A stretch of DNA of 64,000 bases from a virus. This document shows, piece by piece, positions 1-64,000 of this stretch. The stretch is taken from positions 76,395-140,394 of IMG/VR virus record IMGVR_UViG_3300036715_000153, one strand, 5' to 3'. The notes beneath the pieces are model-generated. The model had not been told where the DNA came from and did not search any database. It saw nothing but the letters and a program-made list of their open reading frames with translations. Every line of letters begins with the position of its first letter. Position 1 is the first letter of the stretch. The position numbers and the translations under genes are program-made.

Positions 1-1419
1 ACCACGAACTTCTGTTTCTGGTTCGTCTCTCGCCATCGCAATAGATAGTATCTGTGGTAACATATCGTGTGCTAGTCTATCTTTATATGCAGCTAATACT
101 GCCGCTCTCGCATCGCTGTTGTTGAGCGATTTAAAATATTCTTGAGTTGTAGCCCAAGCAAATAACACGATCGTCATAACCATATCGTCGTGTGCATTAT
201 CGTCTGCCTCGTACGAAGATCCTTTACTAATAAACGTAGAGAACTCTGAAATCGTCGCTTCGTCGTTTATAATAAGCAAGTCTGACTCGATAATCTGTTT
301 TGCATTCGAACAACCGATGCGCTTCGTACGCTTGTCTGTCCTCAATCCGTTCTGCTGTTGCATTGATGCACCAGACATTAACTGTTGTCCGTGTTTAGTA
401 GATTGCCCTACCCACGCAACGTTCTCGTAACCAAACTCATATACTAGCGTATCTGCGACTTGTTTACCCGTAGACTGAATCTCAATCAATACAAATGCTG
501 TGTTATATTTAGTTGCAGTTTGATATATGAAGTCCGGGAATACCATAGGATTCATTCTATTATTCTTATACGTTGCGACCTGATTATACGGTTTAGCCGT
601 AATGTCTATTACGCTGAATGCAGACGAATCCCCACCCACACCTTCAGAGCAGTCGACTGTCATCATGTATTGGTGACCTTCAATCGGGGATTGGTATATT
701 TTTAAATTGTTATGAATTAGTTCTGGATTAGCGTGTACTAGCTTGCGTAGTGTTTGTGAGTTTAATAGCGTACCAGATGAACCGATAAACTCTGCACCAA
801 ACTCTTGGTCGAACGTTTCTTGACCAATGTTAGAAATCGTATCTGCTTTCCATTTCTCATCTCTACCCGGTACGTCCCACCAGTTGATAGAGTTGGCTAC
901 GAACAGCGAACGTTTTGACTCCGCGTCTACCCACAGCTTATAGAAATGATTCAGACCTTTGGGTGTAGACACCAAGATAACCTTAGTTTCTTGACCAGAT
1001 GAAATAGTGGGATATACTGAGTCCCAGAACTCTGCCCACTGAGTGCCCATGATAAAAGCTACCTCGTCTACAAACAGCAGACTGATGGACGTATTGTGTG
1101 AAACTATTCCGTTGGCATAATATTTATTATCTTTAACCACGAATGCAGGATCGTACATCTTCTTACTACAGTTTATAATAGTTTTACTCGATACTTTACT
1201 TATACCCGATTCTGTCACTAACGCTGCACCATTGCGAATAGATGATGCCTTTTTCCATCCTCGATCAGTCATTAACGGGTGGTTGGGAGTTACTTCTATA
1301 GAATTACCATTGATTGTCTCGAATTTAATAGTTTCGTCTGTGTCATATACAGCGACACCCGAAAAATCGGACCACCCGTCTGGTGTAAGTATTTCCCAAT
1401 CGGTGTTATTTAGAAACAC
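1..1419 (-). CDS. gp17: Terminase large subunit, C-terminal half: split-intein IntC (109 aa, 1419-1093) fused to the TerL C-extein; runs off the window edge
   Basis: Translated by hand from GTG 1419: (M)FLNNTDWEILTPDGWSDFSG...TPNHPL...MYDP...YYANGIVSHN|TSISLLFVDEVAF...YPTISSG...LVSTPKGLNHFY. Intein blocks B, F and G are followed by the TerL Walker B and motif III. Absent from the ORF track because there is no stop in the window. Confidence 0.93.
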   Translation of the reverse strand, partial: MFLNNTDWEILTPDGWSDFSGVAVYDTDETIKFETINGNSIEVTPNHPLMTDRGWKKASSIRNGAALVTESGISKVSSKTIINCSKKMYDPAFVVKDNKYYANGIVSHNTSISLLFVDEVAFIMGTQWAEFWDSVYPTISSGQETKVILVSTPKGLNHFYKLWVDAESKRSLFVANSINWWDVPGRDEKWKADTISNIGQETFDQEFGAEFIGSSGTLLNSQTLRKLVHANPELIHNNLKIYQSPIEGHQYMMTVDCSEGVGGDSSAFSVIDITAKPYNQVATYKNNRMNPMVFPDFIYQTATKYNTAFVLIEIQSTGKQVADTLVYEFGYENVAWVGQSTKHGQQLMSGASMQQQNGLRTDKRTKRIGCSNAKQIIESDLLIINDEATISEFSTFISKGSSYEADDNAHDDMVMTIVLFAWATTQEYFKSLNNSDARAAVLAAYKDRLAHDMLPQILSIAMARDEPETEVRG

Positions 1420-1532
1420 GAATCCGCCCGAGCTGGTAAGAAGTTAACTAACAAGTCGTGACGGTCATGCATCACTTCCCCGTGATTTACATCGATCGAC
1501 AGCTTAGTTATGTAAAATGATTGAGTCATCAT
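1410..1532 (-). CDS. 40-aa hypothetical ORF between the split terminase halves
   Basis: AAGGAG Shine-Dalgarno then ATGATG; MMTQSFYITKLSIDVNHGEVMHDRHDLLVNFLPARADSCF*. Its stop lies just past the GTG start of IntC. Confidence 0.45.
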   Translation of the reverse strand: MMTQSFYITKLSIDVNHGEVMHDRHDLLVNFLPARADSCF

Positions 1533-1594
1533 TGAAATCTCCTTTATCTTTGGTGCATAAAACGTAACAGTCTTTAGCTGTTACGATGTAGCAC

Positions 1595-1741
1595 CTATCC
1601 CTGATTTAAAATATACTGTTTTACTGTCTCCGTTGATGCTTGTCCAGTCGATGCTACAAAATATCCATTAGACCAAAAAGTTCTTTCTTTCCAAAAATAT
1701 TTAGAAAGATCAAAATGTTTCCAAATTTCAATAGTTGTTTT
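1595..1741 (-). pseudogene. tnpA: Truncated IS200-type Y1 transposase (C-terminal ~48 aa only)
   Basis: KTTIEIWKHFDLSKYFWKERTFWSNGYFVASTGQASTETVKQYILNQG* matches the TnpA C-terminus FWSxGYF...YIxNQ. The N-terminal HUH region and a start codon are missing. Confidence 0.85.
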
Positions 1742-2899
1742 CCATAATATATTATTTAGTGAAATATATTTTCAATTTATAGTGAAATATTAAAAATGAT
1801 AACTAAATAGTAGTATGGAATTCAAAGCATACAAATTCAGAATATACCCAACAAAGGAACAAGAGAAAACTCTTGCTAAGTTCTTTGGTGCCAAACGATG
1901 GATTTTTAATCATTATCTTCACGAAAATAAACAACGCTTTCAGAATAAAGAAAAGCACCTTTCTAATTTCGATATTAACTATGATATTACAACTCTTAAA
2001 ACATTAGAAGAAACTTCTTGGTTAAAAGAAATTGATTCTATATTACTACAGAACGCCAGTGAAGATTTACACACTGCATATTCGAATTTCTTTAATTCTA
2101 TAACTGGTAAACGTAAAGGTCCTTCTATTTCGATCCCTAAGTATAAGTCGAAATATGATAAACAATCATATCGTACTCGCGGTGTAAAGGTGAACTTCGA
2201 CGATAATATAATAACTTTACCAAAAATTAAGAAAGTCAAGGCAGCTATTCATCGTAAATTCACTGGTAATATTAAATCATCGACAGTTTCAAAAACTGCA
2301 TCTGGTCAGTATTATATTTCAATACTCGTTGAGGAAGATATTAAACTACTTCCTGCATCTGGTATCGAAATTGGTATTGATCTTGGTATCAAAGACTTGT
2401 GTATTTTGTCTAATGGTATCAAGTTTCAATCTCCTAGAATATTACTAGCAAAAGCCACGCTAGAATTAAAGAAGCAACAACGTAAACTAAGTAGAAAGCA
2501 AAAGAATTCTAAAAATAGAGCCAAGCAGAAAATTAAGGTAGCTAAAGCATATCAACGAATAACAAATATTCGTAATGCTTACTATCACGAAATTTCTAAT
2601 TATCTCGTTACGAATTTCGATGCAATATACATGGAAAGTCTCAATGTAAAAGGAATGCTAAAGAATCGTAAATTAAGTAGATCAATTCAAGAGTCTAGTT
2701 GGTCGACATTAGTTAATATGATTCAATATAAAGCAGGATTTTACGGTAAAACTTTTCATCAAATTGGTAGATTTGTTCCTTCGACAAAAACATGTTCGTG
2801 CTGTAATCATAAATTAGATTCGATTTCTCTTTCTACTAGAGAATGGTCTTGTCCGGTGTGCAATACACTTCACGACAGAGACCTGAATGCAGCATCGAA

Positions 2900-4166
<1,267 letters not shown>

Positions 4167-4170
<4 letters not shown>

Positions 4171-5072
4171 GGTGTCACCACTATAGTAGAATCGAGTTGT
4201 TCGCTATCCATGTCAAATAAAGTCATCGTCGCAGTCTGAATAGTCTTATTACCCAACGTGTTCAACGAAACAGTTGCAGCCGGATTCGTTGCGGTAGAAT
4301 TAGTAGACACTGTAAATGATGTACTATTTATGATGCCAGTTACGTATGTGCTAACAACAAATCCAGTCCCAGTTAATAGCTGCCCGATTTTAATTCCAGC
4401 AGTAGATGCGATAGTAACTACATTAGATCCAGTCGTTATACCTATCGTAATCGTTTGGATGTTATTGGAGCCCATAACAGGACCGAACATATATGTCTTG
4501 ATAGTAAAGCTCAACGTCCACTGGATATCTCTTGCCTCCCCGTAATCTGAGTCTGGGGTATTGTCTTGATAGTCAACTCCATTGAGAACGACTGGAGTAT
4601 CCTTTACGATGTTAAGCGTAGGGAAGTCTTTAGTCTTGATTACAAATTCTGGATTGAAGAACGGTAGTATCTGTTCTACGATCTGTAACCCGTCCTCGAT
4701 ATTAGCAACAGCAATATATAACTCCATCTGGATATTATATGGCACAGGCTGCATCTGTGTAGCCATCGTGGTAGGCGATGTACTATATTTGGTTAATTGT
4801 GTTTGTTGGATTTTTCTATCTATGTCATATTCAAACGACAACATGTTGAATGCCATTCTGGGAACGACTCGCTTCATGTTATAGTTTAATCCGGGGTCTT
4901 CCGCTTTTCTGGAATACGCCTTATCGGCAGACGAGAATGACAGTGGTACGTTGACCACCTGTGAGGGCGCAGTGCCGGCAGTACGTACTATTTGAATGTC
5001 ATTAAACAAGCTCCCGAATGCAGAGATTATAGACTTAGTATGTGCTGTATAAAATGGTGGGTTGTTTAGCAT
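4167..5072 (-). CDS. gp15: Tail sheath stabiliser/completion protein with an extra C-terminal beta module
   Basis: FGSLFNDI, VPLS, PRMAF, PVPYN, QIVEQILPFFNP, WTLSFT..YMFGP. Confidence 0.9.
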
Positions 5073-5231
5073 GTATGTGTTTGATTATTATTTGTTTTTA
5101 TTTATTTAGCAGTTTAATGCATGATTAACAGACATTTAACGTATCTATATCACATTATTGGTAAAATCGTGAAATCTGTCGAAAATTTACGTTTAAAATC
5201 AGTAACATACAACCACGATTTTCACATATTT

Positions 5232-5924
5232 TCACGGAGTCCCGAACGGCGAATTCTCATCAAACGTTAGAAACTGATTAGACATATCTTGTACGGTTTG
5301 ATTGCTTGCCCACGGATCAGTATTTACATTAGGGTTAACTGTAATATCATTACTGAAATCTGCTTCCTGCGAATCGACTGCGGGCACACCTGTCTGTAGA
5401 CTTTCTGATGAATATGACCACTTCTCACACGTAACCGAAAGAGTATGGTGTATGCCCAGAGGGAACCAACCAATAGACTCAAACTTATCTATGAATGAAA
5501 TCTTAAAGAAGTCGGTTGAACCGAACATAGGGAACTCATCCTGCATAGGTATAAACACGATATACCCTTCCATAGGTCGCAATGCACCGGGACCAGTAAC
5601 ACCATTGGCTGCAGCTATCTCTCTCCACTCCTTAGCAGATATATGAAAACTGAATTCTTCGTTGTTAGTAAACCCAAACTTGGTGAATAATGCATCACCA
5701 GATACACCGTTTTTAGCATCTTCAAATATAACTGGTACCTTGAATGCCTTAGATAACACAGGCATACGGTCTTCTCTGAAGAAAGTATCTACGTTATTAA
5801 ACTCGTTAGGAATTACATATATCTCTACCCCATATAGCTGAGTTAGTTCTTGAGATAAAGACTCTATAAGTCTACGCTCAGAGTTAGTGCTCGGATTGGT
5901 TTGAAAATATTGTGATTTAGCCAT
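5232..5924 (-). CDS. gp14: Neck protein
   Basis: LIESL..E..QLYG, FTKFG, RPMEG, C-terminal FDENSPFG; synteny. Confidence 0.85.
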   Translation of the reverse strand: MAKSQYFQTNPSTNSERRLIESLSQELTQLYGVEIYVIPNEFNNVDTFFREDRMPVLSKAFKVPVIFEDAKNGVSGDALFTKFGFTNNEEFSFHISAKEWREIAAANGVTGPGALRPMEGYIVFIPMQDEFPMFGSTDFFKISFIDKFESIGWFPLGIHHTLSVTCEKWSYSSESLQTGVPAVDSQEADFSNDITVNPNVNTDPWASNQTVQDMSNQFLTFDENSPFGTP

Positions 5925-5925
5925 A

Positions 5926-6663
5926 TCAGCCTACCATCATCATTGCAGGCAAACTATACATATCTATAAGCTCTTGTTTTAGCTCTTTGATCTCTTCGGT
6001 AGCCTCTTGTTTTAACTCTTGACCGCTGAACAAAAGACCGCCGGGGAGTGCAACTTGAGAATACTTGGACAAGACATTGGACCAAACGAGCTTGATCAGT
6101 GCCACCGTGTAATTCTGTAACCACTCATCGCCCCATATCAGGGAGTTTGATGTTGGGTCGACAGCCGACCACCCTTCGAGTATCATATATGAATCAACCG
6201 GAATCGTATCCCAGTCTAGGTCGAGGCTCACCTTACCAACCACACGGTTAAACCTAATAGGCTTTTCTCCACTGGTTAGCATAGAGATAGTAGAACGGTA
6301 GTTCATCAGTAGTTGATATGATGCCATACCAGTACCACGCATTGCCTGCCATAGCGCATCGGACGCAAGGATAAAGCTAGTGTTCAGTACATTAGATCCA
6401 ACGCCGGATTGGAATTGAAACAGACGAGTCACACCTGTGATACTGGATGGGACAGGTATGTACTTGTTCGTTATATCGTCTTGTGTGACCTTATGGGGAA
6501 TATACACCAACTCTGTGCCGTTGTAGTGTACGCGCTGAAACAACGAGATAGCCTTGTCGATTTGATCCTCGATTTGAATATCGGCAACGTTGATCGTTAT
6601 AACTGGTGAACCAAGTTGTCTCAAACAAAAATCCTTAAACTCGTCGCGAGTTGATGGTATCAT
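5926..6663 (-). CDS. gp13: Neck protein
   Basis: PSTR..FK..CLRQLGSPVI.INV, WLQNY..ALIK..W..LSKY..V.LPGG. Confidence 0.92.
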   Translation of the reverse strand: MIPSTRDEFKDFCLRQLGSPVITINVADIQIEDQIDKAISLFQRVHYNGTELVYIPHKVTQDDITNKYIPVPSSITGVTRLFQFQSGVGSNVLNTSFILASDALWQAMRGTGMASYQLLMNYRSTISMLTSGEKPIRFNRVVGKVSLDLDWDTIPVDSYMILEGWSAVDPTSNSLIWGDEWLQNYTVALIKLVWSNVLSKYSQVALPGGLLFSGQELKQEATEEIKELKQELIDMYSLPAMMMVG

Positions 6664-6842
6664 TCTTTGTCCCTCAATTCCAGTATCATTTTTAGCATGA
6701 CATCATTTTTCATTTTTAGTTGCCTAACCTCATTCTCCAATTCAAGTATCCTTGCAGGGAACGATTCCTCGGTTTGTTTCTTTTGGTGTGCAATTAAAAA
6801 TTGCAACCTTTCACTTGGTATATCGCTAGATGGCAAGCGCAA
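6660..6842 (-). CDS. Small coiled-coil hypothetical protein
   Basis: Overlaps both neighbours in an operon-like arrangement. Confidence 0.55.
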   Translation of the reverse strand: MRLPSSDIPSERLQFLIAHQKKQTEESFPARILELENEVRQLKMKNDVMLKMILELRDKE

Positions 6843-8373
6843 TCGCTCTCAGCTGTTTAGCTCTTGGAGGTAAACAGGAGTTAGCTCCTCTGAAAACCAA
6901 CTTAATTGAATATGTTTTAAACTCTGCCAAACCTCTGACTTCCAATGTATAGTCCTTAAACTCTGTAGCAGTGGTAGATAGTACAGGAGTTATCGGATAA
7001 GCCAATAATACCCAACTAGAATCAGCTACAGTATCAGTGTCGGAAACCTTATAATATACATCTATCATATTGCCGGTAGTAATATTAGCAGCAAACGATA
7101 TCCGTATAGACGTAGCCTTAGTATCCAATGTAATCGGCTTGGCTACATATTTGGATATAGACGACCCCGCATTCTTATCTGTCTCAGCAACTACACGTCG
7201 AGACGGTACGTTAGTTTCGTCATCAAGTAGATGGTCAACCATGACCACATTCATTAGATCCTGTCGAATAATAGGAGATACGTTTGCATTTGAAGTGCTA
7301 ATCGTTGCCTTAATAAGCAAAGGCTCAGTCGATGGTAGAAACGCCGCCTTATTATTGACAGACGGAACCATAATAGGATCCTTCAGGTCTATATCAGTGT
7401 TCACGTCCAACTTCACATAGTCGGTCGCTGTAACGTACCTGGTCTGATTACCACCACGCGATCTACCGCTAGTTGTTTTAATGTAGAAATCGCAGTTTGT
7501 GCTGGGCGGCTTAACATACCTAGTCGTCACGTTAATCAGATCTGCTTTAAGGTTGACAGTTAACATCATACTCTTAACATAGCATATACCGGTAGCTGTA
7601 GGTGGTGTACCTGTAACAGTTATACCGAATGAGTCGTTGTCTGCAACGGTAACAATATATTCCTTAGACACAGCTGCACCGCCTGCTCCATTCAACTGAA
7701 CTACAGTGAGACCATTGAACGTGCTAGGTGCGGGGTCATTGACGCTTATGGACACCCGATCATTTACAAATAACCCGTGGTTTTTAATGTTAAAGTAGAC
7801 AGTCGATGAACCAGATACAGTTTCAAGAATATGTCCATTGACAAACACCGGATTTAGGGGAGTAGATTTCAGTGTAAGGTTATATACAGTATTGGTTGTA
7901 AATTGAGCCTTGTATAACCTGAACATCAAGTCAGACGATGTATCCGGTGTCCACGTTGTACCGCCGTTTGCAAGGTACAATACACCCGGGTTAGGTTGTT
8001 TAGAAATAGATGTAGACTTGTTTATCGCTACCTGACCTATTTGTGCAACCCACGCATTATATCTGTCTGAGTTGGTTCTAAGAATAATTGCATATTCTTT
8101 ATCCTCTTCCAACACGACCGGACCACTGAACACGAACTTGGTTGCAGTCTGGGCATAATCACTAGTACCGACTTGGGAGGCAGCCATTATTACAGTGGAG
8201 TTGGGTACATTAGTCTCACTAGGAATACCTTCGTTTGTTGTCCTAATTTCGAGTACAATGGGAACCAGTTGGTCTTTCGTTTTAAAGAATATATCAACCG
8301 CAGTCAAATACATTCCGCCCTTAATGCCGTTTGTATTGAATGTCTGTGCGAACGATGTTGTTAGTTTAGGCAT
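6826..8373 (-). CDS. Virion structural protein, C-terminal part of VrlC/DUF4815-type protein
   Basis: AQTF...LTAVDIFFKTKD..PI.LEIR, DLMFRLYKAQF, terminal IKLVF...LRAIAL. Confidence 0.75.
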   Translation of the reverse strand: MPKLTTSFAQTFNTNGIKGGMYLTAVDIFFKTKDQLVPIVLEIRTTNEGIPSETNVPNSTVIMAASQVGTSDYAQTATKFVFSGPVVLEEDKEYAIILRTNSDRYNAWVAQIGQVAINKSTSISKQPNPGVLYLANGGTTWTPDTSSDLMFRLYKAQFTTNTVYNLTLKSTPLNPVFVNGHILETVSGSSTVYFNIKNHGLFVNDRVSISVNDPAPSTFNGLTVVQLNGAGGAAVSKEYIVTVADNDSFGITVTGTPPTATGICYVKSMMLTVNLKADLINVTTRYVKPPSTNCDFYIKTTSGRSRGGNQTRYVTATDYVKLDVNTDIDLKDPIMVPSVNNKAAFLPSTEPLLIKATISTSNANVSPIIRQDLMNVVMVDHLLDDETNVPSRRVVAETDKNAGSSISKYVAKPITLDTKATSIRISFAANITTGNMIDVYYKVSDTDTVADSSWVLLAYPITPVLSTTATEFKDYTLEVRGLAEFKTYSIKLVFRGANSCLPPRAKQLRAIALAI

Positions 8374-9398
8374 GTGTTATTCTTTTTATCCATGAATATT
8401 GTTACTGTAGTTGCTAACCGGAACATAGCGATAATGGACAACATAAGATATGCTCTAGCAATGCCGCACGATTTCGGCTTGCCGAATATTCTATTTTTAA
8501 TCCCAACCAGCTTGCTAATAGGGACACCGAATGTCATTAGGAACTTACCTGTTATGTTACCTTCGTGGTATTTACCTTGTCTAAAAGCCATCTCATGTGT
8601 CCACGGGATTATCATATCAATGGCCCACTGTGTCAGCAGATTTTGTGCGATAGTCCTATCTTTCTTCCAGAAGAAAACATCTGGTCCTTTACCACTCATT
8701 ATGTCAACTGCATCAGATGCCCATGAGAGATACCCGAAGTATGTATCTGGACTTGTTCTTATTGTATCCAACCCATACTGTTTGTCTGCATTATATATTG
8801 TTTTATTTATATAGCCAAGTTCATACATCTTGGTACATATAACAGTGCCTCCGCCGCCACCTTGAATCCACGGTTTAGATGGAGCCGGTGGAACAGGTGG
8901 GTCTGGAGTCCACACCTGGGTGTACACGTTGATGGGCACGTCCTCTATATAAGGGTCCTTGAAGATGGTGTTACCCTCAGCAATAAATACAGAATCAGCA
9001 TAAGTTACTTCACGCGACGGGTCTAGACTGTTTGTTATACGCAATATCTTTCTGCCTACGACAAATCTGTTGGCGGGAAGATAGAATCTAGCATAAACTG
9101 TACCATTAAGTCCGACCACCATCTGACTACCGATTGCGGCAGCACCAACAGAGTTTGCATTATATTCCGCCTCAGTCAATGGCTTGCACATAGCAGACAC
9201 ATCTATATTATCGAATGTGACGAATACAGGTGTGTAAGGCCCTAACGACATACCCTTAATGAGAATTTCTTTAGCGTGTATATATGGGACAGATACGTGG
9301 TTAGCATCGGCTGTCCCAACGTTGATTATAGGTGTGCTCCAAGTCCTGTACTTAGTAGTTGGTACTAATATTGTAGTAACTTCTGTATGATATGCCAT
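8361..9398 (-). CDS. Virion structural protein, middle part of VrlC-type protein, with a C-terminal GGGGG-VICT domain
   Basis: VPYI..KEI....L.PYT....FDNIDVS, F.VG.K.LRIT; Pro/Gly linker then VICTKMYELG...GY..WA and a hydrophobic tail. Confidence 0.65.
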   Translation of the reverse strand: MAYHTEVTTILVPTTKYRTWSTPIINVGTADANHVSVPYIHAKEILIKGMSLGPYTPVFVTFDNIDVSAMCKPLTEAEYNANSVGAAAIGSQMVVGLNGTVYARFYLPANRFVVGRKILRITNSLDPSREVTYADSVFIAEGNTIFKDPYIEDVPINVYTQVWTPDPPVPPAPSKPWIQGGGGGTVICTKMYELGYINKTIYNADKQYGLDTIRTSPDTYFGYLSWASDAVDIMSGKGPDVFFWKKDRTIAQNLLTQWAIDMIIPWTHEMAFRQGKYHEGNITGKFLMTFGVPISKLVGIKNRIFGKPKSCGIARAYLMLSIIAMFRLATTVTIFMDKKNNTCLN

Positions 9399-9399
9399 G

Positions 9400-9582
9400 T
9401 TAAGAGTTCACCAATTCAAAATTAGCAGATGGTTGATATTTCCATTGCTCCGAGTTATCAACCGATTTCACTAAACTATTAGAGTTTGCAATAAAATCGA
9501 CTGAAGTATAAGTAATACCATCAACCACGAATACAGCACCAACGTGTTCGGCATCTATTGAAAATGTTGTTATATCTGGCAT
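9400..9582 (-). CDS. Hypothetical protein
   Basis: Fills the gap exactly between two co-oriented structural genes. Confidence 0.55.
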   Translation of the reverse strand: MPDITTFSIDAEHVGAVFVVDGITYTSVDFIANSNSLVKSVDNSEQWKYQPSANFELVNS

Positions 9583-9584
9583 TG

Positions 9585-12500
9585 TTAATTCCTTAATGTT
9601 GTTACTAGAGGCAACGTGATCGTATCGACTTCGCTATCGCGTGTAGGGGATATTTCCATAGAACCTGCCCATATAAATACAGAGTTACCATTAACGTTTA
9701 CAGGGCGCGATGCTAATCCTTGATCAACCGCAACAACCTCTGTATATGGTATGAAGTATGAATCGCCCCATTGAACAAGTGGAGAATATGTATTTACACT
9801 CATACCAACCGACTTATGATTGAATATAGGGCGCACTTCGCCTGCATCTATATCTAGTGTCGCCCTATATTCGTTGTTACCTAGATCAGCACTATCTGTT
9901 GTAGTGAATGAATCTGCAAAGAACCCAGACTTGAATCTGTTTAAGCCAGTGTTAGCGTCGACTATCTGTGTGTCCTTAACTGAGGCTTCCAACATGTTCT
10001 GTGTTACAGCAACCTCTACATTAGCAATTCTTTTTTCTAATTTAGTTATATCCGCCATAGTGTACCGCTTGTGTTCCTGTGGAGTGATAATAACTTTATC
10101 TAGTTCTGCGTCTGCTGTAAATGCCGGTAAGAATACATCTGCTATTTTCATATTAGATGCATCGGATACATCCTCTGGCAATGTTGGTATATCAGCTGGC
10201 TGACCCTCAACAACTCTAACAATACTCTCATCTGTTATATACAGCGAATCATATCTAGGCAAGAAGTACGAATAGTCATACGTCAGGAGAGTGTTAGTCT
10301 GTATCTGATTCTTTGCAATGGAAGATGTAGCTGCACCAGAAGCAACCCTAATACCGATGGCCACTATAATACTAGACGCGTTGGTACATGCACCAGATAG
10401 TGTAAGAGTCGTACCGTTCTTTGCGGTGATATATGTGCCCCATGGAATACCAGGACCAACAACTAAACCAGTGGTTGCGCCGACGTTAATTAGATCGGAT
10501 GTATCACCGATTAAAGTTAGCGTAGTCGAACCTGTTATCGTGCCGAGGTAGAAGTTGAAGTCTGTATATGTGTCTGCTCGTGAATCAATTGTATCGCGAA
10601 CATCTATCTTGTTCGATCCCTCTGTAAACGATGGTATAGCCGCTTGATATTCTCCGCCGATATTGGCATAGGAATCTACAGTGTAAATCTCACCTGTCCT
10701 GGTAAAGTATCTGTATTGTATTTTTACCTGACCGCGAGCTTTCTTCTTACCCGGTATAAACTCAAGATATGAACCACCATATTCCAACGAATTCTGGTTC
10801 TGCACTAAACGGTAACTTGACTTGATATCGGGATCAGATGTTGTAGCTGCTGTGCCTGTTGCCTGTGAGTCATAGATGTGAGATATGTCATACACGTCCT
10901 GAACACCTAATGGTATTCTTGCACCGGGGACAGCGACGTTCAGGTCTGCGGCGGTCGTCAATAATTTTGTGCCAACGTTTGCTGTCTTGATATATGGTGC
11001 AAAGATTGTTACTGTATGACCGGCTGCTAGTGAAGTGTTAACTGCCAAAGATATGGTACCAGCACCAGATAGGACAGATGCACAGTCTAATATAGTTCCA
11101 ATCTGTGCACCAGCAGATACATAACCGAAGTACGATGTACTAGATATAGGAGCCAATATTTCACCGGATGTACCAGCATTACTACCATCTCCGTTGGAAT
11201 CTAAATTAATAACAATCTTCTTGAGGATGGTATAAGATGTAGTGGAAACGTTAGATGAGTTCTTGATAGTATTGACCCAATTACTTGGCATCTTAACTAA
11301 CAGGGAAGCACTTTCATTCTTGTTTACGATTGTTCGTAATGAAACGATAGACCTGACCAATGATGTACCACCGACAACAGAATCTCCGTCAGTCAATGGG
11401 CCGTTTGTACTATTTTTATATGCAAACAATCTCTTATTTGCAGAATCCCACTTGAACACCACGACACTAGATGTAGACCCAATGGAACCAGTAACAATCT
11501 CCGATGTAGTGAAGTTACCAGTGTTGTTAATCATGTAGTATGATTGTAGTACCTTGCCGCAACACTGAGTTGATGAAGCCGAGACGTTGAATGACCCGAT
11601 ATCACCTTGTGTTTTACCTGAGTTCAGATTGATATCGTATACGAACAACTTGAATATTGCATCAGCTAATGTGTTTGGACTTGTACCAGAATGGAATGCA
11701 ATATTCCTAACTCTAGCATACCCGATGATATTTCCAGCCGGAGTTCCTACGACTGTTACTGGTGCATCTCTTAATTCTATTAAAGTGCCTACATCTACCT
11801 GTGGAGAACCATACATCGATGCTACGTAGAAATAATTACCAACATTAAATAATGAGTTACCGACTGAATATTTAATGGACCTAGCTCTGTTCAATCTCAC
11901 GTTTGTGTTGTTGCCGATCGGACATTCAAACCCGTTTACATATGCTTTATTTGCATCCAACTCGACACCGACACATGTCTTCGCATAATCAATAGACTCC
12001 GTTACTTTGGTTTGATCTGGAAACTGAATAAGAACATTGTCTTGAGTATAGATACCATTGTTTGTTTCGAGCCTTAACCATGGTCGTACCTTAAATGATA
12101 CAGGCTTCACAATGAAGTTGCCGTTAGTATCGTATGAACGTCTGGCAATAGTCTTTAACACTTCATTATATGTAGACGTCTGCTCTACTTCAATTTGTAC
12201 GCCATCTATAATTCTTGTTAGTTCGATGAAGTCATTTGTCGGTATCGCAGATAAACTGTATCCAGTTAAGGATAGTGACATCTTGTATCTATGTGCACCA
12301 GGAGCAAGTTCATTCGATGTACCCAGTGCAGGGTCAAGTAAAGTAGCATCGTCTGAATCTGTTACGATTGTTTCGACTATATTTAAACCAACACGAATAT
12401 TTGTAGTGCTTGGGTCCTTTGCAATAGGTACAGAATGTGAAAATACCTTTACGAAATAGTTGTTCGCATAATAGATACCATCACTAATACTGGCTACCCA

Positions 12501-13028
12501 TGATATCAGTTCTGTGCCATCAGCTTCATTGGTATTTTGAATAGTACCGCATGCAACCAACGCAATTGGGTCACCGAGCGAGTCGTAGTTCTGTATGTAC
12601 AGGGTCTGACCAATCGTGCCGCGCAACTTGGGTGTTGCCTCATTGGACTGTGCCGTAGTTCTTACGTAAATTGTATTTGGTGTAGACCCGACCTTATTAG
12701 TTGCACATATAACCTCTATACGCGAACCACTCAGGCTACCACAGTACAGTGTCTTACCAACCAACTCTTGTACCGAAGCAATATCGATTAATGCGTCGGC
12801 TAGTTCGATATAACCAAGAACGGCTAACGAATAATTACCAGGGATAACAACAGACCCGTGTTTAAATATATGGTCACCGAGTCTTGATATTTGACTCTGC
12901 ACCAAAGATTGAGTTTGATTCAGTTCCCTAGTTTGTACAGAAAACCCAGGGCGATACAATACCTTGTAGAACTCCTTCGTTTCATCGAAGTCGTCATAGT
13001 ACGGGGACTGATTAAAATTTAATGCCAT
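9585..13028 (-). CDS. Large virion structural protein, DUF4815/VrlC-like (N-terminal part)
   Basis: FNQSPYYDDFD..K.FYKVLYRPG.SVQ.RELNQ.QS, APGAHRYK, RYTMADI.KLEKRI, RFKSGFFADSF. Confidence 0.85.
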   Translation of the reverse strand: MALNFNQSPYYDDFDETKEFYKVLYRPGFSVQTRELNQTQSLVQSQISRLGDHIFKHGSVVIPGNYSLAVLGYIELADALIDIASVQELVGKTLYCGSLSGSRIEVICATNKVGSTPNTIYVRTTAQSNEATPKLRGTIGQTLYIQNYDSLGDPIALVACGTIQNTNEADGTELISWVASISDGIYYANNYFVKVFSHSVPIAKDPSTTNIRVGLNIVETIVTDSDDATLLDPALGTSNELAPGAHRYKMSLSLTGYSLSAIPTNDFIELTRIIDGVQIEVEQTSTYNEVLKTIARRSYDTNGNFIVKPVSFKVRPWLRLETNNGIYTQDNVLIQFPDQTKVTESIDYAKTCVGVELDANKAYVNGFECPIGNNTNVRLNRARSIKYSVGNSLFNVGNYFYVASMYGSPQVDVGTLIELRDAPVTVVGTPAGNIIGYARVRNIAFHSGTSPNTLADAIFKLFVYDINLNSGKTQGDIGSFNVSASSTQCCGKVLQSYYMINNTGNFTTSEIVTGSIGSTSSVVVFKWDSANKRLFAYKNSTNGPLTDGDSVVGGTSLVRSIVSLRTIVNKNESASLLVKMPSNWVNTIKNSSNVSTTSYTILKKIVINLDSNGDGSNAGTSGEILAPISSTSYFGYVSAGAQIGTILDCASVLSGAGTISLAVNTSLAAGHTVTIFAPYIKTANVGTKLLTTAADLNVAVPGARIPLGVQDVYDISHIYDSQATGTAATTSDPDIKSSYRLVQNQNSLEYGGSYLEFIPGKKKARGQVKIQYRYFTRTGEIYTVDSYANIGGEYQAAIPSFTEGSNKIDVRDTIDSRADTYTDFNFYLGTITGSTTLTLIGDTSDLINVGATTGLVVGPGIPWGTYITAKNGTTLTLSGACTNASSIIVAIGIRVASGAATSSIAKNQIQTNTLLTYDYSYFLPRYDSLYITDESIVRVVEGQPADIPTLPEDVSDASNMKIADVFLPAFTADAELDKVIITPQEHKRYTMADITKLEKRIANVEVAVTQNMLEASVKDTQIVDANTGLNRFKSGFFADSFTTTDSADLGNNEYRATLDIDAGEVRPIFNHKSVGMSVNTYSPLVQWGDSYFIPYTEVVAVDQGLASRPVNVNGNSVFIWAGSMEISPTRDSEVDTITLPLVTTLRN

Positions 13029-13114
13029 CGGATATTCCTGTTATCGGTTAATGTAGAATTTAGTTATTATTATTCCGTATTTGAGTCAACTAAGTAGTTG
13101 TTTCTGATATTATA

Positions 13115-14407
13115 TCAGAAAGATAAAATTATGGAAATCGACTCGCGCTGATCTAACGAACGGTTAACTAAACGTCTGTAGTCTTTGTAGAACAGAATTC
13201 CACTGTTAGGCTTAATCTGGGAATTTGTCTTTGCAATAGTACCACCAGCAAATGCAGCAGATGTACCACCCGTAACAGTGTTAGATGTATCGAATGTTCC
13301 CAGTACATTATTGAGTCGTAGTGTCTTTGTACTTGCATTCCAATCTATAACAGTTCCCGACGCCCCTGTTACTGCCTGCGTTACCGTTTCATCACCCACA
13401 AAGGCCCCAGAAGCTGTAGTGAATACTAGGTGCGTGGATGCATCCAATGTAGTAGCAGTGGCAACGGTGTTGGTTCCGTATAACAATGGATTTTTAATAA
13501 TAACAATCTTACGATAGTCGTTATCTACTGAGAACACACCACCTTCGTCCAAGTTAAGTACAGTGTTTAGCATGGAATAAGAGGCAAATAATTCGTTCTC
13601 TATATCTTTACCGTGACCGCCGAATGGACTAATAATTGCTCTAGCGGCTGCTGCACCAGATCCAAATGCAACTGTAGCATACGTATAACCAGATCCGATA
13701 GAGTTAACCACGATATGATCGATTGGCTGATTGCCGCTGCCTACTACCAATACTGCCGTAGCTGTACAGCCTGTACCGTCGCCGGTCACTGTAACTGACG
13801 GAGGAGTTGCATACGAACCAGCTGTAGTAACCTTAATGGTGTGAATCGCACCATCGACCGCTGCCTGTTGTGTAGCCCATTGATTGGAACCATCCGACAC
13901 AGTCAGCGTCTGAACTGGTATCCAATTCTGACTAGGGAATGAATTCAACTTAGAGGCTGTAATAGTGGTCATGTATTTCCATACATATCCATCAGATGTA
14001 CTAAAGGTAGATGTAGAATATCCAGTCGGTTGACTTGTAGATAAGGCACCCTTGTTATTGTCTATACACTTATACACGTCATATGAGCTGTTAGTGACAT
14101 AGAACGTCTTGGTGTTTAGTGTATTATCTGCATCGTCGTACATATCATACACAGTGTTGACTGCCCATGTATGGATTGGGACAGATGCTGTAACACCGGC
14201 AGCAGTAATTCTCTTTAATGATAACAAATCTCTGTAGTCTGTTACCAGTTGACCAAATGAATCCGACGGTGTATCTGGAGATGACTCGGTAGTCCATGGA
14301 GTTTGTTTACCAATACCGAGATAATATGTATCTGCCCCAGAAGCAATAGCTGCTCTTAGTTGTTGTGATTGGATAATTCTGTATGAGTTTGTGATATATG
14401 CAGTCAA
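13115..14407 (-). CDS. gp8: Baseplate wedge subunit
   Basis: YLGIGK..PW, FYV.NS.Y.VYKC..N, TSDGYVWKYM, SPFGGHG, R...Q.E.I.IILSF. Confidence 0.9.
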   Translation of the reverse strand: MTAYITNSYRIIQSQQLRAAIASGADTYYLGIGKQTPWTTESSPDTPSDSFGQLVTDYRDLLSLKRITAAGVTASVPIHTWAVNTVYDMYDDADNTLNTKTFYVTNSSYDVYKCIDNNKGALSTSQPTGYSTSTFSTSDGYVWKYMTTITASKLNSFPSQNWIPVQTLTVSDGSNQWATQQAAVDGAIHTIKVTTAGSYATPPSVTVTGDGTGCTATAVLVVGSGNQPIDHIVVNSIGSGYTYATVAFGSGAAAARAIISPFGGHGKDIENELFASYSMLNTVLNLDEGGVFSVDNDYRKIVIIKNPLLYGTNTVATATTLDASTHLVFTTASGAFVGDETVTQAVTGASGTVIDWNASTKTLRLNNVLGTFDTSNTVTGGTSAAFAGGTIAKTNSQIKPNSGILFYKDYRRLVNRSLDQRESISIILSF

Positions 14408-14449
14408 TGTAGTATGCCCCTATTGTAATTTCTATAATTTAGTTTATGG

Positions 14450-16141
14450 TTAGAATCTAGGATATATGACGTTCAATGACCCGTCCAGTCTATAGTGTTC
14501 GGCGTCTGGTAGATAATGTATTCTCGAACTTCTTAGCGGTTCGCTATTGACGGACACGTCCGAACTCCATGACCGGATTGTATCTGACGCAAAGTCCTTT
14601 ATGGACCTAGTATAAAAATTGAATTTCCAATCTTCTACCTTATATCTAGGCACATTGAAAGGTATATCTGGGGACTTCTCTATCATGATTATCGAATCCC
14701 TGCCACCCACTACAGGAATGTCGATACTAGATGTAGCCGATATCAAGAAGTTCAATATGCCTCGATATAGATACCCACCGCGTTCATCCAACTCGTTGAT
14801 CGTTCCAATATTAATACCGATGGACGCCAATTCCTCTATGGCTAGTTCACCGAATAAAGCCATACCAGCAGGATGTAGAATATCCTTTAAATACGACTTA
14901 TAATTACTTAGAGCATGACCGGACCTAATGACATACGAATATGGCATGTACTCTCTGTCGTTTTGTAGTATCGCCGTTTTGTCAGAAGTCATGCCATTCG
15001 TGGATAAAAACCTTCCACTATATAAACACAGTGTACCTATAGACCCAGTACCTATTGCTATCTCATCACCGACATAAGTAGGCAACGATTGTGTAAACTG
15101 TACAATCGGGGTAATTGTGTTATAGTCAGACCCGAATGACTTTATGTCCACTGTCTTGATCTTACCTATATTTGTTCCATTAGCGATCAGTACAGCTCCA
15201 GACCCACCACCTGTTTGAGAAGCACATGATAGGGTTGGTCGTTCTTTAAACAAAGATTGCGACCTGAATATTTGTACCGATGCTATTTGGCCTTGTAAAG
15301 AAACCCCCGGTACATACGATGTGATATCTGTTACCCTTGCCTCAAAAGCAGATGGAGGCACAGTTGTGATCATGTCTCCTACAGCGTAGAATGATCCTGG
15401 ATCGAGAATGGTGATCGAGTCTATCTTTCCAGACTCAACCTCTTCTACCTCCACAGCTAACCCTACACCGTCACCGCCAGATACTAGACCAGAATCTCCT
15501 TTTCTATAATATTGTCCAGTGGTAGACATTGTAACAGAAGTGATAGCAGACAAGACAGTCGACGTATAACCATTGACTAATACTGTTTCCCCATATAGAA
15601 AAGTCCCAGTTATCCCACTGATAAATATTTCATATATCAAGTGAAGACCACTGTAATAACTAACAACCGATTCAATTCGGGCAATTGCGCCAGATGCATT
15701 CGTAACCGAATACCCAGCAGAATTCACAATAAGTGGATTGTCACATGTTACCTTGATACTTGTCCGCTTTAACCAACTACTATCGGACGAGTTGAACAAT
15801 TGATTCGACGGATAAGATATCGAAGCCGACTCACCATAGACTGTTCTGAATAACAGCTTAACCGATTCCTCTGTACCCTTTGAGCCATAGAACTCGCGAG
15901 CGTGCTTAATGAATGACCGTTTATCTGCGACTATCTCAGGAGGCAATACAAACAGGTATTGGTTGACAAAGTTTGTTAGGAAGTTTTCTGTAGTTTGATC
16001 TACATCGAGTGTAGTTTTTAATTCTTGATGATTATTCGACAACCACTCATAGTATGCACTAAGGAAGTCTACAAATCCTGGAGCATCTTCCTTTATGAAT
16101 TGTGGTATTCTTGCTAATGATGACTGACCAAGATAACTCAT
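14450..16141 (-). CDS. Baseplate wedge protein (gp7-like)
   Basis: FV.FL.AYYEWL, K.AREFY.SKGT..S..LLFR, YSYVI, LHPAGM.LFG. Confidence 0.75.
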   Translation of the reverse strand: MSYLGQSSLARIPQFIKEDAPGFVDFLSAYYEWLSNNHQELKTTLDVDQTTENFLTNFVNQYLFVLPPEIVADKRSFIKHAREFYGSKGTEESVKLLFRTVYGESASISYPSNQLFNSSDSSWLKRTSIKVTCDNPLIVNSAGYSVTNASGAIARIESVVSYYSGLHLIYEIFISGITGTFLYGETVLVNGYTSTVLSAITSVTMSTTGQYYRKGDSGLVSGGDGVGLAVEVEEVESGKIDSITILDPGSFYAVGDMITTVPPSAFEARVTDITSYVPGVSLQGQIASVQIFRSQSLFKERPTLSCASQTGGGSGAVLIANGTNIGKIKTVDIKSFGSDYNTITPIVQFTQSLPTYVGDEIAIGTGSIGTLCLYSGRFLSTNGMTSDKTAILQNDREYMPYSYVIRSGHALSNYKSYLKDILHPAGMALFGELAIEELASIGINIGTINELDERGGYLYRGILNFLISATSSIDIPVVGGRDSIIMIEKSPDIPFNVPRYKVEDWKFNFYTRSIKDFASDTIRSWSSDVSVNSEPLRSSRIHYLPDAEHYRLDGSLNVIYPRF

Positions 16142-16145
16142 TATG

Positions 16146-17912
16146 TTATACCGATGCTAATATTGAAACAGTGGTCTTGTTGATATCAATACTCAACACT
16201 TGATTAAACACAGAGATAACCTCACTATGTTTTGGTGTTGCTGTTATAGCGAATTGAGTTTCACCTAAAATCATGGTTGGCTTAAAGTTTGATAAAATAA
16301 CCTCCCCAGTGATATAATCCACTGTGCCATAAACCTCTGACGTATAGAATACAGTTTGGTCAGACTTAATATAGTATCCATACAACTTACCATCGACGTC
16401 TGTCAGTCTAAACTGTTGATCAGCCGAGTATGAAGGGATAATGATATTTGTTGATTGTATGCTTCTAGGTTGTATTTCTGTTCTAAACTTATATTTATAG
16501 GTCGATGCAGCAGCGGTAACAGGCAACGATATCTTCATGGATATCTGTAATACTGTACCGGTGAATGAAGGATCGACTTTATCAATCAATGCAGTTAGCG
16601 TAGACAGTTGGAAGTTACCACCAAAACTCTTTAAGTAAGTATCGTTGTAATATGATATTTTAGTCAACACTTGACTATGTAAAGTCTCTGGTGTGGATAC
16701 AGTTAAATGTCTATTTGACCGAACATAGCCATCTAAAGTTATAGTGATAATCTCAGGATCAATTATGACCGGCTTAATGGACATTACGCTACGTTGCTTA
16801 ATAACCTGCTCCAACACCTTTTTAGATTCGGTGGACAGAGGTCTCAAATCTTCAGGCAGAACAGAGCAAAATACCTTACCAACCATAGGAGGGTCATTAT
16901 CCTCACCGCCCCAAACCTGAACAGACTTCAAATGCGGGTAGTCTTGAATAATATGAGTCGAATAGTCGTGTGGTGTCACTGATCTATATTGTGCAGCGTA
17001 TGACTTCTTTGCATTGTCCCTGACCCTCTCAATAGATTCCTCTGTAGCACCACCGTTGGATGTCTCTGTGCAGACCGCAGTAGATGTTACGTTAGGATAC
17101 AATGAACTGTTTACCGTAAACACAGATATACCGTTACCCAAATCTCTGTTACCCACAAGATAACTCACTGAGATGATATTACCAGGGATCAAGGCTTTAC
17201 TAATAAACCCGTCACCAAAGTACAATTCATATTCACCACTACCATTCATTTGCGTGTAATACACAGGAGATGACTGGTTTAAACCTACTATGGATTCAGA
17301 TTTAAAGAACTCTTCTGTGAAGTTGATAGTGGATGATGTTTGTACGGTGACTATCAGACTAGACATATCAACGCCCAGGTTAGGTATCCTGAATATCTTA
17401 GTCGTTGCGTCTACAGTATATTGGACATTGTATAATCTACCTTCTGATATTGATAACCCACTATATGTATATACGGTTGGGTCGATTGTCTGTAAAGCAT
17501 TTACATCAGAGAGGCTAACGAACTCATATGTATTTCCGTCTACGCCCTTACCACTAAACTTTGTACCACGGGACATCAATATACCTGGTGGTGTATTAAA
17601 CACGCCACTGATCGTGACATCAATAATTGCCCTTGCAGACTTAGCAGACTGTGGAGTGTAACCTAATTCTTTAGCCTTAGACACGATAGATGATTTCAAC
17701 AATGCTGAGTCTAAGAATGACTCACTCAAACCCATGTGTTGATAGAACAAATATAGTTGGCTGTTCGCTGCAAGCAAATCTAATAAAACGTTAACGTTGC
17801 TACCTTCAAAGTTAATATCTTGGAAAGCATCTTGCGCAGACATATATGCCTTAAGAGAACTCTTAAGACTATCGAAGTCGATGTTTGATAAATTTAAAGC
17901 TGTGCGCGTCAT
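16146..17912 (-). CDS. gp6: Baseplate wedge subunit
   Basis: DFD.LK.SL, DINFEGS...LLD.LA, ESFLDSA, LGYTP.S, FGDG, Q.RSVT..DY, WGGEDN.PP..GKV. Confidence 0.95.
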   Translation of the reverse strand: MTRTALNLSNIDFDSLKSSLKAYMSAQDAFQDINFEGSNVNVLLDLLAANSQLYLFYQHMGLSESFLDSALLKSSIVSKAKELGYTPQSAKSARAIIDVTISGVFNTPPGILMSRGTKFSGKGVDGNTYEFVSLSDVNALQTIDPTVYTYSGLSISEGRLYNVQYTVDATTKIFRIPNLGVDMSSLIVTVQTSSTINFTEEFFKSESIVGLNQSSPVYYTQMNGSGEYELYFGDGFISKALIPGNIISVSYLVGNRDLGNGISVFTVNSSLYPNVTSTAVCTETSNGGATEESIERVRDNAKKSYAAQYRSVTPHDYSTHIIQDYPHLKSVQVWGGEDNDPPMVGKVFCSVLPEDLRPLSTESKKVLEQVIKQRSVMSIKPVIIDPEIITITLDGYVRSNRHLTVSTPETLHSQVLTKISYYNDTYLKSFGGNFQLSTLTALIDKVDPSFTGTVLQISMKISLPVTAAASTYKYKFRTEIQPRSIQSTNIIIPSYSADQQFRLTDVDGKLYGYYIKSDQTVFYTSEVYGTVDYITGEVILSNFKPTMILGETQFAITATPKHSEVISVFNQVLSIDINKTTVSILASV

Positions 17913-17947
17913 ATCTATTAATACCTAATTATATTGTGTTAATTTAG

Positions 17948-18358
17948 TTATCTAGAACGTTCTATTGCTATTTCCAGTCTAACTGGATTTGACGTGTTTA
18001 TGATAGTAAACACAATATTAACCAAGGCTTCGTAATCATCATTATTAATACTTACGTCAATACTGTTAATGATTACCCTAGGTTCATATATAGATATGAT
18101 ATCGGATAAGTTTCGTTTTAGGATAGCACCGGTCAAAATATCTACATTTTCAAATAACAGTCGTCTGACGTTAGATGCGATATCTGGATGAAATGGTTTA
18201 TCACCGGTATTGAATTGAATTAGATTTCTAAGAGACTGTTTGACAGCATTTTCATCAGTCTTGAGTACTAAGTCTCCTTTACCAGAAGCAAGCACTTGTC
18301 CTGGATGAGGTTTCATAGAAATATCTAAATCAGAGTATTTATTAGCACGAGTAGTCAT
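17948..18358 (-). CDS. gp25: Baseplate wedge subunit
   Basis: YSDLD, AVKQSLRNL...G.KPF.P, YEPRV. Confidence 0.92.
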   Translation of the reverse strand: MTTRANKYSDLDISMKPHPGQVLASGKGDLVLKTDENAVKQSLRNLIQFNTGDKPFHPDIASNVRRLLFENVDILTGAILKRNLSDIISIYEPRVIINSIDVSINNDDYEALVNIVFTIINTSNPVRLEIAIERSR

Positions 18359-18468
18359 ACTAATAATTTAGTTGGCATAGATACATAGCATTGGGCGGCA
18401 GCCGTATGTACTTACCTATCTATAGATTATTACACCTTTTTTTTCGCTTGTCAACCTATTTATTTCAA

Positions 18469-18933
18469 TTATAATTTTAACATACACAATTCTTTGAACA
18501 GTTCAGGGGTTTTATTAAACCAACTCCGCATTATCTTAGCTCTAATGTTACCGTTGTAGCAGTTTTCATTAAACAGTGCTCCTGTAACGAACAAGATATG
18601 TTCTTCACTATAAGACAGAGATGCCTTAGTGCTACAGAACATAAGTATCTCACGCTTAAACATATCCTTGCCAAGACGTTCTATCTCAGATTGCAAATAA
18701 GGTGAGGACGACCAATATTCTTCCCAATCCGAAGTTTTCCTTAGTTTCTTCTTTTTACCATTAACCATCTTAGTTGCGGCTTTGGTCAACATCTTCTTAC
18801 CATAGTAGAACTTACCATTATCGACGTTCGTTATCTTATAGACAAACCCTAGAGCACCTTCAGGTATATCATCTTGTGTTATTATTTTATCTTCGAACAT
18901 CCAGTTTGACATTTTACACTCGACCCTGTACAA
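18469..18933 (-). CDS. GIY-YIG family endonuclease
   Basis: GFVYKITN..NGK.YYGKK, SDW..YWSSS, F.REIL, YN.NI. True start may be MSNW near 18912. Confidence 0.8.
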   Translation of the reverse strand: MYRVECKMSNWMFEDKIITQDDIPEGALGFVYKITNVDNGKFYYGKKMLTKAATKMVNGKKKKLRKTSDWEEYWSSSPYLQSEIERLGKDMFKREILMFCSTKASLSYSEEHILFVTGALFNENCYNGNIRAKIMRSWFNKTPELFKELCMLKL

Positions 18934-18966
18934 TTAACTAAATCAACATCCAGAACACATATTTAA

Positions 18967-18997
18967 ACAGGTGCATAAAACGTAACATGCAGTTGAC
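18967..18997 (+). mobile_element. Collapsed 31-bp scar of the IS200/IS605 element (left end fused to right end)
   Basis: GGTGCATAAAACGTAACA (identical to 1552-1569) joined through T to GCAGTTGAC (identical to 3080-3088). Confidence 0.75.
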
Positions 18998-19029
18998 GTG
19001 ATGTAACTATTAACAGAGAAGAGTAAACC

Positions 19030-19335
19030 ATGAAAGAAAAATTGATTTCAGTATTAAAAGAAGTTCGTTCACTACATAGGGAAGCGAATAATTATTTGGA
19101 CAAAGTACCGAATGATCTTCAGATGTACATCATGGATAATACGTATTCTAATGCAATTAGTATAATCAATGATCGTCTACTCCACGCATTGTTTGGTAAT
19201 ATGTATGAAGATGTATCTTGGTTTTTGTTTGAATTTAAACCAAAAGACACCCCTCAAATTTGGCTGGCAGACAATACTCCCATCACCTTAACTTGTGATG
19301 AAGACTACTATCAATATCTTAGGGACCACGGATGA
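19030..19335 (+). CDS. Hypothetical protein
   Basis: ATG with purine-rich leader; first gene of the + strand block. Confidence 0.7.
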   Translation: MKEKLISVLKEVRSLHREANNYLDKVPNDLQMYIMDNTYSNAISIINDRLLHALFGNMYEDVSWFLFEFKPKDTPQIWLADNTPITLTCDEDYYQYLRDHG

Positions 19336-19511
19336 TCAGACCTACCGCAACAGTATCAAAAGAACTAAACCAAGATACATATTTGACTGAGTTTAGAATT
19401 TCATGTATTATCAATGAAGATAGCTTGATTGCAGAATCATACGTAAAGACACAGGATGAAATTGCTCTTGAGTTGGGGCATCTAATATTAAAGGCAACGG
19501 GGAATGTATGA
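19332..19511 (+). CDS. 59-aa hypothetical protein
   Basis: ATGA overlaps with both neighbours; open frame MIRPTATVSKEL... Confidence 0.6.
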   Translation: MIRPTATVSKELNQDTYLTEFRISCIINEDSLIAESYVKTQDEIALELGHLILKATGNV

Positions 19512-20209
19512 TTAAAATTGAAGGAAGAAATGGGTACAACGTTTTAGACCACGGCATGGTAGCACTCGTTGAAAGTATGGGTAGTGATCTGTCAATTGTG
19601 CGAAATGCACGAGTGTCCTATGATGCCGAATGGCGTACAGGTGAAGATGATGGTAAAGATGCAAAACTTATCAATTATCTAGTTAAAAATAATCACACAT
19701 CACCATTGGAAGCTGTGCAGTTTACGTTCGAAGTAAAGGCTCCTATATTTGTGTTCAGACAGTGGCATCGTCATCGCACTTGGTCATTTAATGAGATTAG
19801 CGCAAGATACTCTGAGTTGCCAGCAGAATTTTATATTCCAGATTTGAATCAGATTACGAGCCAACATTCTAGTAACAAGCAGATGCGTACTACCGATCAA
19901 CATGAGCACGCAGAAATTTGGCAGAAGATTATGCGAGATAGCAACGCTGTGTCGTTTAGCCATTATCGCGGTATGATTGCTGATGGTGTTCCTCGTGAGC
20001 TTGCCAGGACAGTGCTACCTGTTGCTACGTACAGTAAAATGTTCGCAACTGTAGACTTATCTAATCTTATGAAATTTGTTTCACTGCGTAGCCATGATCA
20101 TTCACAGTATGAAATTCGTGTGTACTCGGATGCTATGCTTAAAATTGCTAAAGAAGTTTGTCCAATTGCTGTCGCGGCATTCGAAGAAAAGTTTGGGGTC
20201 AAATCATGA
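19508..20209 (+). CDS. thyX: Flavin-dependent thymidylate synthase
   Basis: ARVSY, HTSPLE, RQWHRHRTWSFNEISARY, RELAR.VLP, H.QYEIR. Confidence 0.96.
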   Translation: MIKIEGRNGYNVLDHGMVALVESMGSDLSIVRNARVSYDAEWRTGEDDGKDAKLINYLVKNNHTSPLEAVQFTFEVKAPIFVFRQWHRHRTWSFNEISARYSELPAEFYIPDLNQITSQHSSNKQMRTTDQHEHAEIWQKIMRDSNAVSFSHYRGMIADGVPRELARTVLPVATYSKMFATVDLSNLMKFVSLRSHDHSQYEIRVYSDAMLKIAKEVCPIAVAAFEEKFGVKS

Positions 20210-20421
20210 CATCTTACAAATTAGTCGATGCAACAAAATCGGTAGAAAAAGAAAGCAACGGAGAACAATACCATATCAATTGTTATGATGATTTGAAACC
20301 GTACTACGCTTACATCGTTGGTAAGCACGGACATGACGCAGGACAAAAGATGTTGAAGAACGTGTTCAATGGTGAAAAAGTAATGAGTGAGTTGGTTGAG
20401 CGAACCCAAAGAGGATATTAA
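20206..20421 (+). CDS. Hypothetical protein
   Basis: ATGA overlap with the thyX stop. Confidence 0.6.
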   Translation: MTSYKLVDATKSVEKESNGEQYHINCYDDLKPYYAYIVGKHGHDAGQKMLKNVFNGEKVMSELVERTQRGY

Positions 20422-21081
20422 ATGGTAGCAGTTAAGGATGTTAAAAAAGATATGAACAAAAATCATCTAGAAACAATGTTGAAAATGCAAGACAATTTCA
20501 ACAAGGTAGTAAACCCAGATTGGCGTACTGCCGGTTATCGCTGGGATGATTGTATTATGATGGAAGCAGCCGAGCTATTTGACCACTATGGTTATAAACA
20601 TTGGAAGAAACAAACTCCAGACCTAGATCAATGTAGGATGGAACTCGTTGATATTTGGCATTTTATTATGTCCAGTGTGTTAGAGCATAATAAGAATATT
20701 GAAGATGCAATATATGAAATCAAATTTGCATACGGTTATTGGGTAACACGCGAAAACCATATCACCGACACAAAAGAAAACATTCGCGGCTTGATTAGAA
20801 ATGCGGCTACTGGCAAAATTGATTTCAATGCGTTCTTTGCCCTACTTAATGCGTTTGATATGGATACCGACGATCTGTTCAAGCGGTATCTTGGTAAGAA
20901 TGCTTTAAATGGCTTTAGACAATCAAAAAATTATAAATCTGGTGAATATATCAAAGACTGGAATGGTCGCGAAGACAATGAGGTTCTGACTGAGATCCTT
21001 AATAAGTTGGATGTAAATTCTACAACATTCGTATCTGATGTATATGCTGAACTGGAGAGAGAATATGCAGAGGTATGCTAA
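20422..21081 (+). CDS. dut: Dimeric (all-alpha) dUTPase
   Basis: E.AEL.DH.G.KHWK, ELVDIWHF, Y.GKN.LN.FRQ...Y, K.W.GREDNE. Confidence 0.88.
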   Translation: MVAVKDVKKDMNKNHLETMLKMQDNFNKVVNPDWRTAGYRWDDCIMMEAAELFDHYGYKHWKKQTPDLDQCRMELVDIWHFIMSSVLEHNKNIEDAIYEIKFAYGYWVTRENHITDTKENIRGLIRNAATGKIDFNAFFALLNAFDMDTDDLFKRYLGKNALNGFRQSKNYKSGEYIKDWNGREDNEVLTEILNKLDVNSTTFVSDVYAELEREYAEVC

Positions 21082-21242
21082 TGTCTAAATCATATACAGT
21101 CGAAGTTCAGATCGACGATGTCGGTGAATATTTTATCGAGATACCAGACGACATATTAAATGCACTTGAGCTAGACATTGGTGATACAGTAGAATGGACC
21201 GATATAGGCGGCGGATGTTTCGCGCTAAAAAAGGTCCTATAA
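21081..21242 (+). CDS. AbrB/MazE/SpoVT-like small DNA-binding protein (53 aa)
   Basis: MSKSYTVEVQIDDVGEYFIEIPDDILNALELDIGDTVEW; IP..IL..L....GD.V.W pattern. Confidence 0.7.
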   Translation: MSKSYTVEVQIDDVGEYFIEIPDDILNALELDIGDTVEWTDIGGGCFALKKVL

Positions 21243-21278
21243 ATTCATTCACAAAACATTAATAATTAGAAAAGCGAT

Positions 21279-22271
21279 ATGTCAAAAAAGCCACACGTAC
21301 TTCAAGTCCCACCAAGTGCAGTAGTAGAATATTATAAAGAGCCGGTTGAATTTGCAGACGAGCAACAAAAGGTATTTTGGTTGCCGGATGAAATTAAGGT
21401 CGAGAAGGATGTTCAAGACATCCTGATTAATATGACGCCATCTGAGAAGCATGGTGTGATGACAGTGTTAAAGTTGTTTACTTTATATGAGTTGAAAGCT
21501 GGTTCTGACTATTGGAACGGCAAGTTTGTAAAGATATTCAAGCGTCCAGAGTTTCGTAGAATGGCTGCAGTGTTCTGTTCATTTGAACTGGGAGTACATG
21601 CTCCTTTCTACCGTAAACTTAATAAAGAACTTCACGTAGACAATGACGAGTTTTACCTAGAGTACGCCGATGACCCAATTCTTAAAGAGCGCATGGAGTT
21701 CATCGACGATGTTGTTTCATCTAAAAATGATCTTTACTCGCTCGCAGCATTCTCTATGGTTGAAGGTGCAATTTTATATTCATCATTTGCCTTTCTGAAA
21801 CATTTCCAAAGTCAGGGCAAGAATAAACTTCTAAACGTAGTTCGAGGAATTAACTTCTCGGTACGCGATGAAAACATACATTCGATTGCTGGGGCATGGT
21901 GTTTTAAGACACTCAAAGATCAACTTGAACTAACTGTAGAGGAAGAAGAAAATCTTCGAACCGTAGTGTATGAAACTGCTATGAAGATACACGAACACGA
22001 ATCTCACATTGTCAAGAAGATATTTGAGGTCGGTCTGATCGATGGTATTACTTCAACACAGCTACAACATTTTGTAGACTCTCGCATTAACGTATGCATG
22101 GAACAACTTGGATATAGCAAAGTGTTTGATGTAAAATATAATCCAGTCGGCGAATGGTTTTATCAGGGAATTAATAACTATCAGTTCTTGGATTTCTTCT
22201 CAGGAATGGGATCCAACTATAACCGCAACTGGAACGAAGACGAGTTCGAATTTAAAGAGTACACAAAATGA
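21279..22271 (+). CDS. nrdB: Ribonucleotide reductase class I beta subunit
   Basis: FW.PDE, ELGVH, VEG..LYSSF, RDENIH diiron ligands, DFF. Confidence 0.93.
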   Translation: MSKKPHVLQVPPSAVVEYYKEPVEFADEQQKVFWLPDEIKVEKDVQDILINMTPSEKHGVMTVLKLFTLYELKAGSDYWNGKFVKIFKRPEFRRMAAVFCSFELGVHAPFYRKLNKELHVDNDEFYLEYADDPILKERMEFIDDVVSSKNDLYSLAAFSMVEGAILYSSFAFLKHFQSQGKNKLLNVVRGINFSVRDENIHSIAGAWCFKTLKDQLELTVEEEENLRTVVYETAMKIHEHESHIVKKIFEVGLIDGITSTQLQHFVDSRINVCMEQLGYSKVFDVKYNPVGEWFYQGINNYQFLDFFSGMGSNYNRNWNEDEFEFKEYTK

Positions 22272-23977
22272 CAAAAGAAAATCAATACAAAGTTTATAAA
22301 GACATTCGTACTCAACATCAGGCAGCTGGTATGATGCCGATGCACTATACTACGGCTGCTGTGCAGATGTTCTGGCAGAAGTATCTATACGAGGCATCGA
22401 GTGTTAAAGAACAGTTTGAGCGTATTGCAAAAACAGCAGCTAAACATTTACCTGAAGATATACAAAGTAAAGCATACACAAAGTTCTTTGATATGTTATG
22501 GAATGGTTGGTTGAGTCCATCTACGCCTGTTCTAGCTAATATGGGTACTACTCGTGGACTTCCTGTGTCCTGCGCAGGTGGAGCAATTCGGGATAGCATT
22601 CACGGTTTTTATTCACATCAACTCGAAACTGCTGTACTGACTAAACATGGGTTCGGTACATCTGGTTATATGGGCGATATTCGTCCACGTGGCAGTAAGA
22701 TCGGTGTAGGTGGTACAGCATCTGGTGTAATTCCTGTATTCACTACACTTGTTCAAACAATGCGCAATGTTGCTCAGGGTACAGCAAGACGCGGTGCGTG
22801 GGCCGGCTATCTACCAATTGATCATGGTGACTTTGATGAGCTATGCGATTATGTTCAAGCTAATCCAGATGATGCTAACGTTGGCTGGGTAATCTACGAT
22901 GAATATATTGCAAAGTTAGAAGCCCAAGACCCAGAAGCAGTTCGTAGATTCAAAAAAGCTATGAAGATGAAGATGGTTACAGGTAAAGGATACTTCTTCT
23001 TCCATGGTAACGTGAATCGTCAAAGTCCACAGATGTATAAAGACTTAGGTTTAACAGTTAAGGCGTCTAACCTCTGTGCAGAAATCGATCTCTTCTCCGG
23101 TGAATATAAAGGCGAAGATCATACATTCACGTGCGTTCTGTCATCATTGAATGTGGCTAAGTATGACGAATGGAAAGATACGGATACAATATTCTGGGCT
23201 ACGGTATTTCTCGATTGCGTTGCATCAGAGTTTATTGAACGCGGAAAGAATATTAAAGGTATCGAATCTGCTATTCGTGCGACTGAAAAAGGTCGTGCAC
23301 TAGGTTTAGGTGTTTGTGGGTTCCATACGTACTTACAGTCAAAGATGATTCCGTTCGAATCATTAGATGCTCAGTTCTTCAACACAAGACTATTCAAAAA
23401 TATCAAAGACGAAAGTACACGTGCATCTGGATGGTTAGCGGAATTACTAGGTGAACCAGAATGGTGTAAAGGTTATGGTGTTCGTAATACACATCGTATT
23501 GCTGTTGCACCGACAAAATCGAGTGCTATCTTCATGGGCAACGTATCCGAAGGTATTAATCCAGATCCAGCAATGACGATGACTCAGCTAACTGCTGCGG
23601 GTGAAATTGAGAAGATCAATAGTGAACTGGTCAAGTTAATGAAGTTGAAGGAAGTATATTCCAAAAAGAATATTCAAGAAGTTATTGATGCTGACGGATC
23701 AGTTCAGGGAGTTGATTGGCTAACACCAGAAGAGAAAGAAGTATTCAAGACCGCATTCGAGATTAATCCTGAGGTGATTATACGTCTGGGTAGCCAACGT
23801 CAAGTATTCATTGACCAAGGCCAAAGTTTGAATTTATTTTTCGATGCAAACGAAGATGCCGCCTGGATTGCTCATATCCACCGCCTAGCATTCTTGGATA
23901 AGAACCTAAAGAGTTTATATTACATCTATTCTAAAGCCGGTGTAAAGGGATCTAAGGACTGCGTAGCATGTTCGTGA
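22268..23977 (+). CDS. nrdA: Ribonucleotide reductase class I alpha subunit (no ATP cone)
   Basis: SPSTPVL, PVSC, QG.ARRG, SNLCAEI, APT.SS, IDQGQSLNL, KSLYY, C-terminal CVAC. Confidence 0.95.
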   Translation: MTKENQYKVYKDIRTQHQAAGMMPMHYTTAAVQMFWQKYLYEASSVKEQFERIAKTAAKHLPEDIQSKAYTKFFDMLWNGWLSPSTPVLANMGTTRGLPVSCAGGAIRDSIHGFYSHQLETAVLTKHGFGTSGYMGDIRPRGSKIGVGGTASGVIPVFTTLVQTMRNVAQGTARRGAWAGYLPIDHGDFDELCDYVQANPDDANVGWVIYDEYIAKLEAQDPEAVRRFKKAMKMKMVTGKGYFFFHGNVNRQSPQMYKDLGLTVKASNLCAEIDLFSGEYKGEDHTFTCVLSSLNVAKYDEWKDTDTIFWATVFLDCVASEFIERGKNIKGIESAIRATEKGRALGLGVCGFHTYLQSKMIPFESLDAQFFNTRLFKNIKDESTRASGWLAELLGEPEWCKGYGVRNTHRIAVAPTKSSAIFMGNVSEGINPDPAMTMTQLTAAGEIEKINSELVKLMKLKEVYSKKNIQEVIDADGSVQGVDWLTPEEKEVFKTAFEINPEVIIRLGSQRQVFIDQGQSLNLFFDANEDAAWIAHIHRLAFLDKNLKSLYYIYSKAGVKGSKDCVACS

Positions 23978-24060
23978 TCGACATTATTTCAAAGTTTGCG
24001 TTAATTGCTTTGGCAGTTATCGCCGACGTTGTGTTAATCGCGAATGCGATACATCACTGG

Positions 24061-24089
24061 TAGACAAACCAGTATATGTGTTGTATAAT
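24061..24089 (+). promoter_or_regulatory. Sigma70-type promoter upstream of gp33
   Basis: TAGACA-17 bp-TATAAT. Confidence 0.65.
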
Positions 24090-24095
24090 ATACTT

Positions 24096-24133
24096 AGTAA
24101 CAGCTAAAGACTGTTACTTTTTATGCACCTGTT
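24096..24133 (-). mobile_element. Solo left-end hairpin of the same IS family
   Basis: Reverse complement AACAGGTGCATAAAAAGTAACAGTCTTTAGCTGTTACT is nearly identical to 1552-1585. Confidence 0.75.
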
Positions 24134-24157
24134 ATTAAACAATAAGACGCGACCAAT

Positions 24158-24406
24158 ATGACCGAAGACACCCAATTTGTATTAGAGCCTGAAGACTTTT
24201 CCCTACAAATAGAACTATACTTAAAGAAGAACCGTTGCGACGGTTACGTATCTGCAATTCTTAAATACTGTACCGAATACTGTATAGACATCGAAGATGT
24301 TGTTACGTTGATCCCGCCCACGCTTAAGGCAAAGTTAGCAGAAGAGGCTAATGAGTACGGTGTTCTGATTAAAGATTTATCTATCCCTATGATGAGGATC
24401 GAATAG
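24158..24406 (+). CDS. gp33: Late-transcription coactivator
   Basis: FS.QIE, Y..AIL.YC....IDIEDV..LI...LK.KL..EA; position in the 33-59-32 block. Confidence 0.75.
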   Translation: MTEDTQFVLEPEDFSLQIELYLKKNRCDGYVSAILKYCTEYCIDIEDVVTLIPPTLKAKLAEEANEYGVLIKDLSIPMMRIE

Positions 24407-24997
24407 TTGCAAGAAGTTTCGTTAGAAAGAGTCATACAGCTTTTCAACATTATTCGGCTATACTACCAAGGAAAATATGACTGGGTAAAGTATAACGGAC
24501 ACTCCAAGTCTTATCCTAAAATGGATATACAAAAGAACGCAATTGCTCGTAAGTTAATATCTGAGTTTAAAACAGAGGAAGAGATCATACGGCATTTTGC
24601 CATATCTCTATTTTACGACAAGGGCTGTTACTTAGATACGATCGCAAAGCCAGACACGATTAGTCAAAGTAAGGGATATTTAACAGCATTGACAGATGTA
24701 AGTCGATGTGTTAATATTGTAGTTCAGTTAGACATCCCAAGTGTAATTAAAGAGCACGATGGATACGCCGCAGATATACTGTTGGCACTAATTGGTAATA
24801 GGCTAAACCCAGTTGCGTTTGCTTTACTAGAATCCTCGACATCTATGTCGAGACAGTGGACTAATGCTGTATGGGAATTAAACAAACACAAGGTAAATTG
24901 CTTAGTAACGTTAATGCAGATACCGACATCATTTGGTAGTGAGTTTAGACGTGAGTTTAGACAACAACTAAATACAACTGCTAGCATCGTTAAGTAG
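24407..24997 (+). CDS. gp59: Helicase loader-like protein
   Basis: YDWVKYNG motif (T4-like YDxxKYNG); lies between gp33 and gp32. Confidence 0.65.
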   Translation: MQEVSLERVIQLFNIIRLYYQGKYDWVKYNGHSKSYPKMDIQKNAIARKLISEFKTEEEIIRHFAISLFYDKGCYLDTIAKPDTISQSKGYLTALTDVSRCVNIVVQLDIPSVIKEHDGYAADILLALIGNRLNPVAFALLESSTSMSRQWTNAVWELNKHKVNCLVTLMQIPTSFGSEFRREFRQQLNTTASIVK

Positions 24998-25041
24998 ACG
25001 ACTAGCATACAACAGCGCAACATCACATAAAGGAAAACAAA

Positions 25042-25956
25042 ATGATTAATATGTCCGCATTGAAAAAGTCTTCTTCTAAAGACTTACTCGCAAAACTCCA
25101 ATCCAAAGTAGAAACATCAGACACCAAGAAAACGTTTGAAAAAGATACACGCATGTGGCAACCTGCTACAGACTCAGCGGGTAATGGCTCCGCTGTAATT
25201 CGTTTCTTACCAGCAGTAAGCGAAGACGACACTCCGTATGTTAAGTCTTACTCCCATGGCTTCAAGGTAGGTAGTAAGTGGTTCATCGAGAACTGTCCAT
25301 CGACATTAGGTATTAAAGACGGATGCCCAGTATGTTCTGCAAATTCTGAACTATGGAACTCCGGTCTAGAATCTGATAAAAAGATTGCAGGTGAGCGTAA
25401 ACGTAAACTGTCATTCTACTCCAACGTACTCGTTATTAAAGATCCAGCAAATCCCGAAAACGAAGGTCAGGTTCGTATTTATCGTTACGGTCAGAAGATC
25501 TTCGACAAGATTAAAGAAGCAATCAAAGGCGATGAAGATATGGAAGTAGGCGCTATCGATCCGTTTAACTTCTTCGATGGTGCGAACTTTGTTATTAAGA
25601 TTGCTCAAGTTGCCGGGTTCAAGAACTACGATAAGAGTAAGTTTGCATCTAAGACAGAACTGTATGATGGCGATGAAGATAAACTGCGTGCTATTTTAGA
25701 AAAGTTACACGACATCAACTCTTTCGCAGACCCTAAGTTGTTTAAGTCATCAGACGAACTACAGAAGAAGTTTGATCTTGTGCTGGGTGCAAGTACAAGC
25801 AAAGGTTCGATGAGCGTAGCTGATTCATCCGAAGAGTTCGAACAGGTACAAAAGTCTAAACCAGCAACAGAGCGAGCAGCACCTGCTAAACCTGCTGCTG
25901 TTGTAGAAGATGAAGAAGACGATATGGCGTTCTTCAAAGCACTCGCTAACGGTTAA
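25042..25956 (+). CDS. gp32: Single-stranded DNA-binding protein
   Basis: GNGSAVIRFLP, HGF...WFIENC..T, CPVC, YG.KIFDKI, NYDKSKF, acidic C-terminal tail. Confidence 0.97.
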   Translation: MINMSALKKSSSKDLLAKLQSKVETSDTKKTFEKDTRMWQPATDSAGNGSAVIRFLPAVSEDDTPYVKSYSHGFKVGSKWFIENCPSTLGIKDGCPVCSANSELWNSGLESDKKIAGERKRKLSFYSNVLVIKDPANPENEGQVRIYRYGQKIFDKIKEAIKGDEDMEVGAIDPFNFFDGANFVIKIAQVAGFKNYDKSKFASKTELYDGDEDKLRAILEKLHDINSFADPKLFKSSDELQKKFDLVLGASTSKGSMSVADSSEEFEQVQKSKPATERAAPAKPAAVVEDEEDDMAFFKALANG

Positions 25957-25972
25957 TATTAAGGAGACTATA

Positions 25973-26695
25973 ATGGCATTACCCCGTATAGATCTCCCGA
26001 CATATAAGATTACGCTGCCTGTATCAAAGACAGACGTAGTCTTCCGGGCATACACTGCCAGAGAAGAAAAGATATTGTTGATTGCTAAAGAAGCCGGTGA
26101 TGTCGACCAGATTCCTCAGGCAATTAAACAAATTATATCTAACTGTTCTGGCATCGAAGACCCAGATATGTTGTGTGAGGCTGACAGAGATTATATCTTA
26201 GTTCAACTTAGATCGAAAGTAGTAGGAAACATAGAAACGCTGCGATATGTTTGTAAAGCAGACGTAGATGGTGCACCGTGTAACTCTTCGTTAGAGGTCG
26301 ACGTAAACTTAAACGACATTAAGGTACATCAAGAAATTACAAGCGATATCATTCCCCTAACAAAATCGATCGGTGTCAGATTTAAAGTACCGACGTTGAA
26401 GTTAGAGAACTTAATCTCGAGTAAGAACTTTACACATGAGATTGATAAAATTCATGCTAGGATGTACGGGTCTTTAGTATCTATCTATGACGAAAATACA
26501 GTTACCGATGTTCAGGACATTCCGTATCTAGATTTTGAAGATTGGTTGTTAGACTTACCATCGCATCAGTATGAGATGATTACAAAATATTTCGACAACG
26601 TTCCGTATATCTCACATACAGTAGAAACGACATGTAGTAAGTGTAAGACTGTACATAAGTTGACTCTACGCGGAATAGACGATTTTTTTCGCTAA
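25973..26695 (+). CDS. gp26: Baseplate hub assembly protein / tail assembly chaperone (gp26/gp51-like)
   Basis: AAGGAG RBS; MALPRI..PTY..TLP, EEKILL.A, LRSK.VG, C..C...GIDDFF. Confidence 0.85.
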   Translation: MALPRIDLPTYKITLPVSKTDVVFRAYTAREEKILLIAKEAGDVDQIPQAIKQIISNCSGIEDPDMLCEADRDYILVQLRSKVVGNIETLRYVCKADVDGAPCNSSLEVDVNLNDIKVHQEITSDIIPLTKSIGVRFKVPTLKLENLISSKNFTHEIDKIHARMYGSLVSIYDENTVTDVQDIPYLDFEDWLLDLPSHQYEMITKYFDNVPYISHTVETTCSKCKTVHKLTLRGIDDFFR

Positions 26696-26856
26696 TCACT
26701 TCAAGTAGATCATTACTAGAATACTATAAGATTAACTTTCAATTAGGATTCACTCATAGTGCTGATCTAGAATATTTAGATAACTGTTTACCTTTTGAGC
26801 GTGATATGTATGTTAAAATGCTCATTGATAAGATAGAAAAAGAGAATAGCAAGTGA
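26683..26856 (+). CDS. gp51: gp51-like hub assembly segment without its own start codon; probable -1 frameshift extension of the upstream gene
   Basis: SLLEYYKINFQL...H...LEYLDNCLPFERDMYVKML in the -1 frame after GAT TTT TTT; no upstream in-frame ATG, GTG or TTG. Confidence 0.72.
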   Translation, partial: FFSLITSSRSLLEYYKINFQLGFTHSADLEYLDNCLPFERDMYVKMLIDKIEKENSK

Positions 26857-26868
26857 TGAACTAAATTA

Positions 26869-26891
26869 AAGGGACAGCATGTCCCTTTTTT
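26869..26891 (+). terminator. Rho-independent terminator
   Basis: AAGGGACA-GCA-TGTCCCTT followed by a T run. Confidence 0.7.
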
Positions 26892-26905
26892 GTGAGTATA
26901 ATATA

Positions 26906-28783
26906 ATGGCTAAAGACGAAATCAAAACAGCAGAAGAAAAAGCAAAAGCATCCGCTAAAGCTAGGGCCGACGCCAGTAAAAAAGTGGGAGCGATAAGCGG
27001 AGTTAATGCTGGATCGGATTTACTAAACTCGTTTCTTCAAGAACAGATTCGACTGTTAAAGCTAGAAGAAAAGGCTGCAGTTGCCCAAGAAAAGTTAGAC
27101 GCGATATTACTAAAGAATGCTAAAGGAGAAGCATCTGACGAAGAACTCGATGTATTAAAAGAGTCCCATAAAGAACTCAAGAAACTGACACTCGAGATAA
27201 AGAACCAGCGCAAGTACGAAAATACAGATATCGTCGGTGCCGACGACACCGAGGACTTAACTAAAGAGATTACGCGATTAGCGGCATTACAAGAAAAGAC
27301 CCAGAAGAAGTTTCTCGAGGCTACGTTAGCCGGAGATCAGGAGTCGATGGATAAAATTAGCAAACAGATGGAGGCTATCGTAGCCGGACAGAAGTCTGCT
27401 GAGTCTGCCGTATCTGACATCGAGACTAGAAAGAAAGGTGGCGCAAGGGGTTTGATGTCTTATGCAGGTGGCGCCGCAAAAGAGTTTATAGGCAGCAAGA
27501 TAGAAGAACACGCTCCAGTCATAGCAGATCTATGGGATAGATACACTGGAATGAAAAAGAACCAAGCCGTTCAAAGACAAACTGGACAAAAGGTTACTGG
27601 TATCGGTACTGGTATATTAAACAGCATCGATAAAGCAACTGCTGTAGGTGGCGCAGACAGAGGTTTGATATCCGCGATTAAAGGATCTAAGCAGGGCGAA
27701 GACGTATCACTAGATGCAGTCGCAAAAGAAGATAATAAAAACATAGAGAAAATCGCTCATGACATCGGGCTGTTATTAGATGAATCTAAGAAGTCCAATA
27801 AACTAACAGAGGCTCAAGTTGAGTTGGTAGACGACAAGAGAGAAGAGGATGAAGCTAAAGGTAAACTACTTTTAGAAAATAAAACAGAAAAACATGTAGA
27901 GAAGAAGGGACTACCTGCAATAGCGACTGCGCTAACAAAGAAGGACGAGAAGGAATGTCCCAGTATGTTAGAAAGCGTCATTAGTGGAGGAGGTGCGTTG
28001 ATGAAAGTCTTACCTGCGCTGATGAGTGCCGCCATTCCTCTCGCTCTAGGTGCGCTTGCCGCCAGTGGTGGATTTGCTATTAAGAAGCTCTGGGACTTGT
28101 TCACTATGACAGAAGATGATAAGGCGCCGTGGGTTCGAGAACAAAATAAAATGCTCGCAGAAAAGAAAGATGCTTCTGATAAAATTCGAACCGACGAATT
28201 AGCTAAACAAGGTATAGTAGGAGACGAAGCAAAAAATATGCTCCGTACTACAGATTATAGTAAAGTTGCTGCCCAGAGCGCTGCCGTTGATGTGAGCGGT
28301 CCTTCTACTGCGGCGTTTGTCCCTGCTATGTCGACTGCCGAGTTTACGAAACACAATGAAGAATTAAAACAACAGGCACTAGCAGATTATGCAGCTAAAC
28401 AAAACGCTCCCGATGTTGCGAAGACTCCCGCTATTGTACCTGCAGCTAAGACCGAAGAGCCTAAGGGGAGTGTCATAACTAAGGACCAAGATGCAACCCG
28501 TGAAAAATTGGAAGCTACCTTATACAAAGGGGGACTCGAGGTCGACGATAATGAGATGAATAAAAAGTTCTCACAATCATCTAAGGCCCTCGCAGCTGCA
28601 TCAGAAGCAGCCAAATTAAAAGAAAGGGCAGATAAATCGGATACGGGTAGTCCTAATGTAACAGTTCTACCTGCACCAGTTCCGCCTCCAGTGATTATCA
28701 ATAATCAATCTAAGTCATCTAGAAATAGCGACTCGTCTATGACTAGATTAAACAATAGTACACTGGCTGGAGCAGTTTACTAG
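26906..28783 (+). CDS. Tape-measure / baseplate hub protein (gp29-like)
   Basis: Long Ala/Lys/Glu-rich coiled coil with a central hydrophobic stretch and PVIINN near the C-terminus; follows the chaperone genes. Confidence 0.65.
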   Translation: MAKDEIKTAEEKAKASAKARADASKKVGAISGVNAGSDLLNSFLQEQIRLLKLEEKAAVAQEKLDAILLKNAKGEASDEELDVLKESHKELKKLTLEIKNQRKYENTDIVGADDTEDLTKEITRLAALQEKTQKKFLEATLAGDQESMDKISKQMEAIVAGQKSAESAVSDIETRKKGGARGLMSYAGGAAKEFIGSKIEEHAPVIADLWDRYTGMKKNQAVQRQTGQKVTGIGTGILNSIDKATAVGGADRGLISAIKGSKQGEDVSLDAVAKEDNKNIEKIAHDIGLLLDESKKSNKLTEAQVELVDDKREEDEAKGKLLLENKTEKHVEKKGLPAIATALTKKDEKECPSMLESVISGGGALMKVLPALMSAAIPLALGALAASGGFAIKKLWDLFTMTEDDKAPWVREQNKMLAEKKDASDKIRTDELAKQGIVGDEAKNMLRTTDYSKVAAQSAAVDVSGPSTAAFVPAMSTAEFTKHNEELKQQALADYAAKQNAPDVAKTPAIVPAAKTEEPKGSVITKDQDATREKLEATLYKGGLEVDDNEMNKKFSQSSKALAAASEAAKLKERADKSDTGSPNVTVLPAPVPPPVIINNQSKSSRNSDSSMTRLNNSTLAGAVY

Positions 28784-29850
28784 AAACCGAGATACTTTGC
28801 AGCTTTACCGCCGTATTTGCTGTCTTTGATGTCTTTGACAAACTGGTCGATCTTACCCAGCGGTGGCGCTGGCTTTGGAGCTGGTTTAGCCGCGGCTTTG
28901 TACTCACCGTATGTCAATGGCTGTTTAACTCTATCGGCGATCTCAATTGGTATTACGTTTTCGACTGCCATCTGTAGCGTTAATCTATGATACTCGCCTT
29001 GTGCTGCGGTGTTAAGGTCTAAAGACCCTGCAGCCTTAGGGAACGTTCCTTTAAGCAACACACAGTAGACGTCGTTATTAGTTTCGTCTGTTTGGTATAA
29101 GTAAATGTCTGCTGCATAGTCATCGAAGAATCTAGGACTACCTCTTTTAAAGTTATAGATAGAGTTCGCCCATCTATCGAAGAATGCCTTTTCATCCATA
29201 TCACCGAAGCAACGTAGTACCAACGATACTTCGTCTATGTTATATCCTGTTGCTATAGGTGTGTGGTATCCGCCATAATTTGTAGATACTGTATCGAAGC
29301 TAATTCCGGGAAACGCAAAACTCTCGATAGAATATCCTAGCAATGTACTACTAAGATCACCTTGTTCTGTTACCTTCCTCGCCAAACTATGCTTTTCTAC
29401 TATCCAGTCGGCAAGTATGATTGGTGGAGGGACGAACTCAATTCTAAAACGGTTGGTCTTCGATAAACCTTTGTCTTTAATGTACGTTAAGAAACTGCGA
29501 ATGCTGATCTGGGTATCTGCGTTGTACGGCAGATGCTCGAGCTGATACACATCGCCTGTAGGATCTAGCGGAGGATACGTTTCGGCTTGAACGCTAGCCT
29601 TCTTCTTAAGAAACTCTTCGGTCGGGTCTTTAAGTCCAACTAGAACCTGAAAATCTTCGTAGCCGGCCTGACCTTGCTTTACTGTATCGAAAATCTGTCT
29701 GGCGGCTCCTTGTGCGCCGCCCTTTACATCTCCAACCTTTCCCTTAGTTTCACTTAGCGCCCCAGTAAACTTAGATGTCGTATTAGACAGGTTTGCTTTA
29801 GCATCATTAAGCGGTTGCGTAATCTGCTTTGTAAAATCGAACAGTCCCAT
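28780..29850 (-). CDS. Baseplate tail-tube initiator (gp54-like)
   Basis: GL.KTNRF.IEF, FPG, F..W, FDDY..DI..YQ, FPK; tail-tube fold signature. Confidence 0.7.
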   Translation of the reverse strand: MGLFDFTKQITQPLNDAKANLSNTTSKFTGALSETKGKVGDVKGGAQGAARQIFDTVKQGQAGYEDFQVLVGLKDPTEEFLKKKASVQAETYPPLDPTGDVYQLEHLPYNADTQISIRSFLTYIKDKGLSKTNRFRIEFVPPPIILADWIVEKHSLARKVTEQGDLSSTLLGYSIESFAFPGISFDTVSTNYGGYHTPIATGYNIDEVSLVLRCFGDMDEKAFFDRWANSIYNFKRGSPRFFDDYAADIYLYQTDETNNDVYCVLLKGTFPKAAGSLDLNTAAQGEYHRLTLQMAVENVIPIEIADRVKQPLTYGEYKAAAKPAPKPAPPLGKIDQFVKDIKDSKYGGKAAKYLGF

Positions 29851-29852
29851 GA

Positions 29853-30395
29853 TTATTTGTTGTACTTGAATTGAGCAAACGGAAGTGAAATAACCATTTC
29901 GAAAAATGATCTGTGAATGTTTATCGCTGGTGATGCAATGTGGTCGAACAGGTACATCTTAGTAAACGGTGCATAAGCAGTTGCGACTTCCCCTAACACT
30001 GTCTGAATCGCGCGGAGACTGCCCAGTTCTGTTTTAGTAGATTCGCCAGCTTTAAGTAACGCCACTATGATTTTAATTCTATGTGCGGGAGGAATATAGT
30101 GAAGATTAATTCCTTTCCAAGATCTAGCATCGACAGATGTAACTAACACAAGTGGAAACGCATCCCATACAGGCAACGTATCTTTGTGTTTTGCATCGTA
30201 TAGATACGTCACAAGCATCCCAGGCTTAAACTTAGTAATCGCTGTTCCTTCGCGCTTTAATTGCGATAGGGTAGTGTTGCTTATGTTTTTCTTTATATAG
30301 TCAGAGAACCATTTCGCAGACTTGGCGGTACCCATAGGAGTAGTCTTCTTACCCCGAGAATTCCAAGCATTAATTAATTCGGAACTTAACGACAT
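29853..30395 (-). CDS. gp2: DNA end protector protein
   Basis: YDAKHKDTLP.WD.FPLV, GINLHY, LP..QF. Confidence 0.9.
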   Translation of the reverse strand: MSLSSELINAWNSRGKKTTPMGTAKSAKWFSDYIKKNISNTTLSQLKREGTAITKFKPGMLVTYLYDAKHKDTLPVWDAFPLVLVTSVDARSWKGINLHYIPPAHRIKIIVALLKAGESTKTELGSLRAIQTVLGEVATAYAPFTKMYLFDHIASPAINIHRSFFEMVISLPFAQFKYNK

Positions 30396-30862
30396 TATCT
30401 TTTACCTTTACGGGGATACAGATGATGTTCGGTCAACACAACAAACTCATAACCTCTTGCAGCGGCATACGCCGATGCTGCTTCCCACTTACATTGATTC
30501 TTGATATACGTTTCTATCTCTTTTGAATATCGCATCTGAGCCTTTCTATTATTCGTTTTAGGCGGCGTAGGCTTATTAACTTCCTTAGACGGCTTAATCT
30601 CGATTAGCAAAGTCTTAACAGTATTGTCGTTAGATCTGATTTTGACTAAAAAATCTACAAAATACCTATGGTTCTTGTTATCTACTGGAAAATAATATGG
30701 AACGACGATAGTTTCAGATGACCACTCTATTACGTTTTCTCTTGAGTCGCACCACTTACACATGCGCTGCTCCCAGGAAGACCGATATACTATGTCAGAT
30801 GAGTCCCCTATATACTTTTGAGGGTTAACGCATACATATTTTCCTTGCTTATATTTACCCAT
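30395..30862 (-). CDS. gp4: Head completion nuclease
   Basis: NP.KY.GD, YRSSWE, WSSE...VPY, HRYFVDF, EIKP, N..KWEAA. Confidence 0.95.
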   Translation of the reverse strand: MGKYKQGKYVCVNPQKYIGDSSDIVYRSSWEQRMCKWCDSRENVIEWSSETIVVPYYFPVDNKNHRYFVDFLVKIRSNDNTVKTLLIEIKPSKEVNKPTPPKTNNRKAQMRYSKEIETYIKNQCKWEAASAYAAARGYEFVVLTEHHLYPRKGKR

Positions 30863-30908
30863 CTAGCTAACTAAATATAATTATATCGTTAATTTAGTTT
30901 ATAATTTC

Positions 30909-32015
30909 ATGGCAAATCGGCAGACAGATGTGAACGTAGGTAAGGGTTCTAAAGAATCGTACTCCGTGGCCTTTAATAAAGGGGCGATCGGCAAGTTACA
31001 GTTTCCCTCAGATATCGGAACCGACGCGAGACCGAACTTTATTGTTATTTATATAAATGAAGTTTCAGGCACAAAATATTTCTCGTCTATATCTAACAGA
31101 CTTGCAAAGACAGATCAGCCTGCGAGTGGCGGAGCGAATACAGGTGCAAGCTCCTTGCAGACAGGAGGCAAAGTTCCTGAAACATCAACACTAGCAACCG
31201 CGTCGGGAATATATAATAAATCGTTGCTGGAGGGGTTAAAGACGTATGCCGCAGGTAAAGCGGGGGATAACAAGGCATTTAATAGACTGTTGAGTATAAT
31301 TGCACTACCTATGCCGGCTCAGTTTGCTGCGCCTCTAACTACATCTTGGGCAGGAAACGATGCTTCTGCATATACGCTAGCAAAAGCAATGAGTAACCCT
31401 GGGTTCGGCGACGTAGCATCAAAGATAAAGGAATCGCTAGTTAACAAGCAAATGGCTGAAGCAAAGCAAGGTGCTAATTCGAATAGAGTGGTATCAAACC
31501 CGGCAATGGAGTCGTCGTTTCAATCGGTGAGCCCTCGCAGCTATGAAATGACGTGGGAGTTATATCCTAAGAACTTAACTGAGGCTAAAGCTATCTGGGA
31601 TATTATTCAGATACTCAAAGCGTTTGCCTTGCCCTCGATGGCAGCAGGTGGGTCTTTATTGTTGTCACCTGCGATATTTGATTTTGAGTTCCATCATAAA
31701 ACAAGTAGGAACGATTGGTTACCAAAGTCGCTATCTTGTGCGATACAGAACATATCTGTAAACTACATTATGGGTGGAGGATTCTCTGGATTCGACTTAT
31801 CGGGTGGTCAATCTGAATATCTGAATGTTCTCGATAATGCCAAACCACTAAAAGATGGGTCGCCATCAACTGGAATATCTCTAAGCGTATCGTTTACTGA
31901 GATTGAAGTTCTTACTCGCGATAGGTTGGACGTGGGGTCATCAGAAAATGCGAGTGGTCGGGAACCATTTACATTTAACATAGGCGGATATTCATCGAAT
32001 GACGGTACACTATAA
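30909..32015 (+). CDS. gp48: Baseplate tail-tube cap
   Basis: L.FP.D, IALPMP, NP.ME..F.....R, P...EA..I..II, L...FTE.E.LTR. Confidence 0.8.
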   Translation: MANRQTDVNVGKGSKESYSVAFNKGAIGKLQFPSDIGTDARPNFIVIYINEVSGTKYFSSISNRLAKTDQPASGGANTGASSLQTGGKVPETSTLATASGIYNKSLLEGLKTYAAGKAGDNKAFNRLLSIIALPMPAQFAAPLTTSWAGNDASAYTLAKAMSNPGFGDVASKIKESLVNKQMAEAKQGANSNRVVSNPAMESSFQSVSPRSYEMTWELYPKNLTEAKAIWDIIQILKAFALPSMAAGGSLLLSPAIFDFEFHHKTSRNDWLPKSLSCAIQNISVNYIMGGGFSGFDLSGGQSEYLNVLDNAKPLKDGSPSTGISLSVSFTEIEVLTRDRLDVGSSENASGREPFTFNIGGYSSNDGTL

Positions 32016-32521
32016 TGTCTAATATATTCTTTTCAAATTTCCCAGTAGTAGACTATTGGATTGGATCAGACGCACCCACTAGAATCCGACACATCATGCC
32101 CAGATTTAAGTTGGTAGACTTAGTTGGGAATAATTCTGGTAACTACGACATATATCGAATGACAGATGGCGACACACTAGAAAGCGTGGCTCAGCTGGTT
32201 TACGGCGATGCTCGTTGGTACTGGGTGCTCGCGCTATACAACAATATATCTGACCCATACGAATCTTTGCCTATCTCTAACTCAGACTTAATCGCCCGCG
32301 TTAAAGAAGTGTACGGAGATGATAAGGTCAACGCAGTACATCACTACGAAGATGACATCGGCAACGAGTGTGGACAGTATGCTGATGGATCACCTCAGCC
32401 TGTAACTAACTTCCAATACGAAGATAGATTAAATACAGAGAAAAGAAAGATAAAGATTCCAAATTCTAAATATCTACAAAACTTCCAACAGATGCTTGAA
32501 GATGTTACGAAAGACCTATAA
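32015..32521 (+). CDS. gp53: Baseplate wedge subunit (LysM-like)
   Basis: FF..FP...Y, GD..E.VA..VYGD....WVL...N.I.DPY, HHYE, YE..LN..KR.I. Confidence 0.9.
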   Translation: MSNIFFSNFPVVDYWIGSDAPTRIRHIMPRFKLVDLVGNNSGNYDIYRMTDGDTLESVAQLVYGDARWYWVLALYNNISDPYESLPISNSDLIARVKEVYGDDKVNAVHHYEDDIGNECGQYADGSPQPVTNFQYEDRLNTEKRKIKIPNSKYLQNFQQMLEDVTKDL

Positions 32522-33792
32522 TGTCAGAATTACCACAAAAATCTGGCTCAGTAAAATATAGTAGAATAGAGCTCACATCACACACAGGCGATGTAGCAGA
32601 TATCCAACACATAACACAGCAAGTGGACTTATATGAGGATCTGTTTGCTAACCATTTATCTGGTAGCATCACCATACTAGATGCGACTGGTTTTTCTTCG
32701 ATGTTCCCGGTAATCGGACAAGAAACACTTCTGATGCAATACCGAGTAGTTGGTGCGGATTTAAAAGAACTACGACTCGCAGTATATAAAGTAGAACGAG
32801 TTCAGTCTACTCAAAATGCGGACTTAGTAAAAATGCACTTTGTATCTCAAGAAGCATATATAGGTCTAACTACAGTAATATCTAAGTCTTTTAAAGGTAG
32901 CGCTGCTAGTATAGTGAAGACGGTGTTCGACGACTATATCGGTACAGGTAAGCCTATGAACATAGAAAACTCTAAGTTCCCGATTAATGTTATCGCCCCA
33001 AAGTGGAATCCGTTTTATTTTATTAATTGGCTAGCAGGCAGAGCCATACCCGCCGATGGAAAGACACCGTCCTTTTTCTTTTACGAAACGATATCTGGGT
33101 TTAACTTTGTATCGCTAGAGTCTAAGTTTAAGACTCCATCTAAGGGTGTTTGGCGTAAACAGTTACCAAACGCATCTCAGTCTGCCAACTCCCCGGACTT
33201 CGATAAACTATCATATAACACAACAACAATCCACTCATACGAATTATTAGAAGCATTCGACTTTATCACATCTCAACTACACGGCATGATAGGTTCTGAG
33301 ATGTATGTAGTAGATAGTCTTAGCAACGGGTATAGAAAGATAACGTTCGATTACTTAGAAGAGTTTAAGAAATCGAAACACCTAAACGAATCCCCGATAT
33401 CCGTCAGGACTACATCGTTCGGTCACACATTTAACTCCCCAGGTATAACTAGAATCGCACATGATAGCTCTAGAGCCTTTACTGGGCTAGATACTGCTAA
33501 TAAATATGAGGAGTGGGTACTGCCGAGAATATCTTTTATGCAACAACTCAACGGACAACGACTACAAATAGAAGTTGCCGGTAACGGCGTAGTTGAAGTC
33601 GGTGATGTGGTGACGATATTTATTCCTCTGGTAGCATCATCAGAAACACTAGAGCCTAGGCCAGATCCTATTCTGTCCGGGAACTATATTATAACAGCAA
33701 TTCATCATGTAATGGGATTAACTACACACGAAATGATCGTAGAGTTATGTAAGGAGTCGACGATTACAATACCTAAGGTAGATAGAAAATGA
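32521..33792 (+). CDS. Baseplate hub protein (gp27-like)
   Basis: YED.F...LSG.I.I.D, FFFYET..GF.F.S, GN....VG, SG.Y.IT.I.H; directly upstream of gp5. Confidence 0.75.
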   Translation: MSELPQKSGSVKYSRIELTSHTGDVADIQHITQQVDLYEDLFANHLSGSITILDATGFSSMFPVIGQETLLMQYRVVGADLKELRLAVYKVERVQSTQNADLVKMHFVSQEAYIGLTTVISKSFKGSAASIVKTVFDDYIGTGKPMNIENSKFPINVIAPKWNPFYFINWLAGRAIPADGKTPSFFFYETISGFNFVSLESKFKTPSKGVWRKQLPNASQSANSPDFDKLSYNTTTIHSYELLEAFDFITSQLHGMIGSEMYVVDSLSNGYRKITFDYLEEFKKSKHLNESPISVRTTSFGHTFNSPGITRIAHDSSRAFTGLDTANKYEEWVLPRISFMQQLNGQRLQIEVAGNGVVEVGDVVTIFIPLVASSETLEPRPDPILSGNYIITAIHHVMGLTTHEMIVELCKESTITIPKVDRK

Positions 33793-36548
33793 AACGGGAT
33801 TTAGGACCAACACCAACAATATTCTTCATCGGTATCGTCGAAGATAGAAACGACCCTGAAGAGCTGGGTCGCGTCAGAGTCAGAGTGTTTGGACTACACA
33901 CAGAATCTAAAGTAGACATTCCAACTAAAGACTTGCCTTGGTCTCCAGTTATCATGAGCTCGACTAATCCAGGTAAGTCTGGTGTAGGTTGGTCGCCTAA
34001 TGGCTTAGTGCCAGGATCTAAGGTAATCGGGTATTTCTCAGATGGCGCCGCTCAACAACAATATGTCGTCCTCGGGTCGCACTTAGGCATTAACGATGAT
34101 GTTTACGGCGGGCCGCAGTCGGCGATACCCGCAGCAGATGCTAAGTCCCCTGCGGTTGTTAATGCTGCTAATCCAGCGACATCTACAAATCGCGTAGATG
34201 CAAATGGTAATCCTTTACCAGACGGAGTCGCGCAAGATCCAAATACAGTACCCAGAGAAAATGCCCCAGAGGTTGTTACTGTTATAATTCCGCCTTGGAA
34301 GCTAGGCCAATCGTCTATATCATATGAAACAGAACGTAGATCTCCCGGAGACATCACTATAGTAGATGGCGTAGCATTCTATGGTAAGTGGATGTTTAGT
34401 AGCCAAACTGAAGATTTAAAGTCTTATGTTAAGGTGTGCCCATATACAGTTGAGTTCGGTGGTCTGGATGTACCGGGAACCCAGTTTAATTATATCTGGG
34501 GCAACTTGGGTAAAACGAATACGACTGAGTTTGCTGACGATCAATATGACTATGTTAAGAAAACTGTATATCAAAAACTGATTGCCAAACTCGCTCACGT
34601 TCAGATGTCCGAACGAGGCAACGGAGTGCAAGATTGTATCTGGGCTACTTCTGTTTTATATGGGGTTACTGGTGGACTGAAAGTTGTTAATAGAGCACTC
34701 GCCGATAAAGACCTGACTGAGATTACCGACGTCGATATCGTAACGCTTATCCAAGACGATAAAGTTCGTAATATTGCAGAAGACTTTAAAGGTAAATCTA
34801 CAGATGGACTCGCAGCTAGGTTTGCTGCAGAAAAGTCTGCGATGCTCCTGTTATGCGAAGACGTTGCTACGCCAGACTTACCACCGACACCTGTACCTGC
34901 TACAGATATATACAAACAACCTATAATTAAACCTCTACCCGCGAATACAAGAAAAGAACCGACAGAAGATAAAGAGCCCGCAGGTTTTAAAGATCCTAAA
35001 GGAGTATATCCTAAGAAGTTGTATAAGGGGGCGGCAGATACCAATCATCAAGCAAGAAACAAGTCTAGTATCACAGGCACTGCTACCGATGCAAAGTCTA
35101 AGTCTATACTAAGTAACGCTGGCGAACCGGCTTCTCCATACAAGGCAAAGTATCCATATAATAAGGTATATGAATCTGAGTCTGGTCATGTTATAGAAAT
35201 CGACGATACGATAGGTGGTGAGCGAGTCCACGTGTATCATAGATCTGGGTCATATATAGAGTTTTATCCAGACGGCACGATCGTAAAGAAGTCGGTTAAA
35301 GACGACACAGAAATAGTTCTTAGCAATAAGTCTGTATATGTCGTAGGTACGTGTAATATTACTGTAGAAGGCAACACTGCTGTGAAGTGCATGGGAAGTA
35401 TAGACATCCAAGCTAAAGATGACATATCTATGATGGCAGGTGGCAATATTTCTATTATGGCAGGTGGCGATCTTGTAGCAAGCTCTGCCCGTAACAGTAA
35501 CTTCCAGGCGGGTAAACAAGCTTCTATGGATGCTCCTAAGATCGTACAGAACGCCGGTGCTGCTGGTGCAGTCAAGATAGATATCGGCAGTAAGATAGAA
35601 GCACAGATGGCTATGGCAGAACAAACAGATGCGGGGCCCGATGATTCTCCAGACGACGAGCCAGATATATCTGCAGAGCAAGCCAAGGCTGATTTTGAAA
35701 AGAAGAACGGATATAAGTTACCGACAGACCCAGCAAATACAGCAACATTCAAAGACGAGCCTATCGTAGAAAAGGTTATGACTGTTAGTATATCTAATTC
35801 CAATCCACATACAGTTACGATAGATGCGGATAGCGTATTAAAGTCTACAGATGGACTGGTCGTGGGTCAGACGTTGTCTGGTACAGGGATTCCTAAGGGA
35901 GCATCTATCGCTTCAGTAATAGATACGTCGACGTTCACTATAGATAAAGATGTTACTAATTCTGTCGTCTCATCTATCGCATCGTTTGGTCCGCCTGTTG
36001 CGAAACATGTAGTCGTCGAAGTTGCACCTACTTCGGGACCATACACACCAGCCTACCAGTTATCTGAGAACGTAACTATTAAAGACATGACAGCAACTCC
36101 TGTATCTCCGTTTAAGCTGGTTGCTCAGGTGGGACTAACAGAAGATCAAATTGTGCAGAATATGAAAGCAGTCGCGGTTAACGTAATCGAGCCGGTTCAT
36201 AAGTTAATGGGTGCCGGTAAATACGCGATCACCAATGCTTTACGAAACGCTGTTGGTGCCAAGTACCCGTCAGACCACCACTTCGGGTCTGCCGTAGACT
36301 TCCAATTCCCGGGGATTGCTGCTACAGAGATTATCCATATAGCTAAGAAGATATCCGATATATTGCCGGCATACCATCAAGTTATTTTAGAGTACCACGC
36401 GAATGCCCCGGTAGTTCATATCGCTTATCGCTTACCCGGGCATCCTCGAGGCGATAATAAGAAGACTACGCATACTGCGTTCAAGACCCCATTTACAGGA
36501 ATGCCTCGCGGCTTCTGTGATAAGAACATGAATTTAATTTACCCGTAA
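33789..36548 (+). CDS. gp5: Baseplate central spike (OB fold, muramidase-like domain, beta-helix, C-terminal M15-type peptidase)
   Basis: GIVEDRNDP..LGRVRVR.FG.H, LPW, YPYNKV.ESESGH..E.DDT.G.ER....HRSG, VxG repeats; C-terminal SDHHFGSAVD. Confidence 0.9.
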   Translation: MKRDLGPTPTIFFIGIVEDRNDPEELGRVRVRVFGLHTESKVDIPTKDLPWSPVIMSSTNPGKSGVGWSPNGLVPGSKVIGYFSDGAAQQQYVVLGSHLGINDDVYGGPQSAIPAADAKSPAVVNAANPATSTNRVDANGNPLPDGVAQDPNTVPRENAPEVVTVIIPPWKLGQSSISYETERRSPGDITIVDGVAFYGKWMFSSQTEDLKSYVKVCPYTVEFGGLDVPGTQFNYIWGNLGKTNTTEFADDQYDYVKKTVYQKLIAKLAHVQMSERGNGVQDCIWATSVLYGVTGGLKVVNRALADKDLTEITDVDIVTLIQDDKVRNIAEDFKGKSTDGLAARFAAEKSAMLLLCEDVATPDLPPTPVPATDIYKQPIIKPLPANTRKEPTEDKEPAGFKDPKGVYPKKLYKGAADTNHQARNKSSITGTATDAKSKSILSNAGEPASPYKAKYPYNKVYESESGHVIEIDDTIGGERVHVYHRSGSYIEFYPDGTIVKKSVKDDTEIVLSNKSVYVVGTCNITVEGNTAVKCMGSIDIQAKDDISMMAGGNISIMAGGDLVASSARNSNFQAGKQASMDAPKIVQNAGAAGAVKIDIGSKIEAQMAMAEQTDAGPDDSPDDEPDISAEQAKADFEKKNGYKLPTDPANTATFKDEPIVEKVMTVSISNSNPHTVTIDADSVLKSTDGLVVGQTLSGTGIPKGASIASVIDTSTFTIDKDVTNSVVSSIASFGPPVAKHVVVEVAPTSGPYTPAYQLSENVTIKDMTATPVSPFKLVAQVGLTEDQIVQNMKAVAVNVIEPVHKLMGAGKYAITNALRNAVGAKYPSDHHFGSAVDFQFPGIAATEIIHIAKKISDILPAYHQVILEYHANAPVVHIAYRLPGHPRGDNKKTTHTAFKTPFTGMPRGFCDKNMNLIYP

Positions 36549-36560
36549 GGAGAACATCGC

Positions 36561-37112
36561 ATGAAAGAACTATCTGGGCTACACGAATCTATCAGACCTA
36601 AGGCCGAGAAGCTAATTCAGTTAGCTAAAGAAAGATTCGACCTTGTAATTAAGATTACTATGACTTTGCGTACTAATAAAGAGCAAACTGCACTCTACGC
36701 TAAAGGTAGAATGTCATTAGTTGAAGTTAACAAGTTGATGAGGATCGCAGGACTTCCTGAGATAACTGCAAAAGAAAACATAATCGTAACCAAGGCATCT
36801 TCGGTAGATACGTCTTTCCATGGCTATGGTATGGCGTTTGATATTGCTGTGTTTGATTCCACTGGTAAGATGGTTAAGTGGGACGATTCGTCTGATTGGA
36901 ACAATGACGGCATTAACGACTGGGCTCAAGTTGGATCGCTGGCAGATGAATGTGGTCTTGAGTGGGGAGGTAACTTCTCTGCTATCCCCGATAAACCGCA
37001 CTATCAAGACCGCATGGGTTGGACGATAGCGGCACTCAAGTTGGCTAAGATTCCAGCGGGCGAAGTGTATGTTGGACTACCGTACAATACACCAGCAAAA
37101 TCAATGACTTAA
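36561..37112 (+). CDS. Endolysin, M15 family (L-Ala-D-Glu peptidase-like)
   Basis: LRT..EQ.ALYA.GR, SFHGYG.AFD, GLEWGG.F...D.PH.Q. Confidence 0.9.
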   Translation: MKELSGLHESIRPKAEKLIQLAKERFDLVIKITMTLRTNKEQTALYAKGRMSLVEVNKLMRIAGLPEITAKENIIVTKASSVDTSFHGYGMAFDIAVFDSTGKMVKWDDSSDWNNDGINDWAQVGSLADECGLEWGGNFSAIPDKPHYQDRMGWTIAALKLAKIPAGEVYVGLPYNTPAKSMT

Positions 37113-37228
37113 AATTAAATAGCATTATTTGAGTGCTTTAATACGATTTTAACGTGTAAAGATGTGTAATCGTGGAAAAACGGCATTTATGCCGTTTTTT
37201 GTGTTTATTAATCAGTGACTTACAACCA

Positions 37229-37399
37229 TCAATTTCCTGTTTGTATAATAGTAACTGGGCCGTGTCCTGCAGTTACATCTTCCCTAAACACTTTACGCTG
37301 AATAGCCACATACTCAACAAAAGTCATCGGTGTTTTCTGTCTAGACTCCAGCGTGCGTACGTAGCTAATATAACCTTCGTTGTAGAATTTGTCGTTCAT
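37229..37399 (-). CDS. 56-aa hypothetical protein with its own promoter
   Basis: AAGGAG RBS; MNDKFYNEGYISYVRTLE...; promoter directly upstream. Confidence 0.65.
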   Translation of the reverse strand: MNDKFYNEGYISYVRTLESRQKTPMTFVEYVAIQRKVFREDVTAGHGPVTIIQTGN

Positions 37400-37428
37400 T
37401 GTGTAATCTCCTTTAAGTTTGTGTAGTG

Positions 37429-37457
37429 ATTATACATTACATTTCAAACAAAGTCAA
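37429..37457 (-). promoter_or_regulatory. Sigma70-type early promoter
   Basis: TTGACT-17 bp-TATAAT. Confidence 0.75.
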
Positions 37458-37473
37458 CCTATTTGTATGCGTG

Positions 37474-37501
37474 AAAAAGCCCAACTTAATGGGCTTTTTT
37501 T
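37474..37501. terminator. Bidirectional terminator
   Basis: AAAAAGCCCA-ACTTAA-TGGGCTTTTT, directly after the ATPase stop. Confidence 0.85.
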
Positions 37502-37502
37502 A

Positions 37503-38573
37503 CTAAGCTACGTAGTTCTTTACCATTGTTTGCCAGCCTTCTTGTCCTTCATAAGCTGCACACACCTTTAATGCGTTAACTAGCGTTCTCATGTTAATGC
37601 GGTTTTGCTTACCGCCAGACTCTTGAATAAATTCAAATACTTCTTGTCTGAGCTTATTGCTAAGTTGTAGATTCTCAGGTAACTCGATCTTATTAACGAG
37701 CGAACGCATTACTTCTAGCATCTCGTCTTTCGTAGGATTAATCTCCATAACAAATCCACGAGTACGAATAGCACCATCTGGGTCTAACTTCTTAATACTT
37801 ACGTTTGCTACGAGAATAATCCCGCCTTCGAAGTTAAAGTATCTTGGTAACTGCTCTCCGCCTTCTTCCGGCTCTTCTTGGAAAGCTGGATCGTAATAGT
37901 TACCGCCCTTCTTGTTAAAGCTGATCTTACGAGTCTTACCGGAATCGGTTGCTGCCTTAATCATGTTACGAACTTCTGGGTCATTCATCAGAGTGTCACA
38001 CTCATCAAACAGTATAATCTCTTTGCGGTGGTTGAATAACGTTTCGTATGTTGCTGCGGCAGATCCAGCACCGACTGTCTTAAAGTATCCATCACCATCA
38101 GATAGTCCCGCTGCTCTCATCTCAGACTCTAGGTTATGAGTATTGTGATGTAATACTCCTGCTGCGTCGTAGTAAACATGTTCGTTGCTATCTACAGAAA
38201 TATCATACAGGTCTACAATTTCATCAGAAACAGCAACTTCGGCGACAACCTCTGTAGAATCTTTACCAAGAACTACGTTACCAAACACTAGATTGGATGC
38301 TTTAACTGTGTCGTTTGATTCAGTCACAAACATATGACTGCAACCACAATTCACTACCTTACCGGAGTCGAACGTAACAGTGCAGAGTTTATCTTGTTTG
38401 CGAATAAATCCAGATATTGGTTTGTATCCGGTTGGGGTATTTGTTTCTAGTCCAAGAGATTCTATATTATATAGATAATCCAGTTGGGGTTCGGTAATGT
38501 TATACAGGTCGAGTACCTGTAATTTAATGTCGTTTAAGTTCATAAGCCTCTTCTTTAGCTGTCTGTTGTTCAA
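37503..38573 (-). CDS. Split-intein IntC fused to the AAA+ ATPase C-terminal part (likely start ATG 38543)
   Basis: TPTGYKPI, block B CGCSHMF, DLYDISV, YY..AGVLHHN|THNL..., Walker B IILFDECD, sensor ILVAN, AIRTR. Confidence 0.9.
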   Translation of the reverse strand: MNNRQLKKRLMNLNDIKLQVLDLYNITEPQLDYLYNIESLGLETNTPTGYKPISGFIRKQDKLCTVTFDSGKVVNCGCSHMFVTESNDTVKASNLVFGNVVLGKDSTEVVAEVAVSDEIVDLYDISVDSNEHVYYDAAGVLHHNTHNLESEMRAAGLSDGDGYFKTVGAGSAAATYETLFNHRKEIILFDECDTLMNDPEVRNMIKAATDSGKTRKISFNKKGGNYYDPAFQEEPEEGGEQLPRYFNFEGGIILVANVSIKKLDPDGAIRTRGFVMEINPTKDEMLEVMRSLVNKIELPENLQLSNKLRQEVFEFIQESGGKQNRINMRTLVNALKVCAAYEGQEGWQTMVKNYVA

Positions 38574-38605
38574 TGTATCTTGGCGAGAAATCCCACGTAT
38601 ATCTT

Positions 38606-39496
38606 TTAATTAGATGTGCGTATATCTAATTCGGTGTCTTGGCGTAAACACTTACCTGTTCCGCCGGGGCCCGTAAGCATTAATAGATTAGTTGCACCAG
38701 ACTTAATCAGTCTTACAAATCCACGTAGATGTTGTAGTTGATCTGCGTACGCAACCTTCTCTGCTTCATCTTCTAGATCGTTCGTAGAACCAGGTGTGAT
38801 GTCTTGTTCTTTAGCCATAGACTTAGATACGCGAACTGTTGCACCGCCTGCTGCTTCCAGTGCCTTAGCGTAGTCAATCTTAGACGGGCTGCCGATGAAC
38901 ACTGGGGATTTACCAGACGTATCAAATACAGATGGGTTAGTTTCTACGATTACTTGGAACAGTTTAAACTCTGGACGTCCAAGTGCTAACTTAACTTCTC
39001 GATAACCGATCTTATCTCCAACATTCATCTTAGCTACGTATGCGCGAATGTTGTCTGCGATCATCGAAGACATTTCATTCAATACTTCTGCTTCGGTTAA
39101 CTCAGACTCGTTTACATCGACTGGAACGAAGTCGAACTCTGCTACGCGAGGAGTTTTAAGGATGTCGACGATCTGTGGCAGGATCTTAACGATAGATACG
39201 CTGTGGTCGAATGTAACATCGAACTTAGTATCTTTGTTCTTCCATATAGTAATCGAATCTAGTACATCTTGATTTAATGATTTACCCAGCCAGTTAAACC
39301 GGACACACGAGTCCGTCTTATAAAAGAAACGCACACCTGTAAACGTTTTGCCTGCAACCATAAACGTTTCGTATCCAGGCATACGATGGAAAGTCTGACC
39401 GACTCTTTTAGTTAAATACTTCTGGATTAGTAATGCGACGACGTGAACGTCTTTAGCGTTCACTGCCTCTACTAGGTAGTCACTGTATGATTTCAT
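38606..39496 (-). CDS. AAA+ ATPase N-terminal part with a capsid-targeting-like N-terminus and a 14-aa IntN
   Basis: MKSYSDYLVE...; ends LMLTGPGGTGK|CLRQDTELDIRTSN* (Cys1 at 38650). Confidence 0.88.
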   Translation of the reverse strand: MKSYSDYLVEAVNAKDVHVVALLIQKYLTKRVGQTFHRMPGYETFMVAGKTFTGVRFFYKTDSCVRFNWLGKSLNQDVLDSITIWKNKDTKFDVTFDHSVSIVKILPQIVDILKTPRVAEFDFVPVDVNESELTEAEVLNEMSSMIADNIRAYVAKMNVGDKIGYREVKLALGRPEFKLFQVIVETNPSVFDTSGKSPVFIGSPSKIDYAKALEAAGGATVRVSKSMAKEQDITPGSTNDLEDEAEKVAYADQLQHLRGFVRLIKSGATNLLMLTGPGGTGKCLRQDTELDIRTSN

Positions 39497-39518
39497 GTTG
39501 GATAGGTGTTGTGTAAAA

Positions 39519-41000
39519 TTATAATTTAGTGTAATTTGAAAAAGACATTAAGCTAGACTCATTCATTTTTGTTTTAGCAAGATCCCAAATATGTTTAGCT
39601 TGCGCATCAGTGGTCTTACTTGGAAGATATTTAGCAAATGACGTGTAATCTCCATCACTAACAAACTTACGAATCTTAGTACCAGAAATCCCAGAAACAT
39701 CATCGTCAGAGTCAGGATCACGCTCGCCTGCAGACACCACCTTAAAGCCATTAAGATTAATAGAAGTTTTTGGATTACCATTGTTCAAATATACCTTTAT
39801 CTTTGATTCGAATTCCGATACTCTATCTGACCCGACTACGAGAGTAACATCTGTATAACCCTCATCTGCTAATTTCATAAGTGCAGTGAACACAGTCGTA
39901 GGTGTGTCTTGTTTAGTATATATTACATCACCAAATAAACTAGAAAGGAACTTCGCCTTGTCATCAAACGACAGGGGATTCTTTTTCTTATCGTGCGACT
40001 TACTTAGAAAAACGATTGGAGTGGCGTGTTCTGTCTTTGCAATAGATATAACCTTGTCGATAAGTAACTCATGTCCAGTAGTTGGGATGTTTAGTCTACC
40101 GAACGTTATTACTGCTTTCTTTAATGCTACGCCTTCAGTCAGATGTTTAACGATATCTGCGATAGCACGATTCTTTTCATCGCCCTTGGGGGTATTTACT
40201 TCCCCAGACTTCACACTCACCATAGAAGTAAATACCCCAGCCATACGAGTCTTAGCACGCTGAGTCTTAATCTTAGACTTTACATCTTTGAGAAGATCGT
40301 CGAATGATTGATCTAGGTTATACTTATACAACAATGTTTCTACGTCTTTAAAGTTCTTTGACTTCCATAGAATCTCTCGATCCTTTTGTTTAAACGTACC
40401 AGGCTCGTATGTAACTTTTCTAAGTTGGAGTTCTTGTCCAGAGAGATTGAATTCCCACTCTTGATCTTTGTCCAGCTTAGTCGGAATTTTGATACCCAGA
40501 GAGGCGAACAATGTTTTGACGGGAGTCTCGACAGTAGCAACTTTAACTAATCCGAGCACGATACCTTGTACTTCTGCAGGAAGATCGAGGAACCTACCCT
40601 TAAAGTGTGCCTCTTCTTTATCTAGCGCACACATGTTATCTATCTGAGCCGAGTAACCTAACTTCTTATCGTGATAGCGAATAGTGACCAACTCACCCGT
40701 ATTACCGGTACGCTTACCGGCATGTTTATCTGATGTAAAGGGCTCGATGACAGAATCTGGCATTGCCTCGAAGAACTTAACTAGGGCTAGTTTAAGTGCC
40801 TTCTTGTCGGAGTATCCATCGAAGTGTACGATGATGTCGATGTCGCCGAACGAATCTTTATCTGGATTAGAGTTATACGAACCGGATGGCTTGAACGATA
40901 CAAATCCGGGAAACTTCGATATAATCTTTTCGTAAGACGCAAGGAACTGTTTGAAATGTTCTCTCGATTTTACTCTGTCTGCCCCAGTAGAACCCGACAT
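39519..41000 (-). CDS. Pol-beta-superfamily nucleotidyltransferase fused to an HxGH-type (cytidylyltransferase/NMNAT-like) domain
   Basis: N-domain SGS...GDIDI...QIDNM; C-domain ITFGRLN.PT.GH, K.NPL, VVGSDRV.EF, SAGERDPD, ISGTK.R. Confidence 0.8.
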   Translation of the reverse strand: MSGSTGADRVKSREHFKQFLASYEKIISKFPGFVSFKPSGSYNSNPDKDSFGDIDIIVHFDGYSDKKALKLALVKFFEAMPDSVIEPFTSDKHAGKRTGNTGELVTIRYHDKKLGYSAQIDNMCALDKEEAHFKGRFLDLPAEVQGIVLGLVKVATVETPVKTLFASLGIKIPTKLDKDQEWEFNLSGQELQLRKVTYEPGTFKQKDREILWKSKNFKDVETLLYKYNLDQSFDDLLKDVKSKIKTQRAKTRMAGVFTSMVSVKSGEVNTPKGDEKNRAIADIVKHLTEGVALKKAVITFGRLNIPTTGHELLIDKVISIAKTEHATPIVFLSKSHDKKKNPLSFDDKAKFLSSLFGDVIYTKQDTPTTVFTALMKLADEGYTDVTLVVGSDRVSEFESKIKVYLNNGNPKTSINLNGFKVVSAGERDPDSDDDVSGISGTKIRKFVSDGDYTSFAKYLPSKTTDAQAKHIWDLAKTKMNESSLMSFSNYTKL

Positions 41001-41297
41001 TTACGCTTTACCGTTCCACTTTGAATATCCTTCATCGGACAGATCGTGTTTAAATACGCGATTCACAGGGTATGCAGATATAGTGCCGTCCTTAAGTTCT
41101 ACGTGAATCATCGTAGCACCGATCTTCTTTACTTTACCGACTATAGTTTGACCTACTGTAGTTCCTGGTACGCGGACATCGTCACCGACCTCTGGCTTGT
41201 AGACTACCTTCTTTTCGAATGCTTCTTGTAATTTTACAGATTTTGTCGGCTCATGTCCGAGGTACTCATCACCCAAAAACTCTTTAAAACTTTTCAT
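41001..41297 (-). CDS. Small SH3/KOW-like protein with a capsid-targeting-like N-terminus
   Basis: MKSFKEFL; VGDDVRV...GKVKKI...IHVELKDG beta barrel pattern. Confidence 0.65.
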   Translation of the reverse strand: MKSFKEFLGDEYLGHEPTKSVKLQEAFEKKVVYKPEVGDDVRVPGTTVGQTIVGKVKKIGATMIHVELKDGTISAYPVNRVFKHDLSDEGYSKWNGKA

Positions 41298-41917
41298 TGT
41301 AACCCCTTAATAGATCCGTCGTGTAGTGCTTCGTATGCGTAGAAGTTAATATCTGGGTATTTGTCTTTCATTCCCTGAAATGCTGTTAGATTAGCCATTG
41401 CGTCATCAAACAGTCGAACGCTACCATAACTACCGTTATCTATGTATTTAGTTATAATCTCTACCTTACGCTCGGCACTCGATCCACTACCTAGATTACC
41501 CGCTCGCTCTACGTACACTTTGTCTATATCAAATCCGTGTTCTTTAAATGTATTAAGGAATAGATCTTTGTTATCGAAGTCGGCTCGAGCAGTAATGATG
41601 ATCATCTTACTATTAGGCATAGACTCTATTCCCTTTAGGATTGCCTTAGCCCTATTCATCATCTTGACGATTACCTTAGATGACTCGTTAAACTTCTTAG
41701 CATCTCTGAATTCGCCAAAGTCATACGACTCGCCATCTTTCAATTTGTAAATATTGAATTCACGATTAGTTAATCTCTTTACAACTTTACCGTCCTTCAT
41801 AACAGAAATCATTGCGAAGGTATGAAATAGGGTATCGTCGATATCAAATATGGTGAGACCATCTATACCATGTTTGGCTGATGCCTTTTCTGAGATAAAC
41901 TGTTTAAACGATTTCAT
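41294..41917 (-). CDS. HAD-superfamily phosphatase with a capsid-targeting-like N-terminus
   Basis: MKSFKQFISE; FDIDDTL (motif I), ITAR (II), K (III), LFDD...N (IV). Confidence 0.85.
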   Translation of the reverse strand: MKSFKQFISEKASAKHGIDGLTIFDIDDTLFHTFAMISVMKDGKVVKRLTNREFNIYKLKDGESYDFGEFRDAKKFNESSKVIVKMMNRAKAILKGIESMPNSKMIIITARADFDNKDLFLNTFKEHGFDIDKVYVERAGNLGSGSSAERKVEIITKYIDNGSYGSVRLFDDAMANLTAFQGMKDKYPDINFYAYEALHDGSIKGLQ

Positions 41918-42891
41918 TTTAGTAATTCTGAATCGGGCGGAAGGAACTTTCCGGTGAGCCCTAGCTTAGCTTTACGCTTTTTCCATTCAGCTTGGAGATT
42001 GTCGGGAACGTCGCATCTTGTACTGTCTAATATCTTAAGATAGATATCTACCCAAGCATCGTACTTGTCTTTAGGTAGCTTCTTAATAATATCGAACAGT
42101 TTATAATAATTTTGTCTGTCTGCTGTAGTTATCTTTGTATGTAGCGCGTCTGATAATACTTTCAATGCCTTGTCTGGATCGGTTGCAATAACCTCACCAG
42201 TTTCCTTATCTTTAACTCCAGACACGTGATTAAATGACATACCTGCTACTTGGAATAACGCCAACATCCCTTGGGTAGCGTGTAAACCTTTCACGTTAGA
42301 ATCTTCGGGGTACACGTCACCATAATAGCTAAACTTCAACCAGTTTATGTTACCTGCCATCCAGTCGATCTGAACCCCGATGCCTATATCTTTACCTTCA
42401 GGACTTATCTGCGGAAATAAACCAAAGATATTACCTGCAGTGACTTTATTTTCATCGCAATATAGTCTAGGGGCATGTGCATTAATATATACAGTCAGAC
42501 ATTTTAAGAACGCCTTAAATGATAGTTGTTCTGGCGTCGACGTCTTAGCCCGCTTCTCAAGTTTAGCAAATTCTGCATGTACGTCTTTGGGGTCTATCCC
42601 CCACTCAGCAATAGACTTATCAGACATAGTTGCATCTAGTAAAGATGATGTATCTATTCCTAAGTCGATGTCTCCACTGTACGCCTTTTTACCAACTGAA
42701 CCGAGTGGATGAAAGTGTTTGTCATTGAATATCGAGGCCTTCTTGGGGAAGATTTGTTTCAGTTCCTTGAAGTATGCGTCTAACGTCGGCTTAATGTATT
42801 CTAGCTTAATGGAGGCAGTCTTACCCTTGAAGACGTTTCCGCCCTCAGATAGTTGTTCTGTTGTGATGAATTGTAGATATGATTTTATCAT
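41914..42891 (-). CDS. Pol-beta-superfamily nucleotidyltransferase with a capsid-targeting-like N-terminus
   Basis: MIKSYLQFI..EQLSE|GGN; LGSVGKK..SGDIDL, third Asp in VQIDWM. Confidence 0.8.
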   Translation of the reverse strand: MIKSYLQFITTEQLSEGGNVFKGKTASIKLEYIKPTLDAYFKELKQIFPKKASIFNDKHFHPLGSVGKKAYSGDIDLGIDTSSLLDATMSDKSIAEWGIDPKDVHAEFAKLEKRAKTSTPEQLSFKAFLKCLTVYINAHAPRLYCDENKVTAGNIFGLFPQISPEGKDIGIGVQIDWMAGNINWLKFSYYGDVYPEDSNVKGLHATQGMLALFQVAGMSFNHVSGVKDKETGEVIATDPDKALKVLSDALHTKITTADRQNYYKLFDIIKKLPKDKYDAWVDIYLKILDSTRCDVPDNLQAEWKKRKAKLGLTGKFLPPDSELLK

Positions 42892-43961
42892 TTTGAGTTT
42901 ACCTGCATGTCGTATAAATCTGCGCCCTTTTCAATATAGTTCCGGACGTACTGGGTTTTGCTTTCTAACTTCATTCTGATTCGTAGCAGATCGACAACCT
43001 TACCACTTGCATCTTTAGAAGTAATTAATACCTGAGGATACTTTCCATCGCTCTTAACGACAGCAACTATCTTATTCGGGAACACTAATGTCTTAGGATT
43101 ATAAACCTTAGAAACTTTATTTAAATGTACTAATTCTATGTCCTCTGTTCCTATCATGAAGTGAACGATAGCGGATTTTAAAGTCTTTCCGGATGTTTTT
43201 TCTGACGAATCGTTGTAACCCGGTTCCCCCGATATAGCTTGTGCTAGTTCTTCGTAGCTGTATTTTATCGCAGAGTTAATATCGCCTGCTGCATAAAACT
43301 CGGTATATTTTTTCATAACGGAAGGTGGAATAGTAAACCCAAACAGATCCCAAAGAACTTCTTGCTTTGCTGGCTCTGCCCCACCGATCTGCCCAAACTG
43401 CTTAACTACACCTGCTTTCAGAGATACCGATAAGTTTAATTCCGTTTTACCGTTTGGGCCAGACACCTTAACATACACGTCTTGTTTGGTTCCGGTTTGA
43501 TTGCCGATCCCGTCTGCTACGAAATCCATAACATTGACTTGGTTATTCGTATAGAACAACATTGCAGTAGATTTTAGGTTGGCATCGTTTACATAGTGTA
43601 GCGCTGCATCTGTAATAGGCTTGATCCTTTTATTGGAAAATATATCTGGACTGAACAGTGCATCGAGGTTACTCTTAGCTAGTCGAATCGTTAGGTTAAT
43701 TTCATCCTTGATATGTGGATTTTCGTTTGGTGCTTGCCATGTAGCCATAACGGTGTCATTAGTCGTTCTACCTGCTGCGGCAGTCACCGTTTTCATAATG
43801 TCTTTGATGTCTTGCAATACGATATCGCTGTCTCTTTTCATAAACCGCGCAACACATGCTAAGATAAATATGCCTTCAGCAACGTCTCCGGCGTTAAACT
43901 TCGTTATATTCCCAGACACTTCCTCAAGTAAAAACTCTTTATAGCTTAACATTTTTTCCAT
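42888..43961 (-). CDS. Hypothetical protein, possible PD-(D/E)xK nuclease fold, with a capsid-targeting-like N-terminus (likely start 43952)
   Basis: MLSYKEFLLEE; GDVAEG helix, TKQDVYV...SVSLK pattern typical of restriction-endonuclease-like folds. Confidence 0.55.
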   Translation of the reverse strand: MEKMLSYKEFLLEEVSGNITKFNAGDVAEGIFILACVARFMKRDSDIVLQDIKDIMKTVTAAAGRTTNDTVMATWQAPNENPHIKDEINLTIRLAKSNLDALFSPDIFSNKRIKPITDAALHYVNDANLKSTAMLFYTNNQVNVMDFVADGIGNQTGTKQDVYVKVSGPNGKTELNLSVSLKAGVVKQFGQIGGAEPAKQEVLWDLFGFTIPPSVMKKYTEFYAAGDINSAIKYSYEELAQAISGEPGYNDSSEKTSGKTLKSAIVHFMIGTEDIELVHLNKVSKVYNPKTLVFPNKIVAVVKSDGKYPQVLITSKDASGKVVDLLRIRMKLESKTQYVRNYIEKGADLYDMQVNSK

Positions 43962-44971
43962 TTCCCGAATTCAAGCATAGCACGGGCACCACGAAAGGTC
44001 CATGCGTCTAATTCTAATTTAGTTCCCGCGCACACTGCATCATTTAGGTCTTTATGTGCGAACGAGTCGGGAAATATAACTACATTGAAGCCATGCTCGA
44101 TCGCAGTCTTTAACTTCTTTACCCCGACAGGTGCGCGTGGTTCATTATCGAAGACCAATACAAGATTCTCTTTGGGTAACAGATATGCTGCTCGCTCAAG
44201 CGATGCGTCTGCCGTAGCAACACCATTAGGCACCATCATGGAATCTATCGGCCCTTCTGTCACATATATTGGGCTAGATTCGTCGACCAGCTCTAACCCA
44301 AACAGTTTCAGTTCGTCCTCAACCTTGGTAGTGAGATACCGTATTTTGGGATTCGCATCTAGAGAACGACCCTGCATGAATACCAGCTTACCTTCTTTAT
44401 TCCTAAACGGAAACACAACGCGGCAATCGTCGGGTAGCATACTTGTATCTATATCGTAGCCAAACTCTGCTGACATTTCCTTGACCGACGATTTGTAGCC
44501 CTCGGTGTACATGATACGATTCCATTGATCTTTTGGAATCATTCTACTCTCTAGATACTTTACCGCTGTGTGGTTACTGGGAAGCTCTGTAACGGTATAG
44601 AAGAAGTCCGCGATTGTTTTCTTCGAAGGTAGTAATACTTTGCTCGACTTGACCGTCGCATAATCAAATTCCTCTTTAGGTTTAGATACGGATAGCGATT
44701 CTAGTTGGTATTCGGCGTACAGTCCAGGATCGATTTCCTTTATGAACTTTGACAGGTGCATAGACGCTCCGCAGTTAAAGCAACCATATATAAGGTTACC
44801 ACCGCGTTCAAATATTGTACCTCGAGTTTTTGTTTTATTACTTTGAGAGTCGCCGCACAAAGGACACGACATAACCCAATTAGAATTTCCCTTATTTTTG
44901 AAATTTCTAATATACGAAAGTCTGTTGGCAAACATAATTTGAATATATAGCGGAATTCCTTTACTTAACAT
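43946..44971 (-). CDS. gp61: DNA primase
   Basis: CPLCGDS...CFNCG Zn finger, QGRSL, RYLT, VTEGPIDS, DNEPR, KDLND. Confidence 0.96.
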   Translation of the reverse strand: MLSKGIPLYIQIMFANRLSYIRNFKNKGNSNWVMSCPLCGDSQSNKTKTRGTIFERGGNLIYGCFNCGASMHLSKFIKEIDPGLYAEYQLESLSVSKPKEEFDYATVKSSKVLLPSKKTIADFFYTVTELPSNHTAVKYLESRMIPKDQWNRIMYTEGYKSSVKEMSAEFGYDIDTSMLPDDCRVVFPFRNKEGKLVFMQGRSLDANPKIRYLTTKVEDELKLFGLELVDESSPIYVTEGPIDSMMVPNGVATADASLERAAYLLPKENLVLVFDNEPRAPVGVKKLKTAIEHGFNVVIFPDSFAHKDLNDAVCAGTKLELDAWTFRGARAMLEFGKWKKC

Positions 44972-45043
44972 TTCATCCTTAATATATCAGGTTTGATACG
45001 ATATCTGCGGGCCCTAGACACTCTACGACATACTTGAATAAGT

Positions 45044-45080
45044 AAGAGAAAGCCAATCTTAAACAAACTGGCTTTCTTTT
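45044..45080. terminator. Terminator-like hairpin
   Basis: AGAAAGCCA...TGGCTTTCT flanked by A/T runs. Confidence 0.55.
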
Positions 45081-45082
45081 CA

Positions 45083-45232
45083 TTACTCTGTCGCGTCTTT
45101 TGGATTCATAGTTTCACGAACCAGCTTCAGTGCAGTGTTAACACTTGTGAAAACAAACTGACCTGCTTCTGTAGATACTACGAAGCCGTTCTCTACCGCT
45201 TCAATGTGTGCAAATGGTTTAGACTCGGTCAT
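45083..45232 (-). CDS. 49-aa hypothetical protein
   Basis: MTESKPFAHIEAVENGFVV...; abuts the upstream gene. Confidence 0.55.
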   Translation of the reverse strand: MTESKPFAHIEAVENGFVVSTEAGQFVFTSVNTALKLVRETMNPKDATE

Positions 45233-45233
45233 A

Positions 45234-45428
45234 TTAACCCACCAACGTGTAAGTAGTGACGCCGTACGTATTCTTGCCAGTTACGATACGATGCCCTTCT
45301 TGTGCCAGATCGTAGATACGCTTTGCTACGCTAGCTTGTGGCATACCGAAACGCTGTGCGGCTTGGGCGGTCGAGAGAGGCTTGCCGCTTTGCAGAGACG
45401 CCAATACTTTTGATTTTTGTGATACCAT
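45234..45428 (-). CDS. Small winged-HTH DNA-binding protein
   Basis: KVL..L..G..LS..QA..RFG......RI.DL...G..I; AAGGAAG RBS. Confidence 0.75.
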   Translation of the reverse strand: MVSQKSKVLASLQSGKPLSTAQAAQRFGMPQASVAKRIYDLAQEGHRIVTGKNTYGVTTYTLVG

Positions 45429-45496
45429 GTTGTACTTCCTTTCATCATATATAGATCAGTCTTATTTAATCTTGTGCTGATCGTTACCAAGTAAAC

Positions 45497-45706
45497 TCAC
45501 TTCTTTGCTTCTACCCAATAAATACCCGAACTGGCGTACCCAGATGCCCAACGATAACACCCTGTGTGTCCTCGTAGGCTGAACTGCAAAGATTCGGTGC
45601 CTTGAAATCCTATATTTAATTTCTGTCCATGAAACGGCCCGCCACTTGCTATTACAGTATAGAACTTTTGTTTGTAACGACTGCTTCTGTATTTTGGAAA
45701 CATCAA
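45497..45706 (-). CDS. Hypothetical protein
   Basis: Overlap-coupled to the upstream gene. Confidence 0.6.
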   Translation of the reverse strand: MMFPKYRSSRYKQKFYTVIASGGPFHGQKLNIGFQGTESLQFSLRGHTGCYRWASGYASSGIYWVEAKK

Positions 45707-45936
45707 ATATTCCTCACAATACCGACTAGGTTAATAACAAAGAACATCGCGTTCACCAACATAACAGACTTCACGCCTTGAGCCTTGCTTAACACGACTA
45801 AGCTAGCAACGTTAGCTATTATAAAAATAATGTAGCCATACAGTGCTGCCCCGATATTTGCTGCCACGAGGCAGGCTCCTATAACAGAGCACACCACTAC
45901 TGCTACGTCTGCTATTCTACGAATCATATTAACCAA
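45703..45936 (-). CDS. Small membrane protein (3 predicted TM segments)
   Basis: Three hydrophobic stretches. Confidence 0.7.
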   Translation of the reverse strand: MVNMIRRIADVAVVVCSVIGACLVAANIGAALYGYIIFIIANVASLVVLSKAQGVKSVMLVNAMFFVINLVGIVRNI

Positions 45937-46627
45937 TCCTCAATGTGTTAGGCTTATTGATCTGTCCGTTTAGACTAATACCAGCACCGTACACCTTACC
46001 GCTAGTATATCCTGCGAGTCCTGCCCGTTGTTCCTTGCTAGCCTTTGTCATCAACCTCACACCCATACTTGCTATGAAGTCTGCGTTAGCTTTTGATTCA
46101 GAGTCATACATTGATGCAAGCACGAGCGCAGTACCTGTCGTTTCTTTGTATTCTGCTTCCTGTAACTGTCTAAGTTCTTTACAACGAGCGTATATAACAT
46201 CTGCTGCACCCTTGTAGAAGCTAGTCTTCCAAGAGTTGTCCAATTTGTCTTTACGCGCAACCTTACCGCCTTCTGACTTAATAGATTTGATTATGTATTC
46301 CGACATCATCTGTGCTGTGACTACGTTTGAAGTCTTACCGATAAACTTGTGCTTAAACACTTTACCTTGACGTTCTGAATAATAGGTACAAAAGAACAAT
46401 TGAGCAACAGAGTTCGATATGCGTCTTGCCCACGGAGAACTAAACCCAAGCAAGTCTATTGCCTGACGAATCTCTTTAACAACTAGATCATCTTCATCCA
46501 GATTATACTTAGACATCGTTTTGTATGCCATACGGAGCGCATTATCACGTTCTCCTTGGGCTGCTGCTGGGTCATTTGCAATCGCCATCATCTTTTTAAC
46601 TCTGCTAATTATCGTATCTGTGCTCAT
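45929..46627 (-). CDS. DUF2786-domain protein
   Basis: II.RVKK..A.A.D.....GE...A...A...M.KY.L N-terminus; SF..G and G...G..I.LN. Confidence 0.8.
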   Translation of the reverse strand: MSTDTIISRVKKMMAIANDPAAAQGERDNALRMAYKTMSKYNLDEDDLVVKEIRQAIDLLGFSSPWARRISNSVAQLFFCTYYSERQGKVFKHKFIGKTSNVVTAQMMSEYIIKSIKSEGGKVARKDKLDNSWKTSFYKGAADVIYARCKELRQLQEAEYKETTGTALVLASMYDSESKANADFIASMGVRLMTKASKEQRAGLAGYTSGKVYGAGISLNGQINKPNTLRIG

Positions 46628-46662
46628 AATGTAGTCTCCTGTTTCGTAAAGTTCATGTAGTG

Positions 46663-46690
46663 ATTATACAGCCTTGTACGAATAAATCAA
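46663..46690 (-). promoter_or_regulatory. Sigma70-type early promoter (IHF-consensus site upstream at 46712-46724)
   Basis: TTGATT-16 bp-TATAAT; AATCAATGACTTA matches WATCAANNNNTTR. Confidence 0.7.
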
Positions 46691-46721
46691 CCTTTATTTG
46701 GACCCTAAAACAATCAATGAC

Positions 46722-47123
46722 TTACCATCTACCTAAAACCAACTTATATTCCATTTCCCATAAGTTTCTGTCTTTGTACGGCACGATTATTATGTCAGAC
46801 ATATCGAATCCCTTAAATGTGGCTGGGCAGTGAACGATATCTAGAAGCTTCCATTCAGTCAACAATCTGGATATCGTGTATAAGTTGCTACGCTCGTCTG
46901 GAGTTAGCTCTTCTACATGTAGTCCATTTAAGGCTAGCCCAGTCTTGTAGTTAATTAAGAAGTATCTGCCTTGGATGTGCATGATATTCCAGAACAGCGT
47001 TAACGTCTTTACCTCACACTGTTTTGCTTTACCGATCCGTTCTAGCGTTTCTTTAATACGCAGGAAATCTGCCTCTTGTTTGATTGATATTTCTATCATG
47101 TCGTCTAATAGCAGTTCTATCAT
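46722..47123 (-). CDS. regA: Translational repressor
   Basis: DFL.IKETL.RIG, H.QGRYF, I..LL..W.L, W....K; follows gp62. Confidence 0.85.
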   Translation of the reverse strand: MIELLLDDMIEISIKQEADFLRIKETLERIGKAKQCEVKTLTLFWNIMHIQGRYFLINYKTGLALNGLHVEELTPDERSNLYTISRLLTEWKLLDIVHCPATFKGFDMSDIIIVPYKDRNLWEMEYKLVLGRW

Positions 47124-47494
47124 GCTCTGCCGCCCTTGTTAGTTCTTTCTTTTAGCCGTTCTATCTCAGTCGGGGTAATCATATCTACGATAGATCTTGC
47201 ATAGGTGTCAGAATAGCCATAGCAACTCTTTAGTAGTTCCACGACATCGTCGCTTTCGGCCTTATGCCACTTACCGAACCTTTTACCCTTTTTAACAGTG
47301 TTATATAAAAAGTCGAACTGCATCTTTTTGTCGATGTGCGACATTTGATTTACTTGGTTCGCGAGTAGCACTGTATCGGCGAACTGACTCAATCCCTTGT
47401 TAATCATAAACGGAACATAATCCTTTTCCATGTCCGTCGACCACAGATGTTGTTTCTTTTCATTTATGATAGATAATATATCGAATGGAGTCAT
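47120..47494 (-). CDS. gp62: Clamp loader small subunit
   Basis: Y.PFMINKGLS.F.DT...AN..N, Q.DFL...V.K.KRF.KW, YGYS, KGG. Confidence 0.92.
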   Translation of the reverse strand: MTPFDILSIINEKKQHLWSTDMEKDYVPFMINKGLSQFADTVLLANQVNQMSHIDKKMQFDFLYNTVKKGKRFGKWHKAESDDVVELLKSCYGYSDTYARSIVDMITPTEIERLKERTNKGGRA

Positions 47495-47589
47495 CTAACA
47501 ATCTTCCGCATGTTGAGTATTGCCATCTTCGTCGGTATCCCAAAAGAACACAACACTTTTTCCGTATACTGATACATCGACCATGAATA

Positions 47590-48552
47590 TCATTTGAACT
47601 CGACTCCCGACATAACTTCAATGGAAAATGCTGCCATATTTAACTCTTGGTCAGGACACGTTACAGACTTATATTGATACTCGGCGATAATTAATACTAT
47701 CTGCGGAATGCTCTGTGGCTCAACTAAGTCATACATCGAATCATACATCGCGCGGAATACAGCATCGGTAGACATCGTTCCAATGTTCTCTGCAATCCAC
47801 TTACGCGCATCTTTAAATGACTTAGCCTTAAGAGCTGCAGTAAACGCATCAATGCTATTATTAGATCCGTACTTAACCACATCTCCGTCGATCTTCCCAG
47901 TAGCAGAAGCATAACGTTGTAGTTCGTTGAGCGTTCGACGATAGTCTGGAAAATGTTTAGTGATTACTTCTACGAGTGCTCGTTTATCGAACCCGATACC
48001 CTCGTTAGTGAGGATCGCTCCAGCACGATCAAACATTTGCTTAGCTAACGCTGGCTTATCTTCATTGTTAATATGGAAATCAATAACAGAACAGCGGGAG
48101 TGTATTGGCTGAATAATACGATTAGGAAAGTTACAAGTAAGAAAGAATCTAACATGTTGAGAATATTCCTCCATGAACGCCCTGAAGGCAGATTGTAAAA
48201 TAGGTGTCGATGAATCAAACTCATCGCAAATAATAACCTTAGTATTACCAGACAAAGACACGCTAGATGCGTATTGAGTCATCGTGGTTCTCAGGACATC
48301 GATACCTCGATCGTTTGATAGGTTTAGTAAGATGAAGTCAAACCCGAGTTCGTTACACAGTGCCTTGGCAATAGTTGTTTTGCCTTGCCCGGCGCCGCCA
48401 GACAGTAGTAGGTGTGGTGTATCCTTGCGCTCGACGTAACCTTTAAAAATGTCTTTAATGTTCTTCGGCAGTACACATGCGTCGATTGTAATTGGACGGT
48501 ATGCTTCTGTCCAAATAGATTCCATGGGGTGAGTCTTCGTCACTTCGTTCAT
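47590..48552 (-). CDS. gp44: Clamp loader large subunit
   Basis: W.E.YRP, G.AG.GKTT.AKALC, DEFD, PIHSRC, FPD.R. Confidence 0.96.
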   Translation of the reverse strand: MNEVTKTHPMESIWTEAYRPITIDACVLPKNIKDIFKGYVERKDTPHLLLSGGAGQGKTTIAKALCNELGFDFILLNLSNDRGIDVLRTTMTQYASSVSLSGNTKVIICDEFDSSTPILQSAFRAFMEEYSQHVRFFLTCNFPNRIIQPIHSRCSVIDFHINNEDKPALAKQMFDRAGAILTNEGIGFDKRALVEVITKHFPDYRRTLNELQRYASATGKIDGDVVKYGSNNSIDAFTAALKAKSFKDARKWIAENIGTMSTDAVFRAMYDSMYDLVEPQSIPQIVLIIAEYQYKSVTCPDQELNMAAFSIEVMSGVEFK

Positions 48553-48601
48553 ATTATATTCCTGTGGTTATTCGTTAGGGTGGAATCTCGCCACCCAGAT
48601 G

Positions 48602-49291
48602 TTAGTTTTGTGCTACTTTGCTACTTGCTTCCATTGCCACAAACAGTGCCATACGAGCCGAAGTAAACTTCACCAGACCTTTAAAGGAGATGTTAACCGT
48701 ATACTCGTCTGCCAGCAGTTTCAAGTTCTCGACACGCAAATCCACAGTGTATGTTGATTGTGGCTCATCGCTTACAGGGATAGTCATTACGTTAGCACTA
48801 GGGTTTTTCTTGTCACATACATTAATAGAGATGCCATCTCCAGATCCAATTACTTGGATATCTGGTGCACCGATAACTCCAGATGCCTTAATGATTTGAG
48901 CAAGCGTGTCCGCAGTCAGCTTAAACGTCGCATCCCATGATGGATCGGGGTTTGCCTTGGATGGATATACCAACAACTCTTTAGCAGATGCAACATACTT
49001 GAGCTTAGTGCCTTTCGTTTGACCGGATTCTGTAATCGTTACAAACTTTTCTGTGAACGTTAACTCTGGAGTCTTAAACAATGTAAGCGATGCGAGCAGC
49101 TCACCTAGGTTGTAGACCGGGAACTCAACAGGGAACGTTTCCGCGACCTCAGATTTAAACACAACGTTCTTGCCTACGCTCATGCTCCAGATAAGATTGC
49201 TATCCTCACGAATTAACATGTTCTGGTTTACAGAATAAGCCATACGCATCAACTCTACTGTTTCTTTACTTAGTACGATACTCTTTGACAT
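48602..49291 (-). CDS. gp45: Sliding clamp
   Basis: LS.ET, F..Y.L.E.L..L.LF..P, ENLKL...Y.V; synteny 45-44-62-regA. Confidence 0.9.
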   Translation of the reverse strand: MSKSIVLSKETVELMRMAYSVNQNMLIREDSNLIWSMSVGKNVVFKSEVAETFPVEFPVYNLGELLASLTLFKTPELTFTEKFVTITESGQTKGTKLKYVASAKELLVYPSKANPDPSWDATFKLTADTLAQIIKASGVIGAPDIQVIGSGDGISINVCDKKNPSANVMTIPVSDEPQSTYTVDLRVENLKLLADEYTVNISFKGLVKFTSARMALFVAMEASSKVAQN

Positions 49292-49329
49292 CTTATATTC
49301 CTCTTCTTTGTTGTTAGTTAATCATTATA

Positions 49330-50031
49330 TTATACGACTGGGGTGTTGTCAACTTCATTTTCGTTTAATGGCATTTCTGCATTCTCGGGCAATTCTAATA
49401 ACTTAGACAATGCTCCGTTGTAGAGTATATCAAGGTTGTCGTGTAGATAGCCATCAAACATACCGTGTTTGATCGATTCTTCTGCATCCATAAACACATC
49501 ACAATCTTTAACTAGGTGCTTTTTGATGTATTTGATATCTTTGCCCGTTTCTTTGACGTACGTATTAACGATACGCTTTGCTGTCATCTCAAAGTCTTTA
49601 ACGCGAGCCATTAAGTCTACGTGTTTAGATGTACCTTCTCCAAAGTCTGCAGAGTATTGATGAGACAACACAGAACAATTCTCATCAATCAGTCTAGTTT
49701 CACATGACATCGCAATAAACAGAGCAGCAGAGGAACACGTACCAACTGCAACACAATTCACAGGGATGAGCGATGATTTAATAAAAGCGATTAGAGCGTA
49801 TGCAGCAGACACATCCCCACCGCCAGAATTGATTATTAAGGTGATCGACTCGTGTTTACCTTTAAGACTCTCTGTGTGTATAAACTGCGACGCATTGCTA
49901 CACGACTGCTCTGTTATAGTTCCCTTAAGATAATACACTCCAGTTTCTTGCGATTCACTGTACACTGGATCTATCATACTTTCCAGGGACAGTTCTTCGA
50001 CTGCACTTTCGTCAGACGACATTCGTTTCAT
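49330..50031 (-). CDS. clpP: ClpP-like serine protease (S14)
   Basis: GGAGG RBS; INSGGG, G.CSSAA (catalytic Ser), SHQ (His), D.FM.AEE....G..D. Confidence 0.8.
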   Translation of the reverse strand: MKRMSSDESAVEELSLESMIDPVYSESQETGVYYLKGTITEQSCSNASQFIHTESLKGKHESITLIINSGGGDVSAAYALIAFIKSSLIPVNCVAVGTCSSAALFIAMSCETRLIDENCSVLSHQYSADFGEGTSKHVDLMARVKDFEMTAKRIVNTYVKETGKDIKYIKKHLVKDCDVFMDAEESIKHGMFDGYLHDNLDILYNGALSKLLELPENAEMPLNENEVDNTPVV

Positions 50032-50032
50032 A

Positions 50033-50359
50033 TTACCTCCGTTTCTTTTTAGACTGAGGTGCCGGTTCTGATACGACAACATCAGGAGTAGACTCCACAA
50101 CAGGTTCGACGACATCTAATGATACAACTTCTGTTTTAATCTGTTTACCGTGCTCCCAATACTCTACGTGACCGTTTAATCGCACAATAGCAGGTCCGTC
50201 TTTTCTGTGAAGTTGGTTGTCCTTGAGATACCACTTTTCTCCGTTGGGAAATTCGATTGCTGGGCCATCATCGCAATGTAGTCCAACCTTAACCCCGTCG
50301 ACGACTTTAAATCGTTCGACTTTACCATCTGGGTGTGTTACTACTAACTCTTCTGTCAT
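50033..50359 (-). CDS. Protein with LHRxDGPA repeats
   Basis: LHCDDGPA and LHRKDGPA repeats with WY/YW beta hairpins. Confidence 0.75.
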   Translation of the reverse strand: MTEELVVTHPDGKVERFKVVDGVKVGLHCDDGPAIEFPNGEKWYLKDNQLHRKDGPAIVRLNGHVEYWEHGKQIKTEVVSLDVVEPVVESTPDVVVSEPAPQSKKKRR

Positions 50360-50392
50360 TATACGTCCTTTACTGTTAAAGTGTGATTGAAT

Positions 50393-50986
50393 TCACAAAC
50401 CATTAAAAATCCTTCGTAGTGGTTTATCGAGATACCGGCTGTGTTCCATATTGCTCCAGAAATAATTACCAGAAATAATAGCATTCTGAATTACATTTAA
50501 AAGCGGATTAATTTCAGTAAGTGGTTTTAACTCGCAACAAATATAGATTTGATTTTCTTTGCTTTTCTCTGCGTAGTGTATGCCTATCTTCTTATCGAAG
50601 TTATCTTTTTCTGAGCAGATAGAAGGATATACTTTAATGATATTATTCTTGTAATTGATATCACAGATAAGAGTAGCACCACCTTTAGCCGCGATCTCAG
50701 TTGTATCATAATTAAAGCCACGCACATGACGAATCACGGTTACTACATCTGGCTTTTCTTCTTTCTTAGGTGATTCGGTTGAAAGAAGAAACTGTGCTTT
50801 CTCTAAACCAAGATATGTAATAATATTAATAGCAGAACCATCTTTATCTACTAGATAATAATGATTTTCTCCTGAAATGATGTTAGTTAGAGAGCAAAGA
50901 ATTGCCTCATACTTAACATCGAACAACATTCCTGTTTTATTGACGTGTGCTTTCTTCCCGTCTATGAAATCTTGCAGATTAAACAT
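50393..50986 (-). CDS. Hypothetical protein
   Basis: AAGGAG RBS; CS.KDNF.KK.G motif. Confidence 0.7.
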   Translation of the reverse strand: MFNLQDFIDGKKAHVNKTGMLFDVKYEAILCSLTNIISGENHYYLVDKDGSAINIITYLGLEKAQFLLSTESPKKEEKPDVVTVIRHVRGFNYDTTEIAAKGGATLICDINYKNNIIKVYPSICSEKDNFDKKIGIHYAEKSKENQIYICCELKPLTEINPLLNVIQNAIISGNYFWSNMEHSRYLDKPLRRIFNGL

Positions 50987-51349
50987 TATACATACTCCTT
51001 ATTAGTTGTGTCAATATCTCGAACGCTTTCTTTCTTTACCATATACACACATTTAAAAACTGTTTCATACACGACATCGTAAATCTGACCGATCTTGTCG
51101 TGGTACCAAGTTCTAATATCCCCGCCGTGTGCTTCCGATGAAACAATCTTTTCCCCGATCATAAAATCTCCTCATTTAATTTGTTATTCAAGAACTCACG
51201 CACGATCATGTTAATAGGATTAGATACCGCATTCATCTTTGCCTATGTAACGTGCTTGATGTTGTACGTTCTTAACTACATCTCGGAATCTACCGATACT
51301 ATTGTATGGTATATGTTTCATTTCTTTTACTCATCCATTACTAATGGTG

Positions 51350-51718
51350 CTATGCTAGCAATTGTACATTCTTTAACGTTGATATTGGGCTATTACACCA
51401 ACCCGCAATAAACTCTGATATAGATCCATACTTACCTATAGAAACCACATACTCTGAATTCTCTTCGGTGTTATATGCGACCTGATATCTCTTAGGTTCT
51501 TCAGTTTCTCTCATCGCCTCAGACTTCTCTGCATAGTTTGTGTGATAATAGTGTTTACTGTCAACAAACCCAACAGGATATCCATCAATGTCTGTTAGGA
51601 TATCAGCGAACATTGCGTCATTTTCATTTCCAGCTGGCTCGAACACGAGACCTTTTAGCTTGTATGTTTTACCAGGGAATTCACTCAATGTATATGTTTT
51701 GATGGTATCGAATTTCAT
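51350..51718 (-). CDS. Hypothetical protein
   Basis: GGAG RBS supplied by the upstream repeat. Confidence 0.65.
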   Translation of the reverse strand: MKFDTIKTYTLSEFPGKTYKLKGLVFEPAGNENDAMFADILTDIDGYPVGFVDSKHYYHTNYAEKSEAMRETEEPKRYQVAYNTEENSEYVVSIGKYGSISEFIAGWCNSPISTLKNVQLLA

Positions 51719-51945
51719 ATTATGCTCCGCTCCGCTCCGCTCCGCTCCGCTCCGCTTATTACGTGACCGATTATATTACCATTAGAATCAAATAGTGCAA
51801 CTATTGATGAGGGAGAGGTACGACCTCCACGATATGCATCTATGCATTGTCTGTAAACATACGCCATTTCCTCATAAGGATTATCTTCAAATGAAACATT
51901 GTCTGTTGTAAATTCGACTGTGATTTTAGCCATAATTAATACCAC
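51715..51945 (-). CDS. Hypothetical protein whose C-terminus is encoded by the pentamer repeat
   Basis: AAGGAG RBS; ends ISGAERSGAERSII. Confidence 0.6.
   Translation of the reverse strand: MVLIMAKITVEFTTDNVSFEDNPYEEMAYVYRQCIDAYRGGRTSPSSIVALFDSNGNIIGHVISGAERSGAERSII
51724..51756. repeat. (GCTCC)6 GCT microsatellite, (GGAGC)n on the coding strand
   Basis: Perfect GC-rich pentamer tandem in an AT-rich context. Confidence 0.95.
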
Positions 51946-52163
51946 TCCTTAGTCACATAGTATGGTGCTTTAAATTCTTCCTTCTTTAACTTCAATAGCT
52001 CGTTTGCTTCCTTAACATCCTTACACTGTTTTGAAAACACCGTCGAGTATTTAAGAACCACAGTTACATACCAATTCTTCATATTATAATCCTCTGTTTA
52101 ATTAAATACATCGTGTGAATGAATCTAATCAAACAGGGCTACATTGCGTAGCCCAATGATAGA

Positions 52164-52547
52164 TTAGCCTTTGACCTTCTTGCCCATCTTTACTACAGTA
52201 ACACCAGCTGGCGTTGCTTTAGCTTTCTTGGCAGCCAATTTTTCTTCTAGCTTCTTTAGTGTATCTGCTTGCTTTGCACCCTTTGCTGCTTGCTTTGCAT
52301 CTTTCGCAGCCTTGCGAGCATCTGCTGCTACAGACTTTTCGTACTGTTTAAGTTGACGTGCTGCCTCACGTTGTTTTGATGCTTCGGCGCGAGCAGCCTT
52401 AGCTTCGATCCGTTCGGCTTTTTTAATAAGGCGTTCTTGTTTAGTTGCTGCTTTGGTTTCTGCTTTAGCTTTACGCTCTTTTGCGATAAGTGCTGATAGT
52501 TCTGCACGAGCACGGGCGATTTGTTCTTTGGTAGTCATTGTGGTCAT
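52164..52547 (-). CDS. Lys/Ala-rich basic protein (histone-like or coiled coil)
   Basis: Composition; own promoter upstream and a hairpin GGGCTAC-ATTGC-GTAGCCC just downstream. Confidence 0.75.
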   Translation of the reverse strand: MTTMTTKEQIARARAELSALIAKERKAKAETKAATKQERLIKKAERIEAKAARAEASKQREAARQLKQYEKSVAADARKAAKDAKQAAKGAKQADTLKKLEEKLAAKKAKATPAGVTVVKMGKKVKG

Positions 52548-52621
52548 AGTGTATTTTCCTATTTAAGTTTAAAATTAATATTACATTTTAGAACTGTGTG
52601 TTTCGTTTAGTTCATGTATAG

Positions 52622-52649
52622 ATTATACAGTATTATACAAGAAAGTCAA
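52622..52649 (-). promoter_or_regulatory. Sigma70-type early promoter (IHF-consensus site at 52670-52682)
   Basis: TTGACT-16 bp-TATAAT. Confidence 0.7.
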
Positions 52650-52765
52650 CCTAATCAGCAACTTTCTTGTAAGTCATTGATTATCTTAGAAGCTGTAAAA
52701 TGTAGTTATGCATCTGGATAGTTGTCTACCGATTGAATCTGTTTTGAACATTAGTTGGTCACACG

Positions 52766-53068
52766 TTATCCAATAAACGTATCTGGCGATCCTACTGCAA
52801 TTTTGTCTGAACACGATACTGTATCTGTTACCCTGGATGGCGACAGATTGTCGATTACTACAGACGTCGATCCTTTAGTAGATACAGAGTCGTGATTCTG
52901 TATCGGCGGGAATGGTAGTCGGTGGAAGTCAAACGGATCACCAACTCTACACGCTCCCTTGCCATTGATGATAGTCTTCTCAGATCCTTTAAGACATTTC
53001 GTAGGAGGGAACCCAGGCGGGTGTCCTTCTGTTAGATCGTCTACTCTCGCAGCAGCTAATGCGCTCAT
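52766..53068 (-). CDS. PAAR spike-tip protein (gp5.4-like)
   Basis: AAARV.D...GH..FPP, ING..ACRVGD...H, H....GS.SV, R..D...C...GS...FIG. Confidence 0.9.
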   Translation of the reverse strand: MSALAAARVDDLTEGHPPGFPPTKCLKGSEKTIINGKGACRVGDPFDFHRLPFPPIQNHDSVSTKGSTSVVIDNLSPSRVTDTVSCSDKIAVGSPDTFIG

Positions 53069-53541
53069 GTTGGTTGTCCTGTCATAGATTTTGTTTGGTC
53101 GCGTTCAGATTTCCACCCGTTGTATACTGTTATCGTATAGACGTCGGTATATTTCGCTGACGTTGGAGGTGCTGGAGGAATCTGATATGTCCACGTAGCG
53201 TTTACCGTTACAACATAAGATTCTTTATTTACGGGGTTGACTGTTGCGTCTACTAATACGCTGTCGACTTTTTCTATACCCGCCTCAAACTTTAAAGCGT
53301 TTTTGGTATCCCCAGATAACTTAATACCCGTCGCAGTCGCCGAAATAGAAAGTCCCGCTGGCAGGGCCGGTGATACAGTGAAGTCGACCGCACACGATAT
53401 AGGCACGTCTGAATGTGTCGTTATTATTTCTGCGTCGATCGAATCCGGCTTTAATATACTAATCCAATCACCCGCAACACCTGCTTCCGTTGGGTTCAAA
53501 GCGCTGGGAACAGACGACGGAGGTATCCACGTTATTCCCAT
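53065..53541 (-). CDS. Hypothetical Ig-like structural protein
   Basis: LPAGLS....G..LSG pattern; coupled to the PAAR gene. Confidence 0.6.
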   Translation of the reverse strand: MGITWIPPSSVPSALNPTEAGVAGDWISILKPDSIDAEIITTHSDVPISCAVDFTVSPALPAGLSISATATGIKLSGDTKNALKFEAGIEKVDSVLVDATVNPVNKESYVVTVNATWTYQIPPAPPTSAKYTDVYTITVYNGWKSERDQTKSMTGQPT

Positions 53542-53543
53542 TA

Positions 53544-54014
53544 TTAATTCTCGATCGTTGGAATAATGTCTGGTATCACACTCACACCTTCAGCTCTATC
53601 GCTGTTAATATATACCATTTCTCCGTCGATGTTAACGTGTCCGAGGCACTTAATGTTATAGTCACCGTCGACTTGATGGTTTAAATCGCCGAGTACTCTA
53701 AGATTAACGTCACCAGATACTTCCATGTGCATAGCACGTTTGACTTTTAATATAACATCGCCTTCGACGACTACCTGACCAGATCCTTTGATATAAGTGA
53801 TGTCGTCTTTTTCAGAAATAGATATTTTGTTATTATTGGTCTTATTTACTGTATAATTTTGAGTGCTAAACCCATATTTCCCGCCCATGTTAACTTGGGT
53901 GATATCATAGTTATACGCGCTATTATGAACATTGGGCTGTTGCCATACTACTCCGAGGTGAACTGCTTTAGTTTCTGACATATCTCGACTATTAGGTTGT
54001 TGTGTTGTTACCAT
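53544..54014 (-). CDS. Stand-alone gp5 C-terminal-type beta-helix protein
   Basis: 8-residue VxG(D/N) repeats: VEGDVILK, VSGDVNLR, VLGDLNHQ, VDGDYNIK. Confidence 0.7.
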   Translation of the reverse strand: MVTTQQPNSRDMSETKAVHLGVVWQQPNVHNSAYNYDITQVNMGGKYGFSTQNYTVNKTNNNKISISEKDDITYIKGSGQVVVEGDVILKVKRAMHMEVSGDVNLRVLGDLNHQVDGDYNIKCLGHVNIDGEMVYINSDRAEGVSVIPDIIPTIEN

Positions 54015-54019
54015 TTAGT

Positions 54020-54526
54020 TTAACTCCACAAATTTCTAAAATACTTACCGAAATAATCCAGACCGACCTGAATCTGTCCTTCATACGCATCCATCGCATC
54101 GTGTCGATACTCGCCTTTTACTTTCCAACGTAGGGGAGTGATGTTCTTGCCTTCATCTTCCGGATGATCGTCAAAATCAATCTCGGCACGCGTAATGCAA
54201 AAGTCGTCAAATTCTTCGTCGATGCACTGCTCGAGTGACCAGATAATATGCCGAAGAATGGTATCCCATTTATCAGAAGCAACTGCCATTGCCGCTTCTG
54301 TGTGATTACCATCCTCGTCTAACCATTCATCGCCCTCTGGAAAAACAACTACAGGAACACCTTGTTTCTGTTTCGCAAGTTCTTTGAGAATAGGTACAGC
54401 AAGTAAAGCAATAGTATTATCTGCTGACCAGGCATCCCATTCATCTGCACGGACCCTGACCTTACGTGTCTTAGCCGAATCGTGTGGATATCTACCGATG
54501 TATGCTTTCATTATATTGCCTTCCAT
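54020..54526 (-). CDS. Hypothetical phage protein
   Basis: WD.WS.D.T.A....P.L, W..IL....W, GL..FGKYF..LW, a pattern seen in large phages. Likely start 54511. Confidence 0.7.
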   Translation of the reverse strand: MEGNIMKAYIGRYPHDSAKTRKVRVRADEWDAWSADNTIALLAVPILKELAKQKQGVPVVVFPEGDEWLDEDGNHTEAAMAVASDKWDTILRHIIWSLEQCIDEEFDDFCITRAEIDFDDHPEDEGKNITPLRWKVKGEYRHDAMDAYEGQIQVGLDYFGKYFRNLWS

Positions 54527-54834
54527 TCTTTAACTTCATCATATTGATAGATACAATCAATACCATTATCCCAGAACCACGTACCATCTGATACAGTGAC
54601 GAACGCACAGATATCTGGCTTACCCGACTTATCTACGATGGCTACACGTTGGTTTGGTTTAGGTAGACCGTCTGGTAGAGCGACGTGTGCTTCTTTATAT
54701 TCATCTAGTGCATCTTTAACGACCGCCATAGCGAACTTTTGTAAGGCATGATATTGCGAATCTTTATCGCCGCCCATTACATACATTAAACCGGTTGTGT
54801 GATACAAATTCCATAATCTATCTGAGTTAATCAT
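54511..54834 (-). CDS. Hypothetical protein
   Basis: AAGGAG RBS. Confidence 0.65.
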   Translation of the reverse strand: MINSDRLWNLYHTTGLMYVMGGDKDSQYHALQKFAMAVVKDALDEYKEAHVALPDGLPKPNQRVAIVDKSGKPDICAFVTVSDGTWFWDNGIDCIYQYDEVKEWKAI

Positions 54835-54930
54835 TCGTATGTCTCCTTAAAATCTAATGTTAGGATTTCCCCACTGCAAGACTTTCAAAACTCTCACCAA
54901 TGGTTACCGCAACTGAGTAATTGTTTTCAT

Positions 54931-54959
54931 ATTATATTACTCCATTCGAGTTCTGTCAA
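54931..54959 (-). promoter_or_regulatory. Sigma70-type promoter
   Basis: TTGACA-17 bp-TATAAT. Confidence 0.7.
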
Positions 54960-55053
54960 TCTTAATTTCGACACACCATTTACGATAAACACGAATGACA
55001 TATCATAACGCATCCATTTCCTAGGTTGATAAGATAGTTCATTTTTTATGCTA

Positions 55054-55160
55054 TCAAAATACGTCTCCCGTCACATACGCCAATCGAATCATGTAAAGAA
55101 CTCAAGTCTGAATTAACATGCGTAAAACAAATTAAATAACCGCTTTGGTTAGGCCTTTAG
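55054..55160 (-). pseudogene. Eroded remnant of the array C-terminal domain
   Basis: Blocks matching 56020-56050, 56255-56300 and 56362-56380, joined with internal deletions. Confidence 0.75.
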
Positions 55161-55164
55161 TTAC

Positions 55165-55998
55165 TCAGGAGACCTTAATGCGCATTGATTGCGCAACAAC
55201 GGCATCACCAGATACTTGTGCACTACCAGATACTCGTGCACGTCTATATACTCGTGCATTACCAGATACTTGTGCATTACCATAAACTCGCGCATCATCA
55301 AATACTTGAGCATTTTCATATACTTGTGCATTAACAGATACTTGTGCATTATCATATACTCGTGCATTACCAGATACTTGAGCATTAACAGATACTTGTG
55401 CATTACAATATACTTGTGCATTATCATATACTCGCGCATCATCAAATACTTGAGCATTACCAAATACTACTGCATTGCCATATACTCGCACATAACCATA
55501 TACTTTTGCATCTCCATATACTCGCGAATTGTCAGATACTTTTGCACCACCATATACTCGTACATTACCATATACTTGTGCATTATCAGATACTCGAGCA
55601 TAACCATATACTTGTGCATTGTCATATACCCGTGCTCTACAATATACTAGCGTATCATCATACACTCGTGCATTTTCAAATACTTGTGCATAATCATACA
55701 CTCGCGCGTTACCAAATACTTGGGTATTATCATATACTTGTGCATTAACAGATACTTGTGCATTATCATAAACTCGCGCGTTACCATATACTCGTGCATT
55801 TTCATATACTCGTGCATTATCATATACTAGAGCATTATCGTATACCCAGCATAAACCATCTTGACATAGGTTCGACTCTTTCTCGACCCAACCACCCAGA
55901 TCGCCAGCTTTAACATCAGCAAAATCTTTAAGTGCTTGAATTTGGTATAGAGTTACACCATATACCGTCTTGGTTGTTTCGGTTAGTTTATATTTCAT
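55165..55998 (-). CDS. Hexapeptide-repeat (left-handed beta-helix) protein, paralog 6
   Basis: MKYKLTETTK..YG.TLYQIQALKDF.DVKAGDLGGW.EKE.NL head plus (V-Y/S/F-G/D-N-A-R/Q)n. Confidence 0.88.
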   Translation of the reverse strand: MKYKLTETTKTVYGVTLYQIQALKDFADVKAGDLGGWVEKESNLCQDGLCWVYDNALVYDNARVYENARVYGNARVYDNAQVSVNAQVYDNTQVFGNARVYDYAQVFENARVYDDTLVYCRARVYDNAQVYGYARVSDNAQVYGNVRVYGGAKVSDNSRVYGDAKVYGYVRVYGNAVVFGNAQVFDDARVYDNAQVYCNAQVSVNAQVSGNARVYDNAQVSVNAQVYENAQVFDDARVYGNAQVSGNARVYRRARVSGSAQVSGDAVVAQSMRIKVS

Positions 55999-56019
55999 TA
56001 TATTCTCTTTATTACGATA

Positions 56020-57036
56020 TCAAAATACGTCTCCGTCACATACACCAACTACAAATAACTTACGACATCTTATCTTTCCTTCTTGCACAGTAATAATATC
56101 GTCGATATGAATTCGACACATTATACGAACTTTACCGCATTTATTGTTCCAATAATTGGCATTAGACACATGTAGACCCGCTGCACAAGATAATTCGGCT
56201 TCTTCTGGATTATCAGCAACCGCTTCTTCACCAACTACATACTTGAACTTTGGATCATGTAACGAACTCAAGTCTGAATTAACATGTTTGAAGCAAATAA
56301 TGCATCTACCGACAGAGACTAGGTTTGTTTGTGCTTCAATATTTTGAAGAATATTTTCTCGTTTGGTTAGGTCTTTAGTTGTATATGAGAACATAATGTA
56401 CATTGATTGTGCAATAACGGCATCACCATACACTTGTGCATCACCATATACTTTTGCATCACCATATACTTTTGCATTACAAAATACTCGTGCACAACCA
56501 TATACTCGCGCATTATCATATATTTGTGCATTATCATATATTTGTGCATTACCATATACTTTTGTATTATCATATACTAACACATTGCCATATACTTGTG
56601 AAGTACCAAATACTACTGCACAGTCATATACTCGTGCACTACCAGATACTTGTGCACAGTCATATACTCGTGCCCTACCAGATACTTGAGCATGTCCATA
56701 TACTCGTGCATATCCAGATACATGCGCATCGCTATATACTTTTGTATGACCAAATATATGTGCACTGCCAAATATTAGTGCACTGCCATACACTTGTGCA
56801 CTACCAGATACTTGTGCACTACCAGATACTTCTGCATTTTCATATACTCGCGCATTGCCAGATACTTGTGCATTATTATATACCCAGCATAAACCATCTT
56901 GACTTAGGTTCGACTCTTTCTCAATCCAACCACCCAGGCATCCGGCTTTAACATCGGCAAAATCTTTAAGGGATTGAATTTGGTATAACGTTGCACCATA
57001 GATTTGTTTAGTGGTTTCGGTTAGTTTATATTTCAT
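56020..57036 (-). CDS. Hexapeptide-repeat protein with C-terminal C..GLH / GKIRC domain, paralog 5
   Basis: Same head and repeats plus a ~125-aa C-domain. Confidence 0.88.
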   Translation of the reverse strand: MKYKLTETTKQIYGATLYQIQSLKDFADVKAGCLGGWIEKESNLSQDGLCWVYNNAQVSGNARVYENAEVSGSAQVSGSAQVYGSALIFGSAHIFGHTKVYSDAHVSGYARVYGHAQVSGRARVYDCAQVSGSARVYDCAVVFGTSQVYGNVLVYDNTKVYGNAQIYDNAQIYDNARVYGCARVFCNAKVYGDAKVYGDAQVYGDAVIAQSMYIMFSYTTKDLTKRENILQNIEAQTNLVSVGRCIICFKHVNSDLSSLHDPKFKYVVGEEAVADNPEEAELSCAAGLHVSNANYWNNKCGKVRIMCRIHIDDIITVQEGKIRCRKLFVVGVCDGDVF

Positions 57037-57057
57037 TATATTCTCTTTAATATGGTA

Positions 57058-58146
57058 TCAAAATACGTCACCATCGCATACACCAACTACAAATAACTTG
57101 CGACACCGAATCTTGCCTTGTTGCACAGTGATAATATCATCTAAGTGAACTCTACACATTATAGAATTAGTACCACCGTTACCATTCCAATAACTAGCAT
57201 TAGACACATGAAGTCCAGATGAGCACGATGATTCATCTTCGCTTGGATTATCAGCAACTGCTTCTTCACCAACTACATACTTGAACTTTGAATCGTGTAA
57301 CGAACTTAAGTCTGAATTAACATGTTTGAAGCAAATAATGTTTCCACCAACAGATTTAAGTGAAGTCTGTGACTCAATATTTTGAAGAATATTTTCTCGT
57401 TTAGTTAAGTCTTTAGTTGTATGTGAGAACATAATGTACATTGATTGTGCGACAACGGCATTGCCATATACTTTTGCATTACCAAATACTTCTGCATTAT
57501 TATATACTTTCGCATTATCAGATACTTCTGCGCTATCAGATACCATTGCATTATCATATACTTCTGCCCTACCAGATACTAGAGTATCACCAGATACTAG
57601 AGCATGTCCATATACTCGTGCATGTCCATATACTCGTGCACAACCATATACTTGTGCATTTTCATATACTTGTGTATTGTCAAATACTTGTGCATTTTCA
57701 TATACTTTTGCATTACCATATACTTTTGCATTACAAAATACTCGTACACTACCAGATACTTGTGCATTTTCAAATACTTGTGCATTACCATATACTCGTG
57801 CATTTTCAAATACTCGTGCATTATCATATACTCGTGCTTTTCCATATATTTGTGCACTGTAATATACTCGTGCATCATCATATACTAGCGCATTTTCAAA
57901 TACTTGTGCATTACCATATACTCGTGCATTTTCAAATACTCGTGCATTACCATATACTCGTGCATTTTCAAATACCAGAGCATTATCGTATACCCAGCAT
58001 AAGTCTTCTTGGCTTAGGTTCGTCTCTTTCTCAATCCAACCGCCCAGATCACCAGCTTTAACATCGGCAAATTCTTTAAGTGCTTGAATTTGGTATAAAG
58101 TTACACCATAGATTTGTTTAGTTGTTTCGGTTAGTTTATATTTCAT
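57058..58146 (-). CDS. Hexapeptide-repeat protein with C-terminal C..GLH / GKIRC domain, paralog 4
   Basis: Same head, repeats and C-domain as paralog 5. Confidence 0.88.
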   Translation of the reverse strand: MKYKLTETTKQIYGVTLYQIQALKEFADVKAGDLGGWIEKETNLSQEDLCWVYDNALVFENARVYGNARVFENARVYGNAQVFENALVYDDARVYYSAQIYGKARVYDNARVFENARVYGNAQVFENAQVSGSVRVFCNAKVYGNAKVYENAQVFDNTQVYENAQVYGCARVYGHARVYGHALVSGDTLVSGRAEVYDNAMVSDSAEVSDNAKVYNNAEVFGNAKVYGNAVVAQSMYIMFSHTTKDLTKRENILQNIESQTSLKSVGGNIICFKHVNSDLSSLHDSKFKYVVGEEAVADNPSEDESSCSSGLHVSNASYWNGNGGTNSIMCRVHLDDIITVQQGKIRCRKLFVVGVCDGDVF

Positions 58147-58173
58147 GTTGAAATCTCTTTAGTTGATGTGCTT

Positions 58174-58202
58174 ATTATACAGGAGTTTTTAGGAAATGTC
58201 GA
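58174..58202 (-). promoter_or_regulatory. Duplicated array promoter
   Basis: TCGACA-17 bp-TATAAT; intergenic sequence identical to about 58965-59024. Confidence 0.7.
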
Positions 58203-58208
58203 TACATT

Positions 58209-58970
58209 TTAACCACCAGACACTTGCACATTACCATGCACTTGTTCATAGTCAGATGCTTGCGCATCACCATATACTTGCGCGTTATCATATACTTGCG
58301 CGTTACCATATACTTTTGCATTACAAAATACTCGTGCACTACCATATACCTTTGCATCACCATATACTCGTGCATTACCATATACTCGAGCATTTTCAAA
58401 TATTTGTGCACTGTAATATACTCGTGCATTATCATATACCTCTGCATAACCATATACCTCTGCAAGACCATATACTTGTGCGTTTCCAGATACTTTTGCA
58501 TAACCATATACTTGTGCGTTTCCAGATACTTTTGCATCACCATATACTTCTGCTTTTCCAGATACATGTGTATTGCCATATACTCGTGCAATATCATATA
58601 TTCGTGTATCGCCAAATACTACCGCATTATCATTTACTAGAGCATCGCCATATACTTGTGCATTTCCATATACTTGTGCATTATCATATACTTGTGTATC
58701 GCCATATACTTGTGCATTGCCATATACTCGCGCATCATCATATACTCGTGCACTACCATACACTCGTGCATTACCATATACTTGTGCATCATCATATACT
58801 CGTACATTATCATATACCCAGCATAAGTCTTCTTGGCTTAGGTTCGTCTCTTTCTCAATCCAACCACCAAGGTCACCAGCTTTAACATCGTTAAAATCCT
58901 TGAGTGCTTGAATTTGGTATAGAGTTATACCATAGATTTGTTTAGTGGTTTCGGTTAGTTTATATTTCAT
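58209..58970 (-). CDS. Hexapeptide-repeat protein, paralog 3 (no C-domain)
   Basis: Same head and repeats. Confidence 0.88.
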   Translation of the reverse strand: MKYKLTETTKQIYGITLYQIQALKDFNDVKAGDLGGWIEKETNLSQEDLCWVYDNVRVYDDAQVYGNARVYGSARVYDDARVYGNAQVYGDTQVYDNAQVYGNAQVYGDALVNDNAVVFGDTRIYDIARVYGNTHVSGKAEVYGDAKVSGNAQVYGYAKVSGNAQVYGLAEVYGYAEVYDNARVYYSAQIFENARVYGNARVYGDAKVYGSARVFCNAKVYGNAQVYDNAQVYGDAQASDYEQVHGNVQVSGG

Positions 58971-58997
58971 GTTGAAATCTCTTTAGTTGATGTGCTT

Positions 58998-59026
58998 ATT
59001 ATACAGGAGTTTTTAGGAAATGTCAA
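58998..59026 (-). promoter_or_regulatory. Duplicated array promoter
   Basis: TTGACA-17 bp-TATAAT. Confidence 0.8.
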
Positions 59027-59502
59027 GACTTAAATTGTTTCAATGATTGGCTTGTATATACTTTGGCATGTCCAAATATAAGTGTATTGCCATATACTTG
59101 TACATCGCCATATACTTGCGCATATCCAGATACATGCGCATCGCTATATACTTTTGTATGACCAAATATATGTGCACTGTCGAATATTAGTGCACTGCCA
59201 TACACTTGTGCACTATCAGATACTTGTGCATAACCAGATACTTCTGCATCACCATATACTTTTGCTCTGTCATACACTTGTGCAACATCATACACTCGCG
59301 CATTACCATATACTTGTGCATTATCATACACTCGTGCATTTTCGTATACCCAGCATAAGTCGAGATGACTTAGGTTCGACTCGTTCTCAATCCAACCACC
59401 AAAATCGCCAGCTTTAACATCGGCAAAATCTTTAAGCGCCTGAATTTGATATAAAGTTACACCATAAACATTCTTAGTTGTTTCAGTTAGTTTATATTTC
59501 AT
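59023..59502 (-). CDS. Hexapeptide-repeat protein, paralog 2 (short, no C-domain)
   Basis: ATG at 59502 gives the conserved MKYKLT head. Confidence 0.85.
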   Translation of the reverse strand: MKYKLTETTKNVYGVTLYQIQALKDFADVKAGDFGGWIENESNLSHLDLCWVYENARVYDNAQVYGNARVYDVAQVYDRAKVYGDAEVSGYAQVSDSAQVYGSALIFDSAHIFGHTKVYSDAHVSGYAQVYGDVQVYGNTLIFGHAKVYTSQSLKQFKS

Positions 59503-59524
59503 GTCAGATTCCCTTAATATGATA

Positions 59525-60424
59525 TCAAAATACGACACCGTCACATACACCAACTACAAATAACTTACGACACCGAATCTTGCCTTGTTGCACATCAATA
59601 ATATCATCTAAGTGAACTCGACACATTATTCTAACTTTACCACCGGTACCATTCCAATAATTAGCATTAGACACATATAGACCAGATGATTCAGCTCCTT
59701 TAGGTTTTAAAGCTACTGCTTCTTCGCCAACTACATACTTGAACTTTGAATCATGTAACGAACTTAAGTCCGAATTAACATGCTTAAAACAAATAATGTA
59801 TCCACCAACAGAGACCAGGTTTGTTTGAGCCTCAATCGACTGTAGAATATTTTCTCGTTTGGTTAGGTCTTTAGTTACACCAGAGAACATAATGTGCATT
59901 AATTGAGTAATTACAGCATCACCATATACTAGTGCATCTCCATATACTAGTGCATTGCCAGATACTTTTGCATTACCAAATACTTGTGCGCTACTATATA
60001 CTCGTACAATATCATATACTTTTGCATTTCCATATACTCGCGCACTACCAGAAACTTGCGCATATCCGTATACTCGTGCATTATCATATACTCGAGCATT
60101 TTCAAATACTTGTGCACTGTAATATACTCGTGCATCATCATACACTTGTGCATTATCATATACTCGTGCACTACCATATACTCGCGCCCCACCATATACT
60201 CGCGCATTGTCATATACTCGCGCATTTTCGGATACTTTTGCATCACCAGATACTTGAGCATTATCATATAGCCAACACATTCCATCTTGACTTAGGTTCG
60301 ACTTTTTCTCGATCCAACCACCCAATTCGCCAGCTTCTACATCATTAAAATCTTTAAGCGCCTGAATTTGGTATAAAGTTACACCATATACATTCTTGGT
60401 TGTTTCGGTTAGTCTATATTTCAT
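59525..60424 (-). CDS. Hexapeptide-repeat protein with variant C-domain, paralog 1
   Basis: Same head; C-domain has a deletion and reads SSGLYV where the others have C..GLHV. Confidence 0.88.
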   Translation of the reverse strand: MKYRLTETTKNVYGVTLYQIQALKDFNDVEAGELGGWIEKKSNLSQDGMCWLYDNAQVSGDAKVSENARVYDNARVYGGARVYGSARVYDNAQVYDDARVYYSAQVFENARVYDNARVYGYAQVSGSARVYGNAKVYDIVRVYSSAQVFGNAKVSGNALVYGDALVYGDAVITQLMHIMFSGVTKDLTKRENILQSIEAQTNLVSVGGYIICFKHVNSDLSSLHDSKFKYVVGEEAVALKPKGAESSGLYVSNANYWNGTGGKVRIMCRVHLDDIIDVQQGKIRCRKLFVVGVCDGVVF

Positions 60425-60451
60425 GTTAGAATCTCCATAGTTGTTGTGCTT

Positions 60452-60480
60452 ATTATACAGGAGTTTTTATGAAATGTCAA
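60452..60480 (-). promoter_or_regulatory. Array promoter
   Basis: TTGACA-17 bp-TATAAT. Confidence 0.8.
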
Positions 60481-60483
60481 GAC

Positions 60484-61053
60484 TTAAATGATCAATGGTA
60501 TGTTCTTTAATACTTTTCTTGCATATTTCTTGGTGCGATCACTAGCACTGCCGTTGTAGCAAGATAATCCAGTCTCTAATGATCTTTTATGTTTCTTCAA
60601 GCAATCTTTTAGGATATTTGCACCTAGTGTTGTATTAACATCGGCGTCATACAAATTCTTATTATCCAACTGTCTGATCTTATCTAAGTGATATTTGGGT
60701 AGAATCTGCCAGAAACCCATCGCTCCTGCATTGCTAATTTCATACTGTCTAAAATGCGATTCTGTTTTAATTAAACCGAGCATAAGATTGACTGGTATCT
60801 CATGAATCTCGCTTTCTCTCACGATAGCATTAGATAGCTTATATACAGTATCTATATCAAGATTACTATTCTGATTCTTAATATATTCAGCAACACGATC
60901 TTCTGTTCCTACTATATGCATTGGTATATCTTGTTGCTTATCCAATTTGTAAATAAGTAAGATAAACATCATAATTACGACTAACGTAAGAAGCGATAGC
61001 CAAATTTCAACCATGTTGATATGTAACTGAAAAGATCGAGATTGATTTTTCAT
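60484..61053 (-). CDS. Lytic transglycosylase (SLT) with an N-terminal membrane anchor
   Basis: IKTES.F, S.AGA.G..QI, YNG, Y..KV. Confidence 0.88.
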   Translation of the reverse strand: MKNQSRSFQLHINMVEIWLSLLTLVVIMMFILLIYKLDKQQDIPMHIVGTEDRVAEYIKNQNSNLDIDTVYKLSNAIVRESEIHEIPVNLMLGLIKTESHFRQYEISNAGAMGFWQILPKYHLDKIRQLDNKNLYDADVNTTLGANILKDCLKKHKRSLETGLSCYNGSASDRTKKYARKVLKNIPLII

Positions 61054-61125
61054 TTTAAAATTCTACCTGAAAGAGTACATATAACATCGAGATTTAATGC
61101 AAGCCAACTAGCAACCACCACATAA

Positions 61126-61767
61126 TTACTTCCCAGTGAGAACTGTAAACCCAGCAATGTGATTGACATATTCTACTGTTGCAGGATGTACTAGCGCATT
61201 ATCATCATTATCGGCAACGTAACAAATAATATCTTTATCGACCATGCATTTGAAGTATCCACTTGGGACCGGAATATCTTTCTTTCTGCCAATCATAATT
61301 GGTGTTTCTGAATATACAGCACCTGTAATAATATGATACGTGCCAGTCCACGTCTTGCGTACATATCCTTCAAACTGTCCCCATGCACCGCGATTCAACT
61401 TAGGTGCCTGGGGTGTCATATTAGTCATCAAGAATGTTTCTTGCATTTCGACATCATTCTCAGCATCACCTGCTGGAGCCATATGTCCACGATCATATCC
61501 AGAATTAATATAGTCGGATGGTTTAACGTAAGGAACGCGACTGTCGGCCCTAAAAATGTTAGACCTTTCTATATGTGAATTGCTAGTTTGAATCAACTCT
61601 GAACTGAATACATTACGATGCAGTCTAGCATCATATACAGCTACATATTGTCGATTACACAGTTCGATTGTATTTGGTACATCTATCTTCTTACCTTGTG
61701 GATAAAGATTGTCACAAGATGCGTATGCTGTTGATGCTACAAAAAATAATACTAAAAATTTAATCAT
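61126..61767 (-). CDS. DNA/RNA non-specific endonuclease with a signal peptide
   Basis: MIKFLVLFFVASTAYA| signal; DRGHMAPA, NMTPQ..LNRG.W..E. Confidence 0.9.
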   Translation of the reverse strand: MIKFLVLFFVASTAYASCDNLYPQGKKIDVPNTIELCNRQYVAVYDARLHRNVFSSELIQTSNSHIERSNIFRADSRVPYVKPSDYINSGYDRGHMAPAGDAENDVEMQETFLMTNMTPQAPKLNRGAWGQFEGYVRKTWTGTYHIITGAVYSETPIMIGRKKDIPVPSGYFKCMVDKDIICYVADNDDNALVHPATVEYVNHIAGFTVLTGK

Positions 61768-61819
61768 TTACTTTACTCCTTAGAATTGACTTTTAAAAAA
61801 TTTCATAGTTGATGTATCC

Positions 61820-61847
61820 ATTATACAGATATATTTGAGATTGTCAA
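61820..61847 (-). promoter_or_regulatory. Sigma70-type promoter
   Basis: TTGACA-16 bp-TATAAT. Confidence 0.7.
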
Positions 61848-61863
61848 CAACTATTTGGTGTGT

Positions 61864-62403
61864 CTACAAGCCTCTCGAATTTACTATACTTCTAACAGTT
61901 TCGAAGTCGATTGGCGTGTAGTTGGTATGTTCTACACATACATTAAGGTAACGTAAATCTTCTTCATTAGTATCTGCGTGTCTAATAATATTAGCATGTA
62001 AATGACCATGTACATTAACCCTCCATCTACCAAGACTGCTTGGATGAATTGGGATATGTGTGAGAAGCATCTTATCTAGGATATGCATGGCACGAACATC
62101 TTTAAAATGTTTTGCCAGTTGATGTAGTTTCAGATGGTCATCGTGATTGCCACGAATAAGAATCTTTGTACCATTCAATCTACCCATGAAACTATCAAAT
62201 TGAGTAACATTGACGTAGCCCATATCACCTAAGAAATATATTTTATCGTTCTTGCTGACAACTCTGTTATGGTTATCAATAAGAGTTTCGTTCATTTCTT
62301 CTATAGAAGTAAATGGACGTAATGAAGTTCCATCTTCACGCTTGAATGTGATTATGTTAGCATGTCCATAATGCTGATCACTAGTTAAGAATATATTACT
62401 CAT
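61864..62403 (-). CDS. Calcineurin-like metallophosphoesterase
   Basis: SDQHYGH, LGD, GNHD, HGHLH. Confidence 0.9.
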   Translation of the reverse strand: MSNIFLTSDQHYGHANIITFKREDGTSLRPFTSIEEMNETLIDNHNRVVSKNDKIYFLGDMGYVNVTQFDSFMGRLNGTKILIRGNHDDHLKLHQLAKHFKDVRAMHILDKMLLTHIPIHPSSLGRWRVNVHGHLHANIIRHADTNEEDLRYLNVCVEHTNYTPIDFETVRSIVNSRGL

Positions 62404-62491
62404 GCGTCTAACTCCATTGTTGGTGCATCTAACTACTCTGTCCATCATCACAATTCTTACCAAAACAAAAGCGAAAGAGTCCTACAATGAA

Positions 62492-62731
62492 CTATTTGCT
62501 AACTTGTTTATTCCAAAATTCAATAAACTTACTCCAACTGCCTTTCACATAATACATATCTGCACTTAATGATAGAACCATACCACAATGTAGTCCTTTC
62601 GAATCTGTACATCGTATTTCCATTGTTTGCCAAGCGAATCCATATGCTTCAGAACATCCACCAGAATCAATCTCAACAGGTGAGCCGCACATAGGGCAAG
62701 GATTTAATTCTGACATATATGCTCCATACAA
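62492..62731 (-). CDS. Lar-like Zn-ribbon protein
   Basis: L.PCP.CGS...C...CG...WN. Likely start MSEL at 62716. Confidence 0.65.
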   Translation of the reverse strand: MYGAYMSELNPCPMCGSPVEIDSGGCSEAYGFAWQTMEIRCTDSKGLHCGMVLSLSADMYYVKGSWSKFIEFWNKQVSK

Positions 62732-63138
62732 TATGTCTCTATGTTATTCGATTGAAGAAATTTAATACCATCAATGCTACGATAGTCATCTTTCCAAATG
62801 ACTTTATCAAATCCAGCAGCAGCAATACGACTAGCGCATCCGATGCAAGGTGCATGAGTGATATACATAGTAGCACCAAAAATGTCTATATCGTGTGAGT
62901 TAGCAAACTTGATCAGATTGTGTTCCGCGTGTATAACTTCTGGTCTAGTTACAAGTACACCGTCAACCACGCACTCACAATTATTATCTTTTGAATCTTC
63001 TGGCATACCATTAAATCCAACACAGATAATACGCTTATCGAGCACAGCAACTGCACCGACTTGTAGGCGTTTAGCACATGACAGCTGTGCAGTTATCATG
63101 GCAACATCCATGAAGTATTTGTTCCACTTTGGATTCAC
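62704..63138 (-). CDS. cd: dCMP deaminase
   Basis: S...R..VGA, G.NG, HAE, PC..C. Confidence 0.92.
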   Translation of the reverse strand: MNPKWNKYFMDVAMITAQLSCAKRLQVGAVAVLDKRIICVGFNGMPEDSKDNNCECVVDGVLVTRPEVIHAEHNLIKFANSHDIDIFGATMYITHAPCIGCASRIAAAGFDKVIWKDDYRSIDGIKFLQSNNIETYCMEHICQN

Positions 63139-63286
63139 TTCGCTTCCTTAACTGTCGGAACATCTAGCCACTCACTCCACTCTTCATAAGTAGTAAATAC
63201 CGTTTTGGTTCGCCATTGAAGTTTCTTTGATAATTTAGCCACACCCACCCCACAATATTCTTCATATTCTAACCATCGCATTTCAA

Positions 63287-63877
63287 TCATTTCATCTCCT
63301 TTGGTTGGATATAAAGTGCAACATCTGTGTCGAATGCAACATTCGGCGTGATTGTAGTAGTGCTACTCCATTTATTGCTTAGTAAGTTAATTACAGCAGG
63401 ATTCACATATCCAACAAGCCCTGCCATCCACTCAGCATCACGGGCAGCCCTTACACCATTAAGAAACTTGGTTACGGCTTGCTCGGATGGGTTAACTAAT
63501 ATTTCAACACGTAAAAAGTCTGGTTCATGGCTACATAATTCGTCTACAGCTTCATGCATCATCGCAATCTTGGCGCTGAGTTCGATAGCAGCGTTCTGAA
63601 TTTCAAACAATCTGTCTTTCAACTCTTCAATCTCAGCTTTGCCTTTTAGCATCTCGTCCTCAAAATAATTGGCAGCCAGCCCCTCTTCTTTCAATTTTTC
63701 TAAGCATTCAGCGTCTTTGATCTTAGCGCAGGCAAGCCATGCTTGATCGGCAAAAAACATAGAATGTTCTGATACTAGAACTGGTAATTTAACTTCACCG
63801 CTAATCCACCACGTCTCAAATTGCTCTCTCAATTCATCTTCGCTCATTTCAATCTCCAATGACTTGCGTAAACCCAT
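63287..63877 (-). CDS. Hypothetical protein
   Basis: LREQFE.W...AW.A pattern of phage accessory proteins. Likely start 63847. Confidence 0.6.
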   Translation of the reverse strand: MGLRKSLEIEMSEDELREQFETWWISGEVKLPVLVSEHSMFFADQAWLACAKIKDAECLEKLKEEGLAANYFEDEMLKGKAEIEELKDRLFEIQNAAIELSAKIAMMHEAVDELCSHEPDFLRVEILVNPSEQAVTKFLNGVRAARDAEWMAGLVGYVNPAVINLLSNKWSSTTTITPNVAFDTDVALYIQPKEMK

Positions 63878-64000
63878 AACGGCTTTGTTGTAATAGGAAA
63901 CTTGTAGTGCGGTCCTATGTAACCAAACAACTTAGGCTTAACTGTAGGTCTGGTGTGTTTCGACCAGTTGAGAGTTAGGTATGTCAACTCACCCAGTGAC

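What the first reader, a model, noticed from the sequence alone, without database searches (positions are those of the whole stretch)
37503..39496. AAA+ ATPase split inside Walker A by an intein with a 14-residue N-fragment
Seen: ORF1 ends GPGGTGK|CLRQDTELDIRTSN*. ORF2 begins with about 134-144 aa of intein (block B His, LYDISV, HHN) followed by T. Splicing would rebuild GPGGTGKT and join it to Walker B FDECD. The halves are only 32-62 nt apart, in different frames, with no endonuclease between them. Known (from memory): the shortest natural IntN pieces described are about 15-16 aa (PolB16, VidaL). Inference: possibly one of the shortest natural IntN, in an unusual host protein and with Thr+1; attractive for protein semisynthesis.
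Basis: partly seen in the sequence, partly recalled or inferred. Interest (0 to 1): 0.85.

Follow-up and report, generated by a model that had tools for sequence, protein, structure and literature searches.

The report
Phage ATPase with ultra-short split intein
A phage P-loop ATPase gene is really broken in two inside its ATP-binding loop by a naturally split intein whose first piece is only 14 residues, one of the shortest known, but it belongs to an already described kind (atypically split inteins of phage "fractured genes").

Summary
On the minus strand, ORF1 (38606-39496) ends with the first seven Walker A residues, then a 14-residue intein start and a stop. ORF2 starts with a 134-residue intein remainder (probable ATG at 38543) ending His-Asn, followed by Thr.

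Intein-less homologues of 493-498 aa read straight across the predicted splice junction. The split is not a sequencing error:
- At least 11 independent metagenomic relatives have the same two-gene layout.
- Their N-pieces are 13-33 residues long.
- The catalytic residues are invariant.

[quoted passage not shown] Some show it decaying or deleted, and five have a contiguous mini-intein. The window is therefore the endonuclease-less end stage of a "fractured gene" (Dassa 2009).

The split falls after strand beta-2, the S1 site, as in VidaL (16 aa) and PolB16 (15 aa, called record-short in 2023-2026 papers). The closest solved structure to a relative's model is VidaL.

This is a new member of a known kind, 1-2 residues shorter than the published record, in a new host protein. 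Splicing activity is inferred, not shown. The scan had also noted a second atypically split intein, in the terminase gene of the same genome.

The parts
38651..39496 (-). N-extein of the P-loop ATPase (282 aa). It ends with the first seven Walker A residues, GPGGTGK (38651-38671).
   Evidence: It aligns with the N-parts of intein-less homologues P0002 and P0004 and with the N-extein ORFs of six split relatives.
38609..38650 (-). IntN: 14 codons, with Cys1 at 38648-38650. It covers intein strands beta-1 and beta-2 plus the turn.
   Evidence: It matches the family pattern [C/S]-x4-T-x-[LIV]-x-[IV], with an invariant Thr (A2). It maps to residues 1-14 of the contiguous relative L010, whose model has strands at intein residues 7-12 and 15-20.
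38606..38608 (-). TAA stop that ends ORF1. A second TAA in the ORF2 frame overlaps it 2 nt upstream.
38544..38605 (-). 62-nt spacer with no ORF, promoter or terminator. It holds the Shine-Dalgarno-like AAGAGG (38547-38552). It also holds partial direct repeats of IntN-coding DNA: 38575-38585 repeats 38634-38644, and 38596-38604 repeats 38619-38627.
   Evidence: repeats: joint p about 0.004 by shuffling. RNA folding is no better than shuffles.
38142..38543 (-). IntC: 134 aa from ATG 38543 to the terminal Asn. It carries the block B His, the block F Asp and the block G His-Asn.
   Evidence: Pfam Intein_splicing gives a weak hit. PDB sequence hits are CatC, gp41-1 and VidaL. H70, D114, H133 and N134 are invariant in 18 family members. 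The AlphaFold model has pLDDT 92.1: a HINT fold that begins at helix alpha-1.
37506..38141 (-). C-extein (212 aa). It starts with Thr+1 (38139-38141), which completes Walker A as GK-T. Walker B IILFDECD lies at 37995-38018. The stop is at 37503-37505.
   Evidence: It hits phrog_1250 at E=3e-20 and is 77% identical to intein-less P0003.
37473..37501 (-). G+C hairpin followed by a T-run just after ORF2: a probable terminator of the ORF1-ORF2 transcript.
   Evidence: Read directly from the sequence. The consensus scan did not list it.

Best explanation
This is a naturally and atypically split class-1 intein, cut at the S1 site after strand beta-2. It sits in the Walker A loop of a phage P-loop ATPase of the phrog_1250 family.

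Proposed mechanism:
1. ORF1 and ORF2 are co-transcribed and translated separately.
2. The 14-residue IntN tail of ORF1 inserts as the missing N-terminal strands into the nearly complete HINT domain at the start of ORF2.
3. Cys1 attacks the Lys(-1) peptide bond.
4. The acyl group passes to Thr+1.
5. Asn134 cyclises.
6. A 494-aa ATPase with an intact GPGGTGKT loop is released.

In evolutionary terms the locus is a 'fractured gene' whose free-standing homing endonuclease gene has been lost (stage III of the Dassa 2009 model).

Shown here: the anatomy, the junction restoration, conservation of the split and of the catalytic residues, the fold, and the endonuclease series in relatives. Inferred: actual trans-splicing, its rate, and which start codon IntC uses.
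For: 1. Junction. Intein-less homologues read exactly across the predicted splice site, and the lengths add up: 494 aa against 493-498 aa.

2. The split is conserved.
- 17 proteins of 343-370 aa (P0007-P0023, about 40% identical) have the same IntC plus C-extein build. More appear.
- In 11 independent loci with DNA, the upstream ORF ends with Walker A residues, then a 13-33 residue IntN and a stop.

3. Selection on splicing. The following are invariant across the family: the block A Thr, the block B His, the block F Asp, the terminal His-Asn and Thr+1.

4. Fold.
- The contiguous relative L010 models as a HINT domain (pLDDT 92.5). Its best PDB match is VidaL, itself S1-split (6vgv, E=1.7e-9, TM 0.72/0.79).
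- The window's IntC alone models at pLDDT 92.1.
- IntN plus IntC is 148 aa, the same as contiguous alleles at 148-151 aa.

5. Origin.
- Relatives carry a Vsr-like (DUF559, above the Pfam cut-off) or phrog_681 endonuclease ORF exactly between IntN and IntC.
- L013 holds that ORF in pieces.
- L009 lacks 1.23 kb that its sister L011 has, yet keeps the last ~70 nt of the endonuclease ORF.

6. Expression signals. There is an AAGAGG before ATG 38543. No terminator or promoter lies between the ORFs, and a hairpin terminator follows ORF2.
Against: - No experiment and no docking model supports splicing.
- With the ATG start, the window's IntC has almost no strand beta-3: the helix starts at residue 3. 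Most relatives keep 4-7 residues there.
- The Shine-Dalgarno spacing is short, at 3 nt.
- The block B Thr is absent, though this is true of the whole family.
- No relative closer than about 40% in the intein carries the window's own 14-residue IntN, so selection on this particular IntN is not shown.
- The only near relative found is a 166-nt contig that does not reach IntN.
Confidence: 0.85

Rival explanations
1. The split locus is a decaying remnant. The halves are made but no longer splice, or splice too poorly to matter, and the ATPase is being lost in this phage.
For: The endonuclease is gone, so homing no longer maintains the element. The beta-3 strand is nearly absent and the Shine-Dalgarno spacing is poor. 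The spacer carries odd partial repeats that suggest past rearrangement.
Against: Both ORFs are intact over 296 and 346 codons. Every catalytic residue that is invariant in the family is kept. The exteins are 74-77% identical to an intein-less homologue. The ATPase family is widespread in T4-like phages: 987 phage records and 71 intein-less metagenomic loci. Other endonuclease-less split alleles exist on long contigs, such as L009 at 92 kb.
Confidence: 0.08
2. Sequencing or assembly error: the real gene encodes a contiguous mini-intein, and a one-base indel created the two ORFs.
For: Depth is only about 5. Contiguous alleles of this intein exist in relatives (L010, P0125, P0126, P0130, P0133). 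A single inserted base placed exactly at 38606-38609 would join the frames.
Against: - An independent re-assembly gives the same sequence.
- The fused reading would add about 22 unrelated residues between beta-2 and beta-3, where contiguous alleles have about 4.
- The position of the stop matches the split point of 11 independent relatives.
- The spacer has its own ribosome-binding site and ATG.
Confidence: 0.03
3. Recoding: a ribosomal frameshift or a hop between the two GATATACG copies, 23 nt apart, makes a single precursor that splices in cis.
For: An exact 9-nt repeat sits in the respective reading frames of ORF1 and ORF2, so both read Asp-Ile-Arg. A weak 8-bp A/U hairpin spans the stop. 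T4-type phages are known for translational bypassing in gene 60 (own knowledge).
Against: There is no slippery heptamer. The stop is four codons after the would-be take-off site. RNA folding is no better than shuffles (z = -0.74). Relatives have an endonuclease gene or unrelated spacers at this place. The 96%-identical contig from another study appears to have a 7-nt deletion in the spacer that would break the hopped frame, although this rests on only 9 letters.
Confidence: 0.02

Closest known systems
VidaL split intein (PDB 6vgv; natural, S1-split, IntN 16 aa)
   Same: It has the same split position, after strand beta-2. It is a Cys1 class-1 intein from an environmental T4-like phage metagenome. 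It is the best structural match to the family model and a weak sequence match to the window's IntC (E=0.0085). It also shares the Cys four residues before the block B His.
   Different: Sequence identity is only about 21%. The window's IntN is 2 residues shorter, it uses Thr+1, and the host protein differs. VidaL's activity is measured; this one's is not.
PolB16 OarG split intein (PDB 8cpo; natural, S1-split, IntN 15 aa; 'record-short', PMC10189870 and PMC13014065)
   Same: It is a natural S1 split with a very short IntN of metagenomic origin.
   Different: PolB16 is cysteine-less (Ser1) and sits in a PolB polymerase. It is structurally more distant (rank 23). The window's IntN is one residue shorter and starts with Cys.
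AceL-TerL / GOS-TerL / Cat consensus inteins (natural S2-split, IntN 25-37 aa)
   Same: CatC is the best PDB sequence match to the window's IntC (6dsl_B, E=3e-6). They belong to the same phage-metagenome intein clade. The same genome also carries a TerL intein of this type.
   Different: They are split after helix alpha-1 (S2), not after beta-2, so their IntN is longer. The host is terminase.
'Fractured genes' of Dassa et al. 2009 (PMC2677866)
   Same: The two gene halves stay in one locus and orientation, each carrying a split-intein half. Relatives of the window carry the free-standing Vsr-like or GIY-YIG-like endonuclease gene between the halves. Loss of that gene is stage III of their model.
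   Different: The window itself has no endonuclease gene.

Membership tests
Class-1 intein (HINT splicing domain) | Cys or Ser as the first residue, directly after the N-extein | tested here: met
   Cys at 38648-38650 follows Lys of GPGGTGK. Relatives have Cys or Ser in that column.
Class-1 intein (HINT splicing domain) | Block B His, block F Asp, terminal His-Asn, and a Cys/Ser/Thr at +1 | tested here: met
   H70, D114, H133, N134 and T135 are invariant in 18 sequences. The block B Thr is not conserved in this family.
Class-1 intein (HINT splicing domain) | HINT horseshoe fold | tested here: met
   AlphaFold models have pLDDT 92.5 (contiguous relative) and 92.1 (window IntC). The top 50 Foldseek PDB matches are inteins or intein-like domains, led by VidaL.
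Class-1 intein (HINT splicing domain) | Removing the element restores a conserved host sequence | tested here: met
   The junction equals that of intein-less P0003, P0002 and P0004.
Class-1 intein (HINT splicing domain) | Protein splicing activity | not testable with these tools
Naturally split intein, atypical S1 type | The two intein parts lie on separate ORFs, each with its own stop or start | tested here: met
   TAA at 38606-38608; a 62-nt spacer; AAGAGG plus ATG 38543. The same build is seen in 11 independent relatives.
Naturally split intein, atypical S1 type | The split point lies right after strand beta-2, giving an IntN of about 15 residues | tested here: met
   IntN residues 1-14 map to L010 intein residues 1-14. 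The model has strands at 7-12 and 15-20 and a helix at 21-32. The S1 definition is taken from PMC13014065.
Fractured gene (Dassa 2009) | Both halves in the original locus and orientation, each with a split-intein half | tested here: met
Fractured gene (Dassa 2009) | Free-standing homing endonuclease gene between the halves | tested here: not met
   The window has no ORF in the 62-nt spacer, and no detectable endonuclease relic. The feature is met in relatives L002-L008 and L011. The window fits the 'endonuclease lost' stage.
AAA+ ATPase (host protein) | Walker A and Walker B motifs | tested here: met
   GPGGTGK+T after splicing, and IILFDECD.
AAA+ ATPase (host protein) | Significant match to an AAA/AAA+ profile (sensor motifs, lid domain) | tested here: inconclusive
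   The AAA and AAA_16 hits of intein-less homologues are all below the Pfam cut-offs. The window's C-extein has no Pfam hit and matches only phrog_1250, of unknown function.

The most novel reading that the evidence does not exclude
The 14-residue IntN (and the 13-residue ones of relatives L007, L009 and L011) is fully sufficient for efficient trans-splicing. That would make this family the shortest natural split-intein N-fragments known. The family would also offer natural Cys1 and Ser1 versions, and a second atypically split intein (TerL) is co-resident in the same phage and presumably orthogonal. A far less likely but more exotic reading is that the in-frame GATATACG repeats mark a translational hop across the stop (about 2%).
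Probability: 0.55. Interest if true: 0.6.

Novelty: new member of a known kind. Interest (0 to 1): 0.5.

Why it matters
Short natural IntN fragments are sought for protein semisynthesis, because the peptide can be made chemically. Papers of 2023-2026 residues the record and explicitly ask for shorter ones.

This locus and its relatives offer 13-15-residue candidates with natural sequence diversity. They include Cys1 and Ser1 versions with Thr+1, and two insertion points in one P-loop.

The family also shows, within one host gene, every stage of the proposed gene-breaking cycle:
- empty site
- contiguous mini-intein
- endonuclease inserted at the S1 site
- endonuclease decaying
- endonuclease lost

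That series gives a concrete origin for 'atypical' split sites.

Tried and rejected
- **Near relatives.** Megablast and tblastn of ORF1 against the phage collection found nothing. Scans of viral contigs with either ORF found nothing. A scan of metagenome contigs with ORF2 alone found nothing. Only the profile scan worked.
- **Endonuclease relic in the window's spacer.** The frame-2 peptide of the spacer scores no better than shuffles against eight endonuclease C-termini. Rejected for the window, although relics are clear in L009 and L013.
- **RNA structure in the spacer.** z = -0.74; no support.
- **Promoter or terminator between the ORFs.** None found on the minus strand.
- **Run X2 (another sediment study).**
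  - It holds a 166-nt contig matching 38406-38562 at 96%.
  - Its 9 loose letters suggest a 7-nt deletion upstream of ATG 38543 and an upstream ATG that stops after 3 codons.
  - That would favour the ATG start, but it is too short and too shallow (depth 2.7) to count as evidence.
- **Are the two inteins at the GK|T site (window and L002) sisters?** The tree does not join them, but both sit on long branches. Unresolved.
- **Raw-read check of 38574-38608.** Only contigs of the probable source run were available.

Full report
**1. What is there**

Both genes lie on the minus strand.

- ORF1 (38606-39496, 296 aa) runs through a 282-residue N-terminal region. It ends with GPGGTGK, then the 14 residues CLRQDTELDIRTSN, then TAA.
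- After 62 nt comes an ATG (38543), preceded by AAGAGG. A TTG lies 30 nt further upstream (38573) with no ribosome-binding site.
- From the ATG, ORF2 encodes 134 residues with the intein block B His, the block F motif and a terminal His-His-Asn.
- Thr follows, then 211 more residues that include the Walker B stretch IILFDECD (37995-38018).
- The two ORFs are in different frames. Stops lie in all three frames around the junction, and nothing is encoded between them.
- No promoter-like or terminator-like site separates them on the minus strand. A hairpin with a T-run follows ORF2 (37473-37501).

**2. It is an intein insertion, not chance**

- A search with ORF1 found intein-less homologues of 493 and 498 aa. 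It also found a 326-aa fragment, P0003, that is 74-77% identical to the window's exteins.
- P0003 reads GPGGTGKTWNLESEM without interruption. The window's predicted ligation product reads GPGGTGK+THNLESEM.
- The exteins sum to 494 aa, in line with the intein-less homologues.
- The IntC part matches known inteins. Pfam Intein_splicing gives a weak, sub-threshold hit. PDB chains that match by sequence are CatC (E=3e-6), gp41-1 (E=2.7e-4) and VidaL (E=8.5e-3).

**3. The split is real and conserved**

- A search with ORF2 returned 17 proteins of 343-370 aa with the same IntC plus C-extein build, at about 40% identity and 94-99% coverage. The exhaustive search added more.
- I fetched the DNA around 11 independent examples. 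In each, the upstream ORF ends with the Walker A glycines (or with GK), then an IntN and a stop.
- IntN lengths:
  - 13 residues: L007, L009 (L016 is its duplicate), L011
  - 14 residues: the window
  - 15 residues: L005, L008
  - 26-33 residues: L013, L002, L004, L006, L003
- In the loci that keep an endonuclease ORF, the longer tails overlap its start. They are probably by-products.
- The IntN alignment shows the pattern [C/S]-x4-T-x-[LIV]-x-[IV] with an invariant Thr.
- In IntC, the block B His, the block F Asp, the terminal His-Asn and Thr+1 are invariant in all 18 sequences.
- This rules out a sequencing artefact as the general explanation and argues for selection on splicing.
- For the window itself, an independent Logan assembly of the probable source run is identical over 38300-38889. 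That is the same sample at low depth, so it is only modest support.

**4. Where the split lies**

- L010 carries a contiguous allele: one 666-codon open frame with a 151-residue mini-intein. Four more contiguous alleles, with 148-151-residue inteins, appeared in the exhaustive search.
- The window's 14 + 134 = 148 residues match that length.
- The AlphaFold model of the L010 intein (pLDDT 92.5) has strands at intein residues 7-12 and 15-20 and a helix at 21-32.
- The window's IntN corresponds to residues 1-14, so the cut falls in the turn after beta-2. By the nomenclature quoted in PMC13014065, this is the S1 site, shared with VidaL and PolB16.
- Foldseek ranks VidaL first (E=1.7e-9, TM 0.72/0.79).
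- The window's IntC alone models confidently (pLDDT 92.1) as a HINT domain that starts at helix alpha-1.
- With the ATG start, strand beta-3 is almost absent. That is the main structural oddity of this member.

**5. Why it is split: a lost homing endonuclease**

- In L002-L008 and L011, a 351-448-codon ORF lies exactly between IntN and IntC. It often overlaps both.
- In L003 and L004 this ORF matches DUF559 (Vsr-like) above the Pfam cut-off. In L002 and L006 it matches phrog_681, annotated 'endonuclease'.
- This is the 'fractured gene' arrangement of Dassa et al. 2009. Their model includes later loss of the endonuclease gene.
- Decay is visible in several relatives:
  - L005 has the ORF in two pieces.
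  - L013 keeps about 300 nt of Vsr-like fragments in several frames.
  - L009 lacks 1.23 kb present in its sister L011, but retains the last ~70 nt of the endonuclease ORF.
- The window, with a 62-nt spacer, is the end of this series.
- I could not show an endonuclease relic in the window's own spacer.
- The spacer does hold an 11-mer with one mismatch and an exact 9-mer copied from the IntN codons. The joint probability by shuffling is about 0.004. I cannot explain these repeats.

**6. Context**

- The window is part of a 140-kb viral contig with terminal repeats and T4-like genes.
- The host protein family is widespread. Of 80 metagenomic loci, 71 are intein-less. Tevenvirinae have a 325-aa 'ATP-binding protein' homologue next to a nucleotidyltransferase. 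The window has the same neighbour (39519-41000).
- All Pfam AAA-type hits of the host family are sub-threshold. I therefore call it a P-loop ATPase rather than a proven AAA+ protein.
- P-loops are a common intein site (PMC4760082).
- Related IntC domains at protein N-termini also occur in SF2 helicases, another AAA protein and terminases. Atypically split inteins of this clade are therefore numerous in metagenomes.
- The same genome holds a second one, in TerL.

**7. Verdict**

- This is a new member of a known kind: natural S1-split inteins within the fractured-gene setting.
- It sits in a new host protein. Its IntN is one residue shorter than the published record of 15, and relatives go to 13.
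- Trans-splicing is inferred from conservation and fold, not shown.

Noticed in passing
window 1093-3713: A second atypically split intein lies in the large terminase. The N-half ORF (3069-3713, minus strand) ends AIRG, then Cys plus 37 residues. A TnpB-like ORF (1815-3029, plus strand) lies between the halves. A weak Intein_splicing match sits near window 1213-1338. The scan had already noted this (e1-5896752, e1-5896731).
   Followed up: partly
window 38575-38585 / 38634-38644 and 38596-38604 / 38619-38627: The 62-nt spacer repeats two pieces of the IntN-coding DNA in swapped order. Each repeat is in the frame of its own ORF (reading RQDT and DIR). The joint p by shuffling is about 0.004. 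No explanation so far.
   Followed up: partly
L003:492-1466, L004:388-1326 (IntN) and their IntC genes: Two relatives use Ser1 with Thr+1, so neither splice-junction nucleophile is cysteine, at the same S1 split. Only one natural cysteine-less S1-split intein (PolB16) is described in the papers read here. These relatives still keep an invariant internal Cys four residues before the block B His.
   Followed up: no
window 38139-38650; L002; P0128, P0135, P0137, P0161 versus the other relatives: Homologous inteins occupy two insertion points three residues apart in the same P-loop: GG|TGKT in most, and GK|T in the window and five others. Both have Thr+1. The tree does not group the GK|T inteins.
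   Followed up: partly
L010:1629-3626; P0125, P0126, P0130, P0133: These are contiguous mini-intein alleles (148-151 aa) of the same ATPase. L010 nests inside the clade of split alleles that carry Vsr-like endonucleases. It is therefore either ancestral or re-fused after endonuclease loss.
   Followed up: partly
L009:2421-2512 versus L011:1284-2512; L013:2245-2552; L005:970-2234: These loci capture stages of endonuclease decay between the intein halves: a 1.23-kb deletion that leaves the ORF's last ~70 nt, a ~300-nt fragmented Vsr-like relic, and an ORF broken in two.
   Followed up: yes
window 38406-38562 (run X2): A 96%-identical 166-nt contig from a different sediment study shows that a close relative of this intein gene exists elsewhere. 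All five listed differences change the amino acid, in the variable loop after helix alpha-1.
   Followed up: partly
window 39519-41000 (minus strand): The upstream neighbour is a 493-aa protein with a cytidyltransferase-like C-terminal half (phrog_3041, E=6.5e-52). A nucleotidyltransferase lies two genes upstream of the ATPase homologue in Salmonella phage KM16.
   Followed up: no

Follow-up and report, generated by a model that had tools for sequence, protein, structure and literature searches.

Background

The closest described counterparts of the locus reported here are the internal head proteins of phage T4, including IPI, IPII, IPIII and Alt. The T4 internal proteins are small and basic, are cut by gp21 and are injected with the DNA, and Alt already offers an example of a packaged enzyme that is processed at both ends. 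In the T4 capsid-targeting sequence (CTS), MKTYQEFIAE, residues 4 and 7 are responsible for targeting and residues 8 and 10 for processing (PMC9026906; PMC8442874). Most T4 core proteins are fragmented and expelled, with only the internal proteins, Alt and a few more being retained (PMC9026906). In the giant phages phiKZ and SPN3US, a diverged gp21-type protease removes propeptides from ejection proteins after a short Glu-ending motif. As is proposed below for our locus, numerous proteins, enzymes among them, reside inside the heads of these phages, but the lineage and cleavage logo are different, and a 10-residue targeting peptide of the T4 type is not involved.

Virion-associated cytidylyltransferase/NMNAT-like proteins and kinases were reported for the cyanophages S-CREM2, S-SZBM1, S-SCSM1 and S-CBWM1 (PMC10665884). 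The cyanomyovirus papers describe detection alone and leave contamination open, and the S-CREM2 authors caution that non-structural proteins, when abundant, may be carried along in virion preparations. In the literature searched, we found no paper tying virion detection in cyanophages to a capsid-targeting leader.

In this work, a minus-strand gene cassette (A to G, positions 37503-43961) of an uncultured 140-kb T4-superfamily phage, whose close relatives are uncultured too, was analyzed; positions refer to a 64,000-nucleotide stretch of its genome (the window). An initial annotation had described the cassette as predicted virion-packaged enzymes with T4-type leaders. From its sequence features, the cassette probably encodes head-internal cargo.

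Results and discussion

Leader peptides and head module

Five cassette genes (A, B, C, D and F) open with the pattern of the T4 capsid-targeting sequence, an aromatic residue at positions 4 and 7, I/L at 8 and E at 10, and their leaders keep the key T4 positions (Table 1). The open reading frames and N-termini of all six genes from A to F read as claimed earlier. Gene D deviates in having LGDE, not a strict LxE, at leader position 10; its first strict LxE is LQE at residues 23-25. In gene A, an in-frame upstream ATG at 43961 adds MEK, and the motif begins at the second Met (43952). Of the 197 genes predicted genome-wide, 7 carry the pattern [FYW]xx[FYW][LIVM]x(1-3)E N-terminally versus 0.26 expected from the internal frequency of the core pattern (Poisson P ~1e-8), which bears out the enrichment over other genes; gene A is one additional match if counted from its second Met. 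One of the seven, the DNA polymerase N-terminus, is probably a chance match. Beyond the window, further matches to the pattern occur in a 243-aa gene in the portal-protease interval of the head module and in a 94-aa gene. Since codons differ between the leaders, they are not a DNA repeat.

The genome carries a T4-type head module (gp20/gp21/gp22/gp23), in which a gp21-family protease (Peptidase_S77, E 7.6e-36) adjoins the portal, scaffold and gp23-type major capsid protein (MCP) genes. The MCP contains ALQE/AAPT (a slash marks a junction), and [LIV]xE sites are frequent in the scaffold protein. A gp21-type protease is encoded in three of five large contigs with gene B, including the sole contig that is at least 90% complete.

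Table 1. Features of the cassette and its flanks
Feature	Position	Strand	Description
Late-promoter-type motif ACTAAATTA	44015..44023	-	inside 3' end of primase gene
Gene A	42888..43952 (ORF to 43961)	-	leader MLSYKEFLLE(E), 43923-43952; restriction-endonuclease-like core
Gene B	41914..42891	-	16-aa leader MIKSYLQFITTEQLSE, 42844-42891; then invariant GGNVF core
Gene C	41294..41917	-	leader MKSFKQFISE, 41888-41917; HAD-superfamily phosphatase
Gene D	41001..41297	-	98 aa; leader MKSFKEFLGDE
Gene E, whole	39519-41000	-	start MSGSTGADR, end ...ESSLMSFSNYTKL
Gene E, N-terminal domain (residues 1-291)	40128..41000	-	second Pol-beta-type NTase (GS...GDIDI...QID)
Gene E, C-terminal domain (residues 292-493)	39519..40127	-	HIGH-motif cytidylyltransferase-like NTase
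Gene E, CTS-like tail	39522-39557		MNE/SSLMSFSNYTKL
Late-promoter-type motif ACTAAATTA	39522..39530	-	28 nt ahead of gene F start
Gene F, whole	38606-39496	-	leader MKSYSDYLVE
Gene F, N-extein (282 aa)	38651..39496	-	leader at 39467-39496, then domain and Walker A
N-intein (14 residues)	38609..38650	-	CLRQDTELDIRTSN, then TAA stop
Gene G, C-intein (134 aa)	38142..38543	-	ends ...VLHHN; weak PF14890 match
Gene G, C-extein (212 aa and stop)	37503..38141	-	remaining P-loop ATPase; PHROG 1250
Small ORF	37229-37399		own sigma-70-like promoter
Hairpin, bidirectional terminator type	37175..37200	.	flanked on either side by A and T runs

Conserved junctions behind variable leaders

Gene B has 841 homologues. 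In 114 orthologues its leader is hypervariable, with four or more classes by sequence, or is absent, while the leader end directly ahead of the invariant GGNVF is E in 109 and C in 5 (P1), and P3 is L/I/V in 113. Some orthologues begin at the core without a leader, as in Flavobacterium phage immuto (MGGNVF). Immuto encodes a gp21-type protease, and both its B and E orthologues are leaderless, which indicates that the enzymes can be useful without packaging. In 80 related loci the leader was found on at least 13 unrelated families, and its class, and partly its presence, co-varies between neighboring genes. Gene C orthologues variously have this leader, another or none, the closest orthologues of gene A lack it, and the ATPase orthologues bear various leaders. 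The (L/I/V)xE sites described previously after leaders and between domains are supported by the conserved junction in B orthologues and in fusions, and the reading of the leaders as T4-type propeptides by the protease with its head module, this junction, and the absent or swapped leaders.

Expression signals

Both copies of the late motif noted earlier are present and match the phage's own late motif. For gene A, the distances from the first copy to the upstream ATG and to the MLSY start are 56 and 65 nt; the spacing at gene F matches that found for the baseplate, sheath and portal genes. ACTAAAT has 39 copies in the genome, and 19 of them precede a start by 28-57 nt, in most cases that of a structural gene (including the MCP, portal, sheath and baseplate genes); the T4 late motif, TATAAATA, shows no enrichment in this genome. 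ATGA overlaps couple the translation of genes A-B-C-D. Because the primase gene precedes the cassette in the same orientation, early transcripts may read through into it. The terminator said to close the unit does exist, as the one good hairpin ~300 nt beyond the gene G stop; it does not close the unit directly, because the small ORF intervenes.

Predicted enzymes

In the AF2 model of B (pLDDT 92), the leader (residues 1-17) has pLDDT <52, and the folded core begins just past the predicted cut. G64 S65, D74, D76 and D176, invariant among orthologues, make up a GS...DxD...D carboxylate triad motif. The model aligns to the palm and thumb of family X DNA polymerases with Z 7.4-9.4 over 160-188 residues (pol beta, Z 9.4; the minimal Pol X of African swine fever virus, ASFV, PDB 5hr9, Z 9.1, rmsd 3.4 A, 163/176 residues), versus Z 5-6.8 over ~100 residues for terminal uridylyl transferases (TUTases) and Z 4-5 for CD-NTases; sequence identity is 10-15%, and there is no sequence-level match. 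The 50 structure matches listed include no CCA-adding enzyme. Gene B thus looks like a Pol-beta-type nucleotidyltransferase (NTase) with a family X-like palm and thumb, which fits better than the CCA-adding enzyme or CD-NTase considered before. It shares the palm, thumb and triad with ASFV Pol X and family X, whose 8-kDa and fingers domains have no match in B; B differs further in an added C-terminal helical part and in being paired with a second, diverged NTase, the N-terminal domain of E.

This E domain matches the B profile weakly (E 1.4e-3, prob 17%). It follows B in 70 of the 80 loci, always starts with MSG..G, and ends at HLTE. In 8 other loci it is fused to B, and the six distinct fusion sequences listed carry an (L/M)xE/SGVAG junction (readings ..MTE/SGVAG, ..LGE/SGSTG and ..LTE/SGVAG). 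The C-terminal domain matches PHROG 3041 (E 6.5e-52), and its best PDB profile match is UPF0348 MJ0951 (E 4e-5), a family that we take to be the tRNA-modifying TmcAL family. All fusions of the two E domains have (L/I)xE ~10 aa ahead of the FAFGRF core of the cytidylyltransferase (CTase), and in E itself an (L)xE site separates the two domains. The closest relatives end in tails similar to the CTS-like tail of E. Calling E untagged is apt for its N-terminus, which has no leader, and is qualified by the fusion to B elsewhere, the junction site and the motif-like tail.

Gene C retains intact HAD motifs (DIDDT, TAR, K, DD), with D25, D27, T29, T109, K151, D171 and D172 invariant in orthologues, and matches PHROG 415 polynucleotide kinase (E 1.4e-4) and TIGR01549 (E 0.003). 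Gene D has no family match in Pfam, PHROGs, NCBIfam or PADLOC. Gene A, formerly called nuclease-like, matches PHROG 3560, and its modeled fold resembles that of HinP1I/MspI (Foldseek prob 0.96 for HinP1I; Z 7.4 for HinP1I and MspI, a value in the chance-reachable range, and 5.2 for HhaI). D161-X18-S180-x-K182 is invariant in its orthologues. In the AF2 model (pLDDT 83), residues 1-17 are disordered (pLDDT <50), and the folded core begins a few residues past the predicted cut.

AceL-TerL, GOS-TerL and VidaL are naturally atypically split phage inteins with very short N-parts. As read from the sequence, the ATPase of genes F and G would likewise be produced via a conserved split intein encoded in two genes: the 14-residue N-part, starting from Cys, is the first strand only, the C-part holds the remainder and terminates in HN, with Thr as the next residue, and the insertion is in the P-loop. 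The N-extein comprises a middle domain with no assigned fold and the Walker A motif up to GPGGTGK; gene G, read in a frame other than that of F from a separate ATG with an AAGAGG ribosome site, supplies the T completing GKT and the Walker B motif ILFDECD. Its C-extein aligns to residues 296-509 of an intein-less 510-aa orthologue, and PF13191 AAA_16 is found in G homologues. The half-gene architecture recurs in 17 protein clusters, and relatives have two insertion points three residues apart, GG/TGKT and GTGK/T. Contiguous orthologues (476-543 aa) bear N-terminal leaders such as MKSFKxYLxE or MKLQDLFE/A, in agreement with the earlier proposal that the C-half is tagged only via splicing. Unlike the known inteins, this one resides in a different host ATPase, and the untagged C-half would be capsid-bound only after the predicted splicing.

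Leader-bearing enzymes in cyanophage virions

The virion proteome of S-CREM2 includes 52 proteins of ~220 annotated genes. Only three annotated genes of this phage have a strict leader, encoding a SAM hydrolase, a kinase and a cytidylyltransferase, and all three are in the proteome with 11-26% coverage; the near-match gp13 was detected too. Virions of three further cyanomyoviruses are likewise reported to contain NMNAT-like proteins. Five other cyanophage cytidylyltransferases (S-SZBM1, S-H38, ACG-2014f, S-SM1 and P-SSM3) start with M-[KR]-x-F-x-x-F-[LI]-x-E/A or the one-residue-shorter MRFRQFIIE/A. The cyanomyovirus cytidylyltransferases are homologous to the C-terminal domain of E, and those of S-CREM2 and the five others bear the same leader and E/A junction, whereas the domain in E sits behind an NTase and lacks an N-terminal leader of its own.

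Proposed route into the head and alternatives

We infer docking, cleavage, head retention, injection and all enzymatic activities from the genes. The products would be made late, each with a propeptide of the form M-K-S/T-F/Y-x-x-F/Y-I/L-x-E that would dock the protein on the scaffolding core during prohead assembly. The gp21-family prohead protease would then cut after (L/I/V)-x-E, freeing the mature enzyme in the head, from which it could exit with the DNA. E may enter as the partner of B, with which it forms one polyprotein in some relatives, and/or via its own tail, and cleavage at HLTE would separate its Pol-beta-type NTase from its HIGH-motif NTase. The ATPase would become cargo only once the intein joins the tagged N-half to the untagged C-half. 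The predicted cargo thus comprises the Pol-X-like NTase pair, the cytidylyltransferase/NMNAT-like domain, the HAD phosphatase, the HinP1I/MspI-like protein A, the small protein D and the P-loop ATPase.

The locus resembles the T4 internal proteins in leader length and key positions, protease and head module, indicated late expression, and a tag portable to unrelated, fast-evolving cargo. It differs in that the cargo is mostly large enzymes of kinds new compared with T4 (Pol-X-like and HIGH-motif NTases, HAD phosphatase, REase-fold protein and ATPase), read here from their genes, and in the polyprotein forms with internal sites, the alternative leader classes (MRIIELLTE, MKLQDLFE/A, MLLxELF...), the tail of E, the cargo made via a split intein and the late motif (ACTAAATTA instead of the T4 sequence).

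Leader-imported proteins might instead be core or scaffold accessories that act in the head only or are degraded and expelled, never being injected as enzymes. The fate of most T4 core proteins, the internal (L/I)xE sites of E, the commonness of [LIV]xE in the scaffold protein and the 243-aa leader gene within the head module fit this scenario; it is nevertheless quite improbable, given that the mature cores are highly conserved and well folded in models with catalytic residues intact, that cleavage sites are kept at domain boundaries and not within domains, and that leader-bearing enzymes are seen in mature S-CREM2 virions. An origin of the motif unrelated to the capsid, as a translation-start, folding, stability or host-factor element of early or middle enzymes, appears very improbable. 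The position after the primase gene, the ATGA coupling, the MK- starts common in AT-rich phages and the leaderless immuto orthologues would agree with such an element, but conservation falls on the very positions that were mapped as serving targeting and processing in T4; leader codons differ; >95% of the 114 B orthologues retain the terminal E of the leader and, at its third-last position, L/I/V, while the rest varies; the same site recurs at internal junctions of fusions; late motifs precede A and F; and in S-CREM2 the leader is predictive of detection in virions.

For the packaged set, the favored though tentative job is nucleic-acid end or gap processing on the incoming genome or host DNA at entry, in which a 3'-phosphatase would act with gap filling or terminal transfer and a nuclease. 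That the set instead repairs RNA/tRNA ends, rebuilds NAD+ or disturbs nucleotide second messengers as a counter-defence, rather than acting on DNA, as the initial annotation suggested, seems unlikely. Such roles are suggested by the weak match of C to the polynucleotide-kinase PHROG, the NMNAT-like annotation of relatives of the HIGH-motif domain and its UPF0348 match, and the NTase core common to terminal uridylyl transferases and CD-NTases. Against them stand the better alignment of B to family X and the lack of CCA-adding enzymes among its listed matches, and the lack of PADLOC or anti-defence family matches, all of which are still compatible with RNA substrates.

Conclusions

If the cassette is packaged, the presence of the nuclease-fold protein A beside the genome demands an explanation, for example DNA modification or inactivity of the protein. 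The same capsid-targeting tag would also account for the enzymes that recur in cyanophage virion proteomes.

Gene organization and expression signals

The virus record is 140,394 bp long and has terminal repeats, and the window is its right-hand 64 kb. In the enzyme cassette, genes A to G on the minus strand (table below), ATGA overlaps join A to B, B to C and C to D, and E starts directly after D. The N-termini quoted for these ORFs in the initial annotation are correct, that of A showing the motif from the second Met. A megablast search of the cassette region against cultured phages gave no match.

Positions of the cassette genes and of other features discussed in the text (window positions unless a genome or locus is named)
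Feature	Position	Strand	Remarks
DnaG-type primase gene	43946-44971	minus	directly before gene A
Gene A	42888-43961	minus	ORF; motif begins at second Met
Gene B	41914-42891	minus	ORF
Gene C	41294-41917	minus	ORF
Gene D	41001-41297	minus	ORF
Gene E	39519-41000	minus	ORF; N-terminus MSGSTGADR, C-terminus ...ESSLMSFSNYTKL
Gene F	38606-39496	minus	ORF
Gene G	37503-38573	minus	ORF; real start 38543
ATPase intein	38142-38650		relatives P0145-P0161
Small ORF and its promoter	37229-37457		ORF of 56 aa; between ATPase gene and terminator
Terminator hairpin	37175-37200		single good hairpin
Tandem paralogues	55165-60424		six genes
Portal-protease interval	locus L005:5596-6963 (genome 51595-52962)		three small genes
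gp43-type DNA polymerase	phage genome G000:C1:15901-19987		outside the window

The late-type motif of this phage is ACTAAAT(T/A)A. Its core, ACTAAAT, has 39 genomic copies, 19 of which are located 28-57 nt upstream of starts; the genes concerned include MCP, portal, sheath and many baseplate genes. The cassette shares the motif with these structural genes, copies standing 56 nt upstream of A and 28 nt upstream of F; transcription may also read through from the primase gene. The T4 late promoter TATAAATA (4 copies in the phage genome versus 7.8 expected) was rejected as not used here. The terminator proposed to close the unit does exist as a good hairpin, but it lies farther on, past a small ORF with a sigma-70-like promoter. 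This promoter is near-consensus (TTGACT-17-TATAAT, 11/12), which suggests an early gene embedded after a putative late unit. Elsewhere in the window, six tandem paralogues of divergent length (176-362 aa), all starting MKYKLTETTK(Q/N/T)(I/V)YG(V/A/I)TLYQIQ, constitute an expanding gene family.

The head genes are found elsewhere in the genome in T4 order: portal, a 243-aa gene, two small genes, protease, scaffold and gp23-type MCP. The T4-type scaffold/portal/gp23 head module is represented by PHROGs 207, 237, 213 and 138, and the prohead protease belongs to Peptidase_S77 (gp21; PF03420, E 7.6e-36). The MCP, which shares 46% identity with its counterparts in Pelagibacter phage HTVC008M and cyanomyoviruses, has the sequence ALQE↓AAPT near its N-terminus (arrows mark junctions throughout). 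The phage therefore encodes the machinery that reads a T4 capsid-targeting sequence (CTS). The three small genes between portal and protease, which have no database matches, likely encode core or internal proteins: the 243-aa product starts MSFKSYLNE, the 107-aa product starts MAIVDTVKAILE↓AG, and the 104-aa product is strongly basic, LTE and LNE sites lying close to the N-terminus.

Leader peptides of the cassette proteins

The CTS of T4 is MKTYQEFIAE (PMC8442874), in which residues 4 and 7 serve targeting and residues 8 and 10 processing (PMC9026906). In the cassette, three leaders match the T4 rule exactly within about ten residues (aromatic residues at 4 and 7, I/L at 8, E at 10): those of A, counted from the second Met, and of C and F. 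In B the pattern is displaced by one residue (LSE at 14-16); in D, Glu is at 11 and LQE at 23-25. Enrichment of the motif over other genes, on which the initial annotation depended, held up in a genome-wide check: the core pattern is N-terminal in 7 of 197 predicted genes, whereas its internal frequency predicts 0.26 (P about 1e-8). The hit in the DNA polymerase is probably due to chance, and A is a further case beyond the seven. The leader motif in the cassette is not due to chance. The codons of the leaders differ among the genes, and selection therefore acts on the peptide.

Comparative genomics of the leaders

Homologues of B in metagenomes number 841 (E <= 1e-5), while the sole cultured phage with B is Flavobacterium phage immuto. 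An N-terminal extension is present in 114 of 119 close orthologues and absent from the other five. The extensions belong to unrelated classes (MKSFxxFITE, MRIIELLTE, MLLxELF...LxE, MGGRIDFKGY...LLTE, or extra domains), and the residue preceding the invariant GGNVF is E in 109/114, with L/I/V two residues before it (P3) in 113/114. The remaining five (P0004, P0025, P0038, P0039 and P0058) have Cys at the junction, e.g. ...LLMC↓GGN or FLTC↓GGN, and may use a different processing chemistry or be unprocessed variants. The immuto orthologue begins MGGNVF. AlphaFold models, which cover A and B, agree with this boundary in B (pLDDT 92), where residues 1-17 are of low confidence and the fold begins at the predicted cut; A likewise has a low-confidence N-terminus before a folded core.

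Other cassette families show the same variability. Orthologues of C start with MMRSFSEYLSE, MKFSELILE, longer extensions from MKLFDFL, or no leader, and those of the contiguous ATPase with MKSFKxYLxE, MKLQDLFE↓A or MGTMQFKDYITE. The closest orthologues of A begin at the conserved core. In locus L017, B is preceded by a leader-bearing protein of 463 aa; a candidate relation of A to this protein was rejected (hhalign probability 0.35%). The (L/I)xE boundary between leader and core recurs in the ATPase and HAD families and at fusion junctions, and within a locus, adjacent genes co-vary in leader class and partly in leader presence. Across 80 related loci of IMG/VR, at least 13 unrelated protein families clustered around B carry the strict leader, an arrangement resembling the polymorphic internal-protein loci of T-even phages.

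A gp21-type protease was present on three of five B-carrying contigs tested, the other two being less than 50% complete. Immuto has the protease yet encodes untagged B and E, and thus packaging would be a lineage-specific option rather than a requirement. Pairs of B- and E-type nucleotidyltransferases (NTases) also occur on contigs L039, L044, L062, L070 and L078, rated by CheckV as fragments of much larger genomes (e.g. 141 kb at 39% and 360 kb at 90% completeness); the range of the pair therefore includes jumbo T4-like phages.

Functional assignment of the cassette enzymes

Sequence searches were of limited use for the cassette. Pfam contains nothing for A, B, C, D and F, and PDB sequence searches by single sequence and profile gave nothing convincing for A, B, C, E-N (residues 1-291 of E) and the ATPase. 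NCBIfam and PADLOC yielded sub-threshold weak matches, with no family assignment beyond a weak HAD match for C. For D, no match was obtained.

In B, the GS...DID...QID triad (G64 S65, D74, D76, D176) is invariant, and both the palm-thumb architecture and the Pol-beta NTase signature (G-S...D-x-D plus a third carboxylate) are present. Family X DNA polymerases account for all of its best nine structural matches (Z 7.4-9.4): pol beta (Z 9.4) and ASFV PolX (Z 9.1 over 163/176 residues) lead, followed by pol lambda, TdT, Tth PolX and pol mu; all of the Foldseek top 50 are pol beta. TUTases reach Z 6.8 at most. The identity of a CCA-adding enzyme or a CD-NTase is less supported for B than Pol X: CD-NTases score Z 4-5, and no CCA-adding enzyme appears among the 50 entries listed. 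Within pol beta, the alignment is confined to chain residues 142-335 (palm and thumb), and the 8-kDa lyase and fingers (helix-hairpin-helix) domains are unmatched. ASFV PolX also lacks these two domains; B, without them and without a sequence match in Pfam or PDB, is on its predicted structure Pol-X-like in fold, not a shown member of the family.

The motif order of E-N is the same as in B. Close paralogy of the two was considered and rejected, the profile relation being weak (E 1.4e-3, probability 17%) though the three motifs line up. E-C (residues 292-493) contains TTGH and SGISGTKIR, corresponding to (H/T)xGH and ISxTxxR-type motifs. Its score against PF01467 is just under the cut-off of 21 bits in the window (19.6 bits), with 28.8 and 24.6 bits for separate orthologues; it matches PHROG 3041 (E 6.5e-52), and its best PDB profile match is UPF0348 MJ0951. 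Based on these motifs, E-C is a predicted HIGH-motif (cytidylyltransferase-like) nucleotidyltransferase.

Gene C is a predicted HAD-superfamily phosphatase by its motifs I (DxDxT), II (T/S), III (K) and IV (DD), all of which are present, with D25, D27, T29, T109, K151, D171 and D172 invariant in nine orthologues; its family-level matches, including a polynucleotide-kinase PHROG, are weak. The model of A matches the restriction enzymes HinP1I and MspI (Z 7.4 each, 193-206 residues), and Foldseek gives HinP1I a probability of 0.96 but an E-value of 2e-3. The invariant motif of A, D161-X18-S180-x-K182, has Ser at the middle position versus D...(D/E/Q/N)-x-K in the PD-(D/E)xK restriction endonucleases of HinP1I/MspI type; that of HinP1I is D-X18-Q-x-K. 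The lead from the ESM Atlas is a single cluster, 24% of whose members have RE_HaeIII.

Gene E as a probable polyprotein and the predicted split-intein ATPase

The E-type NTase directly follows B in 70 of the 80 loci, and its N-terminus is always MSG(V/S)(A/T)G. In eight loci, the two form one ORF of 612-633 residues. In the six distinct sequences listed for these, the junctions are ...NMTE↓SGVAGADR, ...HLGE↓SGSTGADR and ...(R/K)LTE↓SGVAGASR; these read (L/M)xE↓SG, and a protease-type site thus replaces the start Met. Every NTase-cytidylyltransferase fusion has (L/I)xE about ten residues before the FAFGRF core, the interdomain site of E in the window being HLTE↓GVALKK, and separate cytidylyltransferase genes have a leader of their own (MKQYRQFLKE, MKKYRQLVES, MKLIELFENP) or none. 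At the C-terminus, the NTases of the closest relatives have (L/F)GE followed by a CTS-like peptide (e.g. SLLSFKGFLNE, SKIMSFSEYY, NFLTFGDYM), and E itself ends MNE↓SSLMSFSNYTKL. Processing at both ends has been described for T4 Alt (PMC9026906). Given the fusions, the internal (L/I)xE sites and the CTS-like tails, E is best read as a putative polyprotein, which would enter the head with B and/or via its C-terminal tag.

Genes F and G are predicted from gene structure to form a split intein that splices the two ATPase halves. F ends GPGGTGK, followed by a 14-residue N-intein (CLRQDT...) and a stop. G is provided with a separate AAGAGG site and ATG and encodes a C-intein of 134 residues, the last of them HHN, after which come T and the remaining ATPase sequence, including Walker B. 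Cys1, the terminal HN with a nucleophile at +1, and two independently translated genes are all present, and the exteins align end to end with an intein-less 510-aa orthologue across the junction. The half-gene layout is common to 17 protein clusters. Relatives of the intein, all laid out with the same kind of very short N-part, use two P-loop insertion points three residues apart: GG↓TGKT (junction HHN↓TGKT) in most, and GTGK↓T in the window and P0160. The gp43-type DNA polymerase, seemingly in two ORFs (327 and 514 aa) separated by a 406-aa ORF that a late-type motif precedes, may be another fractured gene of this genome.

Comparison with cyanophage virions

For the T4-like cyanophage S-CREM2, 52 virion proteins were reported by mass spectrometry (PMC10665884). 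In a scan of its whole genome that considered every start codon, the strict leader was confined, among annotated genes, to three, encoding SAM hydrolase gp6 (MKDFDSFLEE), kinase gp14 (M/VKRFDAFLTE) and cytidylyltransferase gp154 (MKNFSSFLTE), and all three products are in the virion proteome. So is gp13, with the near-match MKDLHSFLTE. A loose leader regex was too permissive and was set aside. The virion-detected 'Cas9-like' gp12 (L010:7704-10313, in the S-CREM2 locus) contains the leader-like sequence LRFASFMAE at residues 18-26 of its ORF as annotated; the true start may lie farther downstream, or the protein may carry an internal tag. NMNAT-like proteins are cited from virions of S-CBWM1, S-SZBM1 and S-SCSM1, and the S-CREM2 authors caution that virion contamination is possible (PMC10665884). 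Cytidylyltransferases of S-SZBM1, ACG-2014f, S-SM1, P-SSM3 and S-H38 start with the leader followed by E↓A, that of S-SZBM1 being one residue shorter. In the literature searched, no paper linking cyanophage virion detections to a CTS was found.

Discussion

If the leaders act as in T4, the tagged proteins of this phage would be cleaved, present in the virion and injected; the evidence for this is indirect, namely the leader-bearing enzymes of the S-CREM2 virion proteome. Fold resemblance and gene content tentatively suggest a role in processing nucleic-acid ends or gaps at entry. It is possible, if on balance rather unlikely, that a very widespread uncultured aquatic T4-like lineage, including jumbo phages, packs a conserved, processed family-X-polymerase-like NTase pair which, injected with the DNA and variable helpers, heals, fills or extends nucleic-acid ends before phage expression. 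On this reading, the helpers would be the phosphatase, the HIGH-motif NTase, the nuclease and the ATPase, forming with the pair a pre-loaded repair or end-processing kit, and the T4 CTS would act as a general, swappable label across the T4 superfamily, cyanophages included.

The CTS mechanism, so far documented in Alt and a small number of short internal proteins of T-even phages, appears here as a general address system of distant marine and freshwater T4-like phages and cyanophages. The leader provides a simple sequence rule predicting which non-structural proteins travel in the virion. It would also account mechanistically for the cytidylyltransferases and kinases whose repeated detection in virion proteomes of cyanophages has been puzzling. 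The results point to new classes of injected enzymes, such as the polymerase-beta-like NTases conserved in hundreds of uncultured phages, and to the use of polyprotein processing and a split intein en route into the capsid. The alternative leader classes are possible orthogonal packaging tags for phage-based protein delivery.
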